Part shown: piece by piece, positions 1-64,000 of the stretch
How positions within the stretch are numbered: position 1 is the first letter of the stretch
Layout of the letters: each line of letters opens with the position of its first letter
IMG/VR virus record: IMGVR_UViG_3300012996_000001
Coordinates: 64,001 to 128,000 of that record
DNA: 64,000 nt
Source of the DNA: a virus
Taxonomy: Duplodnaviria; Heunggongvirae; Uroviricota; Caudoviricetes
Reading direction: 5' to 3' (one strand)
Made by a program: the position numbers and the translations under genes
The notes under the pieces: generated by a model
What the model saw: the letters and a program-made list of their open reading frames with translations, nothing else
The model's database searches: none
Told to the model about the DNA's origin: nothing

Positions 1-578
1 ATCTGAATTTTATTTTCCCTCCAAATATCATACTCTTTTCTTATCGCCTCCCGCTTAGTCCAACCTCCATCCGCTACCCAAGCCTCGTGCGCTTCTTCTT
101 CTGTGTCAAAATATCCCAAGTACCTATCATCTCCTGAATCTCTCTGCGCCTTGTACTTTCCAAGGTTCCTATCGAACGTGACACCTTGTAAGCGCCCGTT
201 TCTCGATTTGTTTGGCCGGGATTTTGCTTCCCAGTTATTGATCCATGCAGGTACGTAGAGGCAAGTCTCGGGGCCATACTCTCTGTTACCAGGTTTGAGT
301 ATGTCTTTATCTAATTGATAATCTTCGATATAATTATCTTCCCACCAACTCAAGAAAGAAGAAAAGTTTTTCCATTGGTCGGAGATAGTGCAATCGGCAT
401 ACGAAAGGTTTCTTCCTCCGTATACTCTGTTCACCATATTTGACCAATCTTTATATGCTGGGTGGTGCCTCATCTTACCATCTTGACCTCGGTAGCTGGT
501 ACAGAAGTCAACATCGTTATTGCCCCATCCGCAGACAGAGCCAACGGGCCAACGCCGGGGTCTTATTTCAAAGTCCAT
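1..578 (-). CDS. HNH-like homing-endonuclease-type protein with C-terminal AP2-like domain (runs off left edge; absent from ORF track)
   Basis: Hand translation from ATG 578 (RBS GGAG) is open to base 1: ...YADCTISDQWKNFSSFLSWW...YQLDKDILKPGNREYGPETCLYVP... then GVTFDRNLGKYKAQ...YLGYFDTEEEAHEAW (AP2-like). Confidence 0.75.
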   Translation of the reverse strand, partial: MDFEIRPRRWPVGSVCGWGNNDVDFCTSYRGQDGKMRHHPAYKDWSNMVNRVYGGRNLSYADCTISDQWKNFSSFLSWWEDNYIEDYQLDKDILKPGNREYGPETCLYVPAWINNWEAKSRPNKSRNGRLQGVTFDRNLGKYKAQRDSGDDRYLGYFDTEEEAHEAWVADGGWTKREAIRKEYDIWRENKIQ

Positions 579-635
579 AGTCTTTCTCCAATAGGATTTC
601 ATATCCAAAACCTGGCCGTCCCTGGCCGACAAATA

Positions 636-1478
636 TCATGGCTTTATAGCTAGCGACACTGCAATAGAGGAGGGCTTAAGACGCTTGTGATACCCTGAGT
701 GCTGCTCATAGTCCCTCAGGTATCTCATCACCGACCAGTCGGCACCCGGGTGGGTGATATCGAACAGAGCTATCTCCTCTTCTGTGGGGTGCAGCCAGTT
801 TTCAAAATGCTCTTTGAAGTCTGCTATCTTCATAACAAAAGAGTTGTCCTGGCTGTATACCACCGCCGGGCCCTTGAGGCTAATACTACCCTCTGAGGTT
901 ACGATCAGGGAAGACTTATCATACTGGTTGATAAATCTAAGAATACCATTACTACAGGAAGTTATTTCCAGCTTACCACGTTCCTGTGAGCTAAGCGTAG
1001 CCATGTAGTCATTGGTTGAAGTAGGCCAGAAGGTAAGATGGAACAGATTCTTATCCCGCTGTAGTGCGAAAGACACATCCCATGTGTACCAAGAATCAGT
1101 GATCATCTCCCTCATGTATTTGATAGGGGGTGATACGGAATCTAGGTCTTCTCTTACTCCTTCCAACATAGCGATCATATCGGACCGACTCATGTTTTCA
1201 AAGTCTTCATCTTCAAGACGCGCTTTAGCTGAGTTTACGGTATCGTGTAAAGTCTGGATAACCTCATCAGCTTTTTCTATGAAGTTACCAATGGTATCAT
1301 CGATTTCATAATCCGAGGCGATACCTTTCACCTCGCTCTTGAGTTCCTCAAGATCGTATGTGCGCTGACAAGATTGTAAACGGACGGTTAGCGAATCGAA
1401 GTCTGGTATTTGAGGTATGCGAGGCTGGCCTCGACGATAAGGCATTACCTCATACAAATGTGTAGCAGCAAAAGACAT
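636..1478 (-). CDS. hypothetical protein (280 aa)
   Basis: Long ORF in the leftward gene train. Confidence 0.7.
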   Translation of the reverse strand: MSFAATHLYEVMPYRRGQPRIPQIPDFDSLTVRLQSCQRTYDLEELKSEVKGIASDYEIDDTIGNFIEKADEVIQTLHDTVNSAKARLEDEDFENMSRSDMIAMLEGVREDLDSVSPPIKYMREMITDSWYTWDVSFALQRDKNLFHLTFWPTSTNDYMATLSSQERGKLEITSCSNGILRFINQYDKSSLIVTSEGSISLKGPAVVYSQDNSFVMKIADFKEHFENWLHPTEEEIALFDITHPGADWSVMRYLRDYEQHSGYHKRLKPSSIAVSLAIKP

Positions 1479-1541
1479 TCTGTGGGCTCCTGTAAAGAGA
1501 TTAGAGCGACTTTCATCGCTCTTGGTATATTGGGTAGGTTT

Positions 1542-1889
1542 TTAAGAGATCTCTTCCTGTGGGTCCGCTGCTTTGTCAAAAAGGGCCCCTCTCTCGTACA
1601 TCTTTTCCGAGATCCAGTTTGCAGCCATCATCATTAACTCTTCATCATCCGGATGTGCATACAGACGGAAGGTGATGAACTGGTCCTCATTGAAAGAGAT
1701 CCTCACATGCTTGGAGAAAGGTTGCTGAGGGAAGTGTTCCCGGACAAGATCCTCCAACTCTTTATAACAAAGCCAACTATCTTCCGATTCAGGCACTTCA
1801 AAAGAGAACCATTCAGTGCTGATTTGGTTAACATGAACAACCTTAAGCAACTCTTTGGTCATTAACTGACTGGTGTATTGCTTAGTCAT
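1542..1889 (-). CDS. hypothetical protein
   Basis: ORF; start MTKQY with GGAGG RBS. Confidence 0.7.
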   Translation of the reverse strand: MTKQYTSQLMTKELLKVVHVNQISTEWFSFEVPESEDSWLCYKELEDLVREHFPQQPFSKHVRISFNEDQFITFRLYAHPDDEELMMMAANWISEKMYERGALFDKAADPQEEIS

Positions 1890-2121
1890 TGCAACCTCCC
1901 TCCACAAAGTGCGTCATGAAGGTATCCAAGGCTTTGCCATCATCTTCTTGGTAGAAGAAGTCTTTGTCAGTACCTTGGGCAGCTTCTGCAAGGTCTGGGT
2001 GATCCTGGTGCATCAGGTTGAATAAGTTCTGTCCGATGCGTGTTGTACCGGACTTAGCTTTGATTTCGTATGCACGGGCAATCAGTTTAGCAGCTTGGTT
2101 GTGATCAAGTTTCTTAGTCAT
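1882..2121 (-). CDS. hypothetical protein
   Basis: ORF overlapping both neighbours. Confidence 0.7.
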   Translation of the reverse strand: MTKKLDHNQAAKLIARAYEIKAKSGTTRIGQNLFNLMHQDHPDLAEAAQGTDKDFFYQEDDGKALDTFMTHFVEGGCND

Positions 2122-2443
2122 TTTTCTTTCCTTTTGCTAGTTTGGATAATTTCTGGTATTGCAGTTTGCTTATGTGCGAGGGATCTTTAACCCGGGCACG
2201 TTGTTGTTGTTCAACCCTTCGGCTGTTGTGGTCGATGATCACATTACCACAGAAAAGCATAAACGATTCTGGGTTATCCAGATTAAGTTTACGAACTTCT
2301 TCAACAAAGATATCGTGATTATCATCCATACGAGGAATGAGTAATTGCACGCCATGATCGTCGTGTACTTCACGTAAACGGATATATTCTTCATTGTCTT
2401 TCATGCACTGGCGAGCCAGGTTCATGATGTGTTTAATGTCCAT
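2114..2443 (-). CDS. hypothetical protein
   Basis: Start MDIKH with GAGG RBS. Confidence 0.65.
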   Translation of the reverse strand: MDIKHIMNLARQCMKDNEEYIRLREVHDDHGVQLLIPRMDDNHDIFVEEVRKLNLDNPESFMLFCGNVIIDHNSRRVEQQQRARVKDPSHISKLQYQKLSKLAKGKKND

Positions 2444-2508
2444 AGTTATTCCTCTGTGGTTTGGTAACAAGAGCATAAGAAAAAGGTTGACCGAAGTCAA
2501 CCTTATTT

Positions 2509-2793
2509 TTAGTTATCTTTCTTGAAGACTGCAAGGATGTCTTTATTCTTGGTATCGTCGTAAGGGTCGAAAGCGTTGGCATCTTCCACAGAAGTCCACC
2601 GCTTACCGTCCCAGACAGTTAGCCAGTCAGAATCGCCCCATCGATAAGTGTCGGCACCAATCGTGTCTCCCATGTATAGGTACACAATAACAAAAGGCTG
2701 TTTACCTACCTCATCGTACTCAGGTACAGTTACCATCTTGACCGACTGGAAAGCTATCAGATCACGTACAGCTTCGATACGTATATCAATCAC
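2509..2793 (-). CDS. hypothetical protein
   Basis: ORF in tightly packed operon. Confidence 0.65.
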   Translation of the reverse strand: MIDIRIEAVRDLIAFQSVKMVTVPEYDEVGKQPFVIVYLYMGDTIGADTYRWGDSDWLTVWDGKRWTSVEDANAFDPYDDTKNKDILAVFKKDN

Positions 2794-2980
2794 CTTTTTT
2801 CTCCCAGCCCAACTTGTCGTTGATAATGCCTAATAAGTAATCCGCCATTGCACTGACGTCTTCATCCCGGCCCTCTTCATTGAAGACAGAGTAAGAGACT
2901 GAACTTGCCAGGTCTCCGTCGTAGCGCATCTCTCTTGCTAATTTCTGCAAGTTTTGCAGCATATCTAAGTCTTTGCTCAT
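2786..2980 (-). CDS. hypothetical protein
   Basis: ORF with overlapping start/stop. Confidence 0.6.
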   Translation of the reverse strand: MSKDLDMLQNLQKLAREMRYDGDLASSVSYSVFNEEGRDEDVSAMADYLLGIINDKLGWEKKGD

Positions 2981-3312
2981 TGCTTATTCTCCGCAGGGTG
3001 TGCAGGGTAAGGCATCCAGTCGGTAGGCTCGCTGATAAAAGAATCGCCATCGAAGAAGTAGTGGTAAGGCCCGTTACCATCGTCACCTATGAAGCCTGCC
3101 TCTACGTGGTCTATTCCACCAAAACGTAGCAATACTTTCGTATCAAGCTCCGGCATCCGCTCGGACATAGAGATCCAACGATGGCTCCGCAGGTCCTTCA
3201 AGATGTCCAGTAGTTCATCCGGCAGCATACTTACCAGATCGCAGTCGTCTGGTCGGTTTATCTTTTGAGTTACCAGTTCAATCAAGCGATCAAGTCTTTC
3301 ATTAGTTACCAT
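2977..3312 (-). CDS. DUF551-family protein
   Basis: WISMSERMPELDTKVLL...PTDWMPYPAHP matches the WISxSERMP...THWMPLP pattern. Confidence 0.75.
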   Translation of the reverse strand: MVTNERLDRLIELVTQKINRPDDCDLVSMLPDELLDILKDLRSHRWISMSERMPELDTKVLLRFGGIDHVEAGFIGDDGNGPYHYFFDGDSFISEPTDWMPYPAHPAENKQ

Positions 3313-3592
3313 TTGGGGCCTCCGGGGCTGCTAGTATCATTGCTCTATATGCGGTTGGGCTATAAACCGAAGCTTCTCGATAACCTTCCATCAGCATTGC
3401 TTTAGTAGGTACAACAGGGACCAGTTTCCAGCCTTCCGGTACAGCATAAGGCTTTTGCAGAAGACTTGCAAGCTGTTCGAGATAGGCCAAGGTCTTCTCT
3501 TCACGGATAGAAAGTCCATGATCAATGTCGTGGAAATTAGCCCGTAACCGGGCTATTTCTTTGTTCAGGTCTGACAGATTAACTTTTTTCAT
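3302..3592 (-). CDS. Eaa/Ead-like lambdoid accessory protein
   Basis: VPEGWKLVPVVPTKAML...YRAMILAAPEAP motif. Confidence 0.6.
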   Translation of the reverse strand: MKKVNLSDLNKEIARLRANFHDIDHGLSIREEKTLAYLEQLASLLQKPYAVPEGWKLVPVVPTKAMLMEGYREASVYSPTAYRAMILAAPEAPNGN

Positions 3593-3774
3593 CAGCGTGT
3601 CCCACTGTTCTGAGCATTTTTGATAGCAGCCATCAGGTCGTCTGCCCACACAGTTCTTGATTCGCCACCTACAAATTCAAGAACAACTTTTCTTTTGTCT
3701 GACCAGTGACTGTGGACGCGAACCGAAGTCTTAGCTGGTTCATCATAATTTTCAATCTCGCTTGTTACTTTCAT
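3592..3774 (-). CDS. hypothetical protein
   Basis: Coupled small ORF. Confidence 0.6.
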   Translation of the reverse strand: MKVTSEIENYDEPAKTSVRVHSHWSDKRKVVLEFVGGESRTVWADDLMAAIKNAQNSGTR

Positions 3775-4139
3775 ACCCCCTCCTGCATCATCAAGAAGAC
3801 AATCATGGCGGCCCGGAGTGGATTTTTATCTTCTGCCCTCGGGTGAATAAATCCTTTAACAACCGCCCGAGCGGCCCACAATCCTGTAGGTTCTAATTGC
3901 TCCTCAGATTCATCAGTAAACTCAAAAATTGCCTCTAAGTCTATGAGGTTTTGTTGGATAATCGGCCCGGCGTCAGCCCACGAGTTGCAAAAATCAAACC
4001 ATGCATAGTGGTTACCGTGGAGGACAACACAAGCGGATCGCCCGTCGGCATCATGGGCGTAACCTAAAGGTTTAACACCTGTTTTGATTTCAAGCACCTT
4101 TCGGTTAATCTCAAAGTCACTCATTTTATCATAATTCAT
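3771..4139 (-). CDS. NinX/DUF2591-family protein
   Basis: MNYDKMSDFEINRKV...DFCNSWADAGPII...NPLRAAMIVFLMMQE. Confidence 0.8.
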   Translation of the reverse strand: MNYDKMSDFEINRKVLEIKTGVKPLGYAHDADGRSACVVLHGNHYAWFDFCNSWADAGPIIQQNLIDLEAIFEFTDESEEQLEPTGLWAARAVVKGFIHPRAEDKNPLRAAMIVFLMMQEGV

Positions 4140-4461
4140 TTGTTTCTCCTGTTGAGGTTAATCTGTCCAGTCTTTCGATCTCTGCAATGAGTAAAGCGGC
4201 GGCACGGACCAAGTCTTGACGTGGCGACTTTGGTTTCCACCAAGCCTCATCCCAAGGCCATGATCCCGGCACTTCTTCGGAAGTATAGTCATCCGGGCGG
4301 CTTGGATAAACCCATTGCCTGCCGTTAACGTGACGGGCATAACAAGCGGCGGCACCTGCCATTTCACCACTGCTATGGGTATCGTCATGCTCTGGTGTCC
4401 AGCCCTCTTGGGACACTTGGCGTTGGCGCTCAAAAATTACATCGTTAATTGCATTACTCAT
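4129..4461 (-). CDS. widespread conserved phage protein of unknown function
   Basis: ERQRQVSQEGWTPEHDD...WPWDEAWWKPKSPRQDLVRAAALLIAEIERLDR. Confidence 0.7.
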   Translation of the reverse strand: MSNAINDVIFERQRQVSQEGWTPEHDDTHSSGEMAGAAACYARHVNGRQWVYPSRPDDYTSEEVPGSWPWDEAWWKPKSPRQDLVRAAALLIAEIERLDRLTSTGETNEL

Positions 4462-4924
4462 TTTGGCCTCCCGGCTCTGCTGCCAACATGGCATCGATTT
4501 GCTCACGCAGCTTGCTTTCATAATGGTCATCTTCTTCGTCAGTGATTGCCTGTGACCAGAAGATGCTGTGGCTCCCATAAAGTAAAGGTTCTCTTACATT
4601 GACAACCTTCGACACCAGATAATCCATGCGTCGGGTATCGTCGCTTACAGTCTGGACTGACGTAACACGCAGTGCCTGAATAGCGGCATTGATAATTTCC
4701 TTATTCCCGCTAGCCATGTTAGGCCAGAGTAAAGACTCCAGATCATCCGCAATTTTTTCGTGCTGCTCGCTTACAGGCTGTGCGGTGGCGTATAAGGTTC
4801 TAACCTTTCCACCCTCGCTAGCCTCTTCATCATGGAATTCTTTTGTGCAATCCACCCAAAAATAAAAAGCATTACCGTTGCTTGGTACGTAGCCCTGCTG
4901 ATACTGATAAATTACGTCACTCAT
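4454..4924 (-). CDS. Eaa-like lambdoid accessory protein
   Basis: YFWVDCTKEFHD...RTLYATAQPVS...REQIDAMLAA composition typical of prophage Eaa mosaics. Confidence 0.55.
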   Translation of the reverse strand: MSDVIYQYQQGYVPSNGNAFYFWVDCTKEFHDEEASEGGKVRTLYATAQPVSEQHEKIADDLESLLWPNMASGNKEIINAAIQALRVTSVQTVSDDTRRMDYLVSKVVNVREPLLYGSHSIFWSQAITDEEDDHYESKLREQIDAMLAAEPGGQNE

Positions 4925-5259
4925 GACTTCACCTCTGCACCTGCGTTTTTAACAGCAGAAATCACAGCATCCTGCGGCAGCCACAAATTCCCGTGACCAT
5001 CGTCGTAAGGGTCTGGCAACTCCACCGGGCGCAAAAGCTGAGCGGGCTGGGTGGAATCTTTATGGGCATTCCAGCCTCTCCACATGGCCTGAACATACGA
5101 TGAGGAATAGCCAGGACCATTTTTGTAGTTGATGCGGTAGATGCTCTCTTTATCCCAGTCTGTTCGGTATGACAAAAACCATTTTTCAAAAGCGTCCATT
5201 TCTTTTTCAACCAGCGCCTGCACATCACCATCAACTGGATTGGGGGAATTAGTTGTCAT
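4921..5259 (-). CDS. prophage-type hypothetical protein
   Basis: DAFEKWF...YSSSYVQAMWRGWNA...RPVELP...NAGAEVK. Confidence 0.55.
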   Translation of the reverse strand: MTTNSPNPVDGDVQALVEKEMDAFEKWFLSYRTDWDKESIYRINYKNGPGYSSSYVQAMWRGWNAHKDSTQPAQLLRPVELPDPYDDGHGNLWLPQDAVISAVKNAGAEVKS

Positions 5260-5506
5260 GGTTGGTCTCATTTTTGGCTTCATAAGCAATGCAAGCGGGG
5301 CAAACCCAACCTTCCCCACGAACTTTCTTCCATCCCGCTGATTTGCAATCGTCTACTAACTCTTTATGGGAGAAAATCAAACCGCGCTGAGAATCATCAG
5401 ACATAACGCCCGGACCTTCATTATCATCTGACCAGCAGCGGAACCCATCGTATTCAGACCGACCAGTACCGCGCCTTTCGCATCTAATCTCTAACCAGAT
5501 AGCCAT
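5249..5506 (-). CDS. hypothetical protein, possible Zn finger
   Basis: RCE...RCW...WVCPAC. Confidence 0.55.
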   Translation of the reverse strand: MAIWLEIRCERRGTGRSEYDGFRCWSDDNEGPGVMSDDSQRGLIFSHKELVDDCKSAGWKKVRGEGWVCPACIAYEAKNETNHDN

Positions 5507-5517
5507 ATCAACCCGCC

Positions 5518-5784
5518 TTATCCCGCCGTACTGTGAACTGCATTAGGAAAGTAAAGGCCAATGCCGCCAAAGTCAGCGCCAGTAGCTTTAGCCGCACCAC
5601 ACCATTCACCACCTTCACGATCCATATACTCCGATATTTCGTTCTCCCTTGTGGCATCGTGCAGACCAACAAACGAATCTCCAATAGTGAAAAAAGCAAT
5701 GCGCTTCGATGGGCATTCATTCAAAAACGTTTGAAGGTTTTTCAGCCAGTCCAGTTCTTTTTTAGTCAATGGTTTAGTTACCAT
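5518..5784 (-). CDS. hypothetical protein
   Basis: ORF; start MVTKP with GAGG RBS. Confidence 0.6.
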   Translation of the reverse strand: MVTKPLTKKELDWLKNLQTFLNECPSKRIAFFTIGDSFVGLHDATRENEISEYMDREGGEWCGAAKATGADFGGIGLYFPNAVHSTAG

Positions 5785-5785
5785 A

Positions 5786-5986
5786 TTAAACGTCCTCTTC
5801 AATGTTCTGAGCTACGCCCAGTGGAAATTTCTTATCGACCCAAGCTTCCATCTTCCTCCGCACCCGGGTGACGGCATAGCTCCAGTCATCTGCTTTGTTT
5901 AGCAGGGCCTCTAAAAGAATAACAGGTACGAAAACTGGCAAGAAGAGTAATCGGCCTGCCAGACTCTTTTTAGTCATTTTGTACAT
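5786..5986 (-). CDS. small membrane-associated hypothetical protein
   Basis: Hydrophobic segment LLFLPVFVPVILLEAL. Confidence 0.5.
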   Translation of the reverse strand: MYKMTKKSLAGRLLFLPVFVPVILLEALLNKADDWSYAVTRVRRKMEAWVDKKFPLGVAQNIEEDV

Positions 5987-6109
5987 GTTTGTCGACCCTC
6001 TTTGGCATAAAGGCTAAGACGATGAAAACCAGTAGAGATACAAAAGTTCCGATCAACAAGCCTGTTGCGATAGAGTAGAAGATTATTGTGGCAAAGACTT
6101 CGAGAGTCA

Positions 6110-6496
6110 TTACTCTTCCCCCAGCAGATCGCTGTTTAGACGTTTCCACTCCCCGAAGTGATGGTCTTGCTGGCTGGTTGGACTACCGCAGCCACCGCCA
6201 ATAACATGCTCTTCCATCGACGATCCACACATGCAGTAATTTGGAGATGTATGTTCGAATACATCTACCAGATCCTTCAGACCCTTCCGAAGCTCCTTGA
6301 TTAAATCGAGGGCATCCTCCGCAAGAAGAGTAACGTCCACTGTAGCATACCCAGAGCATCCTGAGGGTGTCTCCCCTTCAACCTCAAACTCACCTTCGGT
6401 GATGTCATTAAGGTCACACTCTGAGAGGTACGCCAACAGATTCTCTACGTTAACGCCGTAATGAAAACCATTTTTCATTTTGAAATCAATTTTCAT
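6110..6496 (-). CDS. hypothetical protein
   Basis: ORF with CMCG...CGS motif. Confidence 0.6.
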   Translation of the reverse strand: MKIDFKMKNGFHYGVNVENLLAYLSECDLNDITEGEFEVEGETPSGCSGYATVDVTLLAEDALDLIKELRKGLKDLVDVFEHTSPNYCMCGSSMEEHVIGGGCGSPTSQQDHHFGEWKRLNSDLLGEE

Positions 6497-7025
6497 TGGA
6501 AATATCCTTAGCAAAAACCTCTCTCACAACATCCAAGATGCGGGAGAGGTAGTCATATTTGGGGTTTACTTTAGTCGGCCAAGGTAAGTACCAAGGTTCA
6601 TCTATGCCCTCCAGGCAGCTTAAAGCTCGCGGAGTGTAACCACTGCAAAGCGTGTGACGGTCAAGAGAAGGTCCTTGTACATAGCTCCACGCCGTGTATG
6701 CTTCCTCTTTGCTAATCATACCTGCCCGTCTTTGCTTGAGTACAAAGCACTTGATAAAGTTGCCATCCTCCTCTTCATCAGGAATGGTAGGACGATAGTC
6801 AGACATCTTGTCGATAAGGTAATCATTAGAGACGCGTTGGAAGAACTCTTCAATTGTCCCTCCCATACTCCCCCAGTAACCTGTCCATGACTCACCCCAA
6901 CAAGAGATAATGACCTTTCCAGCACCTTCGTGATAGTTCTCAACGATGACTTCCACAGGGTCTAGGCGACGGTTTTGGAGGTCCTCGATACGGATTTTCC
7001 TTACTTGCGTTTCGATAATTCTCAT
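6486..7025 (-). CDS. conserved phage hypothetical protein
   Basis: LDPVEVIVENY..GAGKVIISCWGESWTGYWGSMGG. Confidence 0.7.
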   Translation of the reverse strand: MRIIETQVRKIRIEDLQNRRLDPVEVIVENYHEGAGKVIISCWGESWTGYWGSMGGTIEEFFQRVSNDYLIDKMSDYRPTIPDEEEDGNFIKCFVLKQRRAGMISKEEAYTAWSYVQGPSLDRHTLCSGYTPRALSCLEGIDEPWYLPWPTKVNPKYDYLSRILDVVREVFAKDISNEN

Positions 7026-7222
7026 TTTTTCACCTGCAAGGCCAGTTCGCTAATGTTCACTTTAGCGTGCGACCCCGGCGGAAGGAGTTTATGAGCCTCC
7101 AACTTCGCCGCTTGGGTAGCTTGATCATAAACCTGAGACAACTTGCAATCAGGTCCCCAGCCACCTAAGTTTTCCAAGGTAATCTCGATAAGGATCTTCG
7201 CACTTGCTGTTGTAGTTGTCAT
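7022..7222 (-). CDS. hypothetical protein
   Basis: ATGA-coupled small ORF. Confidence 0.55.
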   Translation of the reverse strand: MTTTTASAKILIEITLENLGGWGPDCKLSQVYDQATQAAKLEAHKLLPPGSHAKVNISELALQVKK

Positions 7223-7351
7223 ACACGCTCCTTGTAGAAAGTATAGGCAAAGTAAGCCTTGTTGCGGCTATCCTTAACACCGTAATAGACTTCGTGCCCG
7301 TATCCGAACAGCCACCCAGTAATGACGAGGATCTTTTCCCACATTTTCCAC

Positions 7352-7684
7352 TTAAACTTCAGGTAGGTCTTTTTCACTGTTTTTCTCCAGATGTTTTTTG
7401 TGCATATGTTCTACGATGCGGACGATAGGGCCGCGACGACGTTTACGGATTTTACGCTCGATACGCCAGGCCACCATCTTGGGACTGTTATACCAAGCAT
7501 CAATCTTAAACATAACAACCACCAAGATCAATACCCCAACAATCAGAATGGATATCCCCGGGATCAGGGAGAAGAAGAGCATGACTCTGTCACCGTTACT
7601 CACCTCACCCTCTTTAGCCAATAAATGAAGGATTCCCCAAATGCTGAGAACAGTCGGCAGTAACCAAAAAATGATCACCTTCAT
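7352..7684 (-). CDS. membrane protein (2 TM)
   Basis: Two hydrophobic helices and a basic C-terminus. Confidence 0.6.
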   Translation of the reverse strand: MKVIIFWLLPTVLSIWGILHLLAKEGEVSNGDRVMLFFSLIPGISILIVGVLILVVVMFKIDAWYNSPKMVAWRIERKIRKRRRGPIVRIVEHMHKKHLEKNSEKDLPEV

Positions 7685-7937
7685 TAAGACTGCACCATAC
7701 AATGTTTCCAACACTGTTACACTCCTATACGTATTCAATCAATACCAAGACAAATTTACCCAACAATCCTATAAGGATCATTACAAGTCCAGCGTATACC
7801 ATGCATCGGGTGACATCATCCCCAGGATGCATAAGGATTCTTTCTGTACTTTGCATACATGTGATCCAAAAGGATCAGTACCAAGAACAGTCCTAACATC
7901 TCCAACATACAATAATCCTCCTCATCTGTTTTATTAT

Positions 7938-7965
7938 ATACTACCTAAACCTGTGGTACTGTCAA
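7938..7965 (-). promoter_or_regulatory. sigma70-like early promoter (leftward)
   Basis: TTGACA-16 bp-TAGTAT on minus strand; GAGGAGG RBS downstream. Confidence 0.6.
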
Positions 7966-7983
7966 TACAATTTCGAAGAAATT

Positions 7984-8096
7984 TAATAAAACAGACCCCG
8001 AGTAGGGCGAGTGGGGAGGTTTTATTATAAAGTATAGATCTAACATCCGTAGCCCAGTTTGGGTGAGCGGAGCGAAGGTGTTAGATCTTATATACT
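7984..8096. repeat. two adjacent inverted repeats (double hairpin)
   Basis: TAATAAAAC 7984-7992 / GTTTTATTA 8019-8027 with inner CCCC/GGGG; AGATCTAACA 8036-8045 / TGTTAGATCT 8079-8088. Confidence 0.75.
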
Positions 8097-8121
8097 CTTG
8101 TGTGCCTTTCAGGCTACATGG

Positions 8122-8523
8122 TCATGTTGTCTTTTCTGACCATCTTTTCAAGGTCTGTCGGATGTTGTCGTGCATTGTCTCCTCATCGTGACCCGCAGTA
8201 AACTGAGCAACCAGGTGGGAACATAACTTGATAAAGCCATGATCCTCTTTAACAGGAGATCCCGCCACTACATCCATGAACATTAGTTCATCATCTTCAA
8301 CCCCGTCCGGATGCAAGAAGGTCTCGAAACCGCACAGTTCTACTTGGATGCCTTCCTCAGATACCCTTGTAGCCTCGATACCCCGGCTATTGAACACAGC
8401 CTTCCAAGTATACATCGCGTTTCCCGTGAGACCCAGTCTAAACACGGAGAGGCCCATGCCCCTCCTCATCACATTCAACTCATAACTGTATTGCAATTTA
8501 GCCTCCTTACAGATACTGGTCAA
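8122..8523 (-). CDS. hypothetical protein
   Basis: ORF coupled to the vWA gene. Confidence 0.6.
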   Translation of the reverse strand: MTSICKEAKLQYSYELNVMRRGMGLSVFRLGLTGNAMYTWKAVFNSRGIEATRVSEEGIQVELCGFETFLHPDGVEDDELMFMDVVAGSPVKEDHGFIKLCSHLVAQFTAGHDEETMHDNIRQTLKRWSEKTT

Positions 8524-10030
8524 AGTCTACCGCTTTACCGAACGGAGGATCCCATTGATTTCCGTGTCGACCTAAGATAACCCATAAGGTTTTATTGCCG
8601 TATTTTTTGGCCCAGTCTTTCACTTTTGACACATCGCTGAAATAACCGTCGGTATAAATCACGATCTGGTCAGGATCATGCGGTTCTTTGTCTAAGGCTT
8701 CGAACACACAGGAAACATCTGTCCCGAAAGTTGTGGTGATCTTGTAGTCATTCAACTCCCTTACGTTTGCCTTGGTGTACTTAACCGTGTTGCCAACTTC
8801 GGTTGACCAGCAGCTTAAGTAGACTTCAAAGTCGTCATACTGATTACACATACCACGGATCTCTCGCATGGTGGGTCGAAGCAAGCTGTCATTGAAAGAT
8901 CCTGACACATCAAAGAAGATGTGGGCACGGATAGTCTTTGCTTTAGAGTAAGACGGTAGACCGATAGTCTGCCGACTTGTCAAATGCCCCGAATTACGCA
9001 GAGTCTTCGTCAAAGAATAACTCCGGCGATGCAGACGACGGTATGAGACGTTATCCTTAAACAGGCGTTCAATCGTCTTACGCAGCAGGCGAAGGTAATT
9101 AATCTTCGGCTTACCCGCCTCTTCAACATATTTACGTGCATCCTTAGGCGCTCCGGATCCCGCAGCTTTCACACCGTTTTGGATTGCCCGGCGCATCACT
9201 GTATCGTTACGGTTCTTTTCCTCGGTTGAAAGAGCCTTCTTGGCGGCAGGGTTTGTGCCCAACACATCAGACAAGGTGGCTTCGTCAGGGTCATTCGAGA
9301 AAGTTCCGTCGGAGTTAGCATGTTGGTCTGTACCTTGTGAACCGCCCGGCTGTTTACCACCTGAACCGCCCGCCGGGGGAGGGTTCTGTTTCTCGTTACG
9401 CAGGATCTCGTAGATCTGCTCGGTAAACATGTCAACAAACCGGAAGTCAGCATAGGCCCACTTCATGAAGGCAAATTCCTCATCTTCTGGGAAGTCGCTG
9501 TCCTTCCCTTTAGGGAACCAGGCCCGACCCATGTTGTCGGCGTTGCTGTGGATCAGGATCGCATTTGTATTGATTCGGTGATCGGCAGCAATGTTAAACA
9601 GTTCATGATCAAAACCTTTTCCACGGTACATGTGATCAGATACGACGTGGTCACATTCATGCTCCAGCACAAAGGCGATTTCACGAGAGGTTTTCTTACG
9701 ATAGAAGACATCAATGTGATGTTTCATATCGGCATTCTTTTTCGGATCCTGAATATTTTTGTCGATTCGCTGGTATACCAGCTTCTTCCGCTCATCAGTC
9801 ATGCCAGCGACGAACTCCGGAGAATAGAGGATATTACGCCCGTCAGTAGCCATAGTGTTGATTGTTTCGGTTGCCTTGACCAATGGCATAGATGAAAGCA
9901 ACACGCCGTAGAAAGGCTTGTAGCGCTTTAATTGAAGGCTTGCCGCCTCAAGGAGGATTTCTGCTTGATCTTGGTTAGCATTTGCCAGTGCCAACTCTTC
10001 TTCGTTCATAACGTCGGGTGTTTTATTCAT
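8507..10030 (-). CDS. DUF2201-type protein: putative HExxH metallopeptidase domain + C-terminal vWA-like domain
   Basis: FVLEHECDHV (HExxH); G/P-rich linker; FFDVSGSF...TTFGTDV...IYTDGY (MIDAS); start MNKTP with GGAG RBS. Confidence 0.85.
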   Translation of the reverse strand: MNKTPDVMNEEELALANANQDQAEILLEAASLQLKRYKPFYGVLLSSMPLVKATETINTMATDGRNILYSPEFVAGMTDERKKLVYQRIDKNIQDPKKNADMKHHIDVFYRKKTSREIAFVLEHECDHVVSDHMYRGKGFDHELFNIAADHRINTNAILIHSNADNMGRAWFPKGKDSDFPEDEEFAFMKWAYADFRFVDMFTEQIYEILRNEKQNPPPAGGSGGKQPGGSQGTDQHANSDGTFSNDPDEATLSDVLGTNPAAKKALSTEEKNRNDTVMRRAIQNGVKAAGSGAPKDARKYVEEAGKPKINYLRLLRKTIERLFKDNVSYRRLHRRSYSLTKTLRNSGHLTSRQTIGLPSYSKAKTIRAHIFFDVSGSFNDSLLRPTMREIRGMCNQYDDFEVYLSCWSTEVGNTVKYTKANVRELNDYKITTTFGTDVSCVFEALDKEPHDPDQIVIYTDGYFSDVSKVKDWAKKYGNKTLWVILGRHGNQWDPPFGKAVDFDQYL

Positions 10031-10042
10031 GTCGTCTCTCCA

Positions 10043-10069
10043 AAAGAAATGGGCCATCTAAGATGACCC
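10043..10069 (-). terminator. intrinsic terminator after the AAA gene, overlapping the next promoter
   Basis: Minus strand TGGGTCATC-TTA-GATGGCCCA followed by TTTCTTTT. Confidence 0.6.
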
Positions 10070-10097
10070 ACTATATCACACTGAAAGTTGCTGTCAA
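10070..10097 (-). promoter_or_regulatory. sigma70-like promoter for the vWA gene
   Basis: TTGACA-16-TATAGT; the AAA gene stop TGA lies inside the -35. Confidence 0.65.
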
Positions 10098-11326
10098 TTA
10101 CCTTGGAAGGCTTCCAGTTCTTTTCCGTAACGATTCTGGTATTCCATAACCAGTTGCATAACGGAGGCACACTTGGCACGCACGGTTGGGATAACCTTCT
10201 CACGCTTAGGATTACGAAGCATCAGCGGCTTTTCTTCAACCTTGTGCGAACGGAACAAGCCGATCATCAATGCAATCAAAGTATCTTTGTTGTTCTGGTA
10301 ATAGTTGTCCGTCATGAAGTTCATGAAGTTACATGCCCGGTCAACAACCAAAGGTGTCGCCAGCTTATCATCCATGATCTCATCTTCCAGCTTGGCTAAG
10401 CCAGTCTGTGCTAATACATACACTAGGTCGTTCTTCTCACGAGGCAGGTTATGTTTTGTAACCTTCCCGGAGAATACGTCCTCAATCTTGGGCAACTCAG
10501 AGGCACGCGCGTGATACGCCATTACTTCGGTGTCCAAGCCTTCCCCAACAGTACCTGCAATAGCCACTTCTGTCAGGTAATCCGAAGGGCGGTACTTGTC
10601 GTAGTCATACAGTGTACCTGATACCGTAGCCCACTGACGAGGCGATGCGAACACTGCGGTAGAGCGGTTCTCTACATCCCCTGTGTAGAAATGTTCAGGG
10701 AACTGCTTCAAGAAGCCGATAATATTCGGGTGGAGACGGAAGGGGATAGCATAATCCTCAATCCACACATCCAGATCATAATCAACTTCCACCATAATCA
10801 TACGGTTAACCAAGGGGCCCGGCATCTCTGTAGTGCCTGCATTATCGGTATCGCGGTTGCCCGCACCAACAAAGACACAGCCTTTCGGGAAGCGGTGGTC
10901 ACCTGCCACATGGTCAAGAATAACCTGATATGCAGAGTGTTGGGTCCCCAACATAGCGTTTGGAAGTTCATCCAGAAAAATAATACCTTCCCAGTTCGGG
11001 TCAGTAGGCCAGAAACTCGGGCAAGCATACACAGTGCGTGTTACTTCTTTTCCTGTTTCCTTGTCGATATAGGTGACTGGAACCGGGATACCAGCAATAT
11101 CTTGAGGCTCTTTATCCGACAAACGAACATCGCACAAGTTATTGCCTTTGCGATGTGGGAACATATTGTCGGCAATCTGTTGCATCTTCTGTGACTTGCC
11201 TAAGCCTGCACCGCCGTAAAAGAATACGGTTTTGTTCAGGCGAGCACCTAATGCCACGAAGTAATCCATATCTCGGATCGTAATACGCTTTTGGAAAACA
11301 TGTTGGGAAGTACGTTTATAAGCCAT
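10094..11326 (-). CDS. MoxR/dynein-related AAA+ ATPase
   Basis: Walker A GGAGLGKS, DVRLSDKEPQDIAGIP, Walker B IIFLDE, GAGNR sensor, LVNRM Arg finger, ASPRQW. Confidence 0.9.
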   Translation of the reverse strand: MAYKRTSQHVFQKRITIRDMDYFVALGARLNKTVFFYGGAGLGKSQKMQQIADNMFPHRKGNNLCDVRLSDKEPQDIAGIPVPVTYIDKETGKEVTRTVYACPSFWPTDPNWEGIIFLDELPNAMLGTQHSAYQVILDHVAGDHRFPKGCVFVGAGNRDTDNAGTTEMPGPLVNRMIMVEVDYDLDVWIEDYAIPFRLHPNIIGFLKQFPEHFYTGDVENRSTAVFASPRQWATVSGTLYDYDKYRPSDYLTEVAIAGTVGEGLDTEVMAYHARASELPKIEDVFSGKVTKHNLPREKNDLVYVLAQTGLAKLEDEIMDDKLATPLVVDRACNFMNFMTDNYYQNNKDTLIALMIGLFRSHKVEEKPLMLRNPKREKVIPTVRAKCASVMQLVMEYQNRYGKELEAFQGN

Positions 11327-11358
11327 CTCTGTCTATCTCCTTTGTGGGTTTCTGCTGT

Positions 11359-11386
11359 ATTGTAGGCCGGAGTTTTCCGGTGTCAA
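11359..11386 (-). promoter_or_regulatory. sigma70-like promoter with palindromic spacer
   Basis: TTGACA-CCGGAAAACTCCGGCC(16)-TACAAT. Confidence 0.7.
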
Positions 11387-11544
11387 CTAATTTCTGTCTC
11401 TTCGTACTCTAAATCGAAGAGGAAGTAAGGATCGCAGTCGTCATCGAATACAAAAAGGGTCTTTGGGTTTACACCGTGGACAGTGTATTCTATTTCAGTG
11501 TCAAATTTAGCCCCTTCCGGGGCTGCGGTGATCCTAACCTTCAT
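11383..11544 (-). CDS. small acidic hypothetical protein (53 aa, below ORF-track cutoff)
   Basis: Hand-translated MKVRITAAPEGAKFDTEIEYTVHG...LEYEETEIS*. Confidence 0.5.
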   Translation of the reverse strand: MKVRITAAPEGAKFDTEIEYTVHGVNPKTLFVFDDDCDPYFLFDLEYEETEIS

Positions 11545-11725
11545 GAGCGGTGCGCTCAAGGGTTATGCAAAGCTCATCATCAGGAAAAAAGTGAGTAATA
11601 TCCTTCACCAGATAAAGCGTATCTTGAATTACCACTTTTTCTCCAATACGTGGACAGATGAATGTCGCGTTGGTCTGCTTTTGTGCCAAATTGTTCTCGG
11701 CTGTATCTTCAATAATAACAAACAT
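11534..11725 (-). CDS. small beta-barrel-like hypothetical protein
   Basis: CPRIGEKVVIQDTLYLVKDITHF. Confidence 0.6.
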   Translation of the reverse strand: MFVIIEDTAENNLAQKQTNATFICPRIGEKVVIQDTLYLVKDITHFFPDDELCITLERTAHEG

Positions 11726-11726
11726 A

Positions 11727-12287
11727 TCACTCTCCTTTACGGTTTATAATCTCATTGATTTTAGTATCACGCATCGAGAGGTAATCCTCTCTCGGCCACT
11801 GTTGCAGGTTACTGTGATCTTCATGCCAGGCAATCATCTCACTAATCTGCATATGCATTGTATGATACTTTTTCATGCGATCCAAGTCTTTTTGACGCAA
11901 ACCTTTCAGTCGACGAATGTCTGTGTTGTGGCGCAGGTCGGCAAGCTTTACACGACAGGCGTCGTAACTCTCCAAAATGCCCTTGAGGTATTCACTGTGA
12001 GATTGAAATTCAACCTTAGTAAGACGTGTGATGCCGTCAATGACCCGCTCGGAGACCCCCAGACGGACAAGATCACATTGTCGGACAGGCGTGTCCTCAA
12101 TCAAGTCGTGACCGATTGCAATACAATTAAGTTCGTCATCACCTTTCTCTTTCAGGTAATGCATAACCTTAATAACGTGCAATACATAAGGACGGCCACC
12201 TTTATCAAACTGACCGTGGTGATGAACAGCCGCAAGCTTGATCATAGTAGCTAGCTGCTGTGCTGGACTTTCCGGGCTACGTTGCAT
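11727..12287 (-). CDS. stand-alone SpoT/Mesh1-type HD hydrolase (small alarmone hydrolase-like)
   Basis: GRPYVLHVIKV, GHDLIEDT (HDxxED), RVKLADLRHN; start MQRSP with AGGAG RBS. Confidence 0.85.
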   Translation of the reverse strand: MQRSPESPAQQLATMIKLAAVHHHGQFDKGGRPYVLHVIKVMHYLKEKGDDELNCIAIGHDLIEDTPVRQCDLVRLGVSERVIDGITRLTKVEFQSHSEYLKGILESYDACRVKLADLRHNTDIRRLKGLRQKDLDRMKKYHTMHMQISEMIAWHEDHSNLQQWPREDYLSMRDTKINEIINRKGE

Positions 12288-12314
12288 GTATGTCTCCTTA
12301 ATAAGTGTGAGCAA

Positions 12315-12343
12315 AGAGTAGCAGCAATAAAAATTCAAATCAA
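12315..12343 (-). promoter_or_regulatory. leftward divergent promoter
   Basis: TTGATT-17-TACTCT on minus strand. Confidence 0.6.
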
Positions 12344-12346
12344 CCC

Positions 12347-12375
12347 TTGATTTTATTATTCTCCGCATTTAAGAT
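12347..12375 (+). promoter_or_regulatory. rightward divergent promoter
   Basis: TTGATT-17-TAAGAT. Confidence 0.6.
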
Positions 12376-12404
12376 TACCTCATCAAATCGACGAGGGCAT
12401 ATGA

Positions 12405-12938
12405 ATGACAATGTTAGAAAATACTAAACATCGTGATGAAGAGCATGTTGACGAAAGGGCACGCCAGTTTTTCCAGTGGGGTTATAGTGGCGATGGTAAC
12501 TCTTATCATTGGAACAGTTTGGCAAAAGGCTTAAAACCAACACTGACATTAGAATCCCGCTTGGGAAACTACTGCGGTTACTGTGGCCGCCGGGCCTTAC
12601 CTATACAAGGCGAGAAGGGAGACCTCTATTCTCGTGACAAAAAATATTTCAGCAAGGGGCACTGTTGCGTGTGCAGAGATGCAATGGATGAACTGGAAAT
12701 TGAACACCAGAAAGAGCAGTTGATTGATAAGATGAATCAAGCCCTGAGTCAACTCAATTCGGTCAAGCCAGAAGTTAACCATGAGGTTATGACTTCGCTT
12801 GTCCAAGCTGAAGCAGAGCAAAAGATAAAGGAAATCCATCAGGCGAGGTCCAGGTCTCACTTCTGGCCGCCCAGCAACACAGGTATTAAAATTGTCAAAG
12901 GTGGTGAAAAAACAACGGAGGACTCATACGATGAATAA
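12405..12938 (+). CDS. hypothetical protein with Cys cluster and coiled coil
   Basis: YCGYCG...HCCVC; first gene of the rightward arm. Confidence 0.7.
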   Translation: MTMLENTKHRDEEHVDERARQFFQWGYSGDGNSYHWNSLAKGLKPTLTLESRLGNYCGYCGRRALPIQGEKGDLYSRDKKYFSKGHCCVCRDAMDELEIEHQKEQLIDKMNQALSQLNSVKPEVNHEVMTSLVQAEAEQKIKEIHQARSRSHFWPPSNTGIKIVKGGEKTTEDSYDE

Positions 12939-13170
12939 AGAACCACAAGAAATTACGCTGAACCTGGTTAATACACCCCGTCAGCATGACCCAAGTAAAC
13001 GCTGTATTGGATTCTCTGTTGACATCTCTGAGTTGAATGGTAACATGAGTCACTTCTCGGGATTACTGGAGAAATACTGTGCCCTTTACCTAGTAGGGCT
13101 GGGTTATAAAGTAGAAAAGAAAGAAGTTAACGATATGGTTTTTTCAATCGAAAAGGTAAAGGTGGAATGA
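12931..13170 (+). CDS. hypothetical protein
   Basis: Start MNKEP with GGAGG RBS. Confidence 0.6.
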   Translation: MNKEPQEITLNLVNTPRQHDPSKRCIGFSVDISELNGNMSHFSGLLEKYCALYLVGLGYKVEKKEVNDMVFSIEKVKVE

Positions 13171-13171
13171 G

Positions 13172-13444
13172 ATGAAGCAAGGCGTTGATGTAAGAGGGTT
13201 AGCGACACCTCAAAAACTCAAAGAGGTTTTTGGCCGGGAAGATCTCGGGGAGCACGAAATCCGACAGGCTTTTGTACACGGCACACCAAAATTTCGAATT
13301 GGTGCTAAGGTTGGTGTAATCAACCAAGGTATCAACTTCGAAGTGACGACCATCATTTGGAGTGATATATTCTCTTCTTGGTGCTACTACATCCCTGAGT
13401 TAGGGGTATTTCAATCTGAAATTGACTTACAGGAGTTAAAATAA
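13172..13444 (+). CDS. hypothetical protein
   Basis: ORF; PKFRIGAKV SH3-like motif. Confidence 0.6.
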   Translation: MKQGVDVRGLATPQKLKEVFGREDLGEHEIRQAFVHGTPKFRIGAKVGVINQGINFEVTTIIWSDIFSSWCYYIPELGVFQSEIDLQELK

Positions 13445-13707
13445 TGGATTTAATCACTCAATACCTTACTGTGGATGCACCTTTGGCATTATTAATTGTC
13501 TTGACCTTGGGTATTCTCACGGCATGTATCACTTTTTTCAACGAGTGCGTAGAGATTTATCGCCGGGTGGTCTGGTTGTTCTGCAAGAATCGACGGAATA
13601 ACTGGACTTGGCGGACAGTTCTGTGGTTACCTTTCCGATTTATTGTGGTCATCATTATTCCCCAAGTGATTTACATTATTTTCACCCAAGTGCTAAATTT
13701 TTCTTGA
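13444..13707 (+). CDS. membrane protein
   Basis: Two hydrophobic segments. Confidence 0.6.
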   Translation: MDLITQYLTVDAPLALLIVLTLGILTACITFFNECVEIYRRVVWLFCKNRRNNWTWRTVLWLPFRFIVVIIIPQVIYIIFTQVLNFS

Positions 13708-13760
13708 ATGTGTTTATGGGGCCATGTATTATGGCCCTTCATAAACAAGAGGAAACAGAC

Positions 13761-14411
13761 ATGAAGATCAAGATGCACAACAGGCTTTCCGGAAAAACAA
13801 CTGAGATAGTCCTTGATGAACAAGACTGGATCACCCGTGATATAGGTTTCTTTCCTGACCCGATTGCAGAAAAACTTGTCTCAAAAATTCCTAGTGCTAT
13901 CTACTCAGTAGAATCAACCGACGAGGCATGGGATAGCCGTGAACTCGGTGCCTCTATGGAGCACGTCAAGGTCTCAGACTTAGATATCGACGTTGACGGT
14001 GTTCCGTCTGAGACACAATCGCCGTGGCTGGACTTTGTCATGAACACAGATTTGGGTGAGACCAGACCTCTTCTTACCGAAGCAATGAAGGAAGAAGGTA
14101 AGCGTATTATGGAGAATCTTCACCAAGAGGGACGAATAGTCCGTTTTGACTTGGAAACTCAAGTGGATAATCAGGAAATACGGGAAATCATGCAGAAGCT
14201 TAATAAGCTGGCAGAGGACAAGAAGATTGTAATCTTCAGACCGGGTAGTTTTGCTATCGGCGGGACATCCTTATATTCCATGATCGATGATTCCTGGCAA
14301 AAAGAGGCGATGGTTGAGACTGTCCGCCCACCACACATTCGCCATTGGGATGAGCCTAAACTTCGCCGTGGCAAAGGCCACAACAAATTAAAGCGTAAGG
14401 GGAAGAAATGA
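13761..14411 (+). CDS. hypothetical protein with basic C-terminal tail
   Basis: RBS GAGG; ends RRGKGHNKLKRKGKK. Confidence 0.65.
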   Translation: MKIKMHNRLSGKTTEIVLDEQDWITRDIGFFPDPIAEKLVSKIPSAIYSVESTDEAWDSRELGASMEHVKVSDLDIDVDGVPSETQSPWLDFVMNTDLGETRPLLTEAMKEEGKRIMENLHQEGRIVRFDLETQVDNQEIREIMQKLNKLAEDKKIVIFRPGSFAIGGTSLYSMIDDSWQKEAMVETVRPPHIRHWDEPKLRRGKGHNKLKRKGKK

Positions 14412-14650
14412 TGACTAAGGAAGTATTTAAAATTAAAGAAGATTCTGATCTCTACAAGGGTTGGATGGTGGCCGCAGAAGCCCCGTACCAGCCCGGCATG
14501 ATTGAACTGGATACGTTTATGGAAGAGAAGGAGACGGGTTTGAGCGTCGAGGTAGGTATTCGTCTTAGTCGCCAAGATGCCCGATCTCTTGCTGCACACC
14601 TCAACGCATTGGCAGATCAACTCTTTTTTGAGGAGATGTCCAAAAAATGA
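14408..14650 (+). CDS. hypothetical protein
   Basis: ATGA coupling. Confidence 0.6.
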   Translation: MMTKEVFKIKEDSDLYKGWMVAAEAPYQPGMIELDTFMEEKETGLSVEVGIRLSRQDARSLAAHLNALADQLFFEEMSKK

Positions 14651-14847
14651 AAGACTTCTTGGGTAATGATTTATCAATTGGTGACGAGGTTGTTTTCACA
14701 GAATACAACCGTCACGGCCTGACCCGTGGAGAGATCATTAAATTTTCAAAAGGTATTGGAAGCCAGGCTGTAATTGAGTACAATGCCTACGGAGAGCCGA
14801 GAAAGGCTCGTAAAACTTCAGACTACGTTATTAAGGTGGTAAAATGA
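14647..14847 (+). CDS. small KOW/SH3-like hypothetical protein
   Basis: DFLGNDLSIGDEVVF. Confidence 0.6.
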   Translation: MKDFLGNDLSIGDEVVFTEYNRHGLTRGEIIKFSKGIGSQAVIEYNAYGEPRKARKTSDYVIKVVK

Positions 14848-15581
14848 CAAACAACAAATCAGGATTAAGCTATCCTCGTGAGCGCCCACGTATTCGGCAG
14901 GAAGATACGTATAATTCTGGGCATATGCGTATGATTCAAGAACATCCTTCCTATGGTCGTGTGACGATCACACATCCATCCGGCGGCAATGTCGAAATGT
15001 TTGGTTCTGACATCGTTCACAACGAGCGCGTTGCCCTCCGTATCGACTATGCCTACGAAGAGGTTAGCAACGGCATTCCTGAATACAGGAGCCTGGGTAG
15101 TAGCCGAGGTGGACGTGTGGTTGAGATCGAGATGACGGCCTTCCAGTGGGCTGGCTTGGTTGCATCTCACAGCGGTAATGGTGTGCCGTGTACGCTGCGT
15201 TACGTTACTCCAAACGGAAGCGGAAATCTCCCACTCATCGAATCGCAGAACACCTCAGAAGAGCAGGCGACTCGTGAGGTTAAGGCTAATCTTGAAGAAA
15301 TGATGGAAAGGCATAACGAAGGGCTCGAAGTCCTACGTGAACTGGTTGGTAAAGGCAAGGCCACCAAGAAAGAGTTGCAGGCTGCATTGGAGAAATTCAA
15401 CTATATCCATGCAAAACTGCCGGATGTTACCAGCTATGCTTTGCACACCTTCACTGAGCACGCAGAAAATGTTGTTGCGAAGGCTAATGCAGAGGTTGAG
15501 GCCAATATCAACAGCATCATTCAGCGTACGGGCATCAAAGCTTTAGGTATGCGCCAAGATGCGTTAGAGGACAAGTCTTGA
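14844..15581 (+). CDS. conserved phage hypothetical protein (245 aa)
   Basis: HPSYGRVTI...MFGSDIVH...EIEMTAFQWAGLVAS..GNGVPCTL. Confidence 0.75.
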   Translation: MTNNKSGLSYPRERPRIRQEDTYNSGHMRMIQEHPSYGRVTITHPSGGNVEMFGSDIVHNERVALRIDYAYEEVSNGIPEYRSLGSSRGGRVVEIEMTAFQWAGLVASHSGNGVPCTLRYVTPNGSGNLPLIESQNTSEEQATREVKANLEEMMERHNEGLEVLRELVGKGKATKKELQAALEKFNYIHAKLPDVTSYALHTFTEHAENVVAKANAEVEANINSIIQRTGIKALGMRQDALEDKS

Positions 15582-15922
15582 TGGATACAGGAACTATTGA
15601 CGACATCCTCACACGTATTGATGCGAAGATCCACGGGGCAACCAACGACGAAGAAGACGTTGAGTTTGAACTGCGAGACATCATGGATCTCCGTGGTGTT
15701 TGCGACACACTTAGCCGTGAACTGTTTGGAGTGCGTAAGTGCTCCATGCCTAAATTCATAGCAGGGGATGAGGTACGGGACAAACAAAGCTGCGTATCTT
15801 TCTACGTTTCAGATGCGGAAGTGTCCGAAGGGTCGAATGGCTATGAGTGGAATTATCGCCGTGGCTTTTACTTCATCCCCGAAAGTGACCTTGAATTGGT
15901 AAAGCCGAGAGGTGTACGATGA
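15578..15922 (+). CDS. hypothetical protein
   Basis: Coupled ORF. Confidence 0.6.
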   Translation: MMDTGTIDDILTRIDAKIHGATNDEEDVEFELRDIMDLRGVCDTLSRELFGVRKCSMPKFIAGDEVRDKQSCVSFYVSDAEVSEGSNGYEWNYRRGFYFIPESDLELVKPRGVR

Positions 15923-16113
15923 AAACTTTGGTGCAGGATATTAAAAAGGGTGATGTTTTCCGGAGAAATTCGGGTGTTGGTTGTGAAATCATTGCAAGCG
16001 ATGACGCTATTGTTGTTGGCAACAAGGTATTTATCCCTTTTGGCGGTGAAGAAGGGTTAACATACGTAGATTATTTTGGTAAAACTGTGGAGAAGATTGA
16101 TGGACCTGAGTAA
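15919..16113 (+). CDS. hypothetical protein
   Basis: Coupled ORF. Confidence 0.55.
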   Translation: MKTLVQDIKKGDVFRRNSGVGCEIIASDDAIVVGNKVFIPFGGEEGLTYVDYFGKTVEKIDGPE

Positions 16114-16414
16114 CTCTGAAACAAGCCTGATGTTTGCTATCAATGATACAGCAGACGGCCATAATGTACCTTCTATGCCGATGGGGCAGACCGAGGATGG
16201 AACCACACTGTTGGCTAAGGCGGTATTCGCGGATCAAAACTCCGCACAAAAGATGGCGGAGTTCATGAACGACCAACCCGGCGCAGGAAAAGGTCGCTTT
16301 GAAGTGGTCATGGTTGAACTGTGGCGTCCAACAGATATTGAGATCTTGGTGCGTGAGCGTATCCGCCAGCACGACGCAAACAAAGGTCCTAAGCTGATTT
16401 TACCGGGGGCATAA
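16100..16414 (+). CDS. hypothetical protein
   Basis: ORF ending KLILPGA; coupled to next gene. Confidence 0.6.
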   Translation: MDLSNSETSLMFAINDTADGHNVPSMPMGQTEDGTTLLAKAVFADQNSAQKMAEFMNDQPGAGKGRFEVVMVELWRPTDIEILVRERIRQHDANKGPKLILPGA

Positions 16415-16863
16415 TGATAAAGGTTCGTCTTAAACACATATACGGGCACAAGTTGGTAACACCGACAGACCCTGTACCTGCTACGCTTGGCGTCCGGACG
16501 GACCGCCATTTACCTGGGGTATTTTTTGTGAAAGGGAAGGATATGTTTTCTTTGGTCGGCGTTTGCAAAGAAAGCGGGAAGAAACTGGTGGGGTCGGATT
16601 TCTACTCAACAGATCAAAATTACGCATGTTTACCGGAGCAAGTTGAAGTGGTGGAAGATAATGCAGTAGAAGATTTGTCTGAAGGTTTTATAGAGATCTA
16701 TGTTTCTCCTTACACTTTCCGCGTACTTACTGAGGATGTGTTGGCTACCTCTACCCCGGTATCTCGCCGTGTTGCTACCTTCAAAGATTATCTCGCCCGT
16801 ACATTACGGATCGGTAACGTAGTCTTTGTGGAAAAACCTAAAGACGTTGTTGACAACGGTTAA
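16414..16863 (+). CDS. hypothetical protein
   Basis: TAATG coupling. Confidence 0.65.
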   Translation: MIKVRLKHIYGHKLVTPTDPVPATLGVRTDRHLPGVFFVKGKDMFSLVGVCKESGKKLVGSDFYSTDQNYACLPEQVEVVEDNAVEDLSEGFIEIYVSPYTFRVLTEDVLATSTPVSRRVATFKDYLARTLRIGNVVFVEKPKDVVDNG

Positions 16864-16878
16864 AGGCTCCTGTAATCT

Positions 16879-16906
16879 GCCCTTATCAAACTGATGAGGG
16901 CTTTTT
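16879..16906 (+). terminator. intrinsic terminator
   Basis: GCCCTTATCA-AAC-TGATGAGGGC-TTTTT. Confidence 0.7.
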
Positions 16907-16908
16907 AG

Positions 16909-17343
16909 ATGAACTTTGAAATTGGAAAATACCGAGTTGTTGTACGTGAAGGAAATAGCCAGAGTAAGATCGAGGTGTCTTTCCACCATCACCCTGGGTT
17001 AACCTCCGTATTCGTAGACGCTCCAACTGATTTGCTGCATCCGGTGTTCCGTGGTATGTTTGAACGCAAAATTAAGGATATTACTGACGAAGTACAGCGC
17101 CGTTACAATACGCTGGAAGTGTCTAATTATATCACCAATCGTAAACGAAATGTGGTGTGGAAGGCCACGCAGTTCCGTAAGGAATTTGTAAGCCTGCATG
17201 GCGACATTGAAGAAGCGAAAGATGCGTGGGACTACAACCGGGCACCAAAGGGAGTAGTGACAACAGGGAAATTCGGGGACCTGAAAGCCTTCTTGGAAAT
17301 GCGGACAGGCCGTGAACTTAACGTGGTATCTGAAAATGAATAG
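16909..17343 (+). CDS. hypothetical protein
   Basis: ORF. Confidence 0.6.
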   Translation: MNFEIGKYRVVVREGNSQSKIEVSFHHHPGLTSVFVDAPTDLLHPVFRGMFERKIKDITDEVQRRYNTLEVSNYITNRKRNVVWKATQFRKEFVSLHGDIEEAKDAWDYNRAPKGVVTTGKFGDLKAFLEMRTGRELNVVSENE

Positions 17344-17707
17344 ACGACCTGAAAGGAAGCCTATCGACCACCGTTACCAAGATGAGATCGACCAAAGTTG
17401 GGATTCTAAGTTGAAAGAAGGAGACCTGTGCTGGGTATTTCATTCTGTTCGTGGTAAGATATATGGCCCTTATAACTTCAGCTACTACACTCCGTTGGGT
17501 GCAGTCGCCTGGGGTCAGTCTTCAGGTCGAAACTTTGGTGTAAAAATACGCTATAGCCGTGGTGAGGTTGTATGTGGATCAGAATCTTTAGCCACTCAAA
17601 GGCTGTTTGTTCACAAACTGATTCAAGCTTCACGATTGAAAGTCGAATTAGGGTCTGTAGAAAAAGAGGTTGCAGAACTTATAGAAAAACTAAAGGGTTG
17701 CCAATGA
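17336..17707 (+). CDS. hypothetical protein
   Basis: Coupled ORF. Confidence 0.6.
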   Translation: MNRRPERKPIDHRYQDEIDQSWDSKLKEGDLCWVFHSVRGKIYGPYNFSYYTPLGAVAWGQSSGRNFGVKIRYSRGEVVCGSESLATQRLFVHKLIQASRLKVELGSVEKEVAELIEKLKGCQ

Positions 17708-17898
17708 CCGAAGACGAAGAGTTTGAAGTTATCCGGGGTATGGTTAATCTGGCCCGCTCCGGAGATTATAAAAGAGCTAAGCCTTATCTCTCCGCTGTGC
17801 GCCTGATGTTTCCTGAACTGGAAGAAAAGGACATCCACAGACTGGGTAGTAAGGTATTCAGAACCTATTTTATTTCGGAGGGTTTACAAAGTGAGTGA
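17704..17898 (+). CDS. hypothetical protein
   Basis: ATGA coupling. Confidence 0.5.
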   Translation: MTEDEEFEVIRGMVNLARSGDYKRAKPYLSAVRLMFPELEEKDIHRLGSKVFRTYFISEGLQSE

Positions 17899-18130
17899 AA
17901 TTCTTGATTTTGACGATGTAGCTGATCAGGTTGAAAAGAAACTGCACAACGATGTTCGTATCCTTTGTGAGCAGGACTATGAAGGAAAGTGGCACGTAGA
18001 CGTCCAAGAAATCGCCGATGATGACGAGGAAGAGGAGGATGTGACCGACGACGGTTACTTCTCTATCAGAACTCACGTCGCTGATAATTTGGAAGATGCT
18101 GCTAAGTGGCTGAAAAAATACTACCTGTAG
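17891..18130 (+). CDS. small acidic hypothetical protein
   Basis: Asp/Glu-rich ORF with GTG start. Confidence 0.6.
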   Translation: MSEILDFDDVADQVEKKLHNDVRILCEQDYEGKWHVDVQEIADDDEEEEDVTDDGYFSIRTHVADNLEDAAKWLKKYYL

Positions 18131-18139
18131 GAGGTTAAA

Positions 18140-18364
18140 ATGCTTCTTGTAAAACTGACACAACTCCGTTCGGAAGACCCTATCCTGTTGGATGCCAAAA
18201 ACATCAAGCAGTGCTTTCCCGACGAATTCCTTGACGGCGATAATCCAGAGTTGATCCGCAAAGGAACCAAAATTGAGCTGTACTCCGGAGAGGAGTGGGC
18301 CGTAAAAGAAACGACATTGGAAGTCTACGATATTGTAAACGCGGCACGTAAAGGTCAGCTTTAA
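18140..18364 (+). CDS. hypothetical protein
   Basis: RBS GGAGG. Confidence 0.65.
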   Translation: MLLVKLTQLRSEDPILLDAKNIKQCFPDEFLDGDNPELIRKGTKIELYSGEEWAVKETTLEVYDIVNAARKGQL

Positions 18365-18380
18365 GTATGAAGGGTCTGTC

Positions 18381-18746
18381 ATGAAAAGCAAAGCTTTCGC
18401 CAGGAAGTACGGTAAACGCTATGGTGGCGTCCTCTTTGTGGAAGGGTCGGAAACAGCAGAGGAGATCCTCAAAAGCCGGGAAGAGTTTGCATCTATAGAG
18501 GCCCCGGATAAAGTTGTCAACTTGATTGGCTACATCGACAATAACCGTATAAAGGGCCGTGTGAGCACGGGATTGGTTGTTGGATTAGCCTTGCACGACG
18601 GCCACTTGTATGCCATAACTTCGGATACGGTATACCAGTTGGATGGCCCCTATTTGCATACCGTGATCACCACCGACCCTTTCTTGTTGTCTTTGTGGCA
18701 AGAGGTGGCGGCTGAAACTGTGAAGAAATACCGAAAAAGTCGTTGA
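18381..18746 (+). CDS. hypothetical protein
   Basis: ORF. Confidence 0.65.
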   Translation: MKSKAFARKYGKRYGGVLFVEGSETAEEILKSREEFASIEAPDKVVNLIGYIDNNRIKGRVSTGLVVGLALHDGHLYAITSDTVYQLDGPYLHTVITTDPFLLSLWQEVAAETVKKYRKSR

Positions 18747-18750
18747 TCTA

Positions 18751-18783
18751 AAAAGGCCCGGTGATAAACTGGGCTTTTGCTTT
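18751..18783 (+). terminator. intrinsic terminator
   Basis: GGCCCGGT-GATAA-ACTGGGCT followed by TTTGCTTTT. Confidence 0.65.
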
Positions 18784-18795
18784 TATGGAGATTTT

Positions 18796-19317
18796 ATGAG
18801 AAAGGGCGTAGCTGCACTACTCGCAGCCAGCGTATTCTCTTTGGCCCCTGGTATAGCATTAGCCAAAGAAAGTACACCGAAGAAAAAGCCCAGCAGGGTT
18901 GTTCATGTTTGTAAAAAGACCGATGTCGCTGTGGATGCTTTAGCCTGTAATATCTACATGGAGAGCAGAGGTGAGAACATCACCGGGCAGATGGCTATCG
19001 GATTTGTCACACTAAACCGACTGAAAAACGAGAAGTTCCCAACATCTGTTCGTAAGGTGGTTTATCAGTCCTCTCAGTTCTCTTGGACAAAGGTCACTTA
19101 CAACGTGCGAGACGGTGACTCGTGGAAGGTGGCAAAAGAGATCTCAAAATTCCTTTACAGTATTCGAAATCATGATATGCTGTATAAGCAACTCGACCCA
19201 ACTGGTGGAAGTATTTATTTCCACAATGTAGGCTCTAAGCCCTACTGGGCAAAGTATTTAGTAAAGACCGTCGTACTGGGCGGACATGTGTTTTATAAGC
19301 CGAAGGAGGCTGCATGA
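18796..19317 (+). CDS. SleB/Hydrolase_2 cell wall hydrolase with N-terminal signal peptide
   Basis: LACNIYMESRGE...VTLNR...VVYQSSQFSW...IYFH...GGHVFY. Confidence 0.9.
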   Translation: MRKGVAALLAASVFSLAPGIALAKESTPKKKPSRVVHVCKKTDVAVDALACNIYMESRGENITGQMAIGFVTLNRLKNEKFPTSVRKVVYQSSQFSWTKVTYNVRDGDSWKVAKEISKFLYSIRNHDMLYKQLDPTGGSIYFHNVGSKPYWAKYLVKTVVLGGHVFYKPKEAA

Positions 19318-19499
19318 TCGACAAAGACATTTTCTACGTGTATTCCAACGCAGGTTACGGCCTGACGGTTCGTGGTGGTTATGACGATCTGCCATCAGCA
19401 GAACTCAAAGCTTCACGTCTCCAAAAGAAAGGCCACACAGATATCGAAATCCAACATGATAAGGTTGTAAGTGTCACTAAATTTGAGGCAAAAGCTTAA
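19314..19499 (+). CDS. hypothetical protein
   Basis: Coupled ORF. Confidence 0.55.
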   Translation: MIDKDIFYVYSNAGYGLTVRGGYDDLPSAELKASRLQKKGHTDIEIQHDKVVSVTKFEAKA

Positions 19500-20863
19500 T
19501 GTCGAAATCCCTTATTGGTAACGAAGAGGCCATGAAGGCAATCATGGCAGGCGACAATGTGTTCATTACAGGCCCGGGTGGGTCAGGTAAGAGCATGATG
19601 ATCGCTGCACTTCGTGAATTCTTCGCAGATACTTTTCTGTTTGTGGCTCCTACGGGTATTGCGGCGCTGAACATCGCAGGTATGACTGCACACAAGGCTT
19701 TTGGTCTAACTTTTGGCATCACGACTTCAGAAGACTACATGGCGAAATCGAAGAAGCCTGCTATTCTGATGTCATCCAAGGCACTGGAAGCCATTGTCTT
19801 TGATGAAATCTCCATGATCCGTAGTGACAAGCTTCATGAAATTGATATGAAGCTGCGCTATCACCGCAAGGTAAACAAACCTTTCGGCGGGTTGCAGGTT
19901 ATTGCCTTTGGTGACGGGTTCCAGATCAAGCCTGTGTTGCGTAAGGAAGAGACAATCAAATTCCGAGAGTTGCATGGTAAAGAGATTCCTTTCGGTTCTG
20001 AGGTATGGAACTCACTGCAATTCACCTGCGCCTATCTCCCAAAGGTTCATCGCCAGGTCGATCCTGAATTTGCGGGGCATTTGAACAATATCCGTATTGG
20101 TAATAGCATCGGCGCAGCAGTTGATTACTTCAACAGTAAATGCTTCGGCCCACCGTTGCAGGGTGCTGTTACATTGACAACGACAAATGCTTTAGCGGAA
20201 AAGATCAACGAATCTGAGTACAAAAAGATAGATTCAGAAGAGCACATCTTTGAAGCTAAGATCGATGGTGAGTTCCCTGATCGTCCGGTAAACGAAGTCT
20301 TGAAGCTGAAAGTCGGGCTGAAGATTATGATTGTTGTCAATGACAACGATGAGAGCAAAAACAACCCTGACTACGTCAATGGAACCGTTGGTGTGATCAA
20401 ACGTATCAGTAAAGACTTTGCTGTTGTCGACATTGATGGCCGTTTAGTGCCCATCGGCAAGAAAGAGTGGTCTAACACTATTCAGGTGCCTACCGAAAAA
20501 ATGGTAGAGGTCGAGAAGGATACAACGCTGCCTTCCGGAGAGGTTGTTAAGGTTAAAGTGAAAGAGAAACAAACCGTTCTTGTTGACAAAGAGATCGGCA
20601 AGTATGTACAGTTCCCTTTCAAAATGGGCTACGCAATCACGGGTCACAAATCCCAGGGTCTGACTCTGGGCCAGGTGAATATTGACTTAGGCTACGGTAC
20701 GTTTACACCCGGGCAGGCATATGTTATGCTCTCTCGTGCCAAGGACATTTCAGGTCTGCGTTTGCTTAAAAAGCTGCGTGTAAAAGATATCATTGTTGAT
20801 CAAGACGTGCTACGATTCTATCAGCAAACTTTCCCCACAATATTTGGAGGTGCAAATGTTTAA
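19499..20863 (+). CDS. Pif1/RecD-like SF1B DNA helicase
   Basis: GPGGSGKS, APTGIAA, VFDEISM, FGDGFQ, HRQ, YAITGHKSQGLT, AYVMLSR. Confidence 0.93.
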   Translation: MSKSLIGNEEAMKAIMAGDNVFITGPGGSGKSMMIAALREFFADTFLFVAPTGIAALNIAGMTAHKAFGLTFGITTSEDYMAKSKKPAILMSSKALEAIVFDEISMIRSDKLHEIDMKLRYHRKVNKPFGGLQVIAFGDGFQIKPVLRKEETIKFRELHGKEIPFGSEVWNSLQFTCAYLPKVHRQVDPEFAGHLNNIRIGNSIGAAVDYFNSKCFGPPLQGAVTLTTTNALAEKINESEYKKIDSEEHIFEAKIDGEFPDRPVNEVLKLKVGLKIMIVVNDNDESKNNPDYVNGTVGVIKRISKDFAVVDIDGRLVPIGKKEWSNTIQVPTEKMVEVEKDTTLPSGEVVKVKVKEKQTVLVDKEIGKYVQFPFKMGYAITGHKSQGLTLGQVNIDLGYGTFTPGQAYVMLSRAKDISGLRLLKKLRVKDIIVDQDVLRFYQQTFPTIFGGANV

Positions 20864-21071
20864 GAAGGGCCAAAAAGTTAAGTTCAAGCCAACCCGTAAA
20901 GATTGGAAAATCGATTATTCAGCCGATGGTGTTCAACCCGGGGATGTCGGTGTTGTTGCTTACGAAGCTGCTTTTGTAGGTGATGACGTGATAGTCGACT
21001 TTGTCCGTACAGACGGAACAACATCTAACGGTTTCTTTGCCTTCGAAGAAGATCTTGAGGCGGTGGAATAA
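20856..21071 (+). CDS. small SH3-like hypothetical protein
   Basis: MFKKGQKVKF...GDVGVV. Confidence 0.6.
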   Translation: MFKKGQKVKFKPTRKDWKIDYSADGVQPGDVGVVAYEAAFVGDDVIVDFVRTDGTTSNGFFAFEEDLEAVE

Positions 21072-21072
21072 G

Positions 21073-21327
21073 ATGAAAACAAAAGCCAATGGGATTATCT
21101 TGAATATCGGTGATGTAGTAAAGTTTGATGAGGGTCGCTCGGCACGCGGCCTATGGAATGGAACGGCTAGAATAACGGACATCACAGACAAAGGTAAAAT
21201 ATATGTTAGTCTTCTGACTGTTTACGAACCAGATGGCAGTAAAGTTAAACTGGGATCTGACGATGGGGAGGGGTATATCCTCTTTTTAACTGAAATTACA
21301 GGTTTTGCGGAGAAAGAAGATGAGTGA
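21073..21327 (+). CDS. small SH3-like hypothetical protein
   Basis: LNIGDVVKF. Confidence 0.55.
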   Translation: MKTKANGIILNIGDVVKFDEGRSARGLWNGTARITDITDKGKIYVSLLTVYEPDGSKVKLGSDDGEGYILFLTEITGFAEKEDE

Positions 21328-21499
21328 AGAAATTAAGGCGGGAGACGTTGTGAAGCTTAAATCTTCCGGCCCTGCAATGGTTGTTTCCGCCGTACTCAGT
21401 GTTGAAGAGGGTAGTGTGGCACGCTGTGTGTGGTTTAATGGCAAAGCTGAGCCAATGACACATAGTTTCAATGTGAAAATGTTAGTGGCTGTGGCATGA
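21320..21499 (+). CDS. YodC/DUF2158-family protein
   Basis: GDVVKLKSSGPAMVV...RCVWF. Confidence 0.75.
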   Translation: MSEEIKAGDVVKLKSSGPAMVVSAVLSVEEGSVARCVWFNGKAEPMTHSFNVKMLVAVA

Positions 21500-21622
21500 A
21501 AGGCCCATTCGAAGACTTAGGCCAAGCTTCAATGCAGACATTGTTGTCCCTCCGAGATATCGGGAGGGACGACCTCCGTCGAACCTTGGAGCATGAGCAG
21601 AATTTACGCGAGATGTTAGCCA

Positions 21623-21925
21623 GTGTTGAAAAGGAGATTAAATCCCGTGGACAATCTCAAGAAGGATAGGGTCAGAATGACCGCAGAACGCCACTGGGAG
21701 CGTTTTGACGAAGCTGCCTATGACAACGCTAACCAAATGCGGCAATGCGCTGAGGATGCGATTCAGGAGCTTTTAACGCGGGAGTGGGAGAAGCCTGCCT
21801 TAAAGCCGCATCTCTTTGCAGAGCTTGCCAATGAGTTACGATCAACGGCGGTGAAGTACAAAGATACCCAGCAGCTAAGGGCGCAGATCGTAGGCGTATT
21901 GGACAAGTACATCGATAAGTATTGA
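21623..21925 (+). CDS. hypothetical protein (true start uncertain, possibly GTG 21647)
   Basis: Helical ORF. Confidence 0.55.
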   Translation: MLKRRLNPVDNLKKDRVRMTAERHWERFDEAAYDNANQMRQCAEDAIQELLTREWEKPALKPHLFAELANELRSTAVKYKDTQQLRAQIVGVLDKYIDKY

Positions 21926-21934
21926 GGTTGCATT

Positions 21935-22459
21935 TTGAAAGACGTTATGATTGATATTGAAACCCCCGGCAAAAAGTACGGCTGCGGAGTCCTGAGCATC
22001 GGTGCGGCCTATTTTGATCGCCAGGGTAATATTGGCGATAAGTTTTATGCCTGTATGGGTTTGAATGGATTTTCCGTAGGTTCCACGGATCCTGATACGT
22101 TAGAGTGGTGGTCTCAGCAAGCCTTACAGGCGAAGATTGACTTGATCTCAGGTCAAGAGAGCCCTATTCTCGTCGCAGGGAATCTACAGAAATTTATCAA
22201 ACCAGGTAGTCTTGTATGGGGTAACGGTAGTGTATTCGACATTACTATCCTCGAAGGTTGGTTTGAGATGTTGGGTCGTGAAGTGCCTTGGAGTTTCCGA
22301 AACGTACGTGATGTACGGACTGTTGTCGACTTACTGGACATTCCCAAAGAGGACATGGTCTTTGAAGGTACAGCGCACAACGCCCTTGATGACGCACTTC
22401 ATCAGATCAAGTACCTGACCAAGGCAATGAAGGTGTTTTATGAAAGCAAAGGTTTTTAA
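21935..22459 (+). CDS. DEDDh 3'-5' exonuclease (Rv2179c/DUF5051-like)
   Basis: MIDIET, VWGNGSVFD, RDVRT, HNALDDA. Confidence 0.85.
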   Translation: MKDVMIDIETPGKKYGCGVLSIGAAYFDRQGNIGDKFYACMGLNGFSVGSTDPDTLEWWSQQALQAKIDLISGQESPILVAGNLQKFIKPGSLVWGNGSVFDITILEGWFEMLGREVPWSFRNVRDVRTVVDLLDIPKEDMVFEGTAHNALDDALHQIKYLTKAMKVFYESKGF

Positions 22460-22634
22460 GTACGAAATCAATGACGTAGTTGTCTTTGATCAGGGTGATA
22501 AGCCTTGGGATTACAAAGGTGAAGGCAAAGTCCTTCGTCAGCAAGAATACATCTCTTGCAACGCATACTTAGTAGAAATGCCGGATGGCGTGAAAACACA
22601 GGTCAAAGAAGACCAAATCTCAAGCAAGAAGTAA
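22440..22634 (+). CDS. small SH3-like hypothetical protein
   Basis: YEINDVVVF...YLVEMPDG. Confidence 0.55.
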   Translation: MKAKVFKYEINDVVVFDQGDKPWDYKGEGKVLRQQEYISCNAYLVEMPDGVKTQVKEDQISSKK

Positions 22635-22650
22635 TTACAGGAGTAGTACC

Positions 22651-22926
22651 ATGCGAACTTTTAATATCGACTTTTTATATTTCCACAGCAGCATTGGTGA
22701 CGACGTGGCCGTTGAGGTTGAATCGATCATTGCCAAAGCCATCCCGAACCCAGCTTCCGACTGGGATTCAGCAGACCATATCGAAATCGTATCTGCGACT
22801 GTGTACCACCAAGGCGAGGTCATTGACGTTGACATTCCCGCGAAAGTAATTTACGCTGAGATCTCGGCTCGAATTCGCGACGCCGAAATCAACTCTGCAT
22901 TCGCAGAAGAATCCGGTAGCTTCTGA
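22651..22926 (+). CDS. hypothetical protein
   Basis: RBS AGGAG. Confidence 0.65.
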   Translation: MRTFNIDFLYFHSSIGDDVAVEVESIIAKAIPNPASDWDSADHIEIVSATVYHQGEVIDVDIPAKVIYAEISARIRDAEINSAFAEESGSF

Positions 22927-23105
22927 TGAGAACTAAAATCTTGGTTATCACCAACCCCAGTGTACTCGAAGGTAAGATAGACCAGCTTGTTAACAGCGAC
23001 GGTTTTAAACTTGTTGGCCCGGTGACTATGGGTTTTAACCAAAACAACACCCCTGTTTATGTAGCGACGCTGATCAAGGAAGATCCTCTAAAAGGAGAAA
23101 ATTGA
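22926..23105 (+). CDS. small hypothetical protein (59 aa)
   Basis: Hand-translated MRTKILVITNPSVLEGKIDQLVNSDGFKLVGPV...; TGATG coupling. Confidence 0.5.
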   Translation: MRTKILVITNPSVLEGKIDQLVNSDGFKLVGPVTMGFNQNNTPVYVATLIKEDPLKGEN

Positions 23106-25139
23106 TTGAGTAGTTTTGGAGAGAGTCTGTTCGGTGGGTACAGGAAGGGTTGGAAGAACCCGAAGGCCCAAACCACACGAACTTTTGGAGGTTCAGTGCA
23201 AAAAGTCGAAGAAACGGTTGAGGATATTAAAACCTACCCCTTCAAGTCTATCCCTGAGAGGGGGATCGATGAGAAGACGGCGGAGCGCTTCGGTATCCGC
23301 ACTAAGTTGTCTGCTAAGGACGGTTTAACACCAGAGGCCCACTACTTCCCTTATACGCTGGAAGGGAAGATTGTAGGCTTTAAGAAAAGGGATCTGACCA
23401 TCCCTAAACAACAGACTGGACACTTTTCCACTATAGGATTCCAGTCGGTGGCTTGTGACCTGTTTGGCCTGGAAGGTGCAAACAAATCGTCACGGCGCAT
23501 AATCTTTATCACGGAAGGTGAGTACGACGCAGCAATTCTTTGGCAGTGTTTGCGAGAGAACTACAAGGGTAGAGATGGGGCGCGTACACCTAACTTCACC
23601 GTAGTCTCTATTTCGAATGGTACGTCGAACGCGGTACAGAACTTAGCTCAGAAAAACAACTTTAAGTTGCTGAACAAGTTTGAAGAGGTCGTTGTTGCCT
23701 TTGATGCAGATCGGGCCACAGAGTCTGAGAAAGCCAAAGGCATTATGAAAGGCAAGGATGCAGTGGCGGCAGTGTATTCCGTTATTCCGCAGATGAAGGT
23801 TGTGGACATTCCGGAGGACATGGACCCGTGCGACATGTACAATAAGGGCCTGGCTACTCAGTTATTCTGGGCAGCAATGAAGCCAAAAGAGTACGTACCT
23901 GATGGTTTCTCGACGTACAGCCAGTTCCGGGAGAAAGCCCACGAGATCCCAAAACTTGGTAAGAAGTTCCCTTGGCCGACGATGACGCGCCTGACCCTAG
24001 GCCGTCGTAAAGGTGAAGGATACTTCATCGGGGCCGGGGTTAAGATGGGTAAAAGTGAGCTACTCAACCAGATGGTTGAATACATCACGGGCGAAGAAGG
24101 TAAGAAGGCAGCGGTGTTCAAGTTCGAGGAAGAGAACGAGATCACCTGTAAGAAGATTGCCGGGAAACGCTATCACAAAGACTTCGTCAATGCCGAAAAG
24201 GTCATGATCCCGCAGGAAGATGGGACTTACCGAGACATCTGGGGCAACGAAGTTTTTGAAGGCCAGCGTGGGTATTTCAAGCAAGAAGAGTTGATTGCAG
24301 CTACGGATGAGGTTGGTGATAGCGTAATCTATTACAACAACTATGGTCGTGCTGTGTGGGATGAACTGAAAGGTGCTATCCGCCACGCGGTTATCGTAGA
24401 AGGTTGTGAAGACATCTTTATCGACCCGATCACTCGTCTTGTGCAAGGTATGAGCGCTTCCGAAGCGAACCAAGAGTTGGAACGTTTCTCTGATGAATTA
24501 TCGAAGCTTGCAAAAGAACTGGGATTCACTTACTATTGTTTCTGCCACCTGAACAAGCCCGAGGCAGGTAAGCCTCATGAGTTTGGCGGACAGGTGCAGT
24601 CGGCACAGTTCGCAGGTTCTCGTGCGATGATGCGTAACACCTATTACATGTGGGGCATCGAACGTAACAAGGACCCCGAGTTGCCGATGAAACAGCGTAA
24701 CACATCGTGGTTTGTTATTCTGGATGACCGTAAACATGGTCGTGCAGGTAAGTTCCCGGTGTTCTACGATATCGACACAGGTGATTACCTGGAGCCGCCA
24801 GCCGGGTTCTTGGACAGTCCTTACGAAACTCTCAAAGAGTGGTATGCGATCCATCCGGAGGATGATCCAAACAGCGAGGGTTATAAAGAGCCTTCAAACA
24901 GCGATGCGGTTCAGCCTTTATCCTCTGACAATCAGGAAAAGACTTTGTCTGACCTGACCGAAGATGATATCCCTACAGCAGAAGAAGAGGGTCTTGAAAA
25001 GGTTGAGGTAGCGACTGAAGAAGTCAAGGATCCTGTGGAAGACCGGGCAGTCACAACCCCAGAACCGGAATTACCTGACGTACCTGATGAGGTTACAGGC
25101 GATGAAGGTGATTGGGATGACGACCAACCACCATTTTAA
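23106..25139 (+). CDS. T7 gp4/Twinkle-like primase-helicase (TOPRIM + SF4 helicase)
   Basis: IFITEGEYDA, VAFDAD, Walker A GAGVKMGKSE, IFIDPI, FCHLNKP, FAGSRAM; TTG start with AGGAG RBS. Confidence 0.9.
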   Translation: MSSFGESLFGGYRKGWKNPKAQTTRTFGGSVQKVEETVEDIKTYPFKSIPERGIDEKTAERFGIRTKLSAKDGLTPEAHYFPYTLEGKIVGFKKRDLTIPKQQTGHFSTIGFQSVACDLFGLEGANKSSRRIIFITEGEYDAAILWQCLRENYKGRDGARTPNFTVVSISNGTSNAVQNLAQKNNFKLLNKFEEVVVAFDADRATESEKAKGIMKGKDAVAAVYSVIPQMKVVDIPEDMDPCDMYNKGLATQLFWAAMKPKEYVPDGFSTYSQFREKAHEIPKLGKKFPWPTMTRLTLGRRKGEGYFIGAGVKMGKSELLNQMVEYITGEEGKKAAVFKFEEENEITCKKIAGKRYHKDFVNAEKVMIPQEDGTYRDIWGNEVFEGQRGYFKQEELIAATDEVGDSVIYYNNYGRAVWDELKGAIRHAVIVEGCEDIFIDPITRLVQGMSASEANQELERFSDELSKLAKELGFTYYCFCHLNKPEAGKPHEFGGQVQSAQFAGSRAMMRNTYYMWGIERNKDPELPMKQRNTSWFVILDDRKHGRAGKFPVFYDIDTGDYLEPPAGFLDSPYETLKEWYAIHPEDDPNSEGYKEPSNSDAVQPLSSDNQEKTLSDLTEDDIPTAEEEGLEKVEVATEEVKDPVEDRAVTTPEPELPDVPDEVTGDEGDWDDDQPPF

Positions 25140-25145
25140 TAAACC

Positions 25146-25163
25146 GGGGCCTCGGCCCCTTTT
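25146..25163 (+). terminator. intrinsic terminator
   Basis: GGGGC-CTCG-GCCCC-TTTT. Confidence 0.65.
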
Positions 25164-25175
25164 AGCGAGGTAGTT

Positions 25176-25700
25176 ATGATTCCTGAAAGACAACGCGGCG
25201 GCGCACGTAACGATTTTGATGCCCCTAATCTGGATCATCCTGCGGATCTGAGCGAGATTTTCCAGACCAGCTTCTCCCAGTGGCTGCAAGCTGCTTACGC
25301 TGAACGTGTGGAGTATCACAACTCCGTAAAGGTGACCCACAACAGCTATATTGATCATACGGCAGGTTTTTATCCTATTGATCGTAAGATTCCTGAGGAT
25401 TTGGTTCCTGAAGTTGCAAGATTCCTAAGAAACATGGGGAAATTGGAATCCCAGTCAGGGTTGGGTAGATTCATAAAAGAAGTTTTGGATCTGCACGTCG
25501 ATACAATGATCGGGAAGTGTACGGACAGCGGCTGCACCCAACTGTGCCTGTATCCGGCAGATACTGTTCAGCACGTCAACACCCCGGCACTATTTGTGTA
25601 TGTCTTTGTTACCCAACGAGATAAAGACTTTTACTTAGAGACGGAAAGTTCTTTCCGTTGGGCGACCTTAGAAGAGCCAAAAATCGAGCCAGTAAAATAA
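25176..25700 (+). CDS. hypothetical protein
   Basis: RBS GAGG. Confidence 0.65.
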   Translation: MIPERQRGGARNDFDAPNLDHPADLSEIFQTSFSQWLQAAYAERVEYHNSVKVTHNSYIDHTAGFYPIDRKIPEDLVPEVARFLRNMGKLESQSGLGRFIKEVLDLHVDTMIGKCTDSGCTQLCLYPADTVQHVNTPALFVYVFVTQRDKDFYLETESSFRWATLEEPKIEPVK

Positions 25701-25702
25701 AA

Positions 25703-25726
25703 TAAAGACCCTTCGGGGTCTTTTTT
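25703..25726 (+). terminator. intrinsic terminator (UUCG loop)
   Basis: AAAGACCC-TTCG-GGGTCTTT-TTT. Confidence 0.85.
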
Positions 25727-25729
25727 CGT

Positions 25730-25758
25730 TTGACATCCAAGTAAAACAACCTTAAGCT
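25730..25758 (+). promoter_or_regulatory. sigma70-like early promoter
   Basis: TTGACA-17-TAAGCT; AGGAGG RBS downstream. Confidence 0.7.
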
Positions 25759-25784
25759 ATATAAACACTAAACAGGAGGATGAT

Positions 25785-26084
25785 ATGGAAAAGAAGATGG
25801 TTAAAGTTAAAAGAGATTTGATGGCAGAAGTAACAGGTCTTTCTTCTATGGTTGGCGAAATGGTAGAGATCGTGTGTGTCATCCCGGCCTACTCGAAAGT
25901 ATCCGTTAGCCGGGATAACGGGCCTTTCCATACTCTAAGTACCCTGCGTAAAGTTTACCTTGTGGTCGCTAAACAAGGCAGGTTCATGAATGGATTATCA
26001 AGAGCCGAAGGTATCCTTTTGTCATATGAAGGAAGTTTAGGCAACGATGTCTATTCTGAGGATGAACTGGAGATCCCGCAATGA
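25785..26084 (+). CDS. hypothetical protein
   Basis: Strong RBS. Confidence 0.7.
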   Translation: MEKKMVKVKRDLMAEVTGLSSMVGEMVEIVCVIPAYSKVSVSRDNGPFHTLSTLRKVYLVVAKQGRFMNGLSRAEGILLSYEGSLGNDVYSEDELEIPQ

Positions 26085-26397
26085 TGATTTTTCTCGGGTA
26101 CATGCTGTTTTATAATTACGGCAGAAGAGTGCCAACAGATTGTATGGGCTATGTCGCTGCCTTAGCCGGGCTTATCGAGATGGCTATGTACATACCTTTC
26201 ATTCTGTACGCTGTGAGGTAAACTATGGACCATACAATGCACTACGCTGTCAGGGCACGTATGAGCCTTGATTCAGACTGGCATGTGGTTGCATATGCTA
26301 ACACGGAAGAGGGTTTGCAGGAATGTTTGACCAAGGCTAAGCTGACTTGGCGGCACGTCCAATGGAATAGTTATCGGGCAGCGCCAAGGAAACATAA

Positions 26398-26664
26398 ATG
26401 ACCGATAAAAGAGATAAGTGCGAACCGCCGGAGGGTGAGTTATACTCGGGAGGTTATGGGTTGGTAGTCGGGGGCGGTCCGGAGCTACAGGGCCTGATGG
26501 TCCTTTTGATCGAAGCAGATCCTTTTGGGTGGTGGTGTTGCTTCGATGGTTGTGGGGATATGCTGATAGTCCATCCCGACGAACTAATGCCCATATCAAT
26601 AAAAGACTGGGATGAAAAAACAGATTTAGATACTTTCCTTTACGAGACGAGGTATGGACTATGA
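26398..26664 (+). CDS. hypothetical protein
   Basis: ORF. Confidence 0.55.
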   Translation: MTDKRDKCEPPEGELYSGGYGLVVGGGPELQGLMVLLIEADPFGWWCCFDGCGDMLIVHPDELMPISIKDWDEKTDLDTFLYETRYGL

Positions 26665-27011
26665 TTGAATTTTTAAGCGGGATTGCATCCTCTTTCAACG
26701 GGCTGATGGACCTTTGGGGAAATGTGGTTTCTCCTATTGCTAACCCCGACTGGATAATCGGCAGTCTGGTTGTGTTTTTTGTCATTGCCTTGTTCTTTGT
26801 TATCCGCTTCGAGGTCAAATATTGCAGCAAACTTTGGATCGGGCAGGGTATTTTAGAGTTTATGGTTGCGGGTGTCCTCAGCGTCGCAGCCGTGATGCTG
26901 ATCTATTTCTTACCGCTGTTACTCTTGGCGGCTTGTTTCACTTACCTGACCTGGGCCTTCATCGTGGTCATCACTTGGCTGGCTCAATTTTCCGTGAGGG
27001 GTGTTAAATGA
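26661..27011 (+). CDS. membrane protein (2-3 TM)
   Basis: Hydrophobic helices. Confidence 0.65.
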   Translation: MIEFLSGIASSFNGLMDLWGNVVSPIANPDWIIGSLVVFFVIALFFVIRFEVKYCSKLWIGQGILEFMVAGVLSVAAVMLIYFLPLLLLAACFTYLTWAFIVVITWLAQFSVRGVK

Positions 27012-27174
27012 TCGATTTTAAACTGGTTGTTTTGGGATTTCAGATTGCAATGGTGCTGATCACTTTCTTTTTTAAGGATTGGTTCGGTAAGGTTGTGAGT
27101 TCAGGAATCTTCCTGATGAATTTCTTGGGATTGCTGATTGGACTATATACCTTAGTAAAAGCGGGGATCTTATA

Positions 27175-27477
27175 ATGAAAAAAGACATTTCTGAAATGAC
27201 AGCACAAGAAGCTATCGACTACGTGTGTTTATCCTGCGTTGGTATCTTCAATAGCCGAGACGAGAATGTAGCGCAGAACCAGATTAACAAAATTCGCTCT
27301 ATGCTAGAAGCTCGTTTCCTGAATGAAGACCTCAAGCAGGTCGGTTACCTGATGATCAAAAAAGACGGCACAGGGGTGGCCTATGCCCCAGTAGACTGGG
27401 ATATCCCCGGGTTCGATGTGTTGGGACCTGTCTATGGCAATATTTCCGTACCAAAACCGGAGGTTAAGAATGGCTAA
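27175..27477 (+). CDS. hypothetical protein
   Basis: ORF. Confidence 0.6.
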   Translation: MKKDISEMTAQEAIDYVCLSCVGIFNSRDENVAQNQINKIRSMLEARFLNEDLKQVGYLMIKKDGTGVAYAPVDWDIPGFDVLGPVYGNISVPKPEVKNG

Positions 27478-27641
27478 TGTTGTTAAAGTGGTTAGTCAGC
27501 AAAACTCTATCCCTAAGCTGGTGACAAACGCTAGGTATCAAGTCTTTGTACGTGGGGGGAAGGAGTATATCCTTGACTGGTATGAGGGCTATTTTCCCAT
27601 TGCAGAGGCACACAAGTGTGGGTTAGTCTTGGAGAAAACTG

Positions 27642-27869
27642 ATGGCTAAGAAAATAAAACTTCGGGGATGCCCTTTGTGCGGTGCAAAAGCTAACTGGGC
27701 AAAAGGCGATAAATCCACTCGAATGCTTGATATGGTACAATGTTCAGAGTGCTGTTTGACTTTAGAGGCGGACTATAAGCCTCAGTCAGCGCTTGAGGCT
27801 TGGAATGCCCGGGTTATGGATATGTACATTGAAGATAGGGAAGTTAACATCGAAGGTAAGAATTTATGA
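27642..27869 (+). CDS. Lar-family (restriction alleviation) Zn-finger protein
   Basis: LRGCPLCGA...VQCSEC...ALEAWNAR. Confidence 0.7.
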   Translation: MAKKIKLRGCPLCGAKANWAKGDKSTRMLDMVQCSECCLTLEADYKPQSALEAWNARVMDMYIEDREVNIEGKNL

Positions 27870-28537
27870 GTAAGGTTGTTTGGTCCTTATTCGACGGATC
27901 CGGGTTCATGGGTTATGAATATGCTAAGAATGGTTGGCAAGTGTACTGCTTCAACGCTGACACTGCCGATCACGGGCAGTATGAATTCCGCAAGGAACAC
28001 CCGAATATTCATTACGTGAACTGCTGGATTGATGAAAACTTCGAAGCTTTTGTGGCAAAGGCTGGGCTTCCTAAGCCGAATATTATGTTTGCTTTCCCAA
28101 GCTGCACTTACCTTACGGTTGCCGGGGCGAAGCATTCACGAACTAAATCGGAGTTAATGGAGTCTATCGACAACGCCAAGATGGTTGAGCGTATTGCCAA
28201 TCTGTTCGGTTGCCCTTGGATGGTAGAAAACCCAGTGGGTAAGATGAGTACACTGTGGCGGAAACCAGACTACTACTTCGATCCTTATGAGTATGGCGGC
28301 TATTTGGGCCCTCATGAGGGGTCTTACCACCCAAAAATGCCTTTCATGAACGCCTACACAAAGAAAACTTGCCTGTGGACAGGGAATGGGTTTACTATGC
28401 CTGGCAAACTACCCGTTCCCCATATTGGATGTTTTTGGGGATGGAAATATTTGGGCGGCAAATCGGAGAGGACTAAGCAGTTAAGGTCTCTTACGCCGGA
28501 AGGCTTTGCCCGGGCGGTTTACATTTTTAATCCGTGA
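27866..28537 (+). CDS. phage C5 DNA cytosine methyltransferase (short Dcm-like family)
   Basis: SLFDGSG (motif I), FAFPSCT (motif IV; SC instead of the usual PC), WMVENPVG (motif VI), YTKKTCLW, RSLTPEGFARA. Confidence 0.8.
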   Translation: MSKVVWSLFDGSGFMGYEYAKNGWQVYCFNADTADHGQYEFRKEHPNIHYVNCWIDENFEAFVAKAGLPKPNIMFAFPSCTYLTVAGAKHSRTKSELMESIDNAKMVERIANLFGCPWMVENPVGKMSTLWRKPDYYFDPYEYGGYLGPHEGSYHPKMPFMNAYTKKTCLWTGNGFTMPGKLPVPHIGCFWGWKYLGGKSERTKQLRSLTPEGFARAVYIFNP

Positions 28538-28543
28538 GGTCTT

Positions 28544-28834
28544 ATGGCAAAGAAAAGATCGATGAGCAAGGGGTTGCGTAATCAACTTCAGGCATCTGTG
28601 AGAAAATCCCGGCGTCAGACTCTGTGGCGGATGCAGTATAAAAAGGAAGGGTGTGTCTCTTGTTTTGTTTGCGGGGATCCTATCCTCAAAGAAGAGTATG
28701 CCACCCTTGAGCATATCCAGCCTGTCTCTCTGGGAGGGACTGATGACATGGATAATTTGGCGTTGTCACACAGAAAATGTAATCAGAAAAGGGGCAATGA
28801 CCCTGTAGAAAGGAGAGATAATGAAACAAATTAA
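28544..28834 (+). CDS. HNH endonuclease (McrA-like short form)
   Basis: CFVCG...TLEHIQPVSLGGTDDMDNLALSHRKCNQKRGN. Confidence 0.85.
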   Translation: MAKKRSMSKGLRNQLQASVRKSRRQTLWRMQYKKEGCVSCFVCGDPILKEEYATLEHIQPVSLGGTDDMDNLALSHRKCNQKRGNDPVERRDNETN

Positions 28835-30023
28835 GTTAAGTTTTACAGAGGATTACGTAGGTCACTGGTCTTGGTGGCAAGGTGTCCGTGAACTGATGCA
28901 GAACGCTATCGATACCAAAGACTTTGATATTAAGTTTGAAGATAACCGGATTGTTATTGTTTCTCGTGGCGGAGCGATCCCGGTAAAGGCTTTGCTATTG
29001 GGTGCCACAACTAAAAGAAACGACTCTAGCACTATCGGTAAGTTTGGTGAAGGTATGAAGCTGGGCTTCTTGGTCCTCCTCCGAGAAGGCGCTAAGGTTG
29101 CTATGGAGAATGGTAACGACCTGTGGATTCCTGAGATCGTCCGTGATGAAACAATGGACGCCAATGTCTTAGCCGTCAACATTGCCGAAGATGCGCTCAA
29201 GGGTAGAAACCCTTCTACCGTGACCATTAAGATCGATGGGATTCCATACTATTTTATGGATGAAATCAAGGACAACTATGCCCCGACTACTGAGCGAAAA
29301 GTTGTTATCGAGAACTCGCGAGGTAAGGCTTACACCAAACTTTGGCATGAGGACGATGAAAATCAAGCCGAAGGGGATGATGGAAAGGCAGAGGGCGGTG
29401 CTTGCAATCTGTTTGTAAACGGCCTATTTGTGACCCGGGTGCCGGGCAATTTCAAGTTCGACTATGATTTCAAACCTGAAGCTTTTGTACTTGATCGTGA
29501 CCGAGACTCTGCCAACAGTTATGAAGTTAAGTACGAGGCAAATAAGCTGCTGTCAGAGAGCGACGATATCGACCTTCTGGCGCGTTTAGCCCTTGAGGAG
29601 TACGATGACCTTGCTTTGTTCTCGGAACGCCGTGTGAAGGGCTCTGGAGGCTCATTTTTCAGTTCTTCTCGGAGTAGCTCTGAGCAGGATAGTTTGACGG
29701 CGACTGCTGTGTCTATGTTCTCCAACAAATATGGTGAGGATGCATTCCCCATTGATGAAGGTTGGACTGACGGCAAAAAGCGTGTGGTAACGCAGATGGC
29801 TATCAGTAAAGGAAGGGTCCCGGTTACGGTTAAGAATGCTGTTTACCGGATGGTGCAGAAAAAGTTCAGTGTTGATGCAGAAGTGAAAGAGATCCTGACC
29901 TTTAAGCCTTTGCCTTTCTTGGAGGCTTTCCTTGAAAAGCATAAACGCCGTATCCAGGCGAAGCCGACACGCGAGCTTGAAAGAACCATCCAGATGTTAC
30001 GTATTTCAGAGGGTAAAGAATGA
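28821..30023 (+). CDS. GHKL (HATPase_c-like) ATP-binding protein
   Basis: VRELMQNAID, LLLGATTK, TIGKFGEGMKLG (Bergerat-fold motifs). Confidence 0.8.
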   Translation: MKQIKLSFTEDYVGHWSWWQGVRELMQNAIDTKDFDIKFEDNRIVIVSRGGAIPVKALLLGATTKRNDSSTIGKFGEGMKLGFLVLLREGAKVAMENGNDLWIPEIVRDETMDANVLAVNIAEDALKGRNPSTVTIKIDGIPYYFMDEIKDNYAPTTERKVVIENSRGKAYTKLWHEDDENQAEGDDGKAEGGACNLFVNGLFVTRVPGNFKFDYDFKPEAFVLDRDRDSANSYEVKYEANKLLSESDDIDLLARLALEEYDDLALFSERRVKGSGGSFFSSSRSSSEQDSLTATAVSMFSNKYGEDAFPIDEGWTDGKKRVVTQMAISKGRVPVTVKNAVYRMVQKKFSVDAEVKEILTFKPLPFLEAFLEKHKRRIQAKPTRELERTIQMLRISEGKE

Positions 30024-30289
30024 TGATCACCTATCGCATCAAAGGTTATGAGTATAGTTTTGCACCTACCTGTGGTGTTTTTAACGACTTCGACTTGGAA
30101 GAAGAAAGCGATCTTGAGGAGATTACCAAGCAGGCTTGCGAGGATTTCCGAGACAATAGGGACGGCTGGGAAGTTTGGAAAGAAGGTGACGCAGATGTCG
30201 AGTTATACGATGAAGAGGGTAAGCTGTTATTTTCCTGCGGCGTGGGTTTACAGTACGAACCAACTTATGAAATTTGGGGTGTAAAATGA
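30020..30289 (+). CDS. small acidic hypothetical protein
   Basis: ATGA coupling. Confidence 0.6.
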   Translation: MMITYRIKGYEYSFAPTCGVFNDFDLEEESDLEEITKQACEDFRDNRDGWEVWKEGDADVELYDEEGKLLFSCGVGLQYEPTYEIWGVK

Positions 30290-30633
30290 GTGAACAACGT
30301 ATTACGATTGGTGTTATCGCGAAGCTAGAACACGAGATTGATGACGATTTTAACGAGAGGCTGGAGGATTTAGGGTCTAAGCTTCGCCCCACTTACGGCG
30401 GAGACATGATCGTATTCCGCCACCAAAACGGCCCAAGTTACGAAACAGAGTTGATTTTTGTCGATAAGGAATTTACTGATCTTGTGCTGGGTCGGTTTCG
30501 CAAAGAATTGGAAAAAGCTTCGCTTACGATCAAGCCCGGCACAGAGAAGGTGTTCTTCGATAACTGGTACGATGGCTGTGACCCTCCGCACCTGGATATC
30601 GAGGTCGATGATGTTTACGGGGAGAATGAATAA
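30286..30633 (+). CDS. hypothetical protein
   Basis: WYDGCDPP motif; coupled. Confidence 0.6.
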   Translation: MSEQRITIGVIAKLEHEIDDDFNERLEDLGSKLRPTYGGDMIVFRHQNGPSYETELIFVDKEFTDLVLGRFRKELEKASLTIKPGTEKVFFDNWYDGCDPPHLDIEVDDVYGENE

Positions 30634-30914
30634 TGGCTTTCTATGGGAGTATTGTCTATCAGGACGAACTATATACGATCACAGATGATTGGCGTATGTA
30701 CAGAACGGAGCAGGTAGGTAATCCTGATATACAACACATCGGCCACCTCATTGGTGGGCAACAGGTTTTCCAAAAGAAGTACAAAGGGGATTTCCAAGAG
30801 TGGATCAAGGCTGTGCGTAAACGCGAGTTCAATACTATGCACAGCTACTTGGTCCAAGCCGAGCAGTTGAATGCGATGGCAGAGGCAATACGCTTGGGTA
30901 ACCGTTTCGATTGA
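30633..30914 (+). CDS. hypothetical protein
   Basis: TAATG coupling. Confidence 0.6.
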   Translation: MAFYGSIVYQDELYTITDDWRMYRTEQVGNPDIQHIGHLIGGQQVFQKKYKGDFQEWIKAVRKREFNTMHSYLVQAEQLNAMAEAIRLGNRFD

Positions 30915-30939
30915 CCTTTGTCTAATTTTGGAATACTCT
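30911..30939 (+). promoter_or_regulatory. sigma70-like promoter for DNA polymerase
   Basis: TTGACC-17-TACTCT; the upstream stop TGA lies inside the -35. Confidence 0.6.
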
Positions 30940-30968
30940 GGTAAGTCGTCTTCCGAAAAGGAGAAGGT

Positions 30969-33599
30969 ATGAGAGGGTTGTATATAGGGGATGCTGAGGC
31001 CAACGGTCTGCTTGATGAAGTAGACCAGCTTCACGTAATCCTCTTCAAAGAATACAAGAAGGATAACTGGAATATCTTTCTTGATCCCGAAAGGGAAGGG
31101 TATGACCAGGCACTGAAATTCATTGCCTCCAAGGGTAAAAACTTTAAGATCCGCAAGTTCGAGGAGTTGAACGACTGGTTTAAGACTGAACCCGGATCTA
31201 TCGCAATTCACAACCTGTTCGGCTATGACCTGCGTCTGTTCAAAAAGATGTTGGGAACACAGTACGATATGTTTGCTGATGAAAAGTGCATGGGGACACT
31301 TAACGGGAAGCAGGTCAACCTGTTCGACACTTTATCGATATCCCGTACGCTTTATCCTGATCGTCCGTTGCCTAAGGGTTGTCCGGAGATGGTGAAGAAC
31401 CCTGTCACCAACAAAATGAAGCCTGTTGGTCCGCACGGCTTGGAAGCCTGGGGTATGCGTGTAGCCAACCAGAAAGTGGCTATCGAAGATTGGCGGGGAC
31501 TACCTCTGTGGAAGTATTGTGACCGTATCATTGAAGACGTTATTATTAACGAAATGGTATGGACCGCGCTGATGGAGGAGCAGCGTTGCGACGGTAGACT
31601 TGTCGATGATAAACGTTTCCTGTTCACAGAGGAACGTGACGAAGACAAGATGAAGATGATCAACTGGAAAGATGCTTTACGCCGGGGTATGTTGACTGAC
31701 TACCTTATGGTTGAGCAAGAAATCCAAGGCGTTAGCTTCGACGAAGAAAAAGCTTTGCTTCTTCGTGATCGTATCGACACCATGATGGCAGAGATTGAAG
31801 CCGATGTGGAACCTCACCTGCCCAAAAAGGAGATGTCCAAATCAGCACAACCTAACTTCCCGGCCAAGCCTTTTAAGGACGGGACAGGGGAGATTTCAAA
31901 CCACGGCTGGAACTGGTTACGTAAATTGGGTTATCCTGTGAATGACGAAGCTTTGGAGTTAGTTGAGCCTCCAAAGACCGCATTCAAGAACAACGGCGAG
32001 ATAAGTACCGCCGGGAAGAACTACTGCATCAAACACGGAGTTGAGGATGAGTCTGCAATGGCTGACTTTATCCGGTCTCAGTTGCACAAGAAGAATACGT
32101 TGAAGCCATTATCCGATGAAGATATGGTGAAAGCTATTCAGGACTTGCACAACAAGACCATGCCAGACATCATGATCCCGATGAAGATCAGTAACCAGGA
32201 TGACGTGAAGAAGTTCCTGATTCGAGACGCGGGCTGGAAACCTACGATCTGGCGTACAAAGGATGCAACTAAGGATCAGTTTAAGAAGCAGCGCCCAGAT
32301 AACGAAGTCGACACGCTTGTTCGGGAATATATCGAAAAGCTGGATGAGACCGAGTATCGTGACCTGATTCTTGAGCACTTGGGGATAACTGGCCGGATGT
32401 GGTCAGACAAAGAGAAGATGTTCAAGCTATTGCGTCGTAAGGCGCGTGGCCTGCCAACATCTCCTCAGCTTAAAGATATGAGCGGCCTGTGCCCTAACCT
32501 GGAGAAGGTTGATGGTCATATGGCTAAGCAGATCGTTAAGTGGCTGTCTCTGCGTAACCGACGCTCTGTGCTCGACCCGCTGAAAGAGGACAAGGTCGAT
32601 ACTGGTTGGCTGAACCATCCGCGACTGAAAGTCGATGGTAAACTCCCGGCGCGTTATTCAGGTATCACCAACACCGGACGGCGTAAGCATACCATTGTAG
32701 CTAACGTTCCAAAACCTGACAAGAAGGTTCTGTTAGGGAAGGAAATGCGTGAACTCTACAAGGCATCCGAAGGTAAGTACCAAGTTGGTATTGACGGATC
32801 CAACCTTGAGGGTATGATTGCCGCCTGGGGTGCTTTCCGCTACGATAAGGGTGAATATCTCCGTATCATGCTGACAGAGGATGCTCATGAGCGAAATGCC
32901 CGTGCATATTCTAAGGCAGCAGGTAAAGAGGTTAGTCGTGGCGACGGTAAGCCGATCACGTATGGTATTATGTACGGTGCTCAAGCCGCCAAAGTAGCCT
33001 CGATGCTCGGTATCTCACTCGAAAGGGCACAGGCCGTAATCGACGCATTCTGGGATAGCAACATCGGTTTGAAAGGTCGCCGAGAGGCACTGGAGAAGTT
33101 CTGGGAGCAAACAGGTAAACGCTTTATCTATGGTCTGGACGGACGTAAGATCTATACGCGATCCAAGCACTCACTGCTTAATGCTTATCAGCAGAATGGT
33201 GGTGCGGCGCTGTTCGACCTGGTGGGGATCCTGTTGCACTGGCAGTTGGTTAAGCGTGGTTGGTACGATGAGGGTGTTCGCCGTATCATTTACTACCACG
33301 ATGAATACCAGCTTGAAGTGCCAGAGAAGTTCCGTAAAGTCTGGAAGTTTAAAAAGGAAGAAGAGGCAAAAGCTTTTGTCGAGCAATGCCTGGCAAAAGG
33401 AATGGTTATGGATGGACACTGCGTAAAAGAAGGGAAGTTTAAGTGCGACCCGGATGAAGATGGAGTGTACACCATTATCCACTGCCCGGTAGGCCAGATG
33501 GTAGTTAAATGCGTCGAGCAAGCGACACGCATGATGAAGGCCCCGCTGAAAATAACCGGAGAGTACCTGACGGGTGCTAACTGGGGGGAATGCCACTGA
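30969..33599 (+). CDS. family A DNA polymerase with 3'-5' exonuclease
   Basis: ExoI GDAEANG, ExoII HNLFGYD; motif A GIDGSNLE, motif B RGDGKPITYGIMYG, motif C YHDEYQ. Confidence 0.95.
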   Translation: MRGLYIGDAEANGLLDEVDQLHVILFKEYKKDNWNIFLDPEREGYDQALKFIASKGKNFKIRKFEELNDWFKTEPGSIAIHNLFGYDLRLFKKMLGTQYDMFADEKCMGTLNGKQVNLFDTLSISRTLYPDRPLPKGCPEMVKNPVTNKMKPVGPHGLEAWGMRVANQKVAIEDWRGLPLWKYCDRIIEDVIINEMVWTALMEEQRCDGRLVDDKRFLFTEERDEDKMKMINWKDALRRGMLTDYLMVEQEIQGVSFDEEKALLLRDRIDTMMAEIEADVEPHLPKKEMSKSAQPNFPAKPFKDGTGEISNHGWNWLRKLGYPVNDEALELVEPPKTAFKNNGEISTAGKNYCIKHGVEDESAMADFIRSQLHKKNTLKPLSDEDMVKAIQDLHNKTMPDIMIPMKISNQDDVKKFLIRDAGWKPTIWRTKDATKDQFKKQRPDNEVDTLVREYIEKLDETEYRDLILEHLGITGRMWSDKEKMFKLLRRKARGLPTSPQLKDMSGLCPNLEKVDGHMAKQIVKWLSLRNRRSVLDPLKEDKVDTGWLNHPRLKVDGKLPARYSGITNTGRRKHTIVANVPKPDKKVLLGKEMRELYKASEGKYQVGIDGSNLEGMIAAWGAFRYDKGEYLRIMLTEDAHERNARAYSKAAGKEVSRGDGKPITYGIMYGAQAAKVASMLGISLERAQAVIDAFWDSNIGLKGRREALEKFWEQTGKRFIYGLDGRKIYTRSKHSLLNAYQQNGGAALFDLVGILLHWQLVKRGWYDEGVRRIIYYHDEYQLEVPEKFRKVWKFKKEEEAKAFVEQCLAKGMVMDGHCVKEGKFKCDPDEDGVYTIIHCPVGQMVVKCVEQATRMMKAPLKITGEYLTGANWGECH

Positions 33600-33603
33600 T
33601 CAT

Positions 33604-33630
33604 AAACCGCCTTCGGGCGGTTTTTCTTTT
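33604..33630 (+). terminator. intrinsic terminator (UUCG loop)
   Basis: AAACCGCC-TTCG-GGCGGTTT-TTCTTTT. Confidence 0.88.
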
Positions 33631-33645
33631 TCTGGATAAAAGTAT

Positions 33646-33674
33646 TTGACATCCCTGATCTCCGTGTATAGAAT
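33646..33674 (+). promoter_or_regulatory. strong sigma70-like early promoter
   Basis: TTGACA-17-TAGAAT with A/T-rich upstream tract; AAAGGAG RBS downstream. Confidence 0.8.
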
Positions 33675-33705
33675 TCAATCAACAAAATAAACAAAGGAGA
33701 CAATC

Positions 33706-34035
33706 ATGAGTTATAAAATTCACGAGCAAAAACTTCAGCAGTTTTACAAAGAGATTCTTGAATGGTTTGACGCAGGAACTCCCAAACACCCAGTGTTTCG
33801 TAAAATTTACGGCCTATGTGCTAATCTCGGGGTTTGGCTGGATGCCAATGTGGAAGATTTACAAGAGAATCAGGAAATTTGGGATCAGCAGTCCATACTG
33901 TTTAGAAAACTTTATGGTGATTCTCAATTCCCTTTCGGAGAAGAAGATTATAAATTAGAAAGTAAGGCAAGGAATCACTTTAAAAACGAAAAACGATTAG
34001 CTTTCCTTCGTTCACAAGCAGGAGAACAAAAATGA
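33706..34035 (+). CDS. paralog array member 1 (unknown function)
   Basis: FYKEILEW..G.P.HPVF...GLC.NL..WLD...LYGDSQFPFGEEDY...KNEKRLAFLR. Confidence 0.8.
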   Translation: MSYKIHEQKLQQFYKEILEWFDAGTPKHPVFRKIYGLCANLGVWLDANVEDLQENQEIWDQQSILFRKLYGDSQFPFGEEDYKLESKARNHFKNEKRLAFLRSQAGEQK

Positions 34036-34352
34036 AGATTACTTTACAAGACTTTTATAAAGAAATTCTTGAGTGGGTGGATACAGGCACCCCATTCCAC
34101 CCTGTGTTTCGTAACCGAATGGGTCTCTGTGGTAATTTGAGCCGATGGTTGGATCATAAAAAGCTGGATTACGATGAGGACGCTTTAATTTGGAAGCGCC
34201 AGAACAAACTTTTTAATGATCTCTATGGCGATTCTCAATTCCCTTTTGGAGAGGAGGATTACAAAAAAGATTTCTTCAAAAAGGGCACTCATTACAAAAA
34301 CGAGAGTCGTTTGGCTTTCATCCGCGCACAGGTGGAGGTAGAGGATGATTAA
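34032..34352 (+). CDS. paralog array member 2
   Basis: FYKEILEWVDTGTPFHPVF...GLCGNL..WLD...LYGDSQFPFGEEDY...KNESRLAFIR. Confidence 0.8.
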   Translation: MKITLQDFYKEILEWVDTGTPFHPVFRNRMGLCGNLSRWLDHKKLDYDEDALIWKRQNKLFNDLYGDSQFPFGEEDYKKDFFKKGTHYKNESRLAFIRAQVEVEDD

Positions 34353-34671
34353 TTTAAATAATGCTGTGCTGAAAGAATTTTATTGTGAACTTGAGGAGTG
34401 GATCAATGAGGGTTGCCCGCACCACGAGGTGTTCAACCCTATGCGTGCCTTGTGTTCTACGCTATTACACTGGTCGAGAAACAAACAACACAATTGGAAA
34501 GTGACAAACGTCTTGTACACTCTTCAACAGTATTGGTTTATTAAAGAGTGTGGTATTAACTCACAATACCCTTTCGGGAAGGAGAGTTACAGAGTAGAGG
34601 CTGTAACAACGGGCCATTACACCAACCAAAAACGTCTTAACTTTATCCGCAGCATGATGAGGGTCCTTTAA
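34345..34671 (+). CDS. paralog array member 3
   Basis: FYCELEEWINEGCPHHEVF...ALC..L..W...SQYPFGKESY...YTNQKRLNFIR. Confidence 0.8.
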   Translation: MINLNNAVLKEFYCELEEWINEGCPHHEVFNPMRALCSTLLHWSRNKQHNWKVTNVLYTLQQYWFIKECGINSQYPFGKESYRVEAVTTGHYTNQKRLNFIRSMMRVL

Positions 34672-35018
34672 TGAATGATAGACTGTTAGAAAAGCACCGT
34701 AAGAAATTGAAGAAGTTTTATCAAGAACTTGTTGTGTGGATCGATAAGGGTATGCCTGAACACAAGGTTTTTGCAAAAGACGAGACCCTGTGTCCTACTT
34801 TGCAGCGCTGGTTAGAGAATTTACCTTGGTGGCAAGTTTGTTATTACGATTTAGCTACTATATTTATCCTCCAGAGGGATGAGTTTATAAAATTTTCGGG
34901 CAACCCCTCATTCCCTTTTGGTAATTATGATAATCACTTAAAAGAGATTTATGGTGGGGAAGTGTATCAGAATACTTCCCGTGTTGATTATATTCGCAAG
35001 CAGGCAGGAATGGTGTAA
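34671..35018 (+). CDS. paralog array member 4
   Basis: FYQELVVWIDKGMPEHKVF...TLC..L..WL...PSFPFGNY...YQNTSRVDYIR. Confidence 0.8.
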   Translation: MNDRLLEKHRKKLKKFYQELVVWIDKGMPEHKVFAKDETLCPTLQRWLENLPWWQVCYYDLATIFILQRDEFIKFSGNPSFPFGNYDNHLKEIYGGEVYQNTSRVDYIRKQAGMV

Positions 35019-35174
35019 TGAAACATCGCGATAATAAATCGTTTGACAACTTGCCGGATATCGTTCAGTATCTTGGTAACCCGGAGCGTATCGGGGCAGA
35101 CAATACATGGGTGGCAAAGAACTATTCTTTGGCACAACTGATCAAGGACCTTACAGAGGTGCAGGAGCAATTGA

Positions 35175-35417
35175 ATGAAAATCATTAAACAAATACAAAA
35201 ACAAGTTAATTACTTTGGAATTACCCTATCAGTACCTTCTTGGTCCAATTACTTAGCCACAGACTCTGATGGGGAAGTGTGGGCATTTTGCAACAAGCCG
35301 AAAGCCGAAGGTAAAGACTGGGTTTTATCCAGGGGTATCGAAGCGGAACACGTAGCGAATGTCGATCTGGAAGGTGAAGACTGGAAAAACACTTTAGTGA
35401 AGTACGGAGAAGAATAA
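35175..35417 (+). CDS. conserved small phage protein
   Basis: VNYFGITLSVP...YLATDSDGEVWAF..KP...DWKNTL. Confidence 0.7.
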   Translation: MKIIKQIQKQVNYFGITLSVPSWSNYLATDSDGEVWAFCNKPKAEGKDWVLSRGIEAEHVANVDLEGEDWKNTLVKYGEE

Positions 35418-35824
35418 TGAAGACAATGTATCTCCTCCGGGGTGTTTCCGGGTCAGGCAAATCTACGTTCGCAAAGAGACTGGCATCCCTGACGGGCGGT
35501 TTTCATTGTGAGAACGACACCTACCACACCGATGCTAACGGTGTGTACAAGTATGATATTGCCAACAAGGAGGCGGCTCAGGACTGGTGTTATAGCCAAA
35601 TAGTGGATAAAATGCGCCTTGGTGAAAAAGACGTCATTGTTGCAAATACCAACACCGATAATCTCAGCATCCATAAATATCTTGAAGCGGCCAGAATCTT
35701 CGGGTATACTGTGGTTTCACTGGTTGTTGAGAACAGGCACGGCAATAACTCAATCCACGACGTACCTGAGCGTATCCGGGATACACAAGCGAGTGAAATT
35801 ATCCAAAGCTTAAAACTTAAATAG
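35417..35824 (+). CDS. P-loop kinase-like protein (AAA_33 type)
   Basis: LLRGVSGSGKST...VIVANTN...HDVP. Confidence 0.8.
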   Translation: MKTMYLLRGVSGSGKSTFAKRLASLTGGFHCENDTYHTDANGVYKYDIANKEAAQDWCYSQIVDKMRLGEKDVIVANTNTDNLSIHKYLEAARIFGYTVVSLVVENRHGNNSIHDVPERIRDTQASEIIQSLKLK

Positions 35825-35832
35825 GGGATAAA

Positions 35833-36120
35833 ATGAAAAAAGAATATGATATCCAAAATATCTGCGTAAAAGACAATGATCTCTTTCCAGAGGAAATCAA
35901 TAAAATTGTCCAGTTATGCAACGAGAAGGGCGCTAACTTTTGGAAAGACGGTAAAAGTTACCTGCGTGCGTCAGGAAATGGCTACACTTATCTTGAGAAA
36001 AATAAGGATGGGTGTTGGGACGTCAATGGCTTTAACGGAGGTTCTCTTGGGAAAGAGATCGTTGACGGGGAAACTTGGGTCAGTGTGGCAATGAAAACAT
36101 TGGAGACTCAAAATGACTAA
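35833..36120 (+). CDS. paralog pair member A
   Basis: YDIQNICVKDNDL...LCNEKGANFW...YLEKNKDGCWDVNG. Confidence 0.75.
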   Translation: MKKEYDIQNICVKDNDLFPEEINKIVQLCNEKGANFWKDGKSYLRASGNGYTYLEKNKDGCWDVNGFNGGSLGKEIVDGETWVSVAMKTLETQND

Positions 36121-36403
36121 ACAATTTGATATCGAAGATGTCTGTATTAAAAATAAAGACCTCTCTGAGGGCCTTGCACAAAAGCTAGTAGACCTTTGCA
36201 ATAACAAGGGTGCCAGCTTTTGGAATTCCGGGTCTGAGTTACTGGCCTTCACCTGTGATTCGGATTTTATGTACCTGGAAAAAGATGAAGATGGTTTTTG
36301 GGATGTAAATGGGTCTACTCGAAACTTCCGTCCGGACATGGAAGTCGTCAGTGCGGAGGTATTTTTTGAAGTGGTCAGTAAAACCTTAGGAGATGCAAAA
36401 TGA
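36113..36403 (+). CDS. paralog pair member B
   Basis: FDIEDVCIKNKDL...LCNNKGASFW...YLEKDEDGFWDVNG. Confidence 0.75.
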   Translation: MTKQFDIEDVCIKNKDLSEGLAQKLVDLCNNKGASFWNSGSELLAFTCDSDFMYLEKDEDGFWDVNGSTRNFRPDMEVVSAEVFFEVVSKTLGDAK

Positions 36404-36732
36404 CTGAGGCTGTTAGCGGTATGACTCGTGATCGTAGCGAGCCGAAGAAAAAGGGCGCTAATTTCCCTATGGTAACCGCGATCATTAAATATGACACTTA
36501 CCCTTACTACCGAGTCATCCTGGGATTCTTACAACTGGATGGGAGTGTTACTCATTGGGGTAGTAAAGTATTATTCAGTCAAGAACATATTCTGCGCATC
36601 TTACCAGAGGCGGCTTTTGATACTCAGCAAATGCTCTTGTCCCAAGTGGAAAAGTCCTATCGTGAACAAGAACGTCAATTGTGTATTGACATCCTGAAAC
36701 AGCATGGTGTAGACTTCGTAACAGTTAAGTAA
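36400..36732 (+). CDS. hypothetical protein
   Basis: ATGA coupling. Confidence 0.6.
   Translation: MTEAVSGMTRDRSEPKKKGANFPMVTAIIKYDTYPYYRVILGFLQLDGSVTHWGSKVLFSQEHILRILPEAAFDTQQMLLSQVEKSYREQERQLCIDILKQHGVDFVTVK
36686..36715 (+). promoter_or_regulatory. possible internal sigma70-like promoter for the 675 aa gene
   Basis: TTGACA-18-TAGACT. Confidence 0.4.
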
Positions 36733-36755
36733 GAAACATAAACCCAAAGGAGAAA

Positions 36756-38783
36756 ATGATGACCGTAACTTTTCATGATTTCGTAGCTAAGCTGCAAAAA
36801 CAATTATCAACTATGAGCCAGACTGGCCTGTTTGAAGTGACTCTGGATAAAGATGCTGTTTGGGACACCTACCTGAACTCATTCCCGGCGGGTACGAACC
36901 TGATCTTCCGGGAGCGTCGCGAATACGATTGCAACTGCTGCAAGCAGTTCGTGCGTGATGTTGGCCGTGTGGTGACATTTGTTGACGGCAAGCGTGTATC
37001 TATCTGGGATATTAACGTAGGTGGTTATTACCAGCCTGTCGTTGACGCATTGTCAAAAATGGTTAAGTCAGCGCCTGTCGGCGATGAGTTCCTGCATTAC
37101 CAGGCTAAAGTTGGCAATGCACAAAGCAACGTACTGGAAGGTGATGAAGTTGTTACCTATCACCACTTCCATGCGGTTCTGCCGAAGCAGTTCGTCAAAC
37201 CAAACAAAGATATTGCAACGGCATTGTCTCTGAGCCGTGCCGATGTGCAAGTTCTGGAGCGTAGCCTCGAAGAACTGACAGCGGAAGCTGCGGAAACCAT
37301 TTTGGAGCTTAATGCCCAAGGTTCTCTGTATCGTGGTAACGAACAGATTAGCAGCGTTACGCTGTTCTTAGACTTGAAGCGCAAGTACGACACACTGAAT
37401 GCCGAAGGGAAAGAGGCTTTCGTATGGAAAAAAGGCAAAGAACTCGGATCTCGTGGTAAATTCCGAAACTCTGCGATCGGCACACTGCTGGAAGACCTGT
37501 CTGGCGGTATGGACATCGAGTCTGCGGTTAAGCGTTGGGAAAAGGTAATGGCCCCGGCAAACTACAAGCGAACAACCGCTTTAGTAACGGAAGCCATGAT
37601 CAAGAAGGCTCAAGAGAAAGTTCAGGAACTGGGTTTGATGGATTCTCTATACCGTCGCTACGCTGTGCTGGAAGACCTCACCGTGAACAACGTGCTGTTT
37701 GCGGATCGTTCAACCAAGAAAGCCACCGACGTATTTGGCGACCTGCTGAAAGACTCGAAGAAACCTGTGAAAGGTCCTTCGAATATCGAGCAGATCCCTA
37801 TTGCCAAGTTCATCTCTGATGTCCTGCCAACGGCAACCGGACTGGAAGTTTTGATGGAGAACCGACTGACAGGTAATCTGGTGTCGCTGATTGCCCCGGT
37901 TTATCCTGATGCACCCAACATGCTTAAGTGGGACAAGAACTTCTCTTGGTCTTATAACGGTGAAGTGACCGACTCGATCAAAGAGCGTGTGAAAGCTGCT
38001 GGCGGAGCAGTTGATGGTGAGTTGCGTGCCTCTCTGTCTTGGCATAACGGTGATGACCTCGACCTTCATATGTTCGAGCCATCAGGTGACCGTCTGTACT
38101 ACGGTAATCGTAGCTATGCTTCGAAGAATGGTGGACAGCTTGACGTAGACATGAATGCAGGTGGTCCAAAAAACCCTAAAGACCCGGTGGAGAATATTAT
38201 TTATCCTCGCCGCAATGGTCGTAAACAAACGCCGGGTATTTATACGGTGCAGGTTAATCAGTACAGCCAGCGCGACTTTGATAACCCACAAGGTTTCGAA
38301 GTTGAGGTTGAATACAAAGGTGAAATCTACACTTTCGCCCAGAAAACCAACCCTCGGTCTTCGCAGACGGTGCAGGTGGTTAAATTCCGTATCACTGAAG
38401 ACGAAAAGCTGGTTATCATCGAAAGCATCGACCACAGCAAGCAGTCTAAAGAAATTTGGGGTGTGAGCACCGAACAGTTCCAAAAAGTGTCACTGGTGAT
38501 GAACTCACCTAACCACTGGGACGGACAGGCTGTTGGCAACAAGCACTACTTCTTCATGCTGGAAGGTGCGAAGCAGCCGGGGACCACACGCGGTTTCTAT
38601 AACGAATACCTGCGTAACGACCTGAATGATCATCGCAAAGTGTTTGAACACTTGGCAGGTAAAATGAAAGTTCCTGCTTCGGACGATCAACTGTCGGGCT
38701 TGGGTTTCTCTGATACCCAGCGCAACGAACTGACCGTCAAAGTTACTGGGGCGTTTACCCGTACAGTTAAAGTAATTTTTTAA
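36756..38783 (+). CDS. conserved phage protein (675 aa) with Cys motif and YfaP/DUF2135-like domain
   Basis: EYDCNCCKQF; ASLSWHNGDDLDLH...GQLDVDMN...PVENI. Confidence 0.8.
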   Translation: MMTVTFHDFVAKLQKQLSTMSQTGLFEVTLDKDAVWDTYLNSFPAGTNLIFRERREYDCNCCKQFVRDVGRVVTFVDGKRVSIWDINVGGYYQPVVDALSKMVKSAPVGDEFLHYQAKVGNAQSNVLEGDEVVTYHHFHAVLPKQFVKPNKDIATALSLSRADVQVLERSLEELTAEAAETILELNAQGSLYRGNEQISSVTLFLDLKRKYDTLNAEGKEAFVWKKGKELGSRGKFRNSAIGTLLEDLSGGMDIESAVKRWEKVMAPANYKRTTALVTEAMIKKAQEKVQELGLMDSLYRRYAVLEDLTVNNVLFADRSTKKATDVFGDLLKDSKKPVKGPSNIEQIPIAKFISDVLPTATGLEVLMENRLTGNLVSLIAPVYPDAPNMLKWDKNFSWSYNGEVTDSIKERVKAAGGAVDGELRASLSWHNGDDLDLHMFEPSGDRLYYGNRSYASKNGGQLDVDMNAGGPKNPKDPVENIIYPRRNGRKQTPGIYTVQVNQYSQRDFDNPQGFEVEVEYKGEIYTFAQKTNPRSSQTVQVVKFRITEDEKLVIIESIDHSKQSKEIWGVSTEQFQKVSLVMNSPNHWDGQAVGNKHYFFMLEGAKQPGTTRGFYNEYLRNDLNDHRKVFEHLAGKMKVPASDDQLSGLGFSDTQRNELTVKVTGAFTRTVKVIF

Positions 38784-38812
38784 TTGACACCGGGCCCGAA
38801 AGGGCCCATAAT
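38784..38812 (+). promoter_or_regulatory. sigma70-like promoter with hairpin spacer
   Basis: TTGACA-CCGGGCCCGAAAGGGCC(17)-CATAAT. Confidence 0.7.
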
Positions 38813-38843
38813 TGAACTGAACTTAACCATTTAGGAGAGAGAT

Positions 38844-39242
38844 ATGTCTACCAATATTTTTGAACTGGCCGCACGCGGTAAACTCCGTTTCGCGTCTAAG
38901 CGTTTCGCTTCGCTGGCTGTAGAAGACCTGTTTGACCTTACCCTGCGCGAACTGGATGATATCGCCAAGGGCATCAATCGTAGCATCAACTCAGAAAAGG
39001 AAGAGTCTTTCCTTTCTGAGAACAAAAATCCATTGCAGAAGGATCTGGAACTCCGTCTGGAGATCTTGAAGTACGTCATCAACGTGCTAGAAACTGAGCA
39101 GAAGGCTCGCCTGGAAGCTGCAAGCAAAGCAGCTAAACGTCAGAAGCTGATCGACTCTCTGGCGCAAGCAGAGGACCGCGAAAACGCTCAGAAGACCCCT
39201 GAGCAAATCCGAGCCGAACTCGCGGCGCTGGACCAAGAATAA
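38844..39242 (+). CDS. conserved phage helical/coiled-coil protein
   Basis: NIFELAARGKLRF...VEDLFDL...LDDIAK...SFL...LELRLEILKYVI. Confidence 0.8.
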   Translation: MSTNIFELAARGKLRFASKRFASLAVEDLFDLTLRELDDIAKGINRSINSEKEESFLSENKNPLQKDLELRLEILKYVINVLETEQKARLEAASKAAKRQKLIDSLAQAEDRENAQKTPEQIRAELAALDQE

Positions 39243-39245
39243 AAT

Positions 39246-39271
39246 AAACCGCCTTCGGGCGGTTTTTTATT
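39246..39271 (+). terminator. intrinsic terminator, same hairpin as 33604
   Basis: AAACCGCC-TTCG-GGCGGTTT-TTT. Confidence 0.88.
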
Positions 39272-39282
39272 ATCTAAAGTTA

Positions 39283-39311
39283 TTGACTTCCTTGTACCAC
39301 TTCATCATAAT
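39283..39311 (+). promoter_or_regulatory. sigma70-like early promoter
   Basis: TTGACT-17-CATAAT. Confidence 0.75.
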
Positions 39312-39340
39312 AAAACTATCGAAAACACAGGAGAAAACAA

Positions 39341-39559
39341 ATGACTATCGAAAAAGATCCACGTTGGATCCAGTTCAAGACTACGTTCAGGAACAAGACA
39401 AAAGCTGACCTGATTGAATATTTGTTCCTTGCGGTAGAAGAGATTGAACAACTCAAGTATAATTACAACAAAGACATTAAAGCCATGTCTTCAGCAAATG
39501 CAAATTATCTGTCAGCCTGCCGCAGCGTAGGTGGCGTAACCTTACCTCCGGGAGTGTAA
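39341..39559 (+). CDS. hypothetical coiled-coil protein
   Basis: RBS AGGAG. Confidence 0.65.
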   Translation: MTIEKDPRWIQFKTTFRNKTKADLIEYLFLAVEEIEQLKYNYNKDIKAMSSANANYLSACRSVGGVTLPPGV

Positions 39560-40251
39560 TGATGAAATTTAATCGCGGTACAGTTGAGTTCGGAAAGTCT
39601 ATTGAGAAACCTTCTCAAGACGTGATCAAGAACGCACAGGGCCTGTGGAATGCCTCGTTTGAGGATGCCATCCGCTTCGGCGGTGAATTAACCCGGGCAG
39701 CATTGCAAGCTGTAAATTTACGCGGTGATCGGAAGTATATCGTCGTAGACGTTAAAACCCACATGCTGATGAAGGATATGATGCCCGCGATCCCCGGTTG
39801 GCATACCGATGGTGTGCCTCGTGGAGAAGGTATGTCCCCGGCTAAAGGTGTGCCTGTGATCCAACGCCAGGAGGGAGAACTTAGCCCACGCTACCACTTA
39901 CTAGTCACGGGAGGAAACTGCCCCACGCAGTTCCTTAAGACCCGTAACGTAGACCTGCTGGTCCCTGAATCTGAAAGCATGGCACCTAAGCTGTACCAAT
40001 ACGTTTCCTCTCAGGTGGAGAAAAAGCTGCGTTGGGAGACCCCGGACCTGCAACCCTACGATGCACCTGATTCTCAGTTCGTAGAGTGGGACTGGTGGGA
40101 ACTTCATACGGCGATCCCCTCCCGTGGTGTAGGCTGGCGTTATCTGATTAGGGTAACAGAAACCGATTATCTTCAACCACAAACGGATTTAAGGTCTGTT
40201 CTTCGTAATCAACAGCAGGTTTATATGCCGAGTAAGGAGTTCGGATGGTGA
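39559..40251 (+). CDS. putative 2OG-Fe(II) oxygenase-fold protein
   Basis: PGWHTDG (HxD), WELHTA (distal His), WRYLIRV (2OG-binding Arg). Confidence 0.65.
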   Translation: MMKFNRGTVEFGKSIEKPSQDVIKNAQGLWNASFEDAIRFGGELTRAALQAVNLRGDRKYIVVDVKTHMLMKDMMPAIPGWHTDGVPRGEGMSPAKGVPVIQRQEGELSPRYHLLVTGGNCPTQFLKTRNVDLLVPESESMAPKLYQYVSSQVEKKLRWETPDLQPYDAPDSQFVEWDWWELHTAIPSRGVGWRYLIRVTETDYLQPQTDLRSVLRNQQQVYMPSKEFGW

Positions 40252-40463
40252 TGCAATTATCGGTAGGACAGACCGTTGCTCTGCGTGAGCTAAATAAACA
40301 CGGAGAGTGGTCATCGGCAATGAAAAACGGATTTGAGCCCAATAAAGCCTACTACGTGATAGAGGTCGATGGGCGGGATATAAGACTGTCCGATCCAAAC
40401 TGGCCTTTCTTTACTTGCGTGGTCGGCGATCCGGAGGATATTATTCCGTATGAAAAAGGTTGA
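40245..40463 (+). CDS. small SH3-like hypothetical protein
   Basis: LSVGQTV...YYVIEVDG. Confidence 0.55.
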   Translation: MVMQLSVGQTVALRELNKHGEWSSAMKNGFEPNKAYYVIEVDGRDIRLSDPNWPFFTCVVGDPEDIIPYEKG

Positions 40464-40665
40464 CAACAATCAGGAAAAGTACGAGTATGAACGCCATCAC
40501 TTTTACTTGGACAGCAATGCCGGGAAACAGGTGTGTGCTAACTGCGGGCTGATCGCTTTGCGTAACAAGGCTTCCGAATGGTGCGTTGAAAAAGGCTGCA
40601 ATTACAAACTGCATAGCTCTTATCAATCAACAATCAAGAAGTTAACTAAAACCTTCAATTTTTAG
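40450..40665 (+). CDS. small Cys/His Zn-finger-like protein
   Basis: HHF...VCANCGLI...WCVEKGC. Confidence 0.65.
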   Translation: MKKVDNNQEKYEYERHHFYLDSNAGKQVCANCGLIALRNKASEWCVEKGCNYKLHSSYQSTIKKLTKTFNF

Positions 40666-40673
40666 GAGAACAT

Positions 40674-41030
40674 ATGATTAGTTTTTGGGCTTACTTGCTG
40701 GATCACTGGGTTGGGTTTTCAGTGTTTTCTTTTATAGGTTTTTTGTTTGGCGTGCTGGTATTGACTGATGGGACTCGTCGCAGTGTGAAGGGCAATCTAA
40801 AAGTGATATTTATCCACATCCTGCTCTGGGGATGTTTAGCCTGGCCTCTTATATCGAGCCTTGATTACCACAAGGCAAGTAACCACTACGTCAGTTGCAG
40901 CAAGCCTGTGGCGAAACGTGCCGGATATATTTACTCTCATTATAAGTGCTGGGCCCCTGCTCGTGCAGGAACCTACGTCGACATTAATGAAAAACTGAAA
41001 ACTGAAAAGGAGTTACGCAATGAACCGTGA
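40674..41030 (+). CDS. membrane protein
   Basis: Two TM segments. Confidence 0.65.
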   Translation: MISFWAYLLDHWVGFSVFSFIGFLFGVLVLTDGTRRSVKGNLKVIFIHILLWGCLAWPLISSLDYHKASNHYVSCSKPVAKRAGYIYSHYKCWAPARAGTYVDINEKLKTEKELRNEP

Positions 41031-41424
41031 AGCTATTATGCAAGGACAAGAGCAACGTGAAGCTTTCAACATCTTCCTTTCTAAACTACGAGGGCATGGT
41101 TTCGGTAAAAAGATTGCAGAGGAGTATCCCGACGCCGTGCTGGTGATCGACGAATCTGCGGAGTTGCCGAAGATTAAAGAGTGCCAAGAGTGGTCCTGTC
41201 AATGCGGATGCGGCGGTAGTGAACCAATCTTTATTCCTCACCCAACAATGTCTGTTGTGGGTCCTGAGGGCCTGATTGAGGCAAATATCGAGGGTGTTTG
41301 GGTATCGCCCTGTGTCCAAGGTGGTTGTGATGTTGAAGACGGTCTTCGTTTTCATGGCATGGATCTGTGGGACTACAGCCTTGATAACTTCGTCAGCCCG
41401 GCTGTGACTTTAGAAGGTAACTGA
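41020..41424 (+). CDS. hypothetical Cys-rich protein
   Basis: WSCQCGCGG...SPCVQGGC. Confidence 0.6.
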   Translation: MNREAIMQGQEQREAFNIFLSKLRGHGFGKKIAEEYPDAVLVIDESAELPKIKECQEWSCQCGCGGSEPIFIPHPTMSVVGPEGLIEANIEGVWVSPCVQGGCDVEDGLRFHGMDLWDYSLDNFVSPAVTLEGN

Positions 41425-41756
41425 TGAAGGTCCTTAATTTCTACCACCTTGGGAAAGTAATACCTCCCGGTGCCGTTTATATGGGCAGGCCGATGAAAAA
41501 ATTCGGCCTGGAGGGATCTAAGTTCGCAAATCCATTCCCTATGAAAAAGGATGGTAGCGACAGAGACGAGGTCGTGGAAAAGTACCGTAAATGGTTATGG
41601 CTGCAACTGTCTCGTAAGGGTGGGATAACCGTCTCTAACCTACTCGCCTTAGATGGTAAAGACCTAGTGTGCTTTTGTGCCCCTAAGCGATGCCACTGCG
41701 ACGTTATCATCGACGCGATAGAATGGGCAAAAAGGAGTAAACAAGATGTTTCTTAA
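41424..41756 (+). CDS. DUF4326-family protein
   Basis: VYMGRP...SKFANPF...YRKWL...GKDLVCFCAPKRCHCDVI. Confidence 0.8.
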   Translation: MKVLNFYHLGKVIPPGAVYMGRPMKKFGLEGSKFANPFPMKKDGSDRDEVVEKYRKWLWLQLSRKGGITVSNLLALDGKDLVCFCAPKRCHCDVIIDAIEWAKRSKQDVS

Positions 41757-42015
41757 GCTGGTAAAACTAATCGGTTGTGTGGTTATCCTGTTTCTTCTCA
41801 ACCCTCATCGTGCCTTGTTGTTCTTGGTCAAAATGGTGGCGTTGGGGTTATCTTGGGTAGCCTGGCGGATGGAAGATCTGGCAACTTGGCTGGATAAACA
41901 ATTCGAACGCTACCGATTTAAATTTTGGTTGATCGGCAAGCCTTTTACTGTTAGATTAGCGAAGTACGAGAGAGAGCTTGTGGTCGAGCTTAAAAAGAAA
42001 GGCTACCTTGAGTAA
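41746..42015 (+). CDS. membrane protein
   Basis: Hydrophobic N-terminal half. Confidence 0.55.
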   Translation: MFLKLVKLIGCVVILFLLNPHRALLFLVKMVALGLSWVAWRMEDLATWLDKQFERYRFKFWLIGKPFTVRLAKYERELVVELKKKGYLE

Positions 42016-42061
42016 TTTGTCACAAGTGAGCTTAACATTGTATTCTGGAAGGAGAGTAAAT

Positions 42062-42685
42062 ATGTTCAAGAAAGTTATTGCATGGATCAAAACCCTGTTC
42101 ACACCGCTGAAAATCGAAGAGCATGATGTTGATCAGTTTATCCAGGCTCAGCGACGTAACCATAACCAACAGGATACTGTTCTGTCGGTGAAGGTTCGTG
42201 AAGGTAAAGAGACGGTAACGACTCCGGCATCAACCCCGGTTGTTCCGCAACCTGTTGTAGCTAAGGCTCCGGCCACACCGCCAAAGTCTCTCAATGAGCA
42301 GTTAAAAGACGTGGAACTGCCTGTGTATGCCCGAGGTAAGAAATTACCGCCCAAGGCTAAACGCCAGTTTATTGAACGTAAAAATGCAATCGTTCAAAGT
42401 TATCCCGCACGGGGTCAATCTCTGCGGCGGACGGAGGACAACTCGTCATCAAGTCCTGTTGATCCGATGAGTGCAGCACTATTAACTGCGGTTGTTGTCA
42501 GTAATGATACCCCGACGCGAGTTGAGGAATGTCGCAGTTCTTCTTCTTCTTCTCATGACACAGACTACTCCTCCAGTAGTCACAGCAGTTCTCATGACAG
42601 TTACAGTAGTTCTTCAAGCAGCCATAGTTCTTACGACTCAAGTTCGTACGACAGCGGATCCTCCAGCTACTCAAGCTGTGATTAA
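42062..42685 (+). CDS. hypothetical protein with Ser-rich low-complexity C-terminus
   Basis: ...SSSSSHDTDYSSSSHSSSHDSYSSSSSSHSSYDSSSYDSGSSSYSSCD. Confidence 0.7.
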   Translation: MFKKVIAWIKTLFTPLKIEEHDVDQFIQAQRRNHNQQDTVLSVKVREGKETVTTPASTPVVPQPVVAKAPATPPKSLNEQLKDVELPVYARGKKLPPKAKRQFIERKNAIVQSYPARGQSLRRTEDNSSSSPVDPMSAALLTAVVVSNDTPTRVEECRSSSSSSHDTDYSSSSHSSSHDSYSSSSSSHSSYDSSSYDSGSSSYSSCD

Positions 42686-42695
42686 GTAAAATACC

Positions 42696-42714
42696 GGGGC
42701 TTCGGCCCCATTGT
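42696..42714 (+). terminator. UUCG hairpin, weak terminator
   Basis: GGGGC-TTCG-GCCCC-ATTGT. Confidence 0.45.
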
Positions 42715-42749
42715 GGAGTAAAAGCAGTAACCTAGAGGAGTGTGATGTA

Positions 42750-43181
42750 ATGAAAGATAAAAAGTACCCGAAATACCCACCTAAGCCTACATCTGGAAAG
42801 TCTGTTCAATATGGTGATGAAGGGTGGCCTCGTATCACGAAGGAAGAAATAGCCATTGCCAAGCAGGTATTCTCAGATATCTATGTGTTTGGTAAAGATA
42901 GTGACCCACACAAGCTTTTCGCATATGCATTAGGATCTACTCGTACACGCGCCAAGCAAGTGTTTTATTGGGTGCTTTACCAAAAGGGGAGCCTTGTACA
43001 AGACACTATGGCCCGAGAAAGGAAAGTTAGAGCGAAACTCACAAGGCGGATTAAAAAGTATTCAGAGTTTTTGGAAAATCCAGAGACCCCTTACCAAATT
43101 ATCAGTCGTGCCCAAGATGAAGTCGATCAGGACGAGATCGAAAAGGCTGCACGCAAAAAGGAAAATCATGATAAAACCTGA
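42750..43181 (+). CDS. hypothetical basic protein
   Basis: RBS GAGGAG. Confidence 0.6.
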   Translation: MKDKKYPKYPPKPTSGKSVQYGDEGWPRITKEEIAIAKQVFSDIYVFGKDSDPHKLFAYALGSTRTRAKQVFYWVLYQKGSLVQDTMARERKVRAKLTRRIKKYSEFLENPETPYQIISRAQDEVDQDEIEKAARKKENHDKT

Positions 43182-43313
43182 GGTGTTCGTAGTTTTGTTC
43201 CTGTTTGTTTCTATGGCAGGTGCTCGTTTCAATTACTGGATGGTCATGTCTTCCACCGCCTTTATTGGCGGTGTTATCGTGGCTACTGAACTTTCTAAGC
43301 ATTGGGGGTGGTT

Positions 43314-43769
43314 ATGATCGTAGACTTGGCTTGGGCATTATTTACAGGGACAGCTTGGCTGTTCGTCATTGTTTGGTTGGCACCATTCTTGGTGGCTAAC
43401 AAGCGAGATCATCGCAACAAGTATTTAATCCTGGCACTCTCTGTTATTGCCTCGTTGTGGCCTGTCTGGAGCATAAGTGCGCTAGCTTGGGTTATCCTGA
43501 TCATCTATGCCTCCCTGACAGAGCCCAAACTGGTATTTATTCAAGGACCTCAAGGTCAACCTGGCCGAGATGGTCAGGATGGAAAACCAGGTGAAGAAGG
43601 TCGCTCCGGAAGAGACGGACTAACACCTTACGAACTTTACATGATTAATGAGATACAAAATGGAGAAGGCCACATTATGTCTGAAGGAGACTTTTTGGAG
43701 ACACTAAAAAATCCTCCCGTCCCTCTGTCAAAGAAAGGATTTATCCGTCAACAAAAAGGAAAGTTGTAA
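43314..43769 (+). CDS. T4 Imm-like superinfection-immunity membrane domain fused to collagen-like repeat
   Basis: WLAPFLVANKRDHRNKYLILALS...WVILIIYA; GPQGQPGRDGQDGKPGEEGRSGRDGLT. Confidence 0.6.
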   Translation: MIVDLAWALFTGTAWLFVIVWLAPFLVANKRDHRNKYLILALSVIASLWPVWSISALAWVILIIYASLTEPKLVFIQGPQGQPGRDGQDGKPGEEGRSGRDGLTPYELYMINEIQNGEGHIMSEGDFLETLKNPPVPLSKKGFIRQQKGKL

Positions 43770-43819
43770 TCAACTAAAAAGTGGTGTAAGCTACTTTAAA
43801 ATACACAAGAGGACAGAAC

Positions 43820-44185
43820 ATGAGCATCTTTGACAATACATTCACAGAGCCGGGTTGGAATTGCATCGTTGCAGAGAAGACCGTAACTCGCGATCAACAT
43901 CATAACTATGTCAATATGAACCTTGTTTACGAAAGAGAGAACCGTATAGCGGAAATTAAAGCGGTATACGCTGTAAATCCCGGCGGTAAGATCTCGAAAG
44001 TGATTCCGGTCCGTATCATGATCCGTGTATATATCAAGAATGATATTGAGGAGGTCGAAGTGTTTAAGCGTAAGCTTAGCGCTATCCGCGAAGAGGATAT
44101 GACTGAAGAGATGATCAAAGATATCTACACAGCCAACAAAATGTTCGATCTGGCGGAAGAAGATATCCGTCGGGTATACCTTTAA
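43820..44185 (+). CDS. hypothetical protein
   Basis: RBS GAGG. Confidence 0.65.
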   Translation: MSIFDNTFTEPGWNCIVAEKTVTRDQHHNYVNMNLVYERENRIAEIKAVYAVNPGGKISKVIPVRIMIRVYIKNDIEEVEVFKRKLSAIREEDMTEEMIKDIYTANKMFDLAEEDIRRVYL

Positions 44186-44195
44186 GGGGGATAAG

Positions 44196-44903
44196 ATGGT
44201 CAATCGTTTAAAAATCGACGCTAGAGGTTTTACTCTTGAAAAAGACGACAATGGATACTTGGTTAGATTTGATGATTACAAAGAGCTAGAACAAAGACTC
44301 AAAGGAGTATCTTCACTCTGCGAAAAGGCTATGTCCAACGAGGTGGAGTGGGAAAAGGAGATGGCAAATGCCACAGGTAAATACAGCCCTGCAAGTGTGG
44401 CCAAGGAAATCGAAGATCTTAAGATGGCCCACTACGCATTACAACAGAAGTTGGACGCGATGGCGGCGGAGAATGTGGCACTGAAAATCATTGTTGAATG
44501 CATCAATTCAGAGTTGTACGGGAAGGGCTTTGCGGTGGCAGGGTGGCATCTTAATGGGGCTCTTGAACCACTGGACAATTGGTTTACAGATAACGCATGG
44601 GGGTTGCCTGAAACACCAACCACCGACGCTTACCTGAACTCGGTGCGAGCGGAAGGCGTGGAGATGTACGCAAGCCACTTCAATGTCAACCACAGCATTG
44701 TAAGTGCGATGGTTAAATCTACAGCTACAGAATTCGCCGAGCAACTCCGCTCTGGAACCCATGACGCTGCGGGCACAGGGGCAGATTTAGAATACTACGA
44801 AAAAGATGAGGGTCCATTGACGGACGAACAAGTAACAGCATTTCGTATGTGTTCCTCCGCGAGCGGAAAACCAACTGGAAGATTCAATAAAAATCTTTTG
44901 TAG
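44196..44903 (+). CDS. Ead/Ea22-like lambdoid accessory protein
   Basis: LDAMAAENVALK...ETPTTDAYLNSVRAEGVEM. Confidence 0.65.
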   Translation: MVNRLKIDARGFTLEKDDNGYLVRFDDYKELEQRLKGVSSLCEKAMSNEVEWEKEMANATGKYSPASVAKEIEDLKMAHYALQQKLDAMAAENVALKIIVECINSELYGKGFAVAGWHLNGALEPLDNWFTDNAWGLPETPTTDAYLNSVRAEGVEMYASHFNVNHSIVSAMVKSTATEFAEQLRSGTHDAAGTGADLEYYEKDEGPLTDEQVTAFRMCSSASGKPTGRFNKNLL

Positions 44904-44908
44904 TAATA

Positions 44909-44936
44909 TTGCAATTTAGATAAACTGTGGTAACCT
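44909..44936 (+). promoter_or_regulatory. sigma70-like extended -10 promoter
   Basis: TTGCAA-16-TAACCT with TGn immediately upstream of the -10. Confidence 0.5.
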
Positions 44937-44987
44937 GTTGTACTGGCCCCGCCGTCGGGGCTTTGTTTAAAACCGAAGGAGAAGTGA

Positions 44988-46211
44988 ATGTCTGAAGTTC
45001 AATCTGTGATTAGCTCTGTGTATGATGCACTTAACGATGTCAACGCACATGTGGCTGTCGGTACTATTGAGCGTATCAACATCAAGCGTATCAATGAAGA
45101 TGGTAGCCCCAAAGTGACCAACATCACCAAGGGGCCTAACGCGGGTAAATCAATCGTTGCAACCCACCGTGCATCTATCCTGCTCAAAAATGGTGAAGAC
45201 CAGGCTTGGGTTAGTTTCGGTACTCACGAAGTTAAGAACCTGAAGTACGAAAACCAGTACCAGATCAAGGTCGATGATAAGTGGACCGACCTTAAGGAAG
45301 GTATGGTCATCCGCGTACCTGTACAGATCCGTACCTGGAAAGACAGCGAAGGTAATGAGCGTTCTGGGGCAGAAGGTAAGAAAGCCAAGATCAAGATCAC
45401 CGATGCATCCGGTGCTCGTGATTCTCGTCCGGCTAACAACACAGGAGGCTCTCAGACGAATTCTGCGGCCTCTAACGCGTCGGGTGGTAAAACCACTAAG
45501 GTTTACGGAGATATCGTCTCTGTGAGCGGCTCAGACGTCGTAGTGAAGACTGAGAGTGGTGAGGTTACTGTTAAGTTGTCTGCCGACCAGTTGAAAGAGA
45601 TTGTTTCTGGCGGTCGTCTTGCCGGACAACGCGCTGAGGATGGTACACTGACAGGCTTTAAGGCTTATGGTCCGAAAGGTTCTGGCAGCGCTTCCAACTC
45701 AGGGGCTTCTACGGGTCGTAAGAAGGATAACTCCGGCGTTGAGATCGGCCATGCAGTTAACGGTGCCCTGAATCTTCGTCGTAGCGGCTTGGTTATTCCT
45801 GCCACGGGAGAGGTTGCTAAGGTTGTCCACGATGCAACCAAATCTCTGAAAGAAGAGGCAGGAAAGGATAGCGCCAACAAAGGTATGTCGGAATACGATC
45901 TGGGTGCTATGGTCGGTCATGCGATCCTGAATGCAACCCGTGACATCGAAGTGGGAGAAAATGACAGCCCTCAAGAGATTACGGACAAACTGCTGACTTA
46001 TGCTCGTACCCTGCTGAATGAGGTAGTTCCTCAGGTAAGTGCTTACGTTAAGGGAGAGACTACCACGGTGGCTGCTACTCCTGCCAACAATGAGCCTGAC
46101 CTGTCTCAGAAAAATGCAGAAGAAGCTGGTGATCACGGTAATCAAATTGCCAACGGTCATTACGATATGTCACCTGATGACATGGACTTCGATGACGACA
46201 TTCCTTTCTAA
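44988..46211 (+). CDS. putative ssDNA-binding protein (OB-like segments; SSB-type C-terminus)
   Basis: Beta-rich segments, G/S linkers, ends MDFDDDIPF. Confidence 0.6.
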   Translation: MSEVQSVISSVYDALNDVNAHVAVGTIERINIKRINEDGSPKVTNITKGPNAGKSIVATHRASILLKNGEDQAWVSFGTHEVKNLKYENQYQIKVDDKWTDLKEGMVIRVPVQIRTWKDSEGNERSGAEGKKAKIKITDASGARDSRPANNTGGSQTNSAASNASGGKTTKVYGDIVSVSGSDVVVKTESGEVTVKLSADQLKEIVSGGRLAGQRAEDGTLTGFKAYGPKGSGSASNSGASTGRKKDNSGVEIGHAVNGALNLRRSGLVIPATGEVAKVVHDATKSLKEEAGKDSANKGMSEYDLGAMVGHAILNATRDIEVGENDSPQEITDKLLTYARTLLNEVVPQVSAYVKGETTTVAATPANNEPDLSQKNAEEAGDHGNQIANGHYDMSPDDMDFDDDIPF

Positions 46212-46226
46212 TTCAATAAGTTAGGT

Positions 46227-46261
46227 AAAAATAAAGGCACCCGATTGGGTGCCTTTTCTTT
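46227..46261. terminator. bidirectional terminator at the convergence of the two arms
   Basis: AAAAATAAAGGCACCC-GATT-GGGTGCCTTTTCTTT. Confidence 0.85.
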
Positions 46262-47441
46262 ATGCTGCTAATGGGGATGTTGCCAAGCGAGCCTGATAAA
46301 CAGGTCTGCCGTCTGAAACATAACCTGCAATAGGTTTTACGGTTGTACTTCCGTTAGATCCCCAGTACATTATTTCGGTATCATTGTAAGCAATGGCCCA
46401 GCCTTCTCCAAAACTCATTCCTTTCGCGTTAGCAATCTTAACACTCGCTCCGTCCATTTGTGTCCAAGGAGCAACTGTACCACTGCTCTGGTTAACACCC
46501 GTAATCTGTCCTGTGGCGCTACCGCAAGCATAAAACTTACCGCCTGTATAATAGAATAGATCGTAAGCATAGGTCGGATAGGTTCCTCCTGCTAAAGGTA
46601 TTCCGACATTTCGGAAAAGAGGCTCTGTTCCGTTTCCGGGTGTAAACCCATCAGGAACATCTGTCAGCGTGTTGCCTGGTGCAGCCGTCCCGGTAGGAAG
46701 TTGACCGATATTGAGACCTTTGGTACGATACTTGCCGTTGGAGTAACGAACTAACAGGGCTTGCCCACTGCTTGTTACCACGAAGTCGGATATGGTTCCC
46801 CCGTCAGCATTTGCTCCAAACATCTGTGTCAGGGTTCTGGGAGAACTTCCTGCACTGATTACGTTACGAGTGTCTTGACCACAGCCGTAAAGGAAACCAT
46901 CGCTTTTGAGGAGGACAACAATATTGCCTGATACAGAAATCTGTTGGACATCGGTTGTGTGGGCTCTCATCACACCAACTGCACCTGTAGACCCCGTGTT
47001 AGCCTGGCCTCCGCTATTTGTACCCATGTAATACAGTGAGTTATCTTTTTTCAAAACGAAGATGTTCTCAGTATCACAAACGATCTTACGGATATTGTCT
47101 CCGGATAAATCGCCAGCGGCTGACCACGTTGTTATAGGTTGCCAACTGTACTGGCCTGTGCCGGACGTAAGTTTAGGGTTTAATACGGTCCCGTCTGTTT
47201 TTACAGCATACAGGTTTTCTCGTACTGCGGCAATGTGACTGACGTTCTGTAGGACAAGCACCCACTGATTGTAGCGGTTGGTCGTATCTCCAACGCCTAG
47301 CTCTCCTATGCGGTTTTGTCCTGTAACATAGACATTCCCCTTGGAAGAAAGAAGCATCGTGTTGTTGGTCGCTACAGCCACTCTCTTGATGGTCTCTTTA
47401 GAAGAGGCAACAAAAGGGGGGATTAAAGGAAAAGGGAACAT
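46260..47441 (-). CDS. RCC1/BLIP-II-like beta-propeller protein, candidate tail-fibre tip adhesin
   Basis: LLSSKGNVYVTGQNRIGELGVG, VKTDGTV, LKKDNSLYYMGTNSGGQ, LKSDGFLYGCGQD. Confidence 0.7.
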   Translation of the reverse strand: MFPFPLIPPFVASSKETIKRVAVATNNTMLLSSKGNVYVTGQNRIGELGVGDTTNRYNQWVLVLQNVSHIAAVRENLYAVKTDGTVLNPKLTSGTGQYSWQPITTWSAAGDLSGDNIRKIVCDTENIFVLKKDNSLYYMGTNSGGQANTGSTGAVGVMRAHTTDVQQISVSGNIVVLLKSDGFLYGCGQDTRNVISAGSSPRTLTQMFGANADGGTISDFVVTSSGQALLVRYSNGKYRTKGLNIGQLPTGTAAPGNTLTDVPDGFTPGNGTEPLFRNVGIPLAGGTYPTYAYDLFYYTGGKFYACGSATGQITGVNQSSGTVAPWTQMDGASVKIANAKGMSFGEGWAIAYNDTEIMYWGSNGSTTVKPIAGYVSDGRPVYQARLATSPLAA

Positions 47442-47450
47442 TCTACCTCC

Positions 47451-47477
47451 AAAAGAAAAGCCGCCCGGAGGCGGCTA
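47451..47477 (-). terminator. intrinsic terminator
   Basis: Minus strand AGCCGCC-TCCG-GGCGGCT-TTTCTTTT. Confidence 0.75.
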
Positions 47478-47480
47478 TAA

Positions 47481-50400
47481 TTAACCCCGGCGAAGGATCG
47501 TGTAGTCAAACAGATTGCCTTTACCACGGTAGATGACTTGAATCAACGACAGTGAACTCGCCGCTGTGTTGACAGTATCACTACCGATCTTCAGGTAGGA
47601 GGCATCGAAAGTCACCGCGTGGCCGCCGACAGAATCCTGCTCGATATAGAAGTAATAAGTCCCGGCACCCGGTAAAGATGCGATAGGATTAATAACCGTA
47701 TCCGCAGTAACTGTGACGTTATAGATGGAGCGCAGACCATCTGGTGTCCAAGACCCAGAACTTACCGTAATGTCTGCACCCGGATCCGCAACGAAGAGGC
47801 TTGACTTCACCTGACTCGCTTGGAAGGTATTACCCTCTGCGAATGTCGTAGTCCCATTCACAACCAGGTTGTTGGCAGTCAACGTGCCTGTGGAGGTAAT
47901 ATCTACCCCGGAAATATCACCTGTTGCAGCAATGTCATCAGGTGTGATATCCTTGCCAGACAGATCAAGATTACCTGACATGGTTCCAGAAACACGCAGG
48001 TTACCGCCAACTTCCAAGTCCTTATCTACGCGGGCATTGCTCAGAGACTGCAACCCAAACTGAGAACTGGTCTGGTCAGCCTCCCCGAACAATCCGTTGG
48101 CACCTTTTACAGTGGCGGAGGCGGTCAGGTTCCGGGTTGTAATGTCTTCACTGGTCGCCAGGTTTTTCATTGAAATGTCTTTTGCAGACAAATCAACTTC
48201 ACCCGTGATGGTTCCAGATACATTCAGGTCGCCCTGAAGATCACTGTCCCCCTCTACCGTAAAGCGTTTGTTATCGCTGCCTGCGACACGTTTTACGCGA
48301 AGACTGTCCACTTGGGTTGAACCTGCAACAGTTTGCCCGGTAATGGTCACATTGTCAAATGTGGCATCTTCTGCCACAGTAAGAACCCCGAGATTGGTGT
48401 CGCCACTTACGTTCAAGCTGACTGCATTAACATCCCCGGAAGAGGTGATGCTTGCCGCCTCTACTGAAACGCTGGCAACAACTGACTTAGGTTTGATATC
48501 CTTACCTTCAATGCTCTCCGCTGTCCCAATGGTATTGCCGTTTTCGTCGGTCAACGCACCATTAACTTGCAGATCATTCACCGTCGCCTTACCTGCTGCC
48601 ATCAGGACGTCGCCGCCTGTTATAGCCAGCCCCGCATCCAAAGTGACTTTGTCCTTGAACTCCGATGTCTGCTCTACTTCCAGGGTCTTTGTCTTCACAT
48701 ACGTGGCAGACTGAACACTGTTCGGAAGGATATCCTTATTGGTTACATCAAAGGTATTGACAGGATTACCGTCGGCATCTAAGATATTACCTGTGACCTG
48801 AATATCCTTGGTCGTAATCTTATTGCTGTTTTCAATGGTCTCGGAAACCACATCTGCGAGAGTGGACTTTCCAGCGGTGGTCAGAGACTTGACAGTGACG
48901 TCGTTTTGGGAAAGATCCAGATCAAGACCAGTCAGGGTCCCGGTAAACTCCACATCGCCCAGCGTTGACTTACCTGTTACGGTAAGACCTCCGCCAACAG
49001 CTACGTCACCTGTAGTCTCTACAGTGGCCGGGGTGATATCTTTACCAGAGACGTCCGCAGTTACACCAGTTGTAGTCCCTGTGACCACCAAGTTGTTCAA
49101 CTTAGCTGTGCCGCTGGTTTGTGTCAGATCACCATCTACAGTGATCTCGTCAGACAGTAAGGATCCGGTATCGATACCTGTCGGTTTGAACTCACCTGTT
49201 AAAGCAAGGTCGCCGCCGATTGTTGCACCACCCGTTACCTGCAAAGAATCACCCTTGATGCTACCTGTGGCTTCCACAGTGGCAGGCTTGATATCTTCGC
49301 CAGTCACATCTCCCTTGACTCCCATCGTGTTACCAGTGACCACCAAGTCTTTAATGGTAGCTTGGTTGGTAATTTTCAGGGTATCGGCAACCAAATCAGA
49401 TCCGGACAGGTCAAGGTTAGCCGTGAGTTTACCCAAGACTTCCAGATCTTGTGTGGTGATTTTGCCCGTGGCCGTTGTAGTCCCGGATATTTGTAAATCA
49501 CCCGTGGCTGTGATACTCCCCGTAGTGACGTTACGAGGCTTGATGTCCTTGTTGTCGACAGAAATCGCAACACCTGTAACGGATCCGGTGACTTCCAGAT
49601 CGGTAACCTTGGTCTTACCTGTAACAGTAAGTTTTCCCACCAGGGCCGTGTCACCACCGACTTGGAGATCTTCTGTAATATTGGCACTGTTTGGCTTGAT
49701 ATCCAAACCATCCACATCTGCCTTTACACCCTCGATACCTTGGGTTATGCGTAGAGTCCCGATCTCTGCTATGCCGTCAACCAACAATTGAGGCTTGTCA
49801 GTTGAGTTCCGATTGTTACCTTCCAAGTGGAGATAGTCCCCACGGATATAACCATCGACGTTCAGAGAGTCCTCGGCGGTTGCCAAGTCCCCCACTTGGA
49901 CCTTGGTCAGGGTCGAGTCGTCAGCCGTCAGCTTCCCGGTTGCGACCTGATAAGGTTTAATGTTGGTGCGAGTAGAGACACCTGCGGGAGGGGCAGCATT
50001 TTGCTCAAAAGCTATCTCAGCCGTCTGACCGACAACACGGATCCGGCGGGCTGAGATTTCACTGGCGCTGGCGTCGATCTTTTCACTCTGGACAATGAAT
50101 TCACCATTCACGTAGGTGTTTTCAAGAACAGCATCGTTTGACACTGTGATGTTCTCAAAGTCACCCTTGTTGGCATTATCCACCTTTTCCACCAAGTCTT
50201 CAACTTCACGTTGAACCCAGGCAGTAGATGCGATAGTGTCTGTCTTATCACCCTTGGCAGCCAGAGGCACACGAGCGTTGCCCTTGAAGTTCGGAGAGGT
50301 GATAGGGGCGTAAATGTCAGAGATGTTTGTCTTATCAAGGAAGACGCGGAATTTGCCGTTGTTAATAGGGCTATCACCCATCACAACCGGAGTCGTCAGG

Positions 50401-50699
50401 GTAGCACCTGGCGCATACCACCAAGTCACGTTACCAGATACATCTGTGAAGCTGTAAAGCTGGTTAAACTCGGTGATTGAGGATCCGTTCTTCCAAGGTA
50501 AAGGCGGGGTCTTGAAGTACAGGTTGTCCAGTAAGGCTTTACGGACCGAAGGGATTAGGCTACCATCTTCTGTGATAGCCTGCTCTGTTCCTGTGCCGTT
50601 CACTACAGTATGCAGACGTTTAGCATCTGCAATGATCTGGTCAACTGCCTTGTCTGCATCGCTATCTAGCAACGCAATAATATCGGTATTGGATGACAC
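47481..50699 (-). CDS. long tail fibre (1072 aa) with about 10 degenerate repeats
   Basis: Thr/Gly/Val-rich; repeated D(V/L)xGKDI(K/T)P motif; position downstream of the baseplate genes. Confidence 0.8.
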   Translation of the reverse strand: MSSNTDIIALLDSDADKAVDQIIADAKRLHTVVNGTGTEQAITEDGSLIPSVRKALLDNLYFKTPPLPWKNGSSITEFNQLYSFTDVSGNVTWWYAPGATLTTPVVMGDSPINNGKFRVFLDKTNISDIYAPITSPNFKGNARVPLAAKGDKTDTIASTAWVQREVEDLVEKVDNANKGDFENITVSNDAVLENTYVNGEFIVQSEKIDASASEISARRIRVVGQTAEIAFEQNAAPPAGVSTRTNIKPYQVATGKLTADDSTLTKVQVGDLATAEDSLNVDGYIRGDYLHLEGNNRNSTDKPQLLVDGIAEIGTLRITQGIEGVKADVDGLDIKPNSANITEDLQVGGDTALVGKLTVTGKTKVTDLEVTGSVTGVAISVDNKDIKPRNVTTGSITATGDLQISGTTTATGKITTQDLEVLGKLTANLDLSGSDLVADTLKITNQATIKDLVVTGNTMGVKGDVTGEDIKPATVEATGSIKGDSLQVTGGATIGGDLALTGEFKPTGIDTGSLLSDEITVDGDLTQTSGTAKLNNLVVTGTTTGVTADVSGKDITPATVETTGDVAVGGGLTVTGKSTLGDVEFTGTLTGLDLDLSQNDVTVKSLTTAGKSTLADVVSETIENSNKITTKDIQVTGNILDADGNPVNTFDVTNKDILPNSVQSATYVKTKTLEVEQTSEFKDKVTLDAGLAITGGDVLMAAGKATVNDLQVNGALTDENGNTIGTAESIEGKDIKPKSVVASVSVEAASITSSGDVNAVSLNVSGDTNLGVLTVAEDATFDNVTITGQTVAGSTQVDSLRVKRVAGSDNKRFTVEGDSDLQGDLNVSGTITGEVDLSAKDISMKNLATSEDITTRNLTASATVKGANGLFGEADQTSSQFGLQSLSNARVDKDLEVGGNLRVSGTMSGNLDLSGKDITPDDIAATGDISGVDITSTGTLTANNLVVNGTTTFAEGNTFQASQVKSSLFVADPGADITVSSGSWTPDGLRSIYNVTVTADTVINPIASLPGAGTYYFYIEQDSVGGHAVTFDASYLKIGSDTVNTAASSLSLIQVIYRGKGNLFDYTILRRG

Positions 50700-50708
50700 A
50701 GGATCTCC

Positions 50709-50975
50709 TTATAAAGATTTAGGATCTGAAGGTGGTGGATCGTTGTTCTGCTTGGCTATTCCCCAACGCAAATTGATCAGGTCACTCAACAGATGTGGAG
50801 CGACTACAGTCGGGGCATAAACCCAGACGTACCACTCGGGAAGTGTGTTATTGAACCCGTACCAGAGGAAAACAGCGGTCATGGAAGCCATGCCGATGTT
50901 CGACCAGAACTTAGTATGAGAAACCTTGTCTGGTTCAATAGCTGAGGTAAGCAAGTCTTTGAAAAATTTTACCAT
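50709..50975 (-). CDS. small membrane protein, holin candidate
   Basis: KVSHTKFWSNIG plus two TM segments. Confidence 0.5.
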   Translation of the reverse strand: MVKFFKDLLTSAIEPDKVSHTKFWSNIGMASMTAVFLWYGFNNTLPEWYVWVYAPTVVAPHLLSDLINLRWGIAKQNNDPPPSDPKSL

Positions 50976-50999
50976 ATAACACCTTCATTATCAACGCGG

Positions 51000-51458
51000 T
51001 CACAGGAGGTGAGCCAAAATTAAAAGGGAAAGAACTGTCCCGGTTCTGTACCACTCATTCAGGGTATTATCCTTCCAGGAGTAAACGAAGATGAATGCCT
51101 CGATAAAATACCTGTGTGCGTCCTGTACTGCGAAGGAGTAAACATCCACGGAAAAATAGATTGGATATTGGATTGCGAATACTTGCAACAGCATGAATGG
51201 CAAGGCCAATGCTACCATCGCTATTTGCCGGACACCCTTGATAGAGCAACCCACGACAAAGAGAAGTATTGAATCCAATGCCCAAGCTGTTGTAAAGTAC
51301 AGCGTAATGTCGAAAGTCTGTGCATTTGAGAATAACCAGAGAATAAGGTTATCGAGGGCAAGATAGGCGAGGCATAACCCCGCCATAATCTTAGCACCGC
51401 AATCCTTGCGGGTAGCAAGGATCACGAAGCACATTGCATAAAAGATTGATACAAGCAT
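51000..51458 (-). CDS. polytopic membrane protein
   Basis: 4-5 hydrophobic segments. Confidence 0.65.
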   Translation of the reverse strand: MLVSIFYAMCFVILATRKDCGAKIMAGLCLAYLALDNLILWLFSNAQTFDITLYFTTAWALDSILLFVVGCSIKGVRQIAMVALALPFMLLQVFAIQYPIYFSVDVYSFAVQDAHRYFIEAFIFVYSWKDNTLNEWYRTGTVLSLLILAHLL

Positions 51459-51799
51459 TAGCGGGAGTTGTGACGAGAGTCTAACATTGCATTAAGGACT
51501 TGACGGATTTCCTTTTGGAGGGCATTGTTTTCCTCCTTGGCTTCCTTCCTCATCACTGTAATGTCACCACGGATATCGCCGATAGTATCGGTAACGTGCT
51601 TGATCTTACGGTCAAGTATAGCGTCGATACTGTCTTTGGTCACCATCTCACCACGCAACCGGATGATATCTTTTTCAAGTTCATCCTGGCGCTCTTGCAT
51701 CTTTTTGAAGTCAGAGTAGAAGATTTTGAGTGCCCCCAATAGCAGGAATGTCACTACCCCCCACAAAGACTTCAGAACGAGCATGATGTCCAGAGCCAT
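51458..51799 (-). CDS. N-terminal TM + coiled-coil protein (holin/antiholin-like topology)
   Basis: LWGVVTFLLLGALKIF followed by heptad-rich region. Confidence 0.6.
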   Translation of the reverse strand: MALDIMLVLKSLWGVVTFLLLGALKIFYSDFKKMQERQDELEKDIIRLRGEMVTKDSIDAILDRKIKHVTDTIGDIRGDITVMRKEAKEENNALQKEIRQVLNAMLDSRHNSR

Positions 51800-51834
51800 A
51801 CGTTCTCCTATGACCGGAAGATCCGGTCATTCAG

Positions 51835-52347
51835 TTATGCAGCGATGAAGGGTTTCCAGTCTACTTCGCTTGCGGGGGTGTCATCAGGGATCCGCATAAG
51901 TTGTACGCGGAGTTTACGGAGGGCAGCAAATTCCTTCTTCTCGTCTTCCGTTGCAATTTCCAAATCCACAGCGTCTTGCAGTGGAGTTATCTTAGCACTA
52001 ATCGCTTTTGCAAACTGGGATTTACGATAACTGGTCGGTATTGAGGGGTCAAAGTCTGTACTGGTTAACTTCTTTCCATCAAATAGCCAGATCGCATCGG
52101 TAAGCGAGAAATCTTTAGGTATTGTATTGATTTCAGCGATTGATGTTCCACCGGGGTGTAGCCTGTCCGCCATCTCGGTTGGCACAAGAGCCTTTACAAT
52201 ACCATGTGAGTTATATTGCACAACATACTTTTTACGGAAAGAAGTGTTGTTTTCGTACCAGTCACGCCCTTTGTCGTCACAGAAATACTGTACGTCACCA
52301 AAAGGCTTAACTTCCGGGTCATAGACCCGGATGTTGTTCATCTGCAT
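51835..52347 (-). CDS. tail fibre assembly chaperone (Tfa/Caudo_TAP)
   Basis: GRDWYE...W.FDGK...ITPLQDAVDLEIATEDEK...LRVQLMRI...DWKP. Confidence 0.85.
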   Translation of the reverse strand: MQMNNIRVYDPEVKPFGDVQYFCDDKGRDWYENNTSFRKKYVVQYNSHGIVKALVPTEMADRLHPGGTSIAEINTIPKDFSLTDAIWLFDGKKLTSTDFDPSIPTSYRKSQFAKAISAKITPLQDAVDLEIATEDEKKEFAALRKLRVQLMRIPDDTPASEVDWKPFIAA

Positions 52348-52351
52348 ATCA

Positions 52352-53962
52352 TTACCCCGAAATAATTACCCACTGGCCGTTGATTTTCTTCTGGATTGGT
52401 TTATAACCCAGACGCGCAGTTCCGTCCTCTGTGTACCAGTCACCACCAACGATAGTACAACCCGCCGGAACCTGATTATAACCATCATCAAAGTCTGAAA
52501 TGGTAATCACACCGAACTGGATGTCCTCAATGGTTTGTGCTACAACAGCAGGTACGATGGTCACTTGGCGGGTGTTGGAAACGCCGGACAGTGTGCCACG
52601 AACTGTGATTGTCACATCACCAGGAGAAACTCCTGTTACATAACCCGCTTCGTTCACCGTTGCGATCCCTGCGTTGTTTGTCAGAAATTGCAATGGCTCG
52701 TTAGCAGAGTCAGGGTTTTTGGTAACCTGTAGCTGTCGTGTCTGGTTTACTTCGAGGCTTCCCGGGTCAGCAATGCTGATGCTGGTCAACACAGAGTAGC
52801 TTGTCACACGAATCACGCTGTTCATCCCCGTGGAGATGGAAGCAATGATGTTTGTGTCGCCGGGACCAACGAGGGTAATATTACCAGATCCGTCCACAGT
52901 AGCAACAGCAGTATTCTGACTTGACCAACTAACAGGATACTGGCCTGCAAGAGAGGTTGGTAAAACGCTGGCCGTTGCACGAACACTGTAACCCACACGG
53001 TTAGTAATAGAATCCGGGGATACCACAATAGCTGTCGGTGAATTACTACCGGAAGACTGGGCCTTATCCGTCTTGATCACATACATGACCGCGACGTTTT
53101 TTGGTCGGGTTTCATTAGCGTAACGCGGATTATTCCAGACTGGGTTGACACCACCTGTACGGTTGCTATACTGACGACCCTCTGCCCCTCCCGGAGTGTT
53201 ACGCGTGTAACTTGCCGGAACGTTATCGAAAAGGATTGTCTCTGCACCTGCAAAGTGGCTATGCTCTTGGAACGCGTCGTTCTGGAAAGAACCTAAACCA
53301 CGACCTGAATCAGGATCGAAAGCGTTTGAACCATGTGCCCACCCACGAAGGAAAAGACCACGGTAATCAGGAACAACGTTACGGCCAAGGACATTATATA
53401 GTTTAGGGTTTTCACCCGTATTAAACACCTGACCATTACACTCTAACCATCCATCAGGAGGGCTTTGTCCCGGCCAAGGAATAACAGCACCAACAGGGAC
53501 CAAGAGAGGGGTCAAGTCATCGATACGTGTATTCAAATTAGAAACGGCAGCATCTACGTCTTGGCGTAGGCGGGTAACCTTTGTATCTACCGCCGCAATC
53601 TCTTTCCGAAGATCAACGACCTTCTGATCAACATACCGTTTGAGATCCGTGATGTCTTGCTTCAACCCTGCAATATCTTGACGGATAGAGTTGAGTTGGG
53701 TGTTTATACGTTCTTCCAGTTCATTGAGGAGACGGTTAATTTCAGTCTCTAACTCTGGGAACTTCTCGTTGACTATCCAGTCAATCCAGCCTGAAGACAT
53801 GTTCAGGATGTAGTTAAATTCTTCTGCCGCAGGCTTCTGGCCTTTATCATAACCCTTTGCTAAAAGGTCGTCAATTGGTTTAGACTTGTTCGGACGGCCT
53901 GTGCCTGGAAGATTTACGTCTTGGGAAGCCCACACATAAATCTTGCCCTTTGGTCTTGCCAT
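52352..53962 (-). CDS. tail fibre with collar domain, two Ig-like (Big_2) domains and a gp37/H-type C-terminus
   Basis: PVGAVIPWPG..PPDGWLECNG...PDYRGLFLRG, ETRPKNVAVMYVIK, VSWSSQNTAVATVD, NNAGIATVNEAG, YKPIQKKINGQW. Confidence 0.85.
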   Translation of the reverse strand: MARPKGKIYVWASQDVNLPGTGRPNKSKPIDDLLAKGYDKGQKPAAEEFNYILNMSSGWIDWIVNEKFPELETEINRLLNELEERINTQLNSIRQDIAGLKQDITDLKRYVDQKVVDLRKEIAAVDTKVTRLRQDVDAAVSNLNTRIDDLTPLLVPVGAVIPWPGQSPPDGWLECNGQVFNTGENPKLYNVLGRNVVPDYRGLFLRGWAHGSNAFDPDSGRGLGSFQNDAFQEHSHFAGAETILFDNVPASYTRNTPGGAEGRQYSNRTGGVNPVWNNPRYANETRPKNVAVMYVIKTDKAQSSGSNSPTAIVVSPDSITNRVGYSVRATASVLPTSLAGQYPVSWSSQNTAVATVDGSGNITLVGPGDTNIIASISTGMNSVIRVTSYSVLTSISIADPGSLEVNQTRQLQVTKNPDSANEPLQFLTNNAGIATVNEAGYVTGVSPGDVTITVRGTLSGVSNTRQVTIVPAVVAQTIEDIQFGVITISDFDDGYNQVPAGCTIVGGDWYTEDGTARLGYKPIQKKINGQWVIISG

Positions 53963-53972
53963 GAAAATCTCC

Positions 53973-54617
53973 TCAGTTGAAGGACCACTCTTCTTCGTCG
54001 TCCGACACATAAATTAAAGTGGACAAGCCGCCTGCACCAGTGCGGTTGCTGTCATATACCGAAGCAAAGCCGAACGCCTGTGCATCGCCTTCCATACCAA
54101 AAGGGTAACCTACGTTTTCTACCAGGCGGAGGTGAGTTACCAGCGGCAACATGTCCAAGATCTGCGGGAGAATATCGGGTATTTCCATGCAGGTGTTGAA
54201 CACGTTGATATCTACACGATAATTATATCCTTTATAGGTGGTAACGCCGTCCTCACCGAAAAGTTGTTTCAGCGTGGCGATTACATCACTGCGTGTCCCG
54301 CTTTTGGATTTATTGCCCGTAAGGATCGTTATTACTGCTCGGTATTCCGGATCGTTTAATCCGTTTCGATATATTCCGAGTTGTCTTCCGATCTCATCTA
54401 GGTTTTCATCCGTGGCATTCAGAGTCGTCCTTAACTCTGCAAGCTCAACCATTTTCTTATCGATATGTTCCAGACGCTCAATAAAGATCTTCATTATCTG
54501 AAGTAACTGTTCTTTATTCTCGAAAGCGCTGCGAGGGAGGTAATCCAAACCCCCCTGCACAAAATCTGGCAGAGGGTGGATGTGGTTAACATCCTTTAAA
54601 ACAATTTCGTCTGCCAT
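53973..54617 (-). CDS. baseplate wedge subunit
   Basis: LDEIGRQLGIYRNGLNDPEYR; follows the J-like gene. Confidence 0.75.
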   Translation of the reverse strand: MADEIVLKDVNHIHPLPDFVQGGLDYLPRSAFENKEQLLQIMKIFIERLEHIDKKMVELAELRTTLNATDENLDEIGRQLGIYRNGLNDPEYRAVITILTGNKSKSGTRSDVIATLKQLFGEDGVTTYKGYNYRVDINVFNTCMEIPDILPQILDMLPLVTHLRLVENVGYPFGMEGDAQAFGFASVYDSNRTGAGGLSTLIYVSDDEEEWSFN

Positions 54618-54625
54618 ATGATTCC

Positions 54626-56110
54626 TTAAACAATTTGGCTGAAGGTGATATCTTCCGGCTCAACAATGAAAACTTGAGTTGGATCGGCAGATATGTCAGT
54701 ATTCAGGTAATCGTCATCTGGCTCACCTTTATTTTTAATATCCACGTAAACTTGAGTGAATCGGTCGGGAGAGGTTGAACTCATGACCGTACCAACAAGG
54801 CGGACATTATAAAGGGTGCCTGCGATCATCGCTCCGTTGATAGAGGTAACCAACGCATCCGTTATGGCGGTTTCTTCAGTTACCGACAGAGGTCTTCCTC
54901 GATACCTTACTCGAACTTCCAAATTGCGAGCCACAGCCTTGGTATGCCAAATACGCTCTATCTGGTCATCCTCAGTCGTGATATCGTAAAAGGTTGATCC
55001 GTAAGTATTGTTAGACATCGCAATGAAATCGTACAGGACTTGGCTGATCTCCGCTGTGCCTCCGCCATAACAAACCACCATAAAGCGGTAAGGCGGTATA
55101 CCCAAGCCATTCGTCTTGTCTGTGTTGTTATTGAAGATACGGACCTTTTCAATACCTTCCACACGATTCAACAGAGCAGATACGATGGCCGGACGAGTGG
55201 CTTTTCCATCACTCATGGAAACGGTAGCACGAATACGATATTCGTTGTCAGACTCTACATCTGCACCTGCGATAAAGTCTGACAGGTTGTCCATGTCCAC
55301 AAACCCTTCCGGGGTTGGGCTAATGGTTCTAACAGAATGTGCATCACGGCTCAGCACGCCTGCCTGAATCGCTTTGGCATCCATAACGATAGTCTTTTCG
55401 CCAATCAGGGGATTAGTACGGAAATCCACACGACTTGACAGGCCGATAATTTTCTTGCTACTATCGTAACCAATGTACAGGGCACCCTCGGTAGAATCGA
55501 TGATGATTCTGTCTCGGTTTGACTCTATGGTGTTGTCAACGATAAAGTCTTTGATCTGTCCGTAGAAAGTGCTAAGGGACGTGCCTGATGTTGACAGCAG
55601 TGTCAGATTAAGTGTCTTGACAGACTGGTCCGCAATGTTCTGAATCTGGAAGCGATAACCACCAGGCTTAAGATCGGTACTGAGAATTTTTTGTGCTATG
55701 ATATTGCCAGCAACCTGAACATCTGTCGACAACTGGTAGTCCGTGTCGATAGTGTACGTTCCGGCGGAATATACAGCGTTGTAAGGCACTGTGTCGTCAA
55801 GCGTCATAATGACGCTACCTGTGCTCTTGGTTTTACCTAAACGATAAATACCCTGCTTGCCAAACAGATCGTCGAGGAAGATCCCCTCTGCACCCTGCAT
55901 AGTCTGGCTATAGTACACAGAACCCATCAGCAACCATAACTGATATTCACGCTCGTTAAAAATCTGAATCATTTTGTCGGCAACTGAGTTACTTTCGGTA
56001 TTAAAATCTTCACCGAAAGCGGACTTAAAAGTCTTTTTCGTTTCTTCGACAAGATCATCCATCGGCGGGAGGTTGAAACCACTACCTGTTAACCCGTAAT
56101 TGGACGCCAT
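54626..56110 (-). CDS. baseplate J-like wedge protein
   Basis: AEGIFLDDL, GADVESDNEYRIR, VCYGG. Confidence 0.85.
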   Translation of the reverse strand: MASNYGLTGSGFNLPPMDDLVEETKKTFKSAFGEDFNTESNSVADKMIQIFNEREYQLWLLMGSVYYSQTMQGAEGIFLDDLFGKQGIYRLGKTKSTGSVIMTLDDTVPYNAVYSAGTYTIDTDYQLSTDVQVAGNIIAQKILSTDLKPGGYRFQIQNIADQSVKTLNLTLLSTSGTSLSTFYGQIKDFIVDNTIESNRDRIIIDSTEGALYIGYDSSKKIIGLSSRVDFRTNPLIGEKTIVMDAKAIQAGVLSRDAHSVRTISPTPEGFVDMDNLSDFIAGADVESDNEYRIRATVSMSDGKATRPAIVSALLNRVEGIEKVRIFNNNTDKTNGLGIPPYRFMVVCYGGGTAEISQVLYDFIAMSNNTYGSTFYDITTEDDQIERIWHTKAVARNLEVRVRYRGRPLSVTEETAITDALVTSINGAMIAGTLYNVRLVGTVMSSTSPDRFTQVYVDIKNKGEPDDDYLNTDISADPTQVFIVEPEDITFSQIV

Positions 56111-56169
56111 TACTCCTCCTGCTCCTAAATTAGGCGATAAGCGTATTTTATCATATTACCCTGAGAATT

Positions 56170-56197
56170 AAAAGAAAAGGGAGCCAGAGGCTCCCTT
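56170..56197 (-). terminator. intrinsic terminator
   Basis: Minus strand AAGGGAGCC-TCT-GGCTCCCTT-TTCTTTT. Confidence 0.8.
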
Positions 56198-56199
56198 GT

Positions 56200-56724
56200 T
56201 CATTTCCACTTATTAACCCAAGTGGAGTCGCCATATTGAGGCAGTCTGAAGTTTATCAAATAGTACAACTTATTCTTGAAGTTAATCAAGTTTCCTTCAT
56301 CACCGCAAAGCTGCACATTACCTTCCGGAGGGGTCGGGTAGATGTATTCATCACCACCTTGGAAAGCTAAGTTAATTTCCTCACCCTCCACCGTAACCAC
56401 TGTGAAGTAGCACTGATATGAGCGAGATGAGACATTCATAGAGGAGACGAAATCTGTTATCTGGAGAACATCGGGCTCCTGACGAACCTCACTCTTAATC
56501 CTCCCATCCAAGACGCCCTTCATGGTCTTCTTACCAATAAACGTACGATAAGGAAATCCAAAGCCTTCATCGAAGTACCAGTCGCCTGCCCATATGGCAA
56601 AGCGGAGGTAGAGACGCTGGCGTAGAGACATCTGGTTTGTCAGGACTAGGGCAAGGCCACCACTCGACAAATCGAGATCCCCTGTCGTAGGGTCCAAGAG
56701 AAAATCTTTAAACTGGGTAGCCAT
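56200..56724 (-). CDS. baseplate wedge W/gp25-like protein
   Basis: LRQRLYLRFAIWAGDWYFDEGFGFPY. Confidence 0.75.
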   Translation of the reverse strand: MATQFKDFLLDPTTGDLDLSSGGLALVLTNQMSLRQRLYLRFAIWAGDWYFDEGFGFPYRTFIGKKTMKGVLDGRIKSEVRQEPDVLQITDFVSSMNVSSRSYQCYFTVVTVEGEEINLAFQGGDEYIYPTPPEGNVQLCGDEGNLINFKNKLYYLINFRLPQYGDSTWVNKWK

Positions 56725-56733
56725 CCGGCCTCC

Positions 56734-57429
56734 TTATTGCACAGGCGGTAGAGTCTGGCTATTGCCGCTCTGAACACCATCGTGGACGTGCAGCAAGTAT
56801 GTGGCGTGGAAAGCATCTAAGTCTATACCTTGCGCCGTAATAATCTTGCCGTCCGGGGTTATTTTAGCACCGTTGCAATCGATAGCACCCGAAGGTGACA
56901 TAGAGATACGACCTGCACCGTTGTCAATTTCCACATTGCCGTCCGCCAAGCTGCGGATCTGTGTTTTAGAGTTTTGCAGGCTCATGTCGCCGTTTGGCTT
57001 AAGAACCACAGTGGCCTTGTCGTTCTCCAAGACAACGTTATCGGGGTCGATAGCCTTGGCATTCCCTTCCGTGAATATCTGAGTTACCGCCCAACCGGGG
57101 AATAGTTGGTGAGTGTTTTGGTCTGTGTTATCATTCTCGTTTCTTTCTGAGAATGACAGGCCAACAGTATCGCCAACCTTGATCGGCATTGTCAGGCGGG
57201 CCTTACCCCCGGCACCAGACGGAAGCTGAACAGGAACATCGTAAATCACGGGGTACGTGTCTTCAGTTCCCGAGGCGAATTCCGTGTATGCCATTGGCTG
57301 AATATCAACGGTAGGGCCCTTGTAATCTACACCTACAACCTTGCCCCGAATATTGGTGTGCAGGTTGTTACGGAGATAACGGGACATATAGATCCCGAAT
57401 GCTGCATCATAACGATCAACAGAAGCCAT
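56734..57429 (-). CDS. baseplate central spike (Gp138-like)
   Basis: DVPVQLPSGAGG...PIKVGD; C-terminal HVHDGV metal-binding motif. Confidence 0.85.
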   Translation of the reverse strand: MASVDRYDAAFGIYMSRYLRNNLHTNIRGKVVGVDYKGPTVDIQPMAYTEFASGTEDTYPVIYDVPVQLPSGAGGKARLTMPIKVGDTVGLSFSERNENDNTDQNTHQLFPGWAVTQIFTEGNAKAIDPDNVVLENDKATVVLKPNGDMSLQNSKTQIRSLADGNVEIDNGAGRISMSPSGAIDCNGAKITPDGKIITAQGIDLDAFHATYLLHVHDGVQSGNSQTLPPVQ

Positions 57430-57437
57430 TTTGTTCC

Positions 57438-58415
57438 TTAACGAATAAGTTGACCACGGGTTTCCACAAGGCCGAGTTCGGTTGTCCAGTCGCCACTTTC
57501 GTAGCCTCCCTTATGGGTAAGCTCTGCGACTTTGTAAAAGCCTTTGTGATAACGGGTATTTAAGTATACGGTAGATTCCGGAAGGATCGCGCCATTCAAG
57601 AGGGTTGTCACCGTAAGACCAACATCCTCCTTGATATCGTGTTCCTTTTTCTTCTTACTGGCCTTTGGCTTCACTCCCGCTTTAGCTTTAGCTTTTGCCT
57701 TGAGTGCCTTCTTCGCAGCGGAGGGTTGCTTCACTGTTGGCGTCCCAACCATACCACCTTCCTCGGATATCTCAAACATGACGTTAGAGAATCGAGATCC
57801 TTCACGAGTCCAGTAAACCGCACCATCTTGCACGGAGAAGGTCGATCCTGTATTCTTCGCCAAGTTAGCTAAGTTTTGAGAAGCGTTTCCGGTGAACGCC
57901 ATAGAATGATCAATGGTGTCACTACCAAAATCGACCACACGGCCTTTAGGTAATTTCAGATCCGTAATCAGGTCATTAAGTACGTTGTTTACCGGGGTTC
58001 CTTTACGGTAAGACCTCGCTGTTGTGGCTGTCGTGAGGTTCAATGTCCCGTCACCTAAGATAAACTTTGTCTCTCGGGTTTCATTGGGAAAGTTGTCCTC
58101 TACGAACTCAACAGTGCCAGAGAAAATAAGCTTTTCTTCGTCATTGTATCCGGCCTTCAGTAAGACCGCCAAAGATTCTCTTTGGTTAGCACCAAGGTAG
58201 TTTACAACTTCATCTGAGAGGTTGTATACTGTGACATATCCTTTATTAGGCTCTTTAGAGTTGTCCTTTTTAATACTGAAATCAATATGCAGATCACGGA
58301 TGAGATAAGCTTCGCCCCGGTTAGTATTTGCATACTTCTCAATATTAACAGGTTTATCTCCCAAAGAGACTGGTCGTCCTATGACCAGCGTATAAGTCCT
58401 TTGCATTGCTCTCAT
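57438..58415 (-). CDS. baseplate hub protein
   Basis: VTVYNLSDE...LKAGY...FSVQDG...GMVGTP. Confidence 0.8.
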   Translation of the reverse strand: MRAMQRTYTLVIGRPVSLGDKPVNIEKYANTNRGEAYLIRDLHIDFSIKKDNSKEPNKGYVTVYNLSDEVVNYLGANQRESLAVLLKAGYNDEEKLIFSGTVEFVEDNFPNETRETKFILGDGTLNLTTATTARSYRKGTPVNNVLNDLITDLKLPKGRVVDFGSDTIDHSMAFTGNASQNLANLAKNTGSTFSVQDGAVYWTREGSRFSNVMFEISEEGGMVGTPTVKQPSAAKKALKAKAKAKAGVKPKASKKKKEHDIKEDVGLTVTTLLNGAILPESTVYLNTRYHKGFYKVAELTHKGGYESGDWTTELGLVETRGQLIR

Positions 58416-58777
58416 TAATCGATTTCCTCAACATCCTCTGCACGAGAAGCATAAGCCATCTGCACGCCTGAGAGCGGGCCAATGTTAAATCGTCCGGCAC
58501 GAGTTCTTACATTACGCAGGGGGAAAAGATAAATGTTGCCCTTAGGAACACCGTCCATATACCGATACGGTGCTAACAGGTCCACATAGCAACATAGCTT
58601 GGTTATGATGGTAGGATCAGCACCGACATCCCCAAGAGAAAATTGCCAGGATTCATCCCTTTCATTCCACACAAAACGCAATTCGTAGGTCACTGAGTCG
58701 AGTACGACGCGAAACACTTCATCAGGGTAGCCACTCAACTCAAAATCAAATGTACGGTAGTAAACAGTATCCGCCAT
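58415..58777 (-). CDS. baseplate/virion structural protein
   Basis: YELRFVWNERDESWQFS; position in the tail module. Confidence 0.7.
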   Translation of the reverse strand: MADTVYYRTFDFELSGYPDEVFRVVLDSVTYELRFVWNERDESWQFSLGDVGADPTIITKLCCYVDLLAPYRYMDGVPKGNIYLFPLRNVRTRAGRFNIGPLSGVQMAYASRAEDVEEID

Positions 58778-58779
58778 TA

Positions 58780-59634
58780 TTACTTCCTCTGCAATAAACC
58801 TGGGTCAAACGGCAGCTTCTTACCTGCCTCGCCGGAGAAGTCTGTTGTACCTGCTAAGGCGTTTTCGATACGCTCTTTGGTACTGGCATTCTTCCCGATG
58901 TAAGGAGTTTTCCTTTTGCCCTTGGCATTGTCATCCGCAGCCCCGCCTTCTGCGGTTTGCTTAGTTCCGCTGTTCTTTTTCCCGGCCTTTTTAGGATCGG
59001 CTGTACGGGCAAGAACAGTTTTACCTACGGACTTGAATCTAAACTCTTCAAGTTGTACACTTACGGTAATTGATGAACCGCCTTGTGTCGTTCTGTCAAA
59101 GTTAAGGTTTGTGATCACGTAGTTGGTGAGGATATTATCCTCTGTGACCAAAGTAATCAACTGATGGGCATCTGCAATATCCTGGAGGATCTGCATGGCC
59201 TTTGCCGGGCGGCGGGCAGACATTGGATTATCTTTGTGCGTATCCTTATCGATATAGTTTCTTGGGTCGATAAGGTACGGTGAGTCAGTGATAATCCCAG
59301 TAAAAGAGAACTTGCCGTCTTGGGTGACAACGTGATCTGAAGCCTTGGCCTTCGACTCAACTGCGTAGCTGGTCTTATTGTAGGCTTTGGTATAAGCGTG
59401 CTGATCAACGGAATCAAAAACAATTGCCAGGTCATCAGTATTGTTCTTGGCCTCGAAATCGGCCTGACGACCACGGCGTAAGCCGGAGACAAACATCGTG
59501 TACTGTACAAAGGGCTTATCTTTTAAAGCGTCGACCCTTTCCGCATTCGCCTTATCAATCTTCTCTGACTCGGCTGATAAACTCTGTAAACGCTCTTGCT
59601 GCCGTTGGGAAAGACCGGAACCCTGTATCGCCAT
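58780..59634 (-). CDS. Dit-like tail tube initiator
   Basis: SYAVES...SDHVV...FTGIITD...VQLEEFR. Confidence 0.7.
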   Translation of the reverse strand: MAIQGSGLSQRQQERLQSLSAESEKIDKANAERVDALKDKPFVQYTMFVSGLRRGRQADFEAKNNTDDLAIVFDSVDQHAYTKAYNKTSYAVESKAKASDHVVTQDGKFSFTGIITDSPYLIDPRNYIDKDTHKDNPMSARRPAKAMQILQDIADAHQLITLVTEDNILTNYVITNLNFDRTTQGGSSITVSVQLEEFRFKSVGKTVLARTADPKKAGKKNSGTKQTAEGGAADDNAKGKRKTPYIGKNASTKERIENALAGTTDFSGEAGKKLPFDPGLLQRK

Positions 59635-59677
59635 AATAGCCTCCTATTTTCATTATTTTAGCATGGAAGGTGGAAAT

Positions 59678-59699
59678 AAAAAAGGGGCCGAAGCCCCTT
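59678..59699 (-). terminator. intrinsic terminator (UUCG loop)
   Basis: Minus strand AAGGGGC-TTCG-GCCCCTT-TTTT. Confidence 0.85.
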
Positions 59700-59701
59700 G
59701 A

Positions 59702-62152
59702 TTAACCAGGCCCACCTTGGATGAGCATGTTCATGTTGAACAGGTTGTTCTCGTCCACAACAGCCTTGATGATGTTGCGAAGTTCTCCGCCCTTGATCTC
59801 CAGTGTAACCTTACCTTCTACCTGCTGAGGTTGGTTATTCAGAGGATAAGGGAACGGGTTAGCGCGGTTAACAGCAGAAGAAGCCATGCTGTCAGTATCG
59901 ACAGTTGTCGCTGGTTTATCTTTTGACCCCCACAGAGAGTACAAAGCAGATTTCAACAACAGACCCATGTCGCCGCCCGATGCCTGAGACAACGGGTTCT
60001 GAGTAGACTCGTAAGGGGTCATCGCTTTATTGATGTTGCCCTGACGCGTTGAGTTGTCATCATCCAGTAACCAATCCAGACCTGCCGTTATCATCATAAA
60101 CTGGAAAGGACCAGGCAGGGTGCGTGGCAGTTTAAGACCACCGCCGCCTCCACCTTTACGCCACGGTGTGCTTGGTCCGGAGTTAGGACCCATCTTACCG
60201 CCACTGCCCCCGGTAGTCATTGCACCCGCTGCGCCAGCCGCAGCCGCTCCGAGATCACCCCCCATAGCACCACGAATAGCTACAAGAGCGCCACGCAATC
60301 CTGCAATTTTGGACAGAATTCCGAAGATCTTGCCCAAGCCTGTTACGAAGATGCCGATACCGATAGCATACCCCGCCCAGTTGAAAATATCTTTCATTAT
60401 GTCACCCTGGATACCCAGTTTCTGTGCATAATAGCTGAAGATACGATCAAGCAGGATGAAGTCATCGTGGACCTCGGTAACCATGTCCCAGAAACCTTCC
60501 ATGATTTGGCCGAAGAAGTGTCCTAAGTTGGTTGCCAGTTCACCGTTGCTGCTCAGGATGGTCGCCAGGTCACGGAAGATACGTGTCATCTGCTCACCGA
60601 AACCACCTTGGAAGATCGCATTCTGGAAGTTCATCCAAGACTGCTGTAAACGCTGCATTGCTACACGGTTGCCGTCGAGTGCCTTATCTAATGCACCGCC
60701 TTTGTTGGCAGCTTCTGCATAGTATTTCGCAATCAAAGGCATAACCTTAGCAGCCTTAAGTTCACCCTTTTGCATCATATCCATTAGTTTAGCAATGTCG
60801 ATGCTTGAGTCACCGAAGGCTTCCCGCGTTGCTTTAACGAAGACTTGAAGAGAACCGGGGATACCTTCCGCCAACTGACCCTTCAATTCTTCCGCCATGA
60901 TCTGACCTTTACCCATCATCTGTTGCAGAGCGGTGATACCACGTTGGTATTTTACCGGGTCAACCTGCAAAGCTGTTGAGTATTCAGAGAAGGCTTTGAA
61001 AAGTTCATCAGTCTGTCCCTTGGTCATCACGCCGTCGGCTGCAATAGCCATTTGCACGTAGCCCTGAGATGCTTCTTTCAGTGACAGACCTAAACGATAG
61101 GACTGGTCACGTACGAACTGCATTCTCTTGCCTGCCTCTTCAGAGTTATCAGAAACCATCAGCATGGTTGCATCTAACCCCTGGAAAAACTGACCCTGCT
61201 CGATAATCGATTTACCTGCGTTAAATACACCATAGGCCGCACCCACACCAACCAGACCTGAACGTACCTGTTCGAGGATTGAACCAAAGGTAGCTGCACC
61301 ACCTTGGGCGGAGCGGAACTGCCGTTCCAGCGCTTGGATACTCTGACGGTATTGGCCTGCGGAGAGTGTGCCTGAACGGAACTGCTTGTTCAAGTCCTCA
61401 ATGCCATTACCTGCGCTATCACGCCCTAAGCTTGATCCGTAACCACGACCATACTTAGATGACAGACGGATACGCTGCTGAGCCATGACATCGTCACGAC
61501 GGGCCGCTTCCGCCGCTGCACGACGTGCTGCACGGGATTGATCCGCTACTTCCTTAGGTGAGGGGGTAGGGTTATTTATCTTGTGATGTCGAGCCATTTC
61601 AGCATTTTGACGGGCAACAGTAGACGGAGAGTAAGGCCCTGCCGTACCAACCATACCGCTGCCAATTGCACCACGAGAAGGCAACTGAATATCTAAGATG
61701 CGCTTGACTTTGGGTGCGGAAGTCGCCATCTTACGAGAGGCACGACGAGCTTCCCTTTCCTGCTGCTGATAAAACTTACGCATCTCTGCCATTCCAGAGT
61801 TCTTGGCAGTCATGCTCTGAACCTGTTGACGAATACGTGCATTAGAAACTTTCTGAATAGCCTCTTTGGCTTTGGCTTCTTTCTTAGCCAGTGCAATGCT
61901 ATAATCCATCGCACGCTTTTCTTCACGACGGCGAGTTTCAGCAAGGCGTTTATTGACAAGCTGCATCTCTCTTGCAGACTTAGCATACGCCGCCGCAGGA
62001 CTGTTCTTAGGCTTGGTGGCAACTTCGGTGGCCTTTTCCCACTCTTTACCAACACGCTGAATTTGTTTGACGGCGCGAGCGTAAGAGTTTTTATCTACCT
62101 CAAACGTCGTGCGGTTGACCGTTTTAGTTACGACCACGTTTCCACTTGCCAT
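59702..62152 (-). CDS. tape measure protein
   Basis: GITALQQMMGKGQIMAEELKGQLAEGIPG; Ala/Gly-rich helical; start MASGN. Confidence 0.9.
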   Translation of the reverse strand: MASGNVVVTKTVNRTTFEVDKNSYARAVKQIQRVGKEWEKATEVATKPKNSPAAAYAKSAREMQLVNKRLAETRRREEKRAMDYSIALAKKEAKAKEAIQKVSNARIRQQVQSMTAKNSGMAEMRKFYQQQEREARRASRKMATSAPKVKRILDIQLPSRGAIGSGMVGTAGPYSPSTVARQNAEMARHHKINNPTPSPKEVADQSRAARRAAAEAARRDDVMAQQRIRLSSKYGRGYGSSLGRDSAGNGIEDLNKQFRSGTLSAGQYRQSIQALERQFRSAQGGAATFGSILEQVRSGLVGVGAAYGVFNAGKSIIEQGQFFQGLDATMLMVSDNSEEAGKRMQFVRDQSYRLGLSLKEASQGYVQMAIAADGVMTKGQTDELFKAFSEYSTALQVDPVKYQRGITALQQMMGKGQIMAEELKGQLAEGIPGSLQVFVKATREAFGDSSIDIAKLMDMMQKGELKAAKVMPLIAKYYAEAANKGGALDKALDGNRVAMQRLQQSWMNFQNAIFQGGFGEQMTRIFRDLATILSSNGELATNLGHFFGQIMEGFWDMVTEVHDDFILLDRIFSYYAQKLGIQGDIMKDIFNWAGYAIGIGIFVTGLGKIFGILSKIAGLRGALVAIRGAMGGDLGAAAAGAAGAMTTGGSGGKMGPNSGPSTPWRKGGGGGGLKLPRTLPGPFQFMMITAGLDWLLDDDNSTRQGNINKAMTPYESTQNPLSQASGGDMGLLLKSALYSLWGSKDKPATTVDTDSMASSAVNRANPFPYPLNNQPQQVEGKVTLEIKGGELRNIIKAVVDENNLFNMNMLIQGGPG

Positions 62153-62182
62153 TGCGCCTCCTCCGGCGACATAATACACCCC

Positions 62183-62218
62183 AAAAAGAAAAGGCCAGAG
62201 TCTTACGACCCCGGCCCT
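62183..62218 (-). terminator. intrinsic terminator
   Basis: Minus strand GGCCGGGGTC-GTAA-GACTCTGGCC-TTTTCTTTTT. Confidence 0.7.
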
Positions 62219-62221
62219 TAC

Positions 62222-62602
62222 TTAACTTCCCCGTACACGCCTGTTACGGTTAGCAGCGAGGGCTTGCTTATTAGCCTCGTCGATATCCTTTTGTTTGGCC
62301 TCCTGGACGAAATCCTGAATATCTAAGTATTCATTCTTCTTCAACAGGTCTTCCATATCGCCAGACTCAAGAGATAACTCGTTAACGCCCTTAAAGCGCT
62401 CCATAACTCGCATGTACAGATAATCGTACCACTTCAGAGACGAATTGTTCTGGGTGTACTTAATTGCTTTCTCAACGGTACTTAGCGGTATCAGGCTTCC
62501 GTCGGAGTCTTGTCCTGCGGATCCAAGTCCTCCACTGCCTTCACCAGACCCACTTTCTTGAGGAAGTCGCCGATGATCCCGAAACCGCTCTCGCCGAAAA
62601 AA
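62222..62602 (-). CDS. tail assembly chaperone, -1 frameshift extension (GT-like)
   Basis: -1 frame is open from the T-TTT-TTC site to stop 62222: ...IPLSTVEKAIKYTQNNSSLKWYDYLYMRVMERF... Confidence 0.65.
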   Translation of the reverse strand, partial: FFRRERFRDHRRLPQESGSGEGSGGLGSAGQDSDGSLIPLSTVEKAIKYTQNNSSLKWYDYLYMRVMERFKGVNELSLESGDMEDLLKKNEYLDIQDFVQEAKQKDIDEANKQALAANRNRRVRGS

Positions 62603-62970
62603 CAGCCGTAGTTCACCTCGATCACTTTGCCAAGCAGAGTAATCAGGTCCTGAACGTACCCGTCGAAAGTTTCATCGATGTCGATTGGACCACCCATGCT
62701 GTCTACTTCGATACCTTCGAGCAGCAGGTTGATAATTTCTTCACCACCGTCTTCAATCTGGTCCAGCATATAAAGTAACGCGGTAGGGACTGCATCTTGC
62801 ATACCCTCGCCACTCATCATTGCAGATCCGGCTACAGTTCCCATAGGGACAGCTACCAGACGGCCAATTTTAGGCATATTGCGAATCACTTGTGAGGGTG
62901 ACCAGTGATAAATTGTAAAACGCTTACCACCACAAAGAACAATCTCTGTGGACTTCTTAATCTTAAACAT
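62491..62970 (-). CDS. tail assembly chaperone (G-like)
   Basis: Between tube and tape measure; NYGCFF at the slippery site. Confidence 0.75.
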   Translation of the reverse strand: MFKIKKSTEIVLCGGKRFTIYHWSPSQVIRNMPKIGRLVAVPMGTVAGSAMMSGEGMQDAVPTALLYMLDQIEDGGEEIINLLLEGIEVDSMGGPIDIDETFDGYVQDLITLLGKVIEVNYGCFFGESGFGIIGDFLKKVGLVKAVEDLDPQDKTPTEA

Positions 62971-63008
62971 GTTACACTCCTGTGTCTTCAGTTATTTTCC
63001 GTGCCGTG

Positions 63009-63030
63009 AAAAAGGCCACGTCCTTGTGGC
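63009..63030 (-). terminator. intrinsic terminator
   Basis: Minus strand GCCAC-AAGGAC-GTGGC-CTTTTT. Confidence 0.6.
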
Positions 63031-63038
63031 TCACGTTT

Positions 63039-63518
63039 TTATTGGTCCATACCAATCAGGCCAGTAACTCCGGCAGCGATGCCTTGGATCTGGTCAGGTG
63101 CCAGCCATGCATCCAATACACCGATTTCCCAGTCCATCTGACCTACTTCTGTACCGTAAGTCAGGTCAGGCTGCTTCTGGATCCAACCGAAGGTATTCAG
63201 AGACAGACCCTGAGAACCTTCAATCTGGATTGGCAGGAAGACAAGGCCAGTTACGTTAGCCTGGCGCTGCCACTGTGCAAGATAGCCATTCCATACGGAG
63301 GTGTTCTGGAGGGAGATGGTCACCACACCAGAGTTATCACGGGAGAGCGCTACGCTGACCTCACCATCAACCCCTACGTGGGGGATGTTGTTGTCGTTGT
63401 TACGTGCGATAACAACCTTCGTATCTGCTGCAAAACCGGAAACCCTTTGACCACCGACAAAGATTAAGACTTTGGCTGGGTCATAAGCCTGCGGCGTTAT
63501 GATTTTGCTTGTAAACAT
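63039..63518 (-). CDS. tail tube protein
   Basis: AYDPAKVLIFVGG...HVGVDGEV...SGVVTISLQNTS. Confidence 0.8.
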   Translation of the reverse strand: MFTSKIITPQAYDPAKVLIFVGGQRVSGFAADTKVVIARNNDNNIPHVGVDGEVSVALSRDNSGVVTISLQNTSVWNGYLAQWQRQANVTGLVFLPIQIEGSQGLSLNTFGWIQKQPDLTYGTEVGQMDWEIGVLDAWLAPDQIQGIAAGVTGLIGMDQ

Positions 63519-63521
63519 TCA

Positions 63522-64000
63522 TTATGCTCCTACGGCAGATGAGGTTGTGGAGGTCTGAGCGCTAGTGCTCTGGCCCGCTGGACGATCCAGAACCACGCTG
63601 GCGCGGATCTTAACGTAGTGCAGGGAGTTGTTATAAACAATCTCTACCTTCACGTCACGCAGGATACGTGCTGCCAAGTCGTTAGTCGGGATGTTGGCAC
63701 GCTTAGGAATAACAAACACTGGGTCGTAAGACACCTTGTTATCCGCATCGTAACCTGTCAGAATACCGCCGTTCTTAACGCCGATGTTAATCGGGTTGTT
63801 AAGCAAGACGCTCTTCAGAACTGGCAGATCCTCATCGCTCATCTTCATGGACATGCCCATGTCAGAACGGCGCTTCATGTATCCAAAGATTGACTCTTCC
63901 ATACGGAATTTCAACCAGTGAGAGAAGCGGATCACGTCAGCATACTGACCGTTTGAAGTGCGGCCTTCAATGTAGCTATTGGTGCCGTAGCCTTCACGGT
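63522..64000 (-). CDS. tail sheath protein, C-terminal part (5' end outside the window)
   Basis: EGRTSNGQYADVIRFSHWLKFRMEE...ARILRDVKVEIVYNNSLHYVKI. Confidence 0.8.
   Translation of the reverse strand, partial: REGYGTNSYIEGRTSNGQYADVIRFSHWLKFRMEESIFGYMKRRSDMGMSMKMSDEDLPVLKSVLLNNPINIGVKNGGILTGYDADNKVSYDPVFVIPKRANIPTNDLAARILRDVKVEIVYNNSLHYVKIRASVVLDRPAGQSTSAQTSTTSSAVGA

Follow-up and report, generated by a model that had tools for sequence, protein, structure and literature searches.

A variable tandem array of coliphage N4 gp3-like genes in an IMG/VR phage genome

Introduction

Coliphage N4 carries one copy of gene 3, whose product gp3 is a protein of about 100 residues with a signature of F, W, C, PF, N and R positions. 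The same domain is found in Nankokuvirus PAK_P3, where a clustered array of eight domains, including one fused double, adjoins the genome terminus. Two described systems offer a frame for arrays of this kind. In the poxvirus-type gene accordion (K3L amplification), acute selection gives rise to copies that are near-identical because they are recent. The small early "monkey-wrench" proteins of phage T4 and the counter-defence genes of phage accessory regions form the second; both concepts are described in PMC4933390 and bioRxiv 10.1101/2023.04.06.535777.

Here, a stretch of 64,000 nucleotides (the window; positions 64,001 to 128,000 of IMG/VR record IMGVR_UViG_3300012996_000001, Caudoviricetes) was analysed. 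It encodes four tandem paralogues (w1 to w4), which share the length and signature of N4 gp3 and are the only family members in the 146,410-bp record; the record has direct terminal repeats. The PAK_P3 array contains the same domain but represents an independent expansion (own clade, support 96) that does not follow the polymerase gene, and its members are more diverged from the family profile than the window copies. Like the poxvirus accordion, the window family forms a tandem array in which copy number shifts by unequal recombination, as seen here in a hybrid junction gene; unlike it, the copies are 34-62% identical, saturated in dS and stably maintained under purifying selection. Like the T4 and accessory-region genes, the family is small, soluble and non-essential, occupies variable slots at conserved positions behind host-type promoters and evolves fast relative to the core; T4 itself, however, has no family member. 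The link to N4 gp3 and PAK_P3, a confidently predicted fold with no solved relative, recurrent independent expansions and a recombination junction are added by this work. The most likely reading, given a probability of roughly 40%, is that these are host-directed accessory proteins for host takeover (of the "monkey-wrench" type) or counter-defence.

Results and Discussion

Organisation and transcription signals of the array

The four genes follow the DNA polymerase gene in the order given in Table 1, and all four reading frames are intact. The stop/start overlaps along the array are ATGA, ATGATTAA and TAATG, and the next small gene begins at position 35018 in the same manner; because every start overlaps the preceding stop, the block was regarded as translationally coupled. 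End-to-end alignment of the four copies gave 24 invariant columns. Amino acid identity to copy 1 was 59-62% for copy 2 and 34% for both copy 3 and copy 4, and the four copies vary in sequence from the helix 2-3 loop to the end of helix 3. An earlier note on this DNA had described four coupled paralogues here, and open reading frames, overlaps, full-length alignment and the PHROG matches given below all bear this out. Its observation that copies 1 and 2 share an identical peptide and 38 of 44 nucleotides, with synonymous differences only, was exact; the common peptide is 15 residues long, and over all 15 codons 39 of 45 nucleotides are the same.

Table 1. Positions of the array, its signals and neighbouring genes in the window.
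Feature	Position	Strand	Description
Intrinsic terminator	33604..33633 (stem-loop 33604-33623)	+	ends the DNA polymerase unit; 8-bp GC-rich stem, TTCG loop, T-run
Sigma-70-type promoter	33646..33674	+	TTGACA-17-TAGAAT; 11/12 consensus matches; predicted
Shine-Dalgarno sequence	33694..33699	+	AAGGAG, 6 nt before the ATG of copy 1; kept in L007
Copy 1 (w1)	33706..34035	+	109 aa; N4-gp3-like five-helix domain (AlphaFold pLDDT 95.3, pTM 0.87)
Copy 2 (w2)	34032..34352	+	106 aa; start codon overlaps the stop of copy 1 (ATGA)
Copy 3 (w3)	34345..34671	+	108 aa; start overlaps the end of copy 2 by 8 nt
Copy 4 (w4)	34671..35018	+	115 aa; both ends overlap the neighbours as TAATG
P-loop kinase (PNK-like)	35417-35824		135 aa; AAA_33 / PHROG 2071
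Second tandem paralogue pair	35833-36120, 36113-36403		95 and 96 aa
Slot-bounding conserved gene	36756-38783		675 aa; PHROG 1735; L007 orthologue recorded as Pfam DUF8224

The GC content falls from about 0.50 in the polymerase gene to 0.37-0.42 in the array, in agreement with the AT-richness that had been judged by eye. The terminator (UUCG loop in the transcript) and the promoter, both proposed in the earlier note, were recovered as the best-scoring sites of a 10-kb scan. In L007, a metagenomic relative, the terminator, the -35 and -10 hexamers and the ribosome binding site are conserved and 7 of the 17 spacer bases differ. Since the hexamers were kept while the spacer diverged, this phylogenetic footprint supports the predicted promoter as real. 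A second metagenomic relative, L028, also carries these elements.

The window contains exactly two copies of the 20-nt terminator stem-loop AAACCGCCTTCGGGCGGTTT, at 33604-33623 and 39246-39265. They flank an accessory region that reaches from the array through a 132-aa gene, and they have equivalent positions in L007 and L028. In coliphage N4, an intrinsic terminator with a TTCG loop (1081-1103 in the L019 locus) precedes gp3, as it does the window array. A placement of N4 gp3 as the first gene behind a vRNAP hairpin promoter was considered and rejected: P1, P2 and P3 lie at 90, 559 and 4548, gp3 comes after the terminator that follows the P2 unit, and gp3 to gp14 are situated between the P2 unit and P3.

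Expression of the array at the start of infection, as claimed previously, was an overstatement deduced from the sigma-70-like promoter. PAK_P3 was the sole phage with RNA-seq data found to carry family members. Transcripts of every one are present at 3.5 min, with an early bias for gp114 and gp118, a later rise for gp117 and gp121 and flat profiles for the rest (PMC4933390, S5 table).

Family membership and distribution

All four copies matched PHROG 2510 over their full length (E 7.5e-14 to 2.7e-19) and PHROG 2176 (E 7.8e-9 to 1.8e-14). Because each copy separately matches both, their homology is far above chance. A profile built from the four copies retrieved at least 949 representatives (clusters at 50% identity) at E <= 1e-3; these are mostly 95-125 aa long, and some comprise two domains and one comprises three. 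Coliphage N4 gp3 matched a profile of the window homologues with E 4e-22, and PAK_P3 gp114-118, gp120 and gp121, all uncharacterised ORFans, belong to the family with E 1e-6 to 5e-14. Both PHROGs are annotated as of unknown function. Judged by these sequence matches, the family is catalogued yet uncharacterised, and the window genes are additional members of it and not an undescribed system. The earlier suggestion of an unassigned, undescribed family was thus right in that no function or fold has been assigned, and the profile search met no well-characterised family; it was wrong in that PHROG 2510 and PHROG 2176, with N4 gp3 and seven PAK_P3 genes, already hold it.

Members were found in Schitoviridae, Autographiviridae, Straboviridae, rV5-like and PAK_P3-like myoviruses, jumbo phages and lambdoid prophages, and all hosts seen are Proteobacteria. 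Seven copies are present in Stephanstirmvirinae phage phAPEC8, four in PhiW-14 and four, in tandem after the ligase gene, in the T4-like Yersinia phage JC221; PAK_P3 contributes its eight domains as gp114-118, gp120 and the fused gp121. Single copies are carried by Autographiviridae phage phiAp1 (in the host-promoter early region), by Schitoviridae phage N4 (gp3, in the left arm) and by a Lonsdalea lambdoid prophage (in the nin region, after O and P). The genomes of T4, T5, rV5 and LUZ7 contained no family member. The third tandem copy of JC221 (L008 4323-4628; about 22671-22979 of the record) is unannotated, and the record calls a 141-nt ORF, JC221_039, inside it.

Searches of the four copies against Pfam and NCBIfam gave nothing significant, and PADLOC returned a single sub-threshold match (E 0.025 over 36 residues). 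A Pfam scan of 117 aligned homologues detected no significant domain, and a sequence-profile search of the PDB gave no match. Longer relatives in which the family domain is fused to other domains were not found. The larger genes that lie among the members in PAK_P3 and PhiW-14 belong to no Pfam family, and no common partner was identified among them. A literature search by PHROG number, N4 gp3, PAK_P3 gene names and accessory-gene screens yielded no functional study.

Phage lineage and the variable slot

The window polymerase (876 aa, intact) is 84% identical to those of Pectobacterium phage PcCB7V and Cronobacter phages CR3 and CR8, all of the genus Certrevirus (Vequintavirinae), and the window phage is a Certrevirus-like myovirus. 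No family member was present within 5-7 kb after the polymerase gene in nine Certrevirus loci. At the two of these loci that were inspected, CR3 and PcCB7V, an unrelated 208-aa gene follows the polymerase gene; it was considered as a fused double of the family and rejected, its sequence being unrelated. Scanning IMG/VR for patterns taken from the family alignment and from copy 4 gave no relatives.

The two metagenomic relatives, L007 with three copies and L028 with four, have the order polymerase, array, small genes and DUF8224 protein. Because they keep this synteny and the Certrevirus isolates have no members, the array is a cassette that occupies a variable slot flanked by conserved genes. 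The remaining genes of the unit encode a PHROG 1972 protein, an AAA_33/PNK-like kinase, a second tandem paralogue pair, a PHROG 11281 protein and the 675-aa PHROG 1735/DUF8224 protein.

Replication genes adjoin family members in the window, in JC221 (the ligase gene) and in the lambdoid prophage (O and P). This neighbourhood is in keeping with a phage-internal accessory factor, such as a regulator or a helper of assembly or replication whose targets are phage DNA, RNA or proteins, and so are the later rise of some PAK_P3 copies in infection and a recurrent, very weak likeness of the predicted structure to winged-helix/HTH domains (Z 3-4.2). Such Z scores are at noise level, however, and the median pI of about 5.7 speaks against nucleic-acid binding. 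The family is, moreover, missing from the closest Certrevirus isolates and from rV5, T4, T5 and LUZ7; because these phages have no members, it is dispensable for the basic phage cycle. An internal role was therefore rated as unlikely, and dispensability is one of the points that fit the preferred reading of host-directed accessory proteins.

Copy-number change by recombination

Family members number 0, 1, 3, 4, 7 or 8 per genome. A fixed copy number was not seen: the window lineage has 0, 3 or 4 copies, and up to seven or eight occur elsewhere. L028 copies 2-4 are 98% identical to the three L007 copies (m1 to m3), and L028 has an additional first copy. Nucleotides 1-38 of L007 m1 are identical to L028 copy 1, and from nucleotide 39 onwards m1 matches L028 copy 2 with one mismatch in 101 aligned nucleotides. 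The BLAST segments overlap at the junction by 32 nt, within a conserved stretch that encodes the N-terminal motif FYKEILEW. The DNA missing from L007 amounts to 305 nt, exactly one repeat unit. The same mosaic was obtained independently by a maximum chi-square analysis of the informative sites of w1, w2 and m1 (p = 0.0002). Most simply, copies 1 and 2 of a four-copy array underwent unequal homologous recombination, which left three copies, the first of them a hybrid gene.

The tolerated loss bears on the possibility that the four paralogues are obligate subunits of one hetero-oligomeric complex and not independent specificity variants. All four genes are translationally coupled, proteins with two or three fused domains exist and a fused pair was modelled as compact, as such a complex might lead one to expect. 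On the other hand, N4, phiAp1 and the Lonsdalea prophage have single copies, the arrays arose independently with different copy numbers, and a near-identical relative manages with one copy fewer. Given the single-copy phages and this tolerated loss, an obligate complex is quite unlikely.

Age of the copies and selection

In the family tree, the copies of PAK_P3 (8), JC221 (4), PhiW-14 (3) and phAPEC8 (2) each formed one clade, with SH-aLRT values of 96, 98, 82 and 95, respectively. Because each phage's copies form their own clade, multi-copy expansion was repeated and independent in at least four other phage lineages. The window lineage has three deep paralogue lines in common with L007, namely w1/w2-m1, w3-m2 (support 100) and w4-m3 (support 99). 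Amino acid identity is 68% between w3 and m2 and 85% between w4 and m3 (dN 0.069, dS 0.33). L028 is collinear with the window over its four copies, with identities of 52, 66, 67 and 86.5% for positions 1 to 4; divergence thus declines along the array from position 1 to 4. Among the paralogues, which are 34-62% identical in amino acid sequence, dS was saturated or not computable, and this saturation shows the duplications to be old.

The polymerases of the window and L007 share 99.2% identity (dN 0.004, dS 0.64, omega 0.006). For the array genes, identity is 61-85% and omega 0.13-0.21, about 25 times the polymerase value. The other cassette genes have omega 0.10-0.15. The array genes are kept under purifying selection. 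The dS between window and L007 is 0.33 for copy 4 and about 1.6-1.7 for copies 1-3, an unevenness that suggests allelic exchange within the cassette. The gene accordion proposed in the earlier note therefore stands in part: copy number varies and the junction supports the mechanical side of the idea, unequal crossing-over, but not recent amplification, as the copies are saturated in dS and constrained.

These values also bear on whether the copies are functionless selfish or decaying duplicates, for which a family of unknown function, the AT-rich block and the location in a variable slot could be cited. Intact frames, omega 0.13-0.21 and retention of the signature residues in every copy all contradict decay, as do at least 949 clusters spanning many phage families and the transcription of the PAK_P3 members, and this explanation is highly improbable. 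Evolution that is fast yet constrained fits proteins directed at the host.

Signature residues and predicted structure

Conservation was computed over 117 diverse members with a mean identity of about 25%. F13, W20, C38, P76 and R97 are invariant (C38, R97, P76 and F77 at 99-100%), followed by F77 (99%), F31 (95%), N94 (93%), G24 (88%) and P26 (81%). The signature F13, W20, C38, P76-F77, N94 and R97 is present in each window copy. The conserved Tyr, Glu and His residues are located in loops and at helix ends. The motif skeleton of the earlier note holds family-wide in its invariant positions, whereas its His28 is conserved in just 69% of members; H104 is conserved in 57%. A metal-type set of three or four conserved Cys/His ligands was not found. 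With C38 as the sole invariant Cys and no second conserved ligand, a classical His/Cys metal site, as had been envisaged, is unsupported.

An AlphaFold model computed with the 117-sequence alignment was confident (pLDDT 95.3, pTM 0.87) and comprises five helices (2-22, 37-48, 52-70, 79-88 and 95-104) and two conserved loops. The proteins are hydrophilic and predicted to be soluble and all-helical, with about 100 aa and a pI of 5.6-8.7 (family median 5.7). A Foldseek search of the monomer model against the PDB gave no match with E below 0.8, and the best Z scores in a wide VIA-align search, 5.0 for the monomer and 4.7 for a fused pair, are at noise level for helical proteins; winged-helix/HTH domains recur among the structure matches. 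A search of viral structures in BFVD returned uncharacterised phage proteins only, and the ESM Atlas gave no usable match, the Atlas models themselves being poor. In the model of a fused two-domain member (pLDDT 93.7, pTM 0.79), a four-residue linker joins the domains, which make up a single compact unit, and no fold relative of this model was found among solved structures by Foldseek or VIA-align. Both halves of the fused forms retain the signature. The fused forms and the compact model, as judged by its pTM, suggest that neighbouring copies may pack together.

The conserved positions raise the question of whether the domain is a small enzyme or a small-molecule binder, for instance a sponge for a host signalling molecule or metabolite, with paralogues that differ in ligand or kinetics. 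The invariant polar residues Cys38, Arg97 and Asn94 (the last at 93%) could form a putative pocket together with conserved aromatic residues; their invariance suits a ligand binder or enzyme no less well than a protein-protein inhibitor. Conservation of C38, R97, P76 and F77 at 99-100% and of N94 at 93%, at so low a mean identity, together with the Tyr, Glu and His residues of the loops and helix ends, would be expected of an active or ligand site more than of an evolving protein interface. Phages are known to use sponges that form oligomers, and the modelled fused forms may point to oligomers. No likeness in sequence or fold to any solved enzyme or sponge was detected, however, and there is no obvious precedent for catalysis by a five-helix domain of 100 aa with one Cys. 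This explanation was accordingly judged somewhat unlikely, yet it deserves attention beside that of a host-directed accessory protein.

Proposed host-directed function

If the proteins act on the host, as preferred here, a conserved face would bind a common partner or ligand found across Proteobacteria, or would mediate self-association, and the divergent surfaces of different paralogues would cover different variants of a host target. Arrays might then broaden the range of hosts or defence alleles that the phage can handle. Several features fit: unrelated phages, virulent and temperate alike, carry the genes in variable slots of an early type; close relatives that have no member show them to be dispensable; the proteins are small and predicted to be soluble; expansion was repeated; and members are restricted to phages of Proteobacteria. 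Against it stand a gene-wide omega well below 1, with no sign of an arms race, and PAK_P3 members that are not uniformly early. The neighbourhoods inspected had no partner gene in common, and neither an informative domain fusion nor a fold relative was found. A bolder version can be put forward tentatively and is rather doubtful: the N4-gp3-like domain might represent a new fold and a new class of counter-defence or host-takeover protein, with arrays as specificity repertoires, directed at variable host targets and remodelled by unequal crossing-over.

With at least 949 clusters at 50% identity, this is a large family that has no Pfam entry, solved structure or assigned function. It is a tractable target, with repeated array expansion, gain and loss of units by recombination at a conserved motif, and genes in the model phages N4 and PAK_P3. 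If host-directed, such arrays would give large virulent phages a general means of carrying specificity repertoires; if the protein is an enzyme or ligand binder, the fold itself would be of interest.

Other genes of the slot

The 675-aa PHROG 1735 gene is 83-84% identical to its L007 orthologue (omega 0.115). The AAA_33/PHROG 2071 kinase is missing from L007, where merely a 19-residue remnant match was detected. The second tandem paralogue pair (95 and 96 aa) had no PHROG or Pfam match. L007 has one gene of this pair, which shares 83% identity with the second copy in the window and 42% with the first; the duplication of the second pair is therefore also polymorphic among relatives. In L007 (4492-7897), the polymerase gene is interrupted by an HNH endonuclease ORF into parts of 778 and 116 aa, and similar interruptions are present in the polymerase genes of CR9 and PBES 02.
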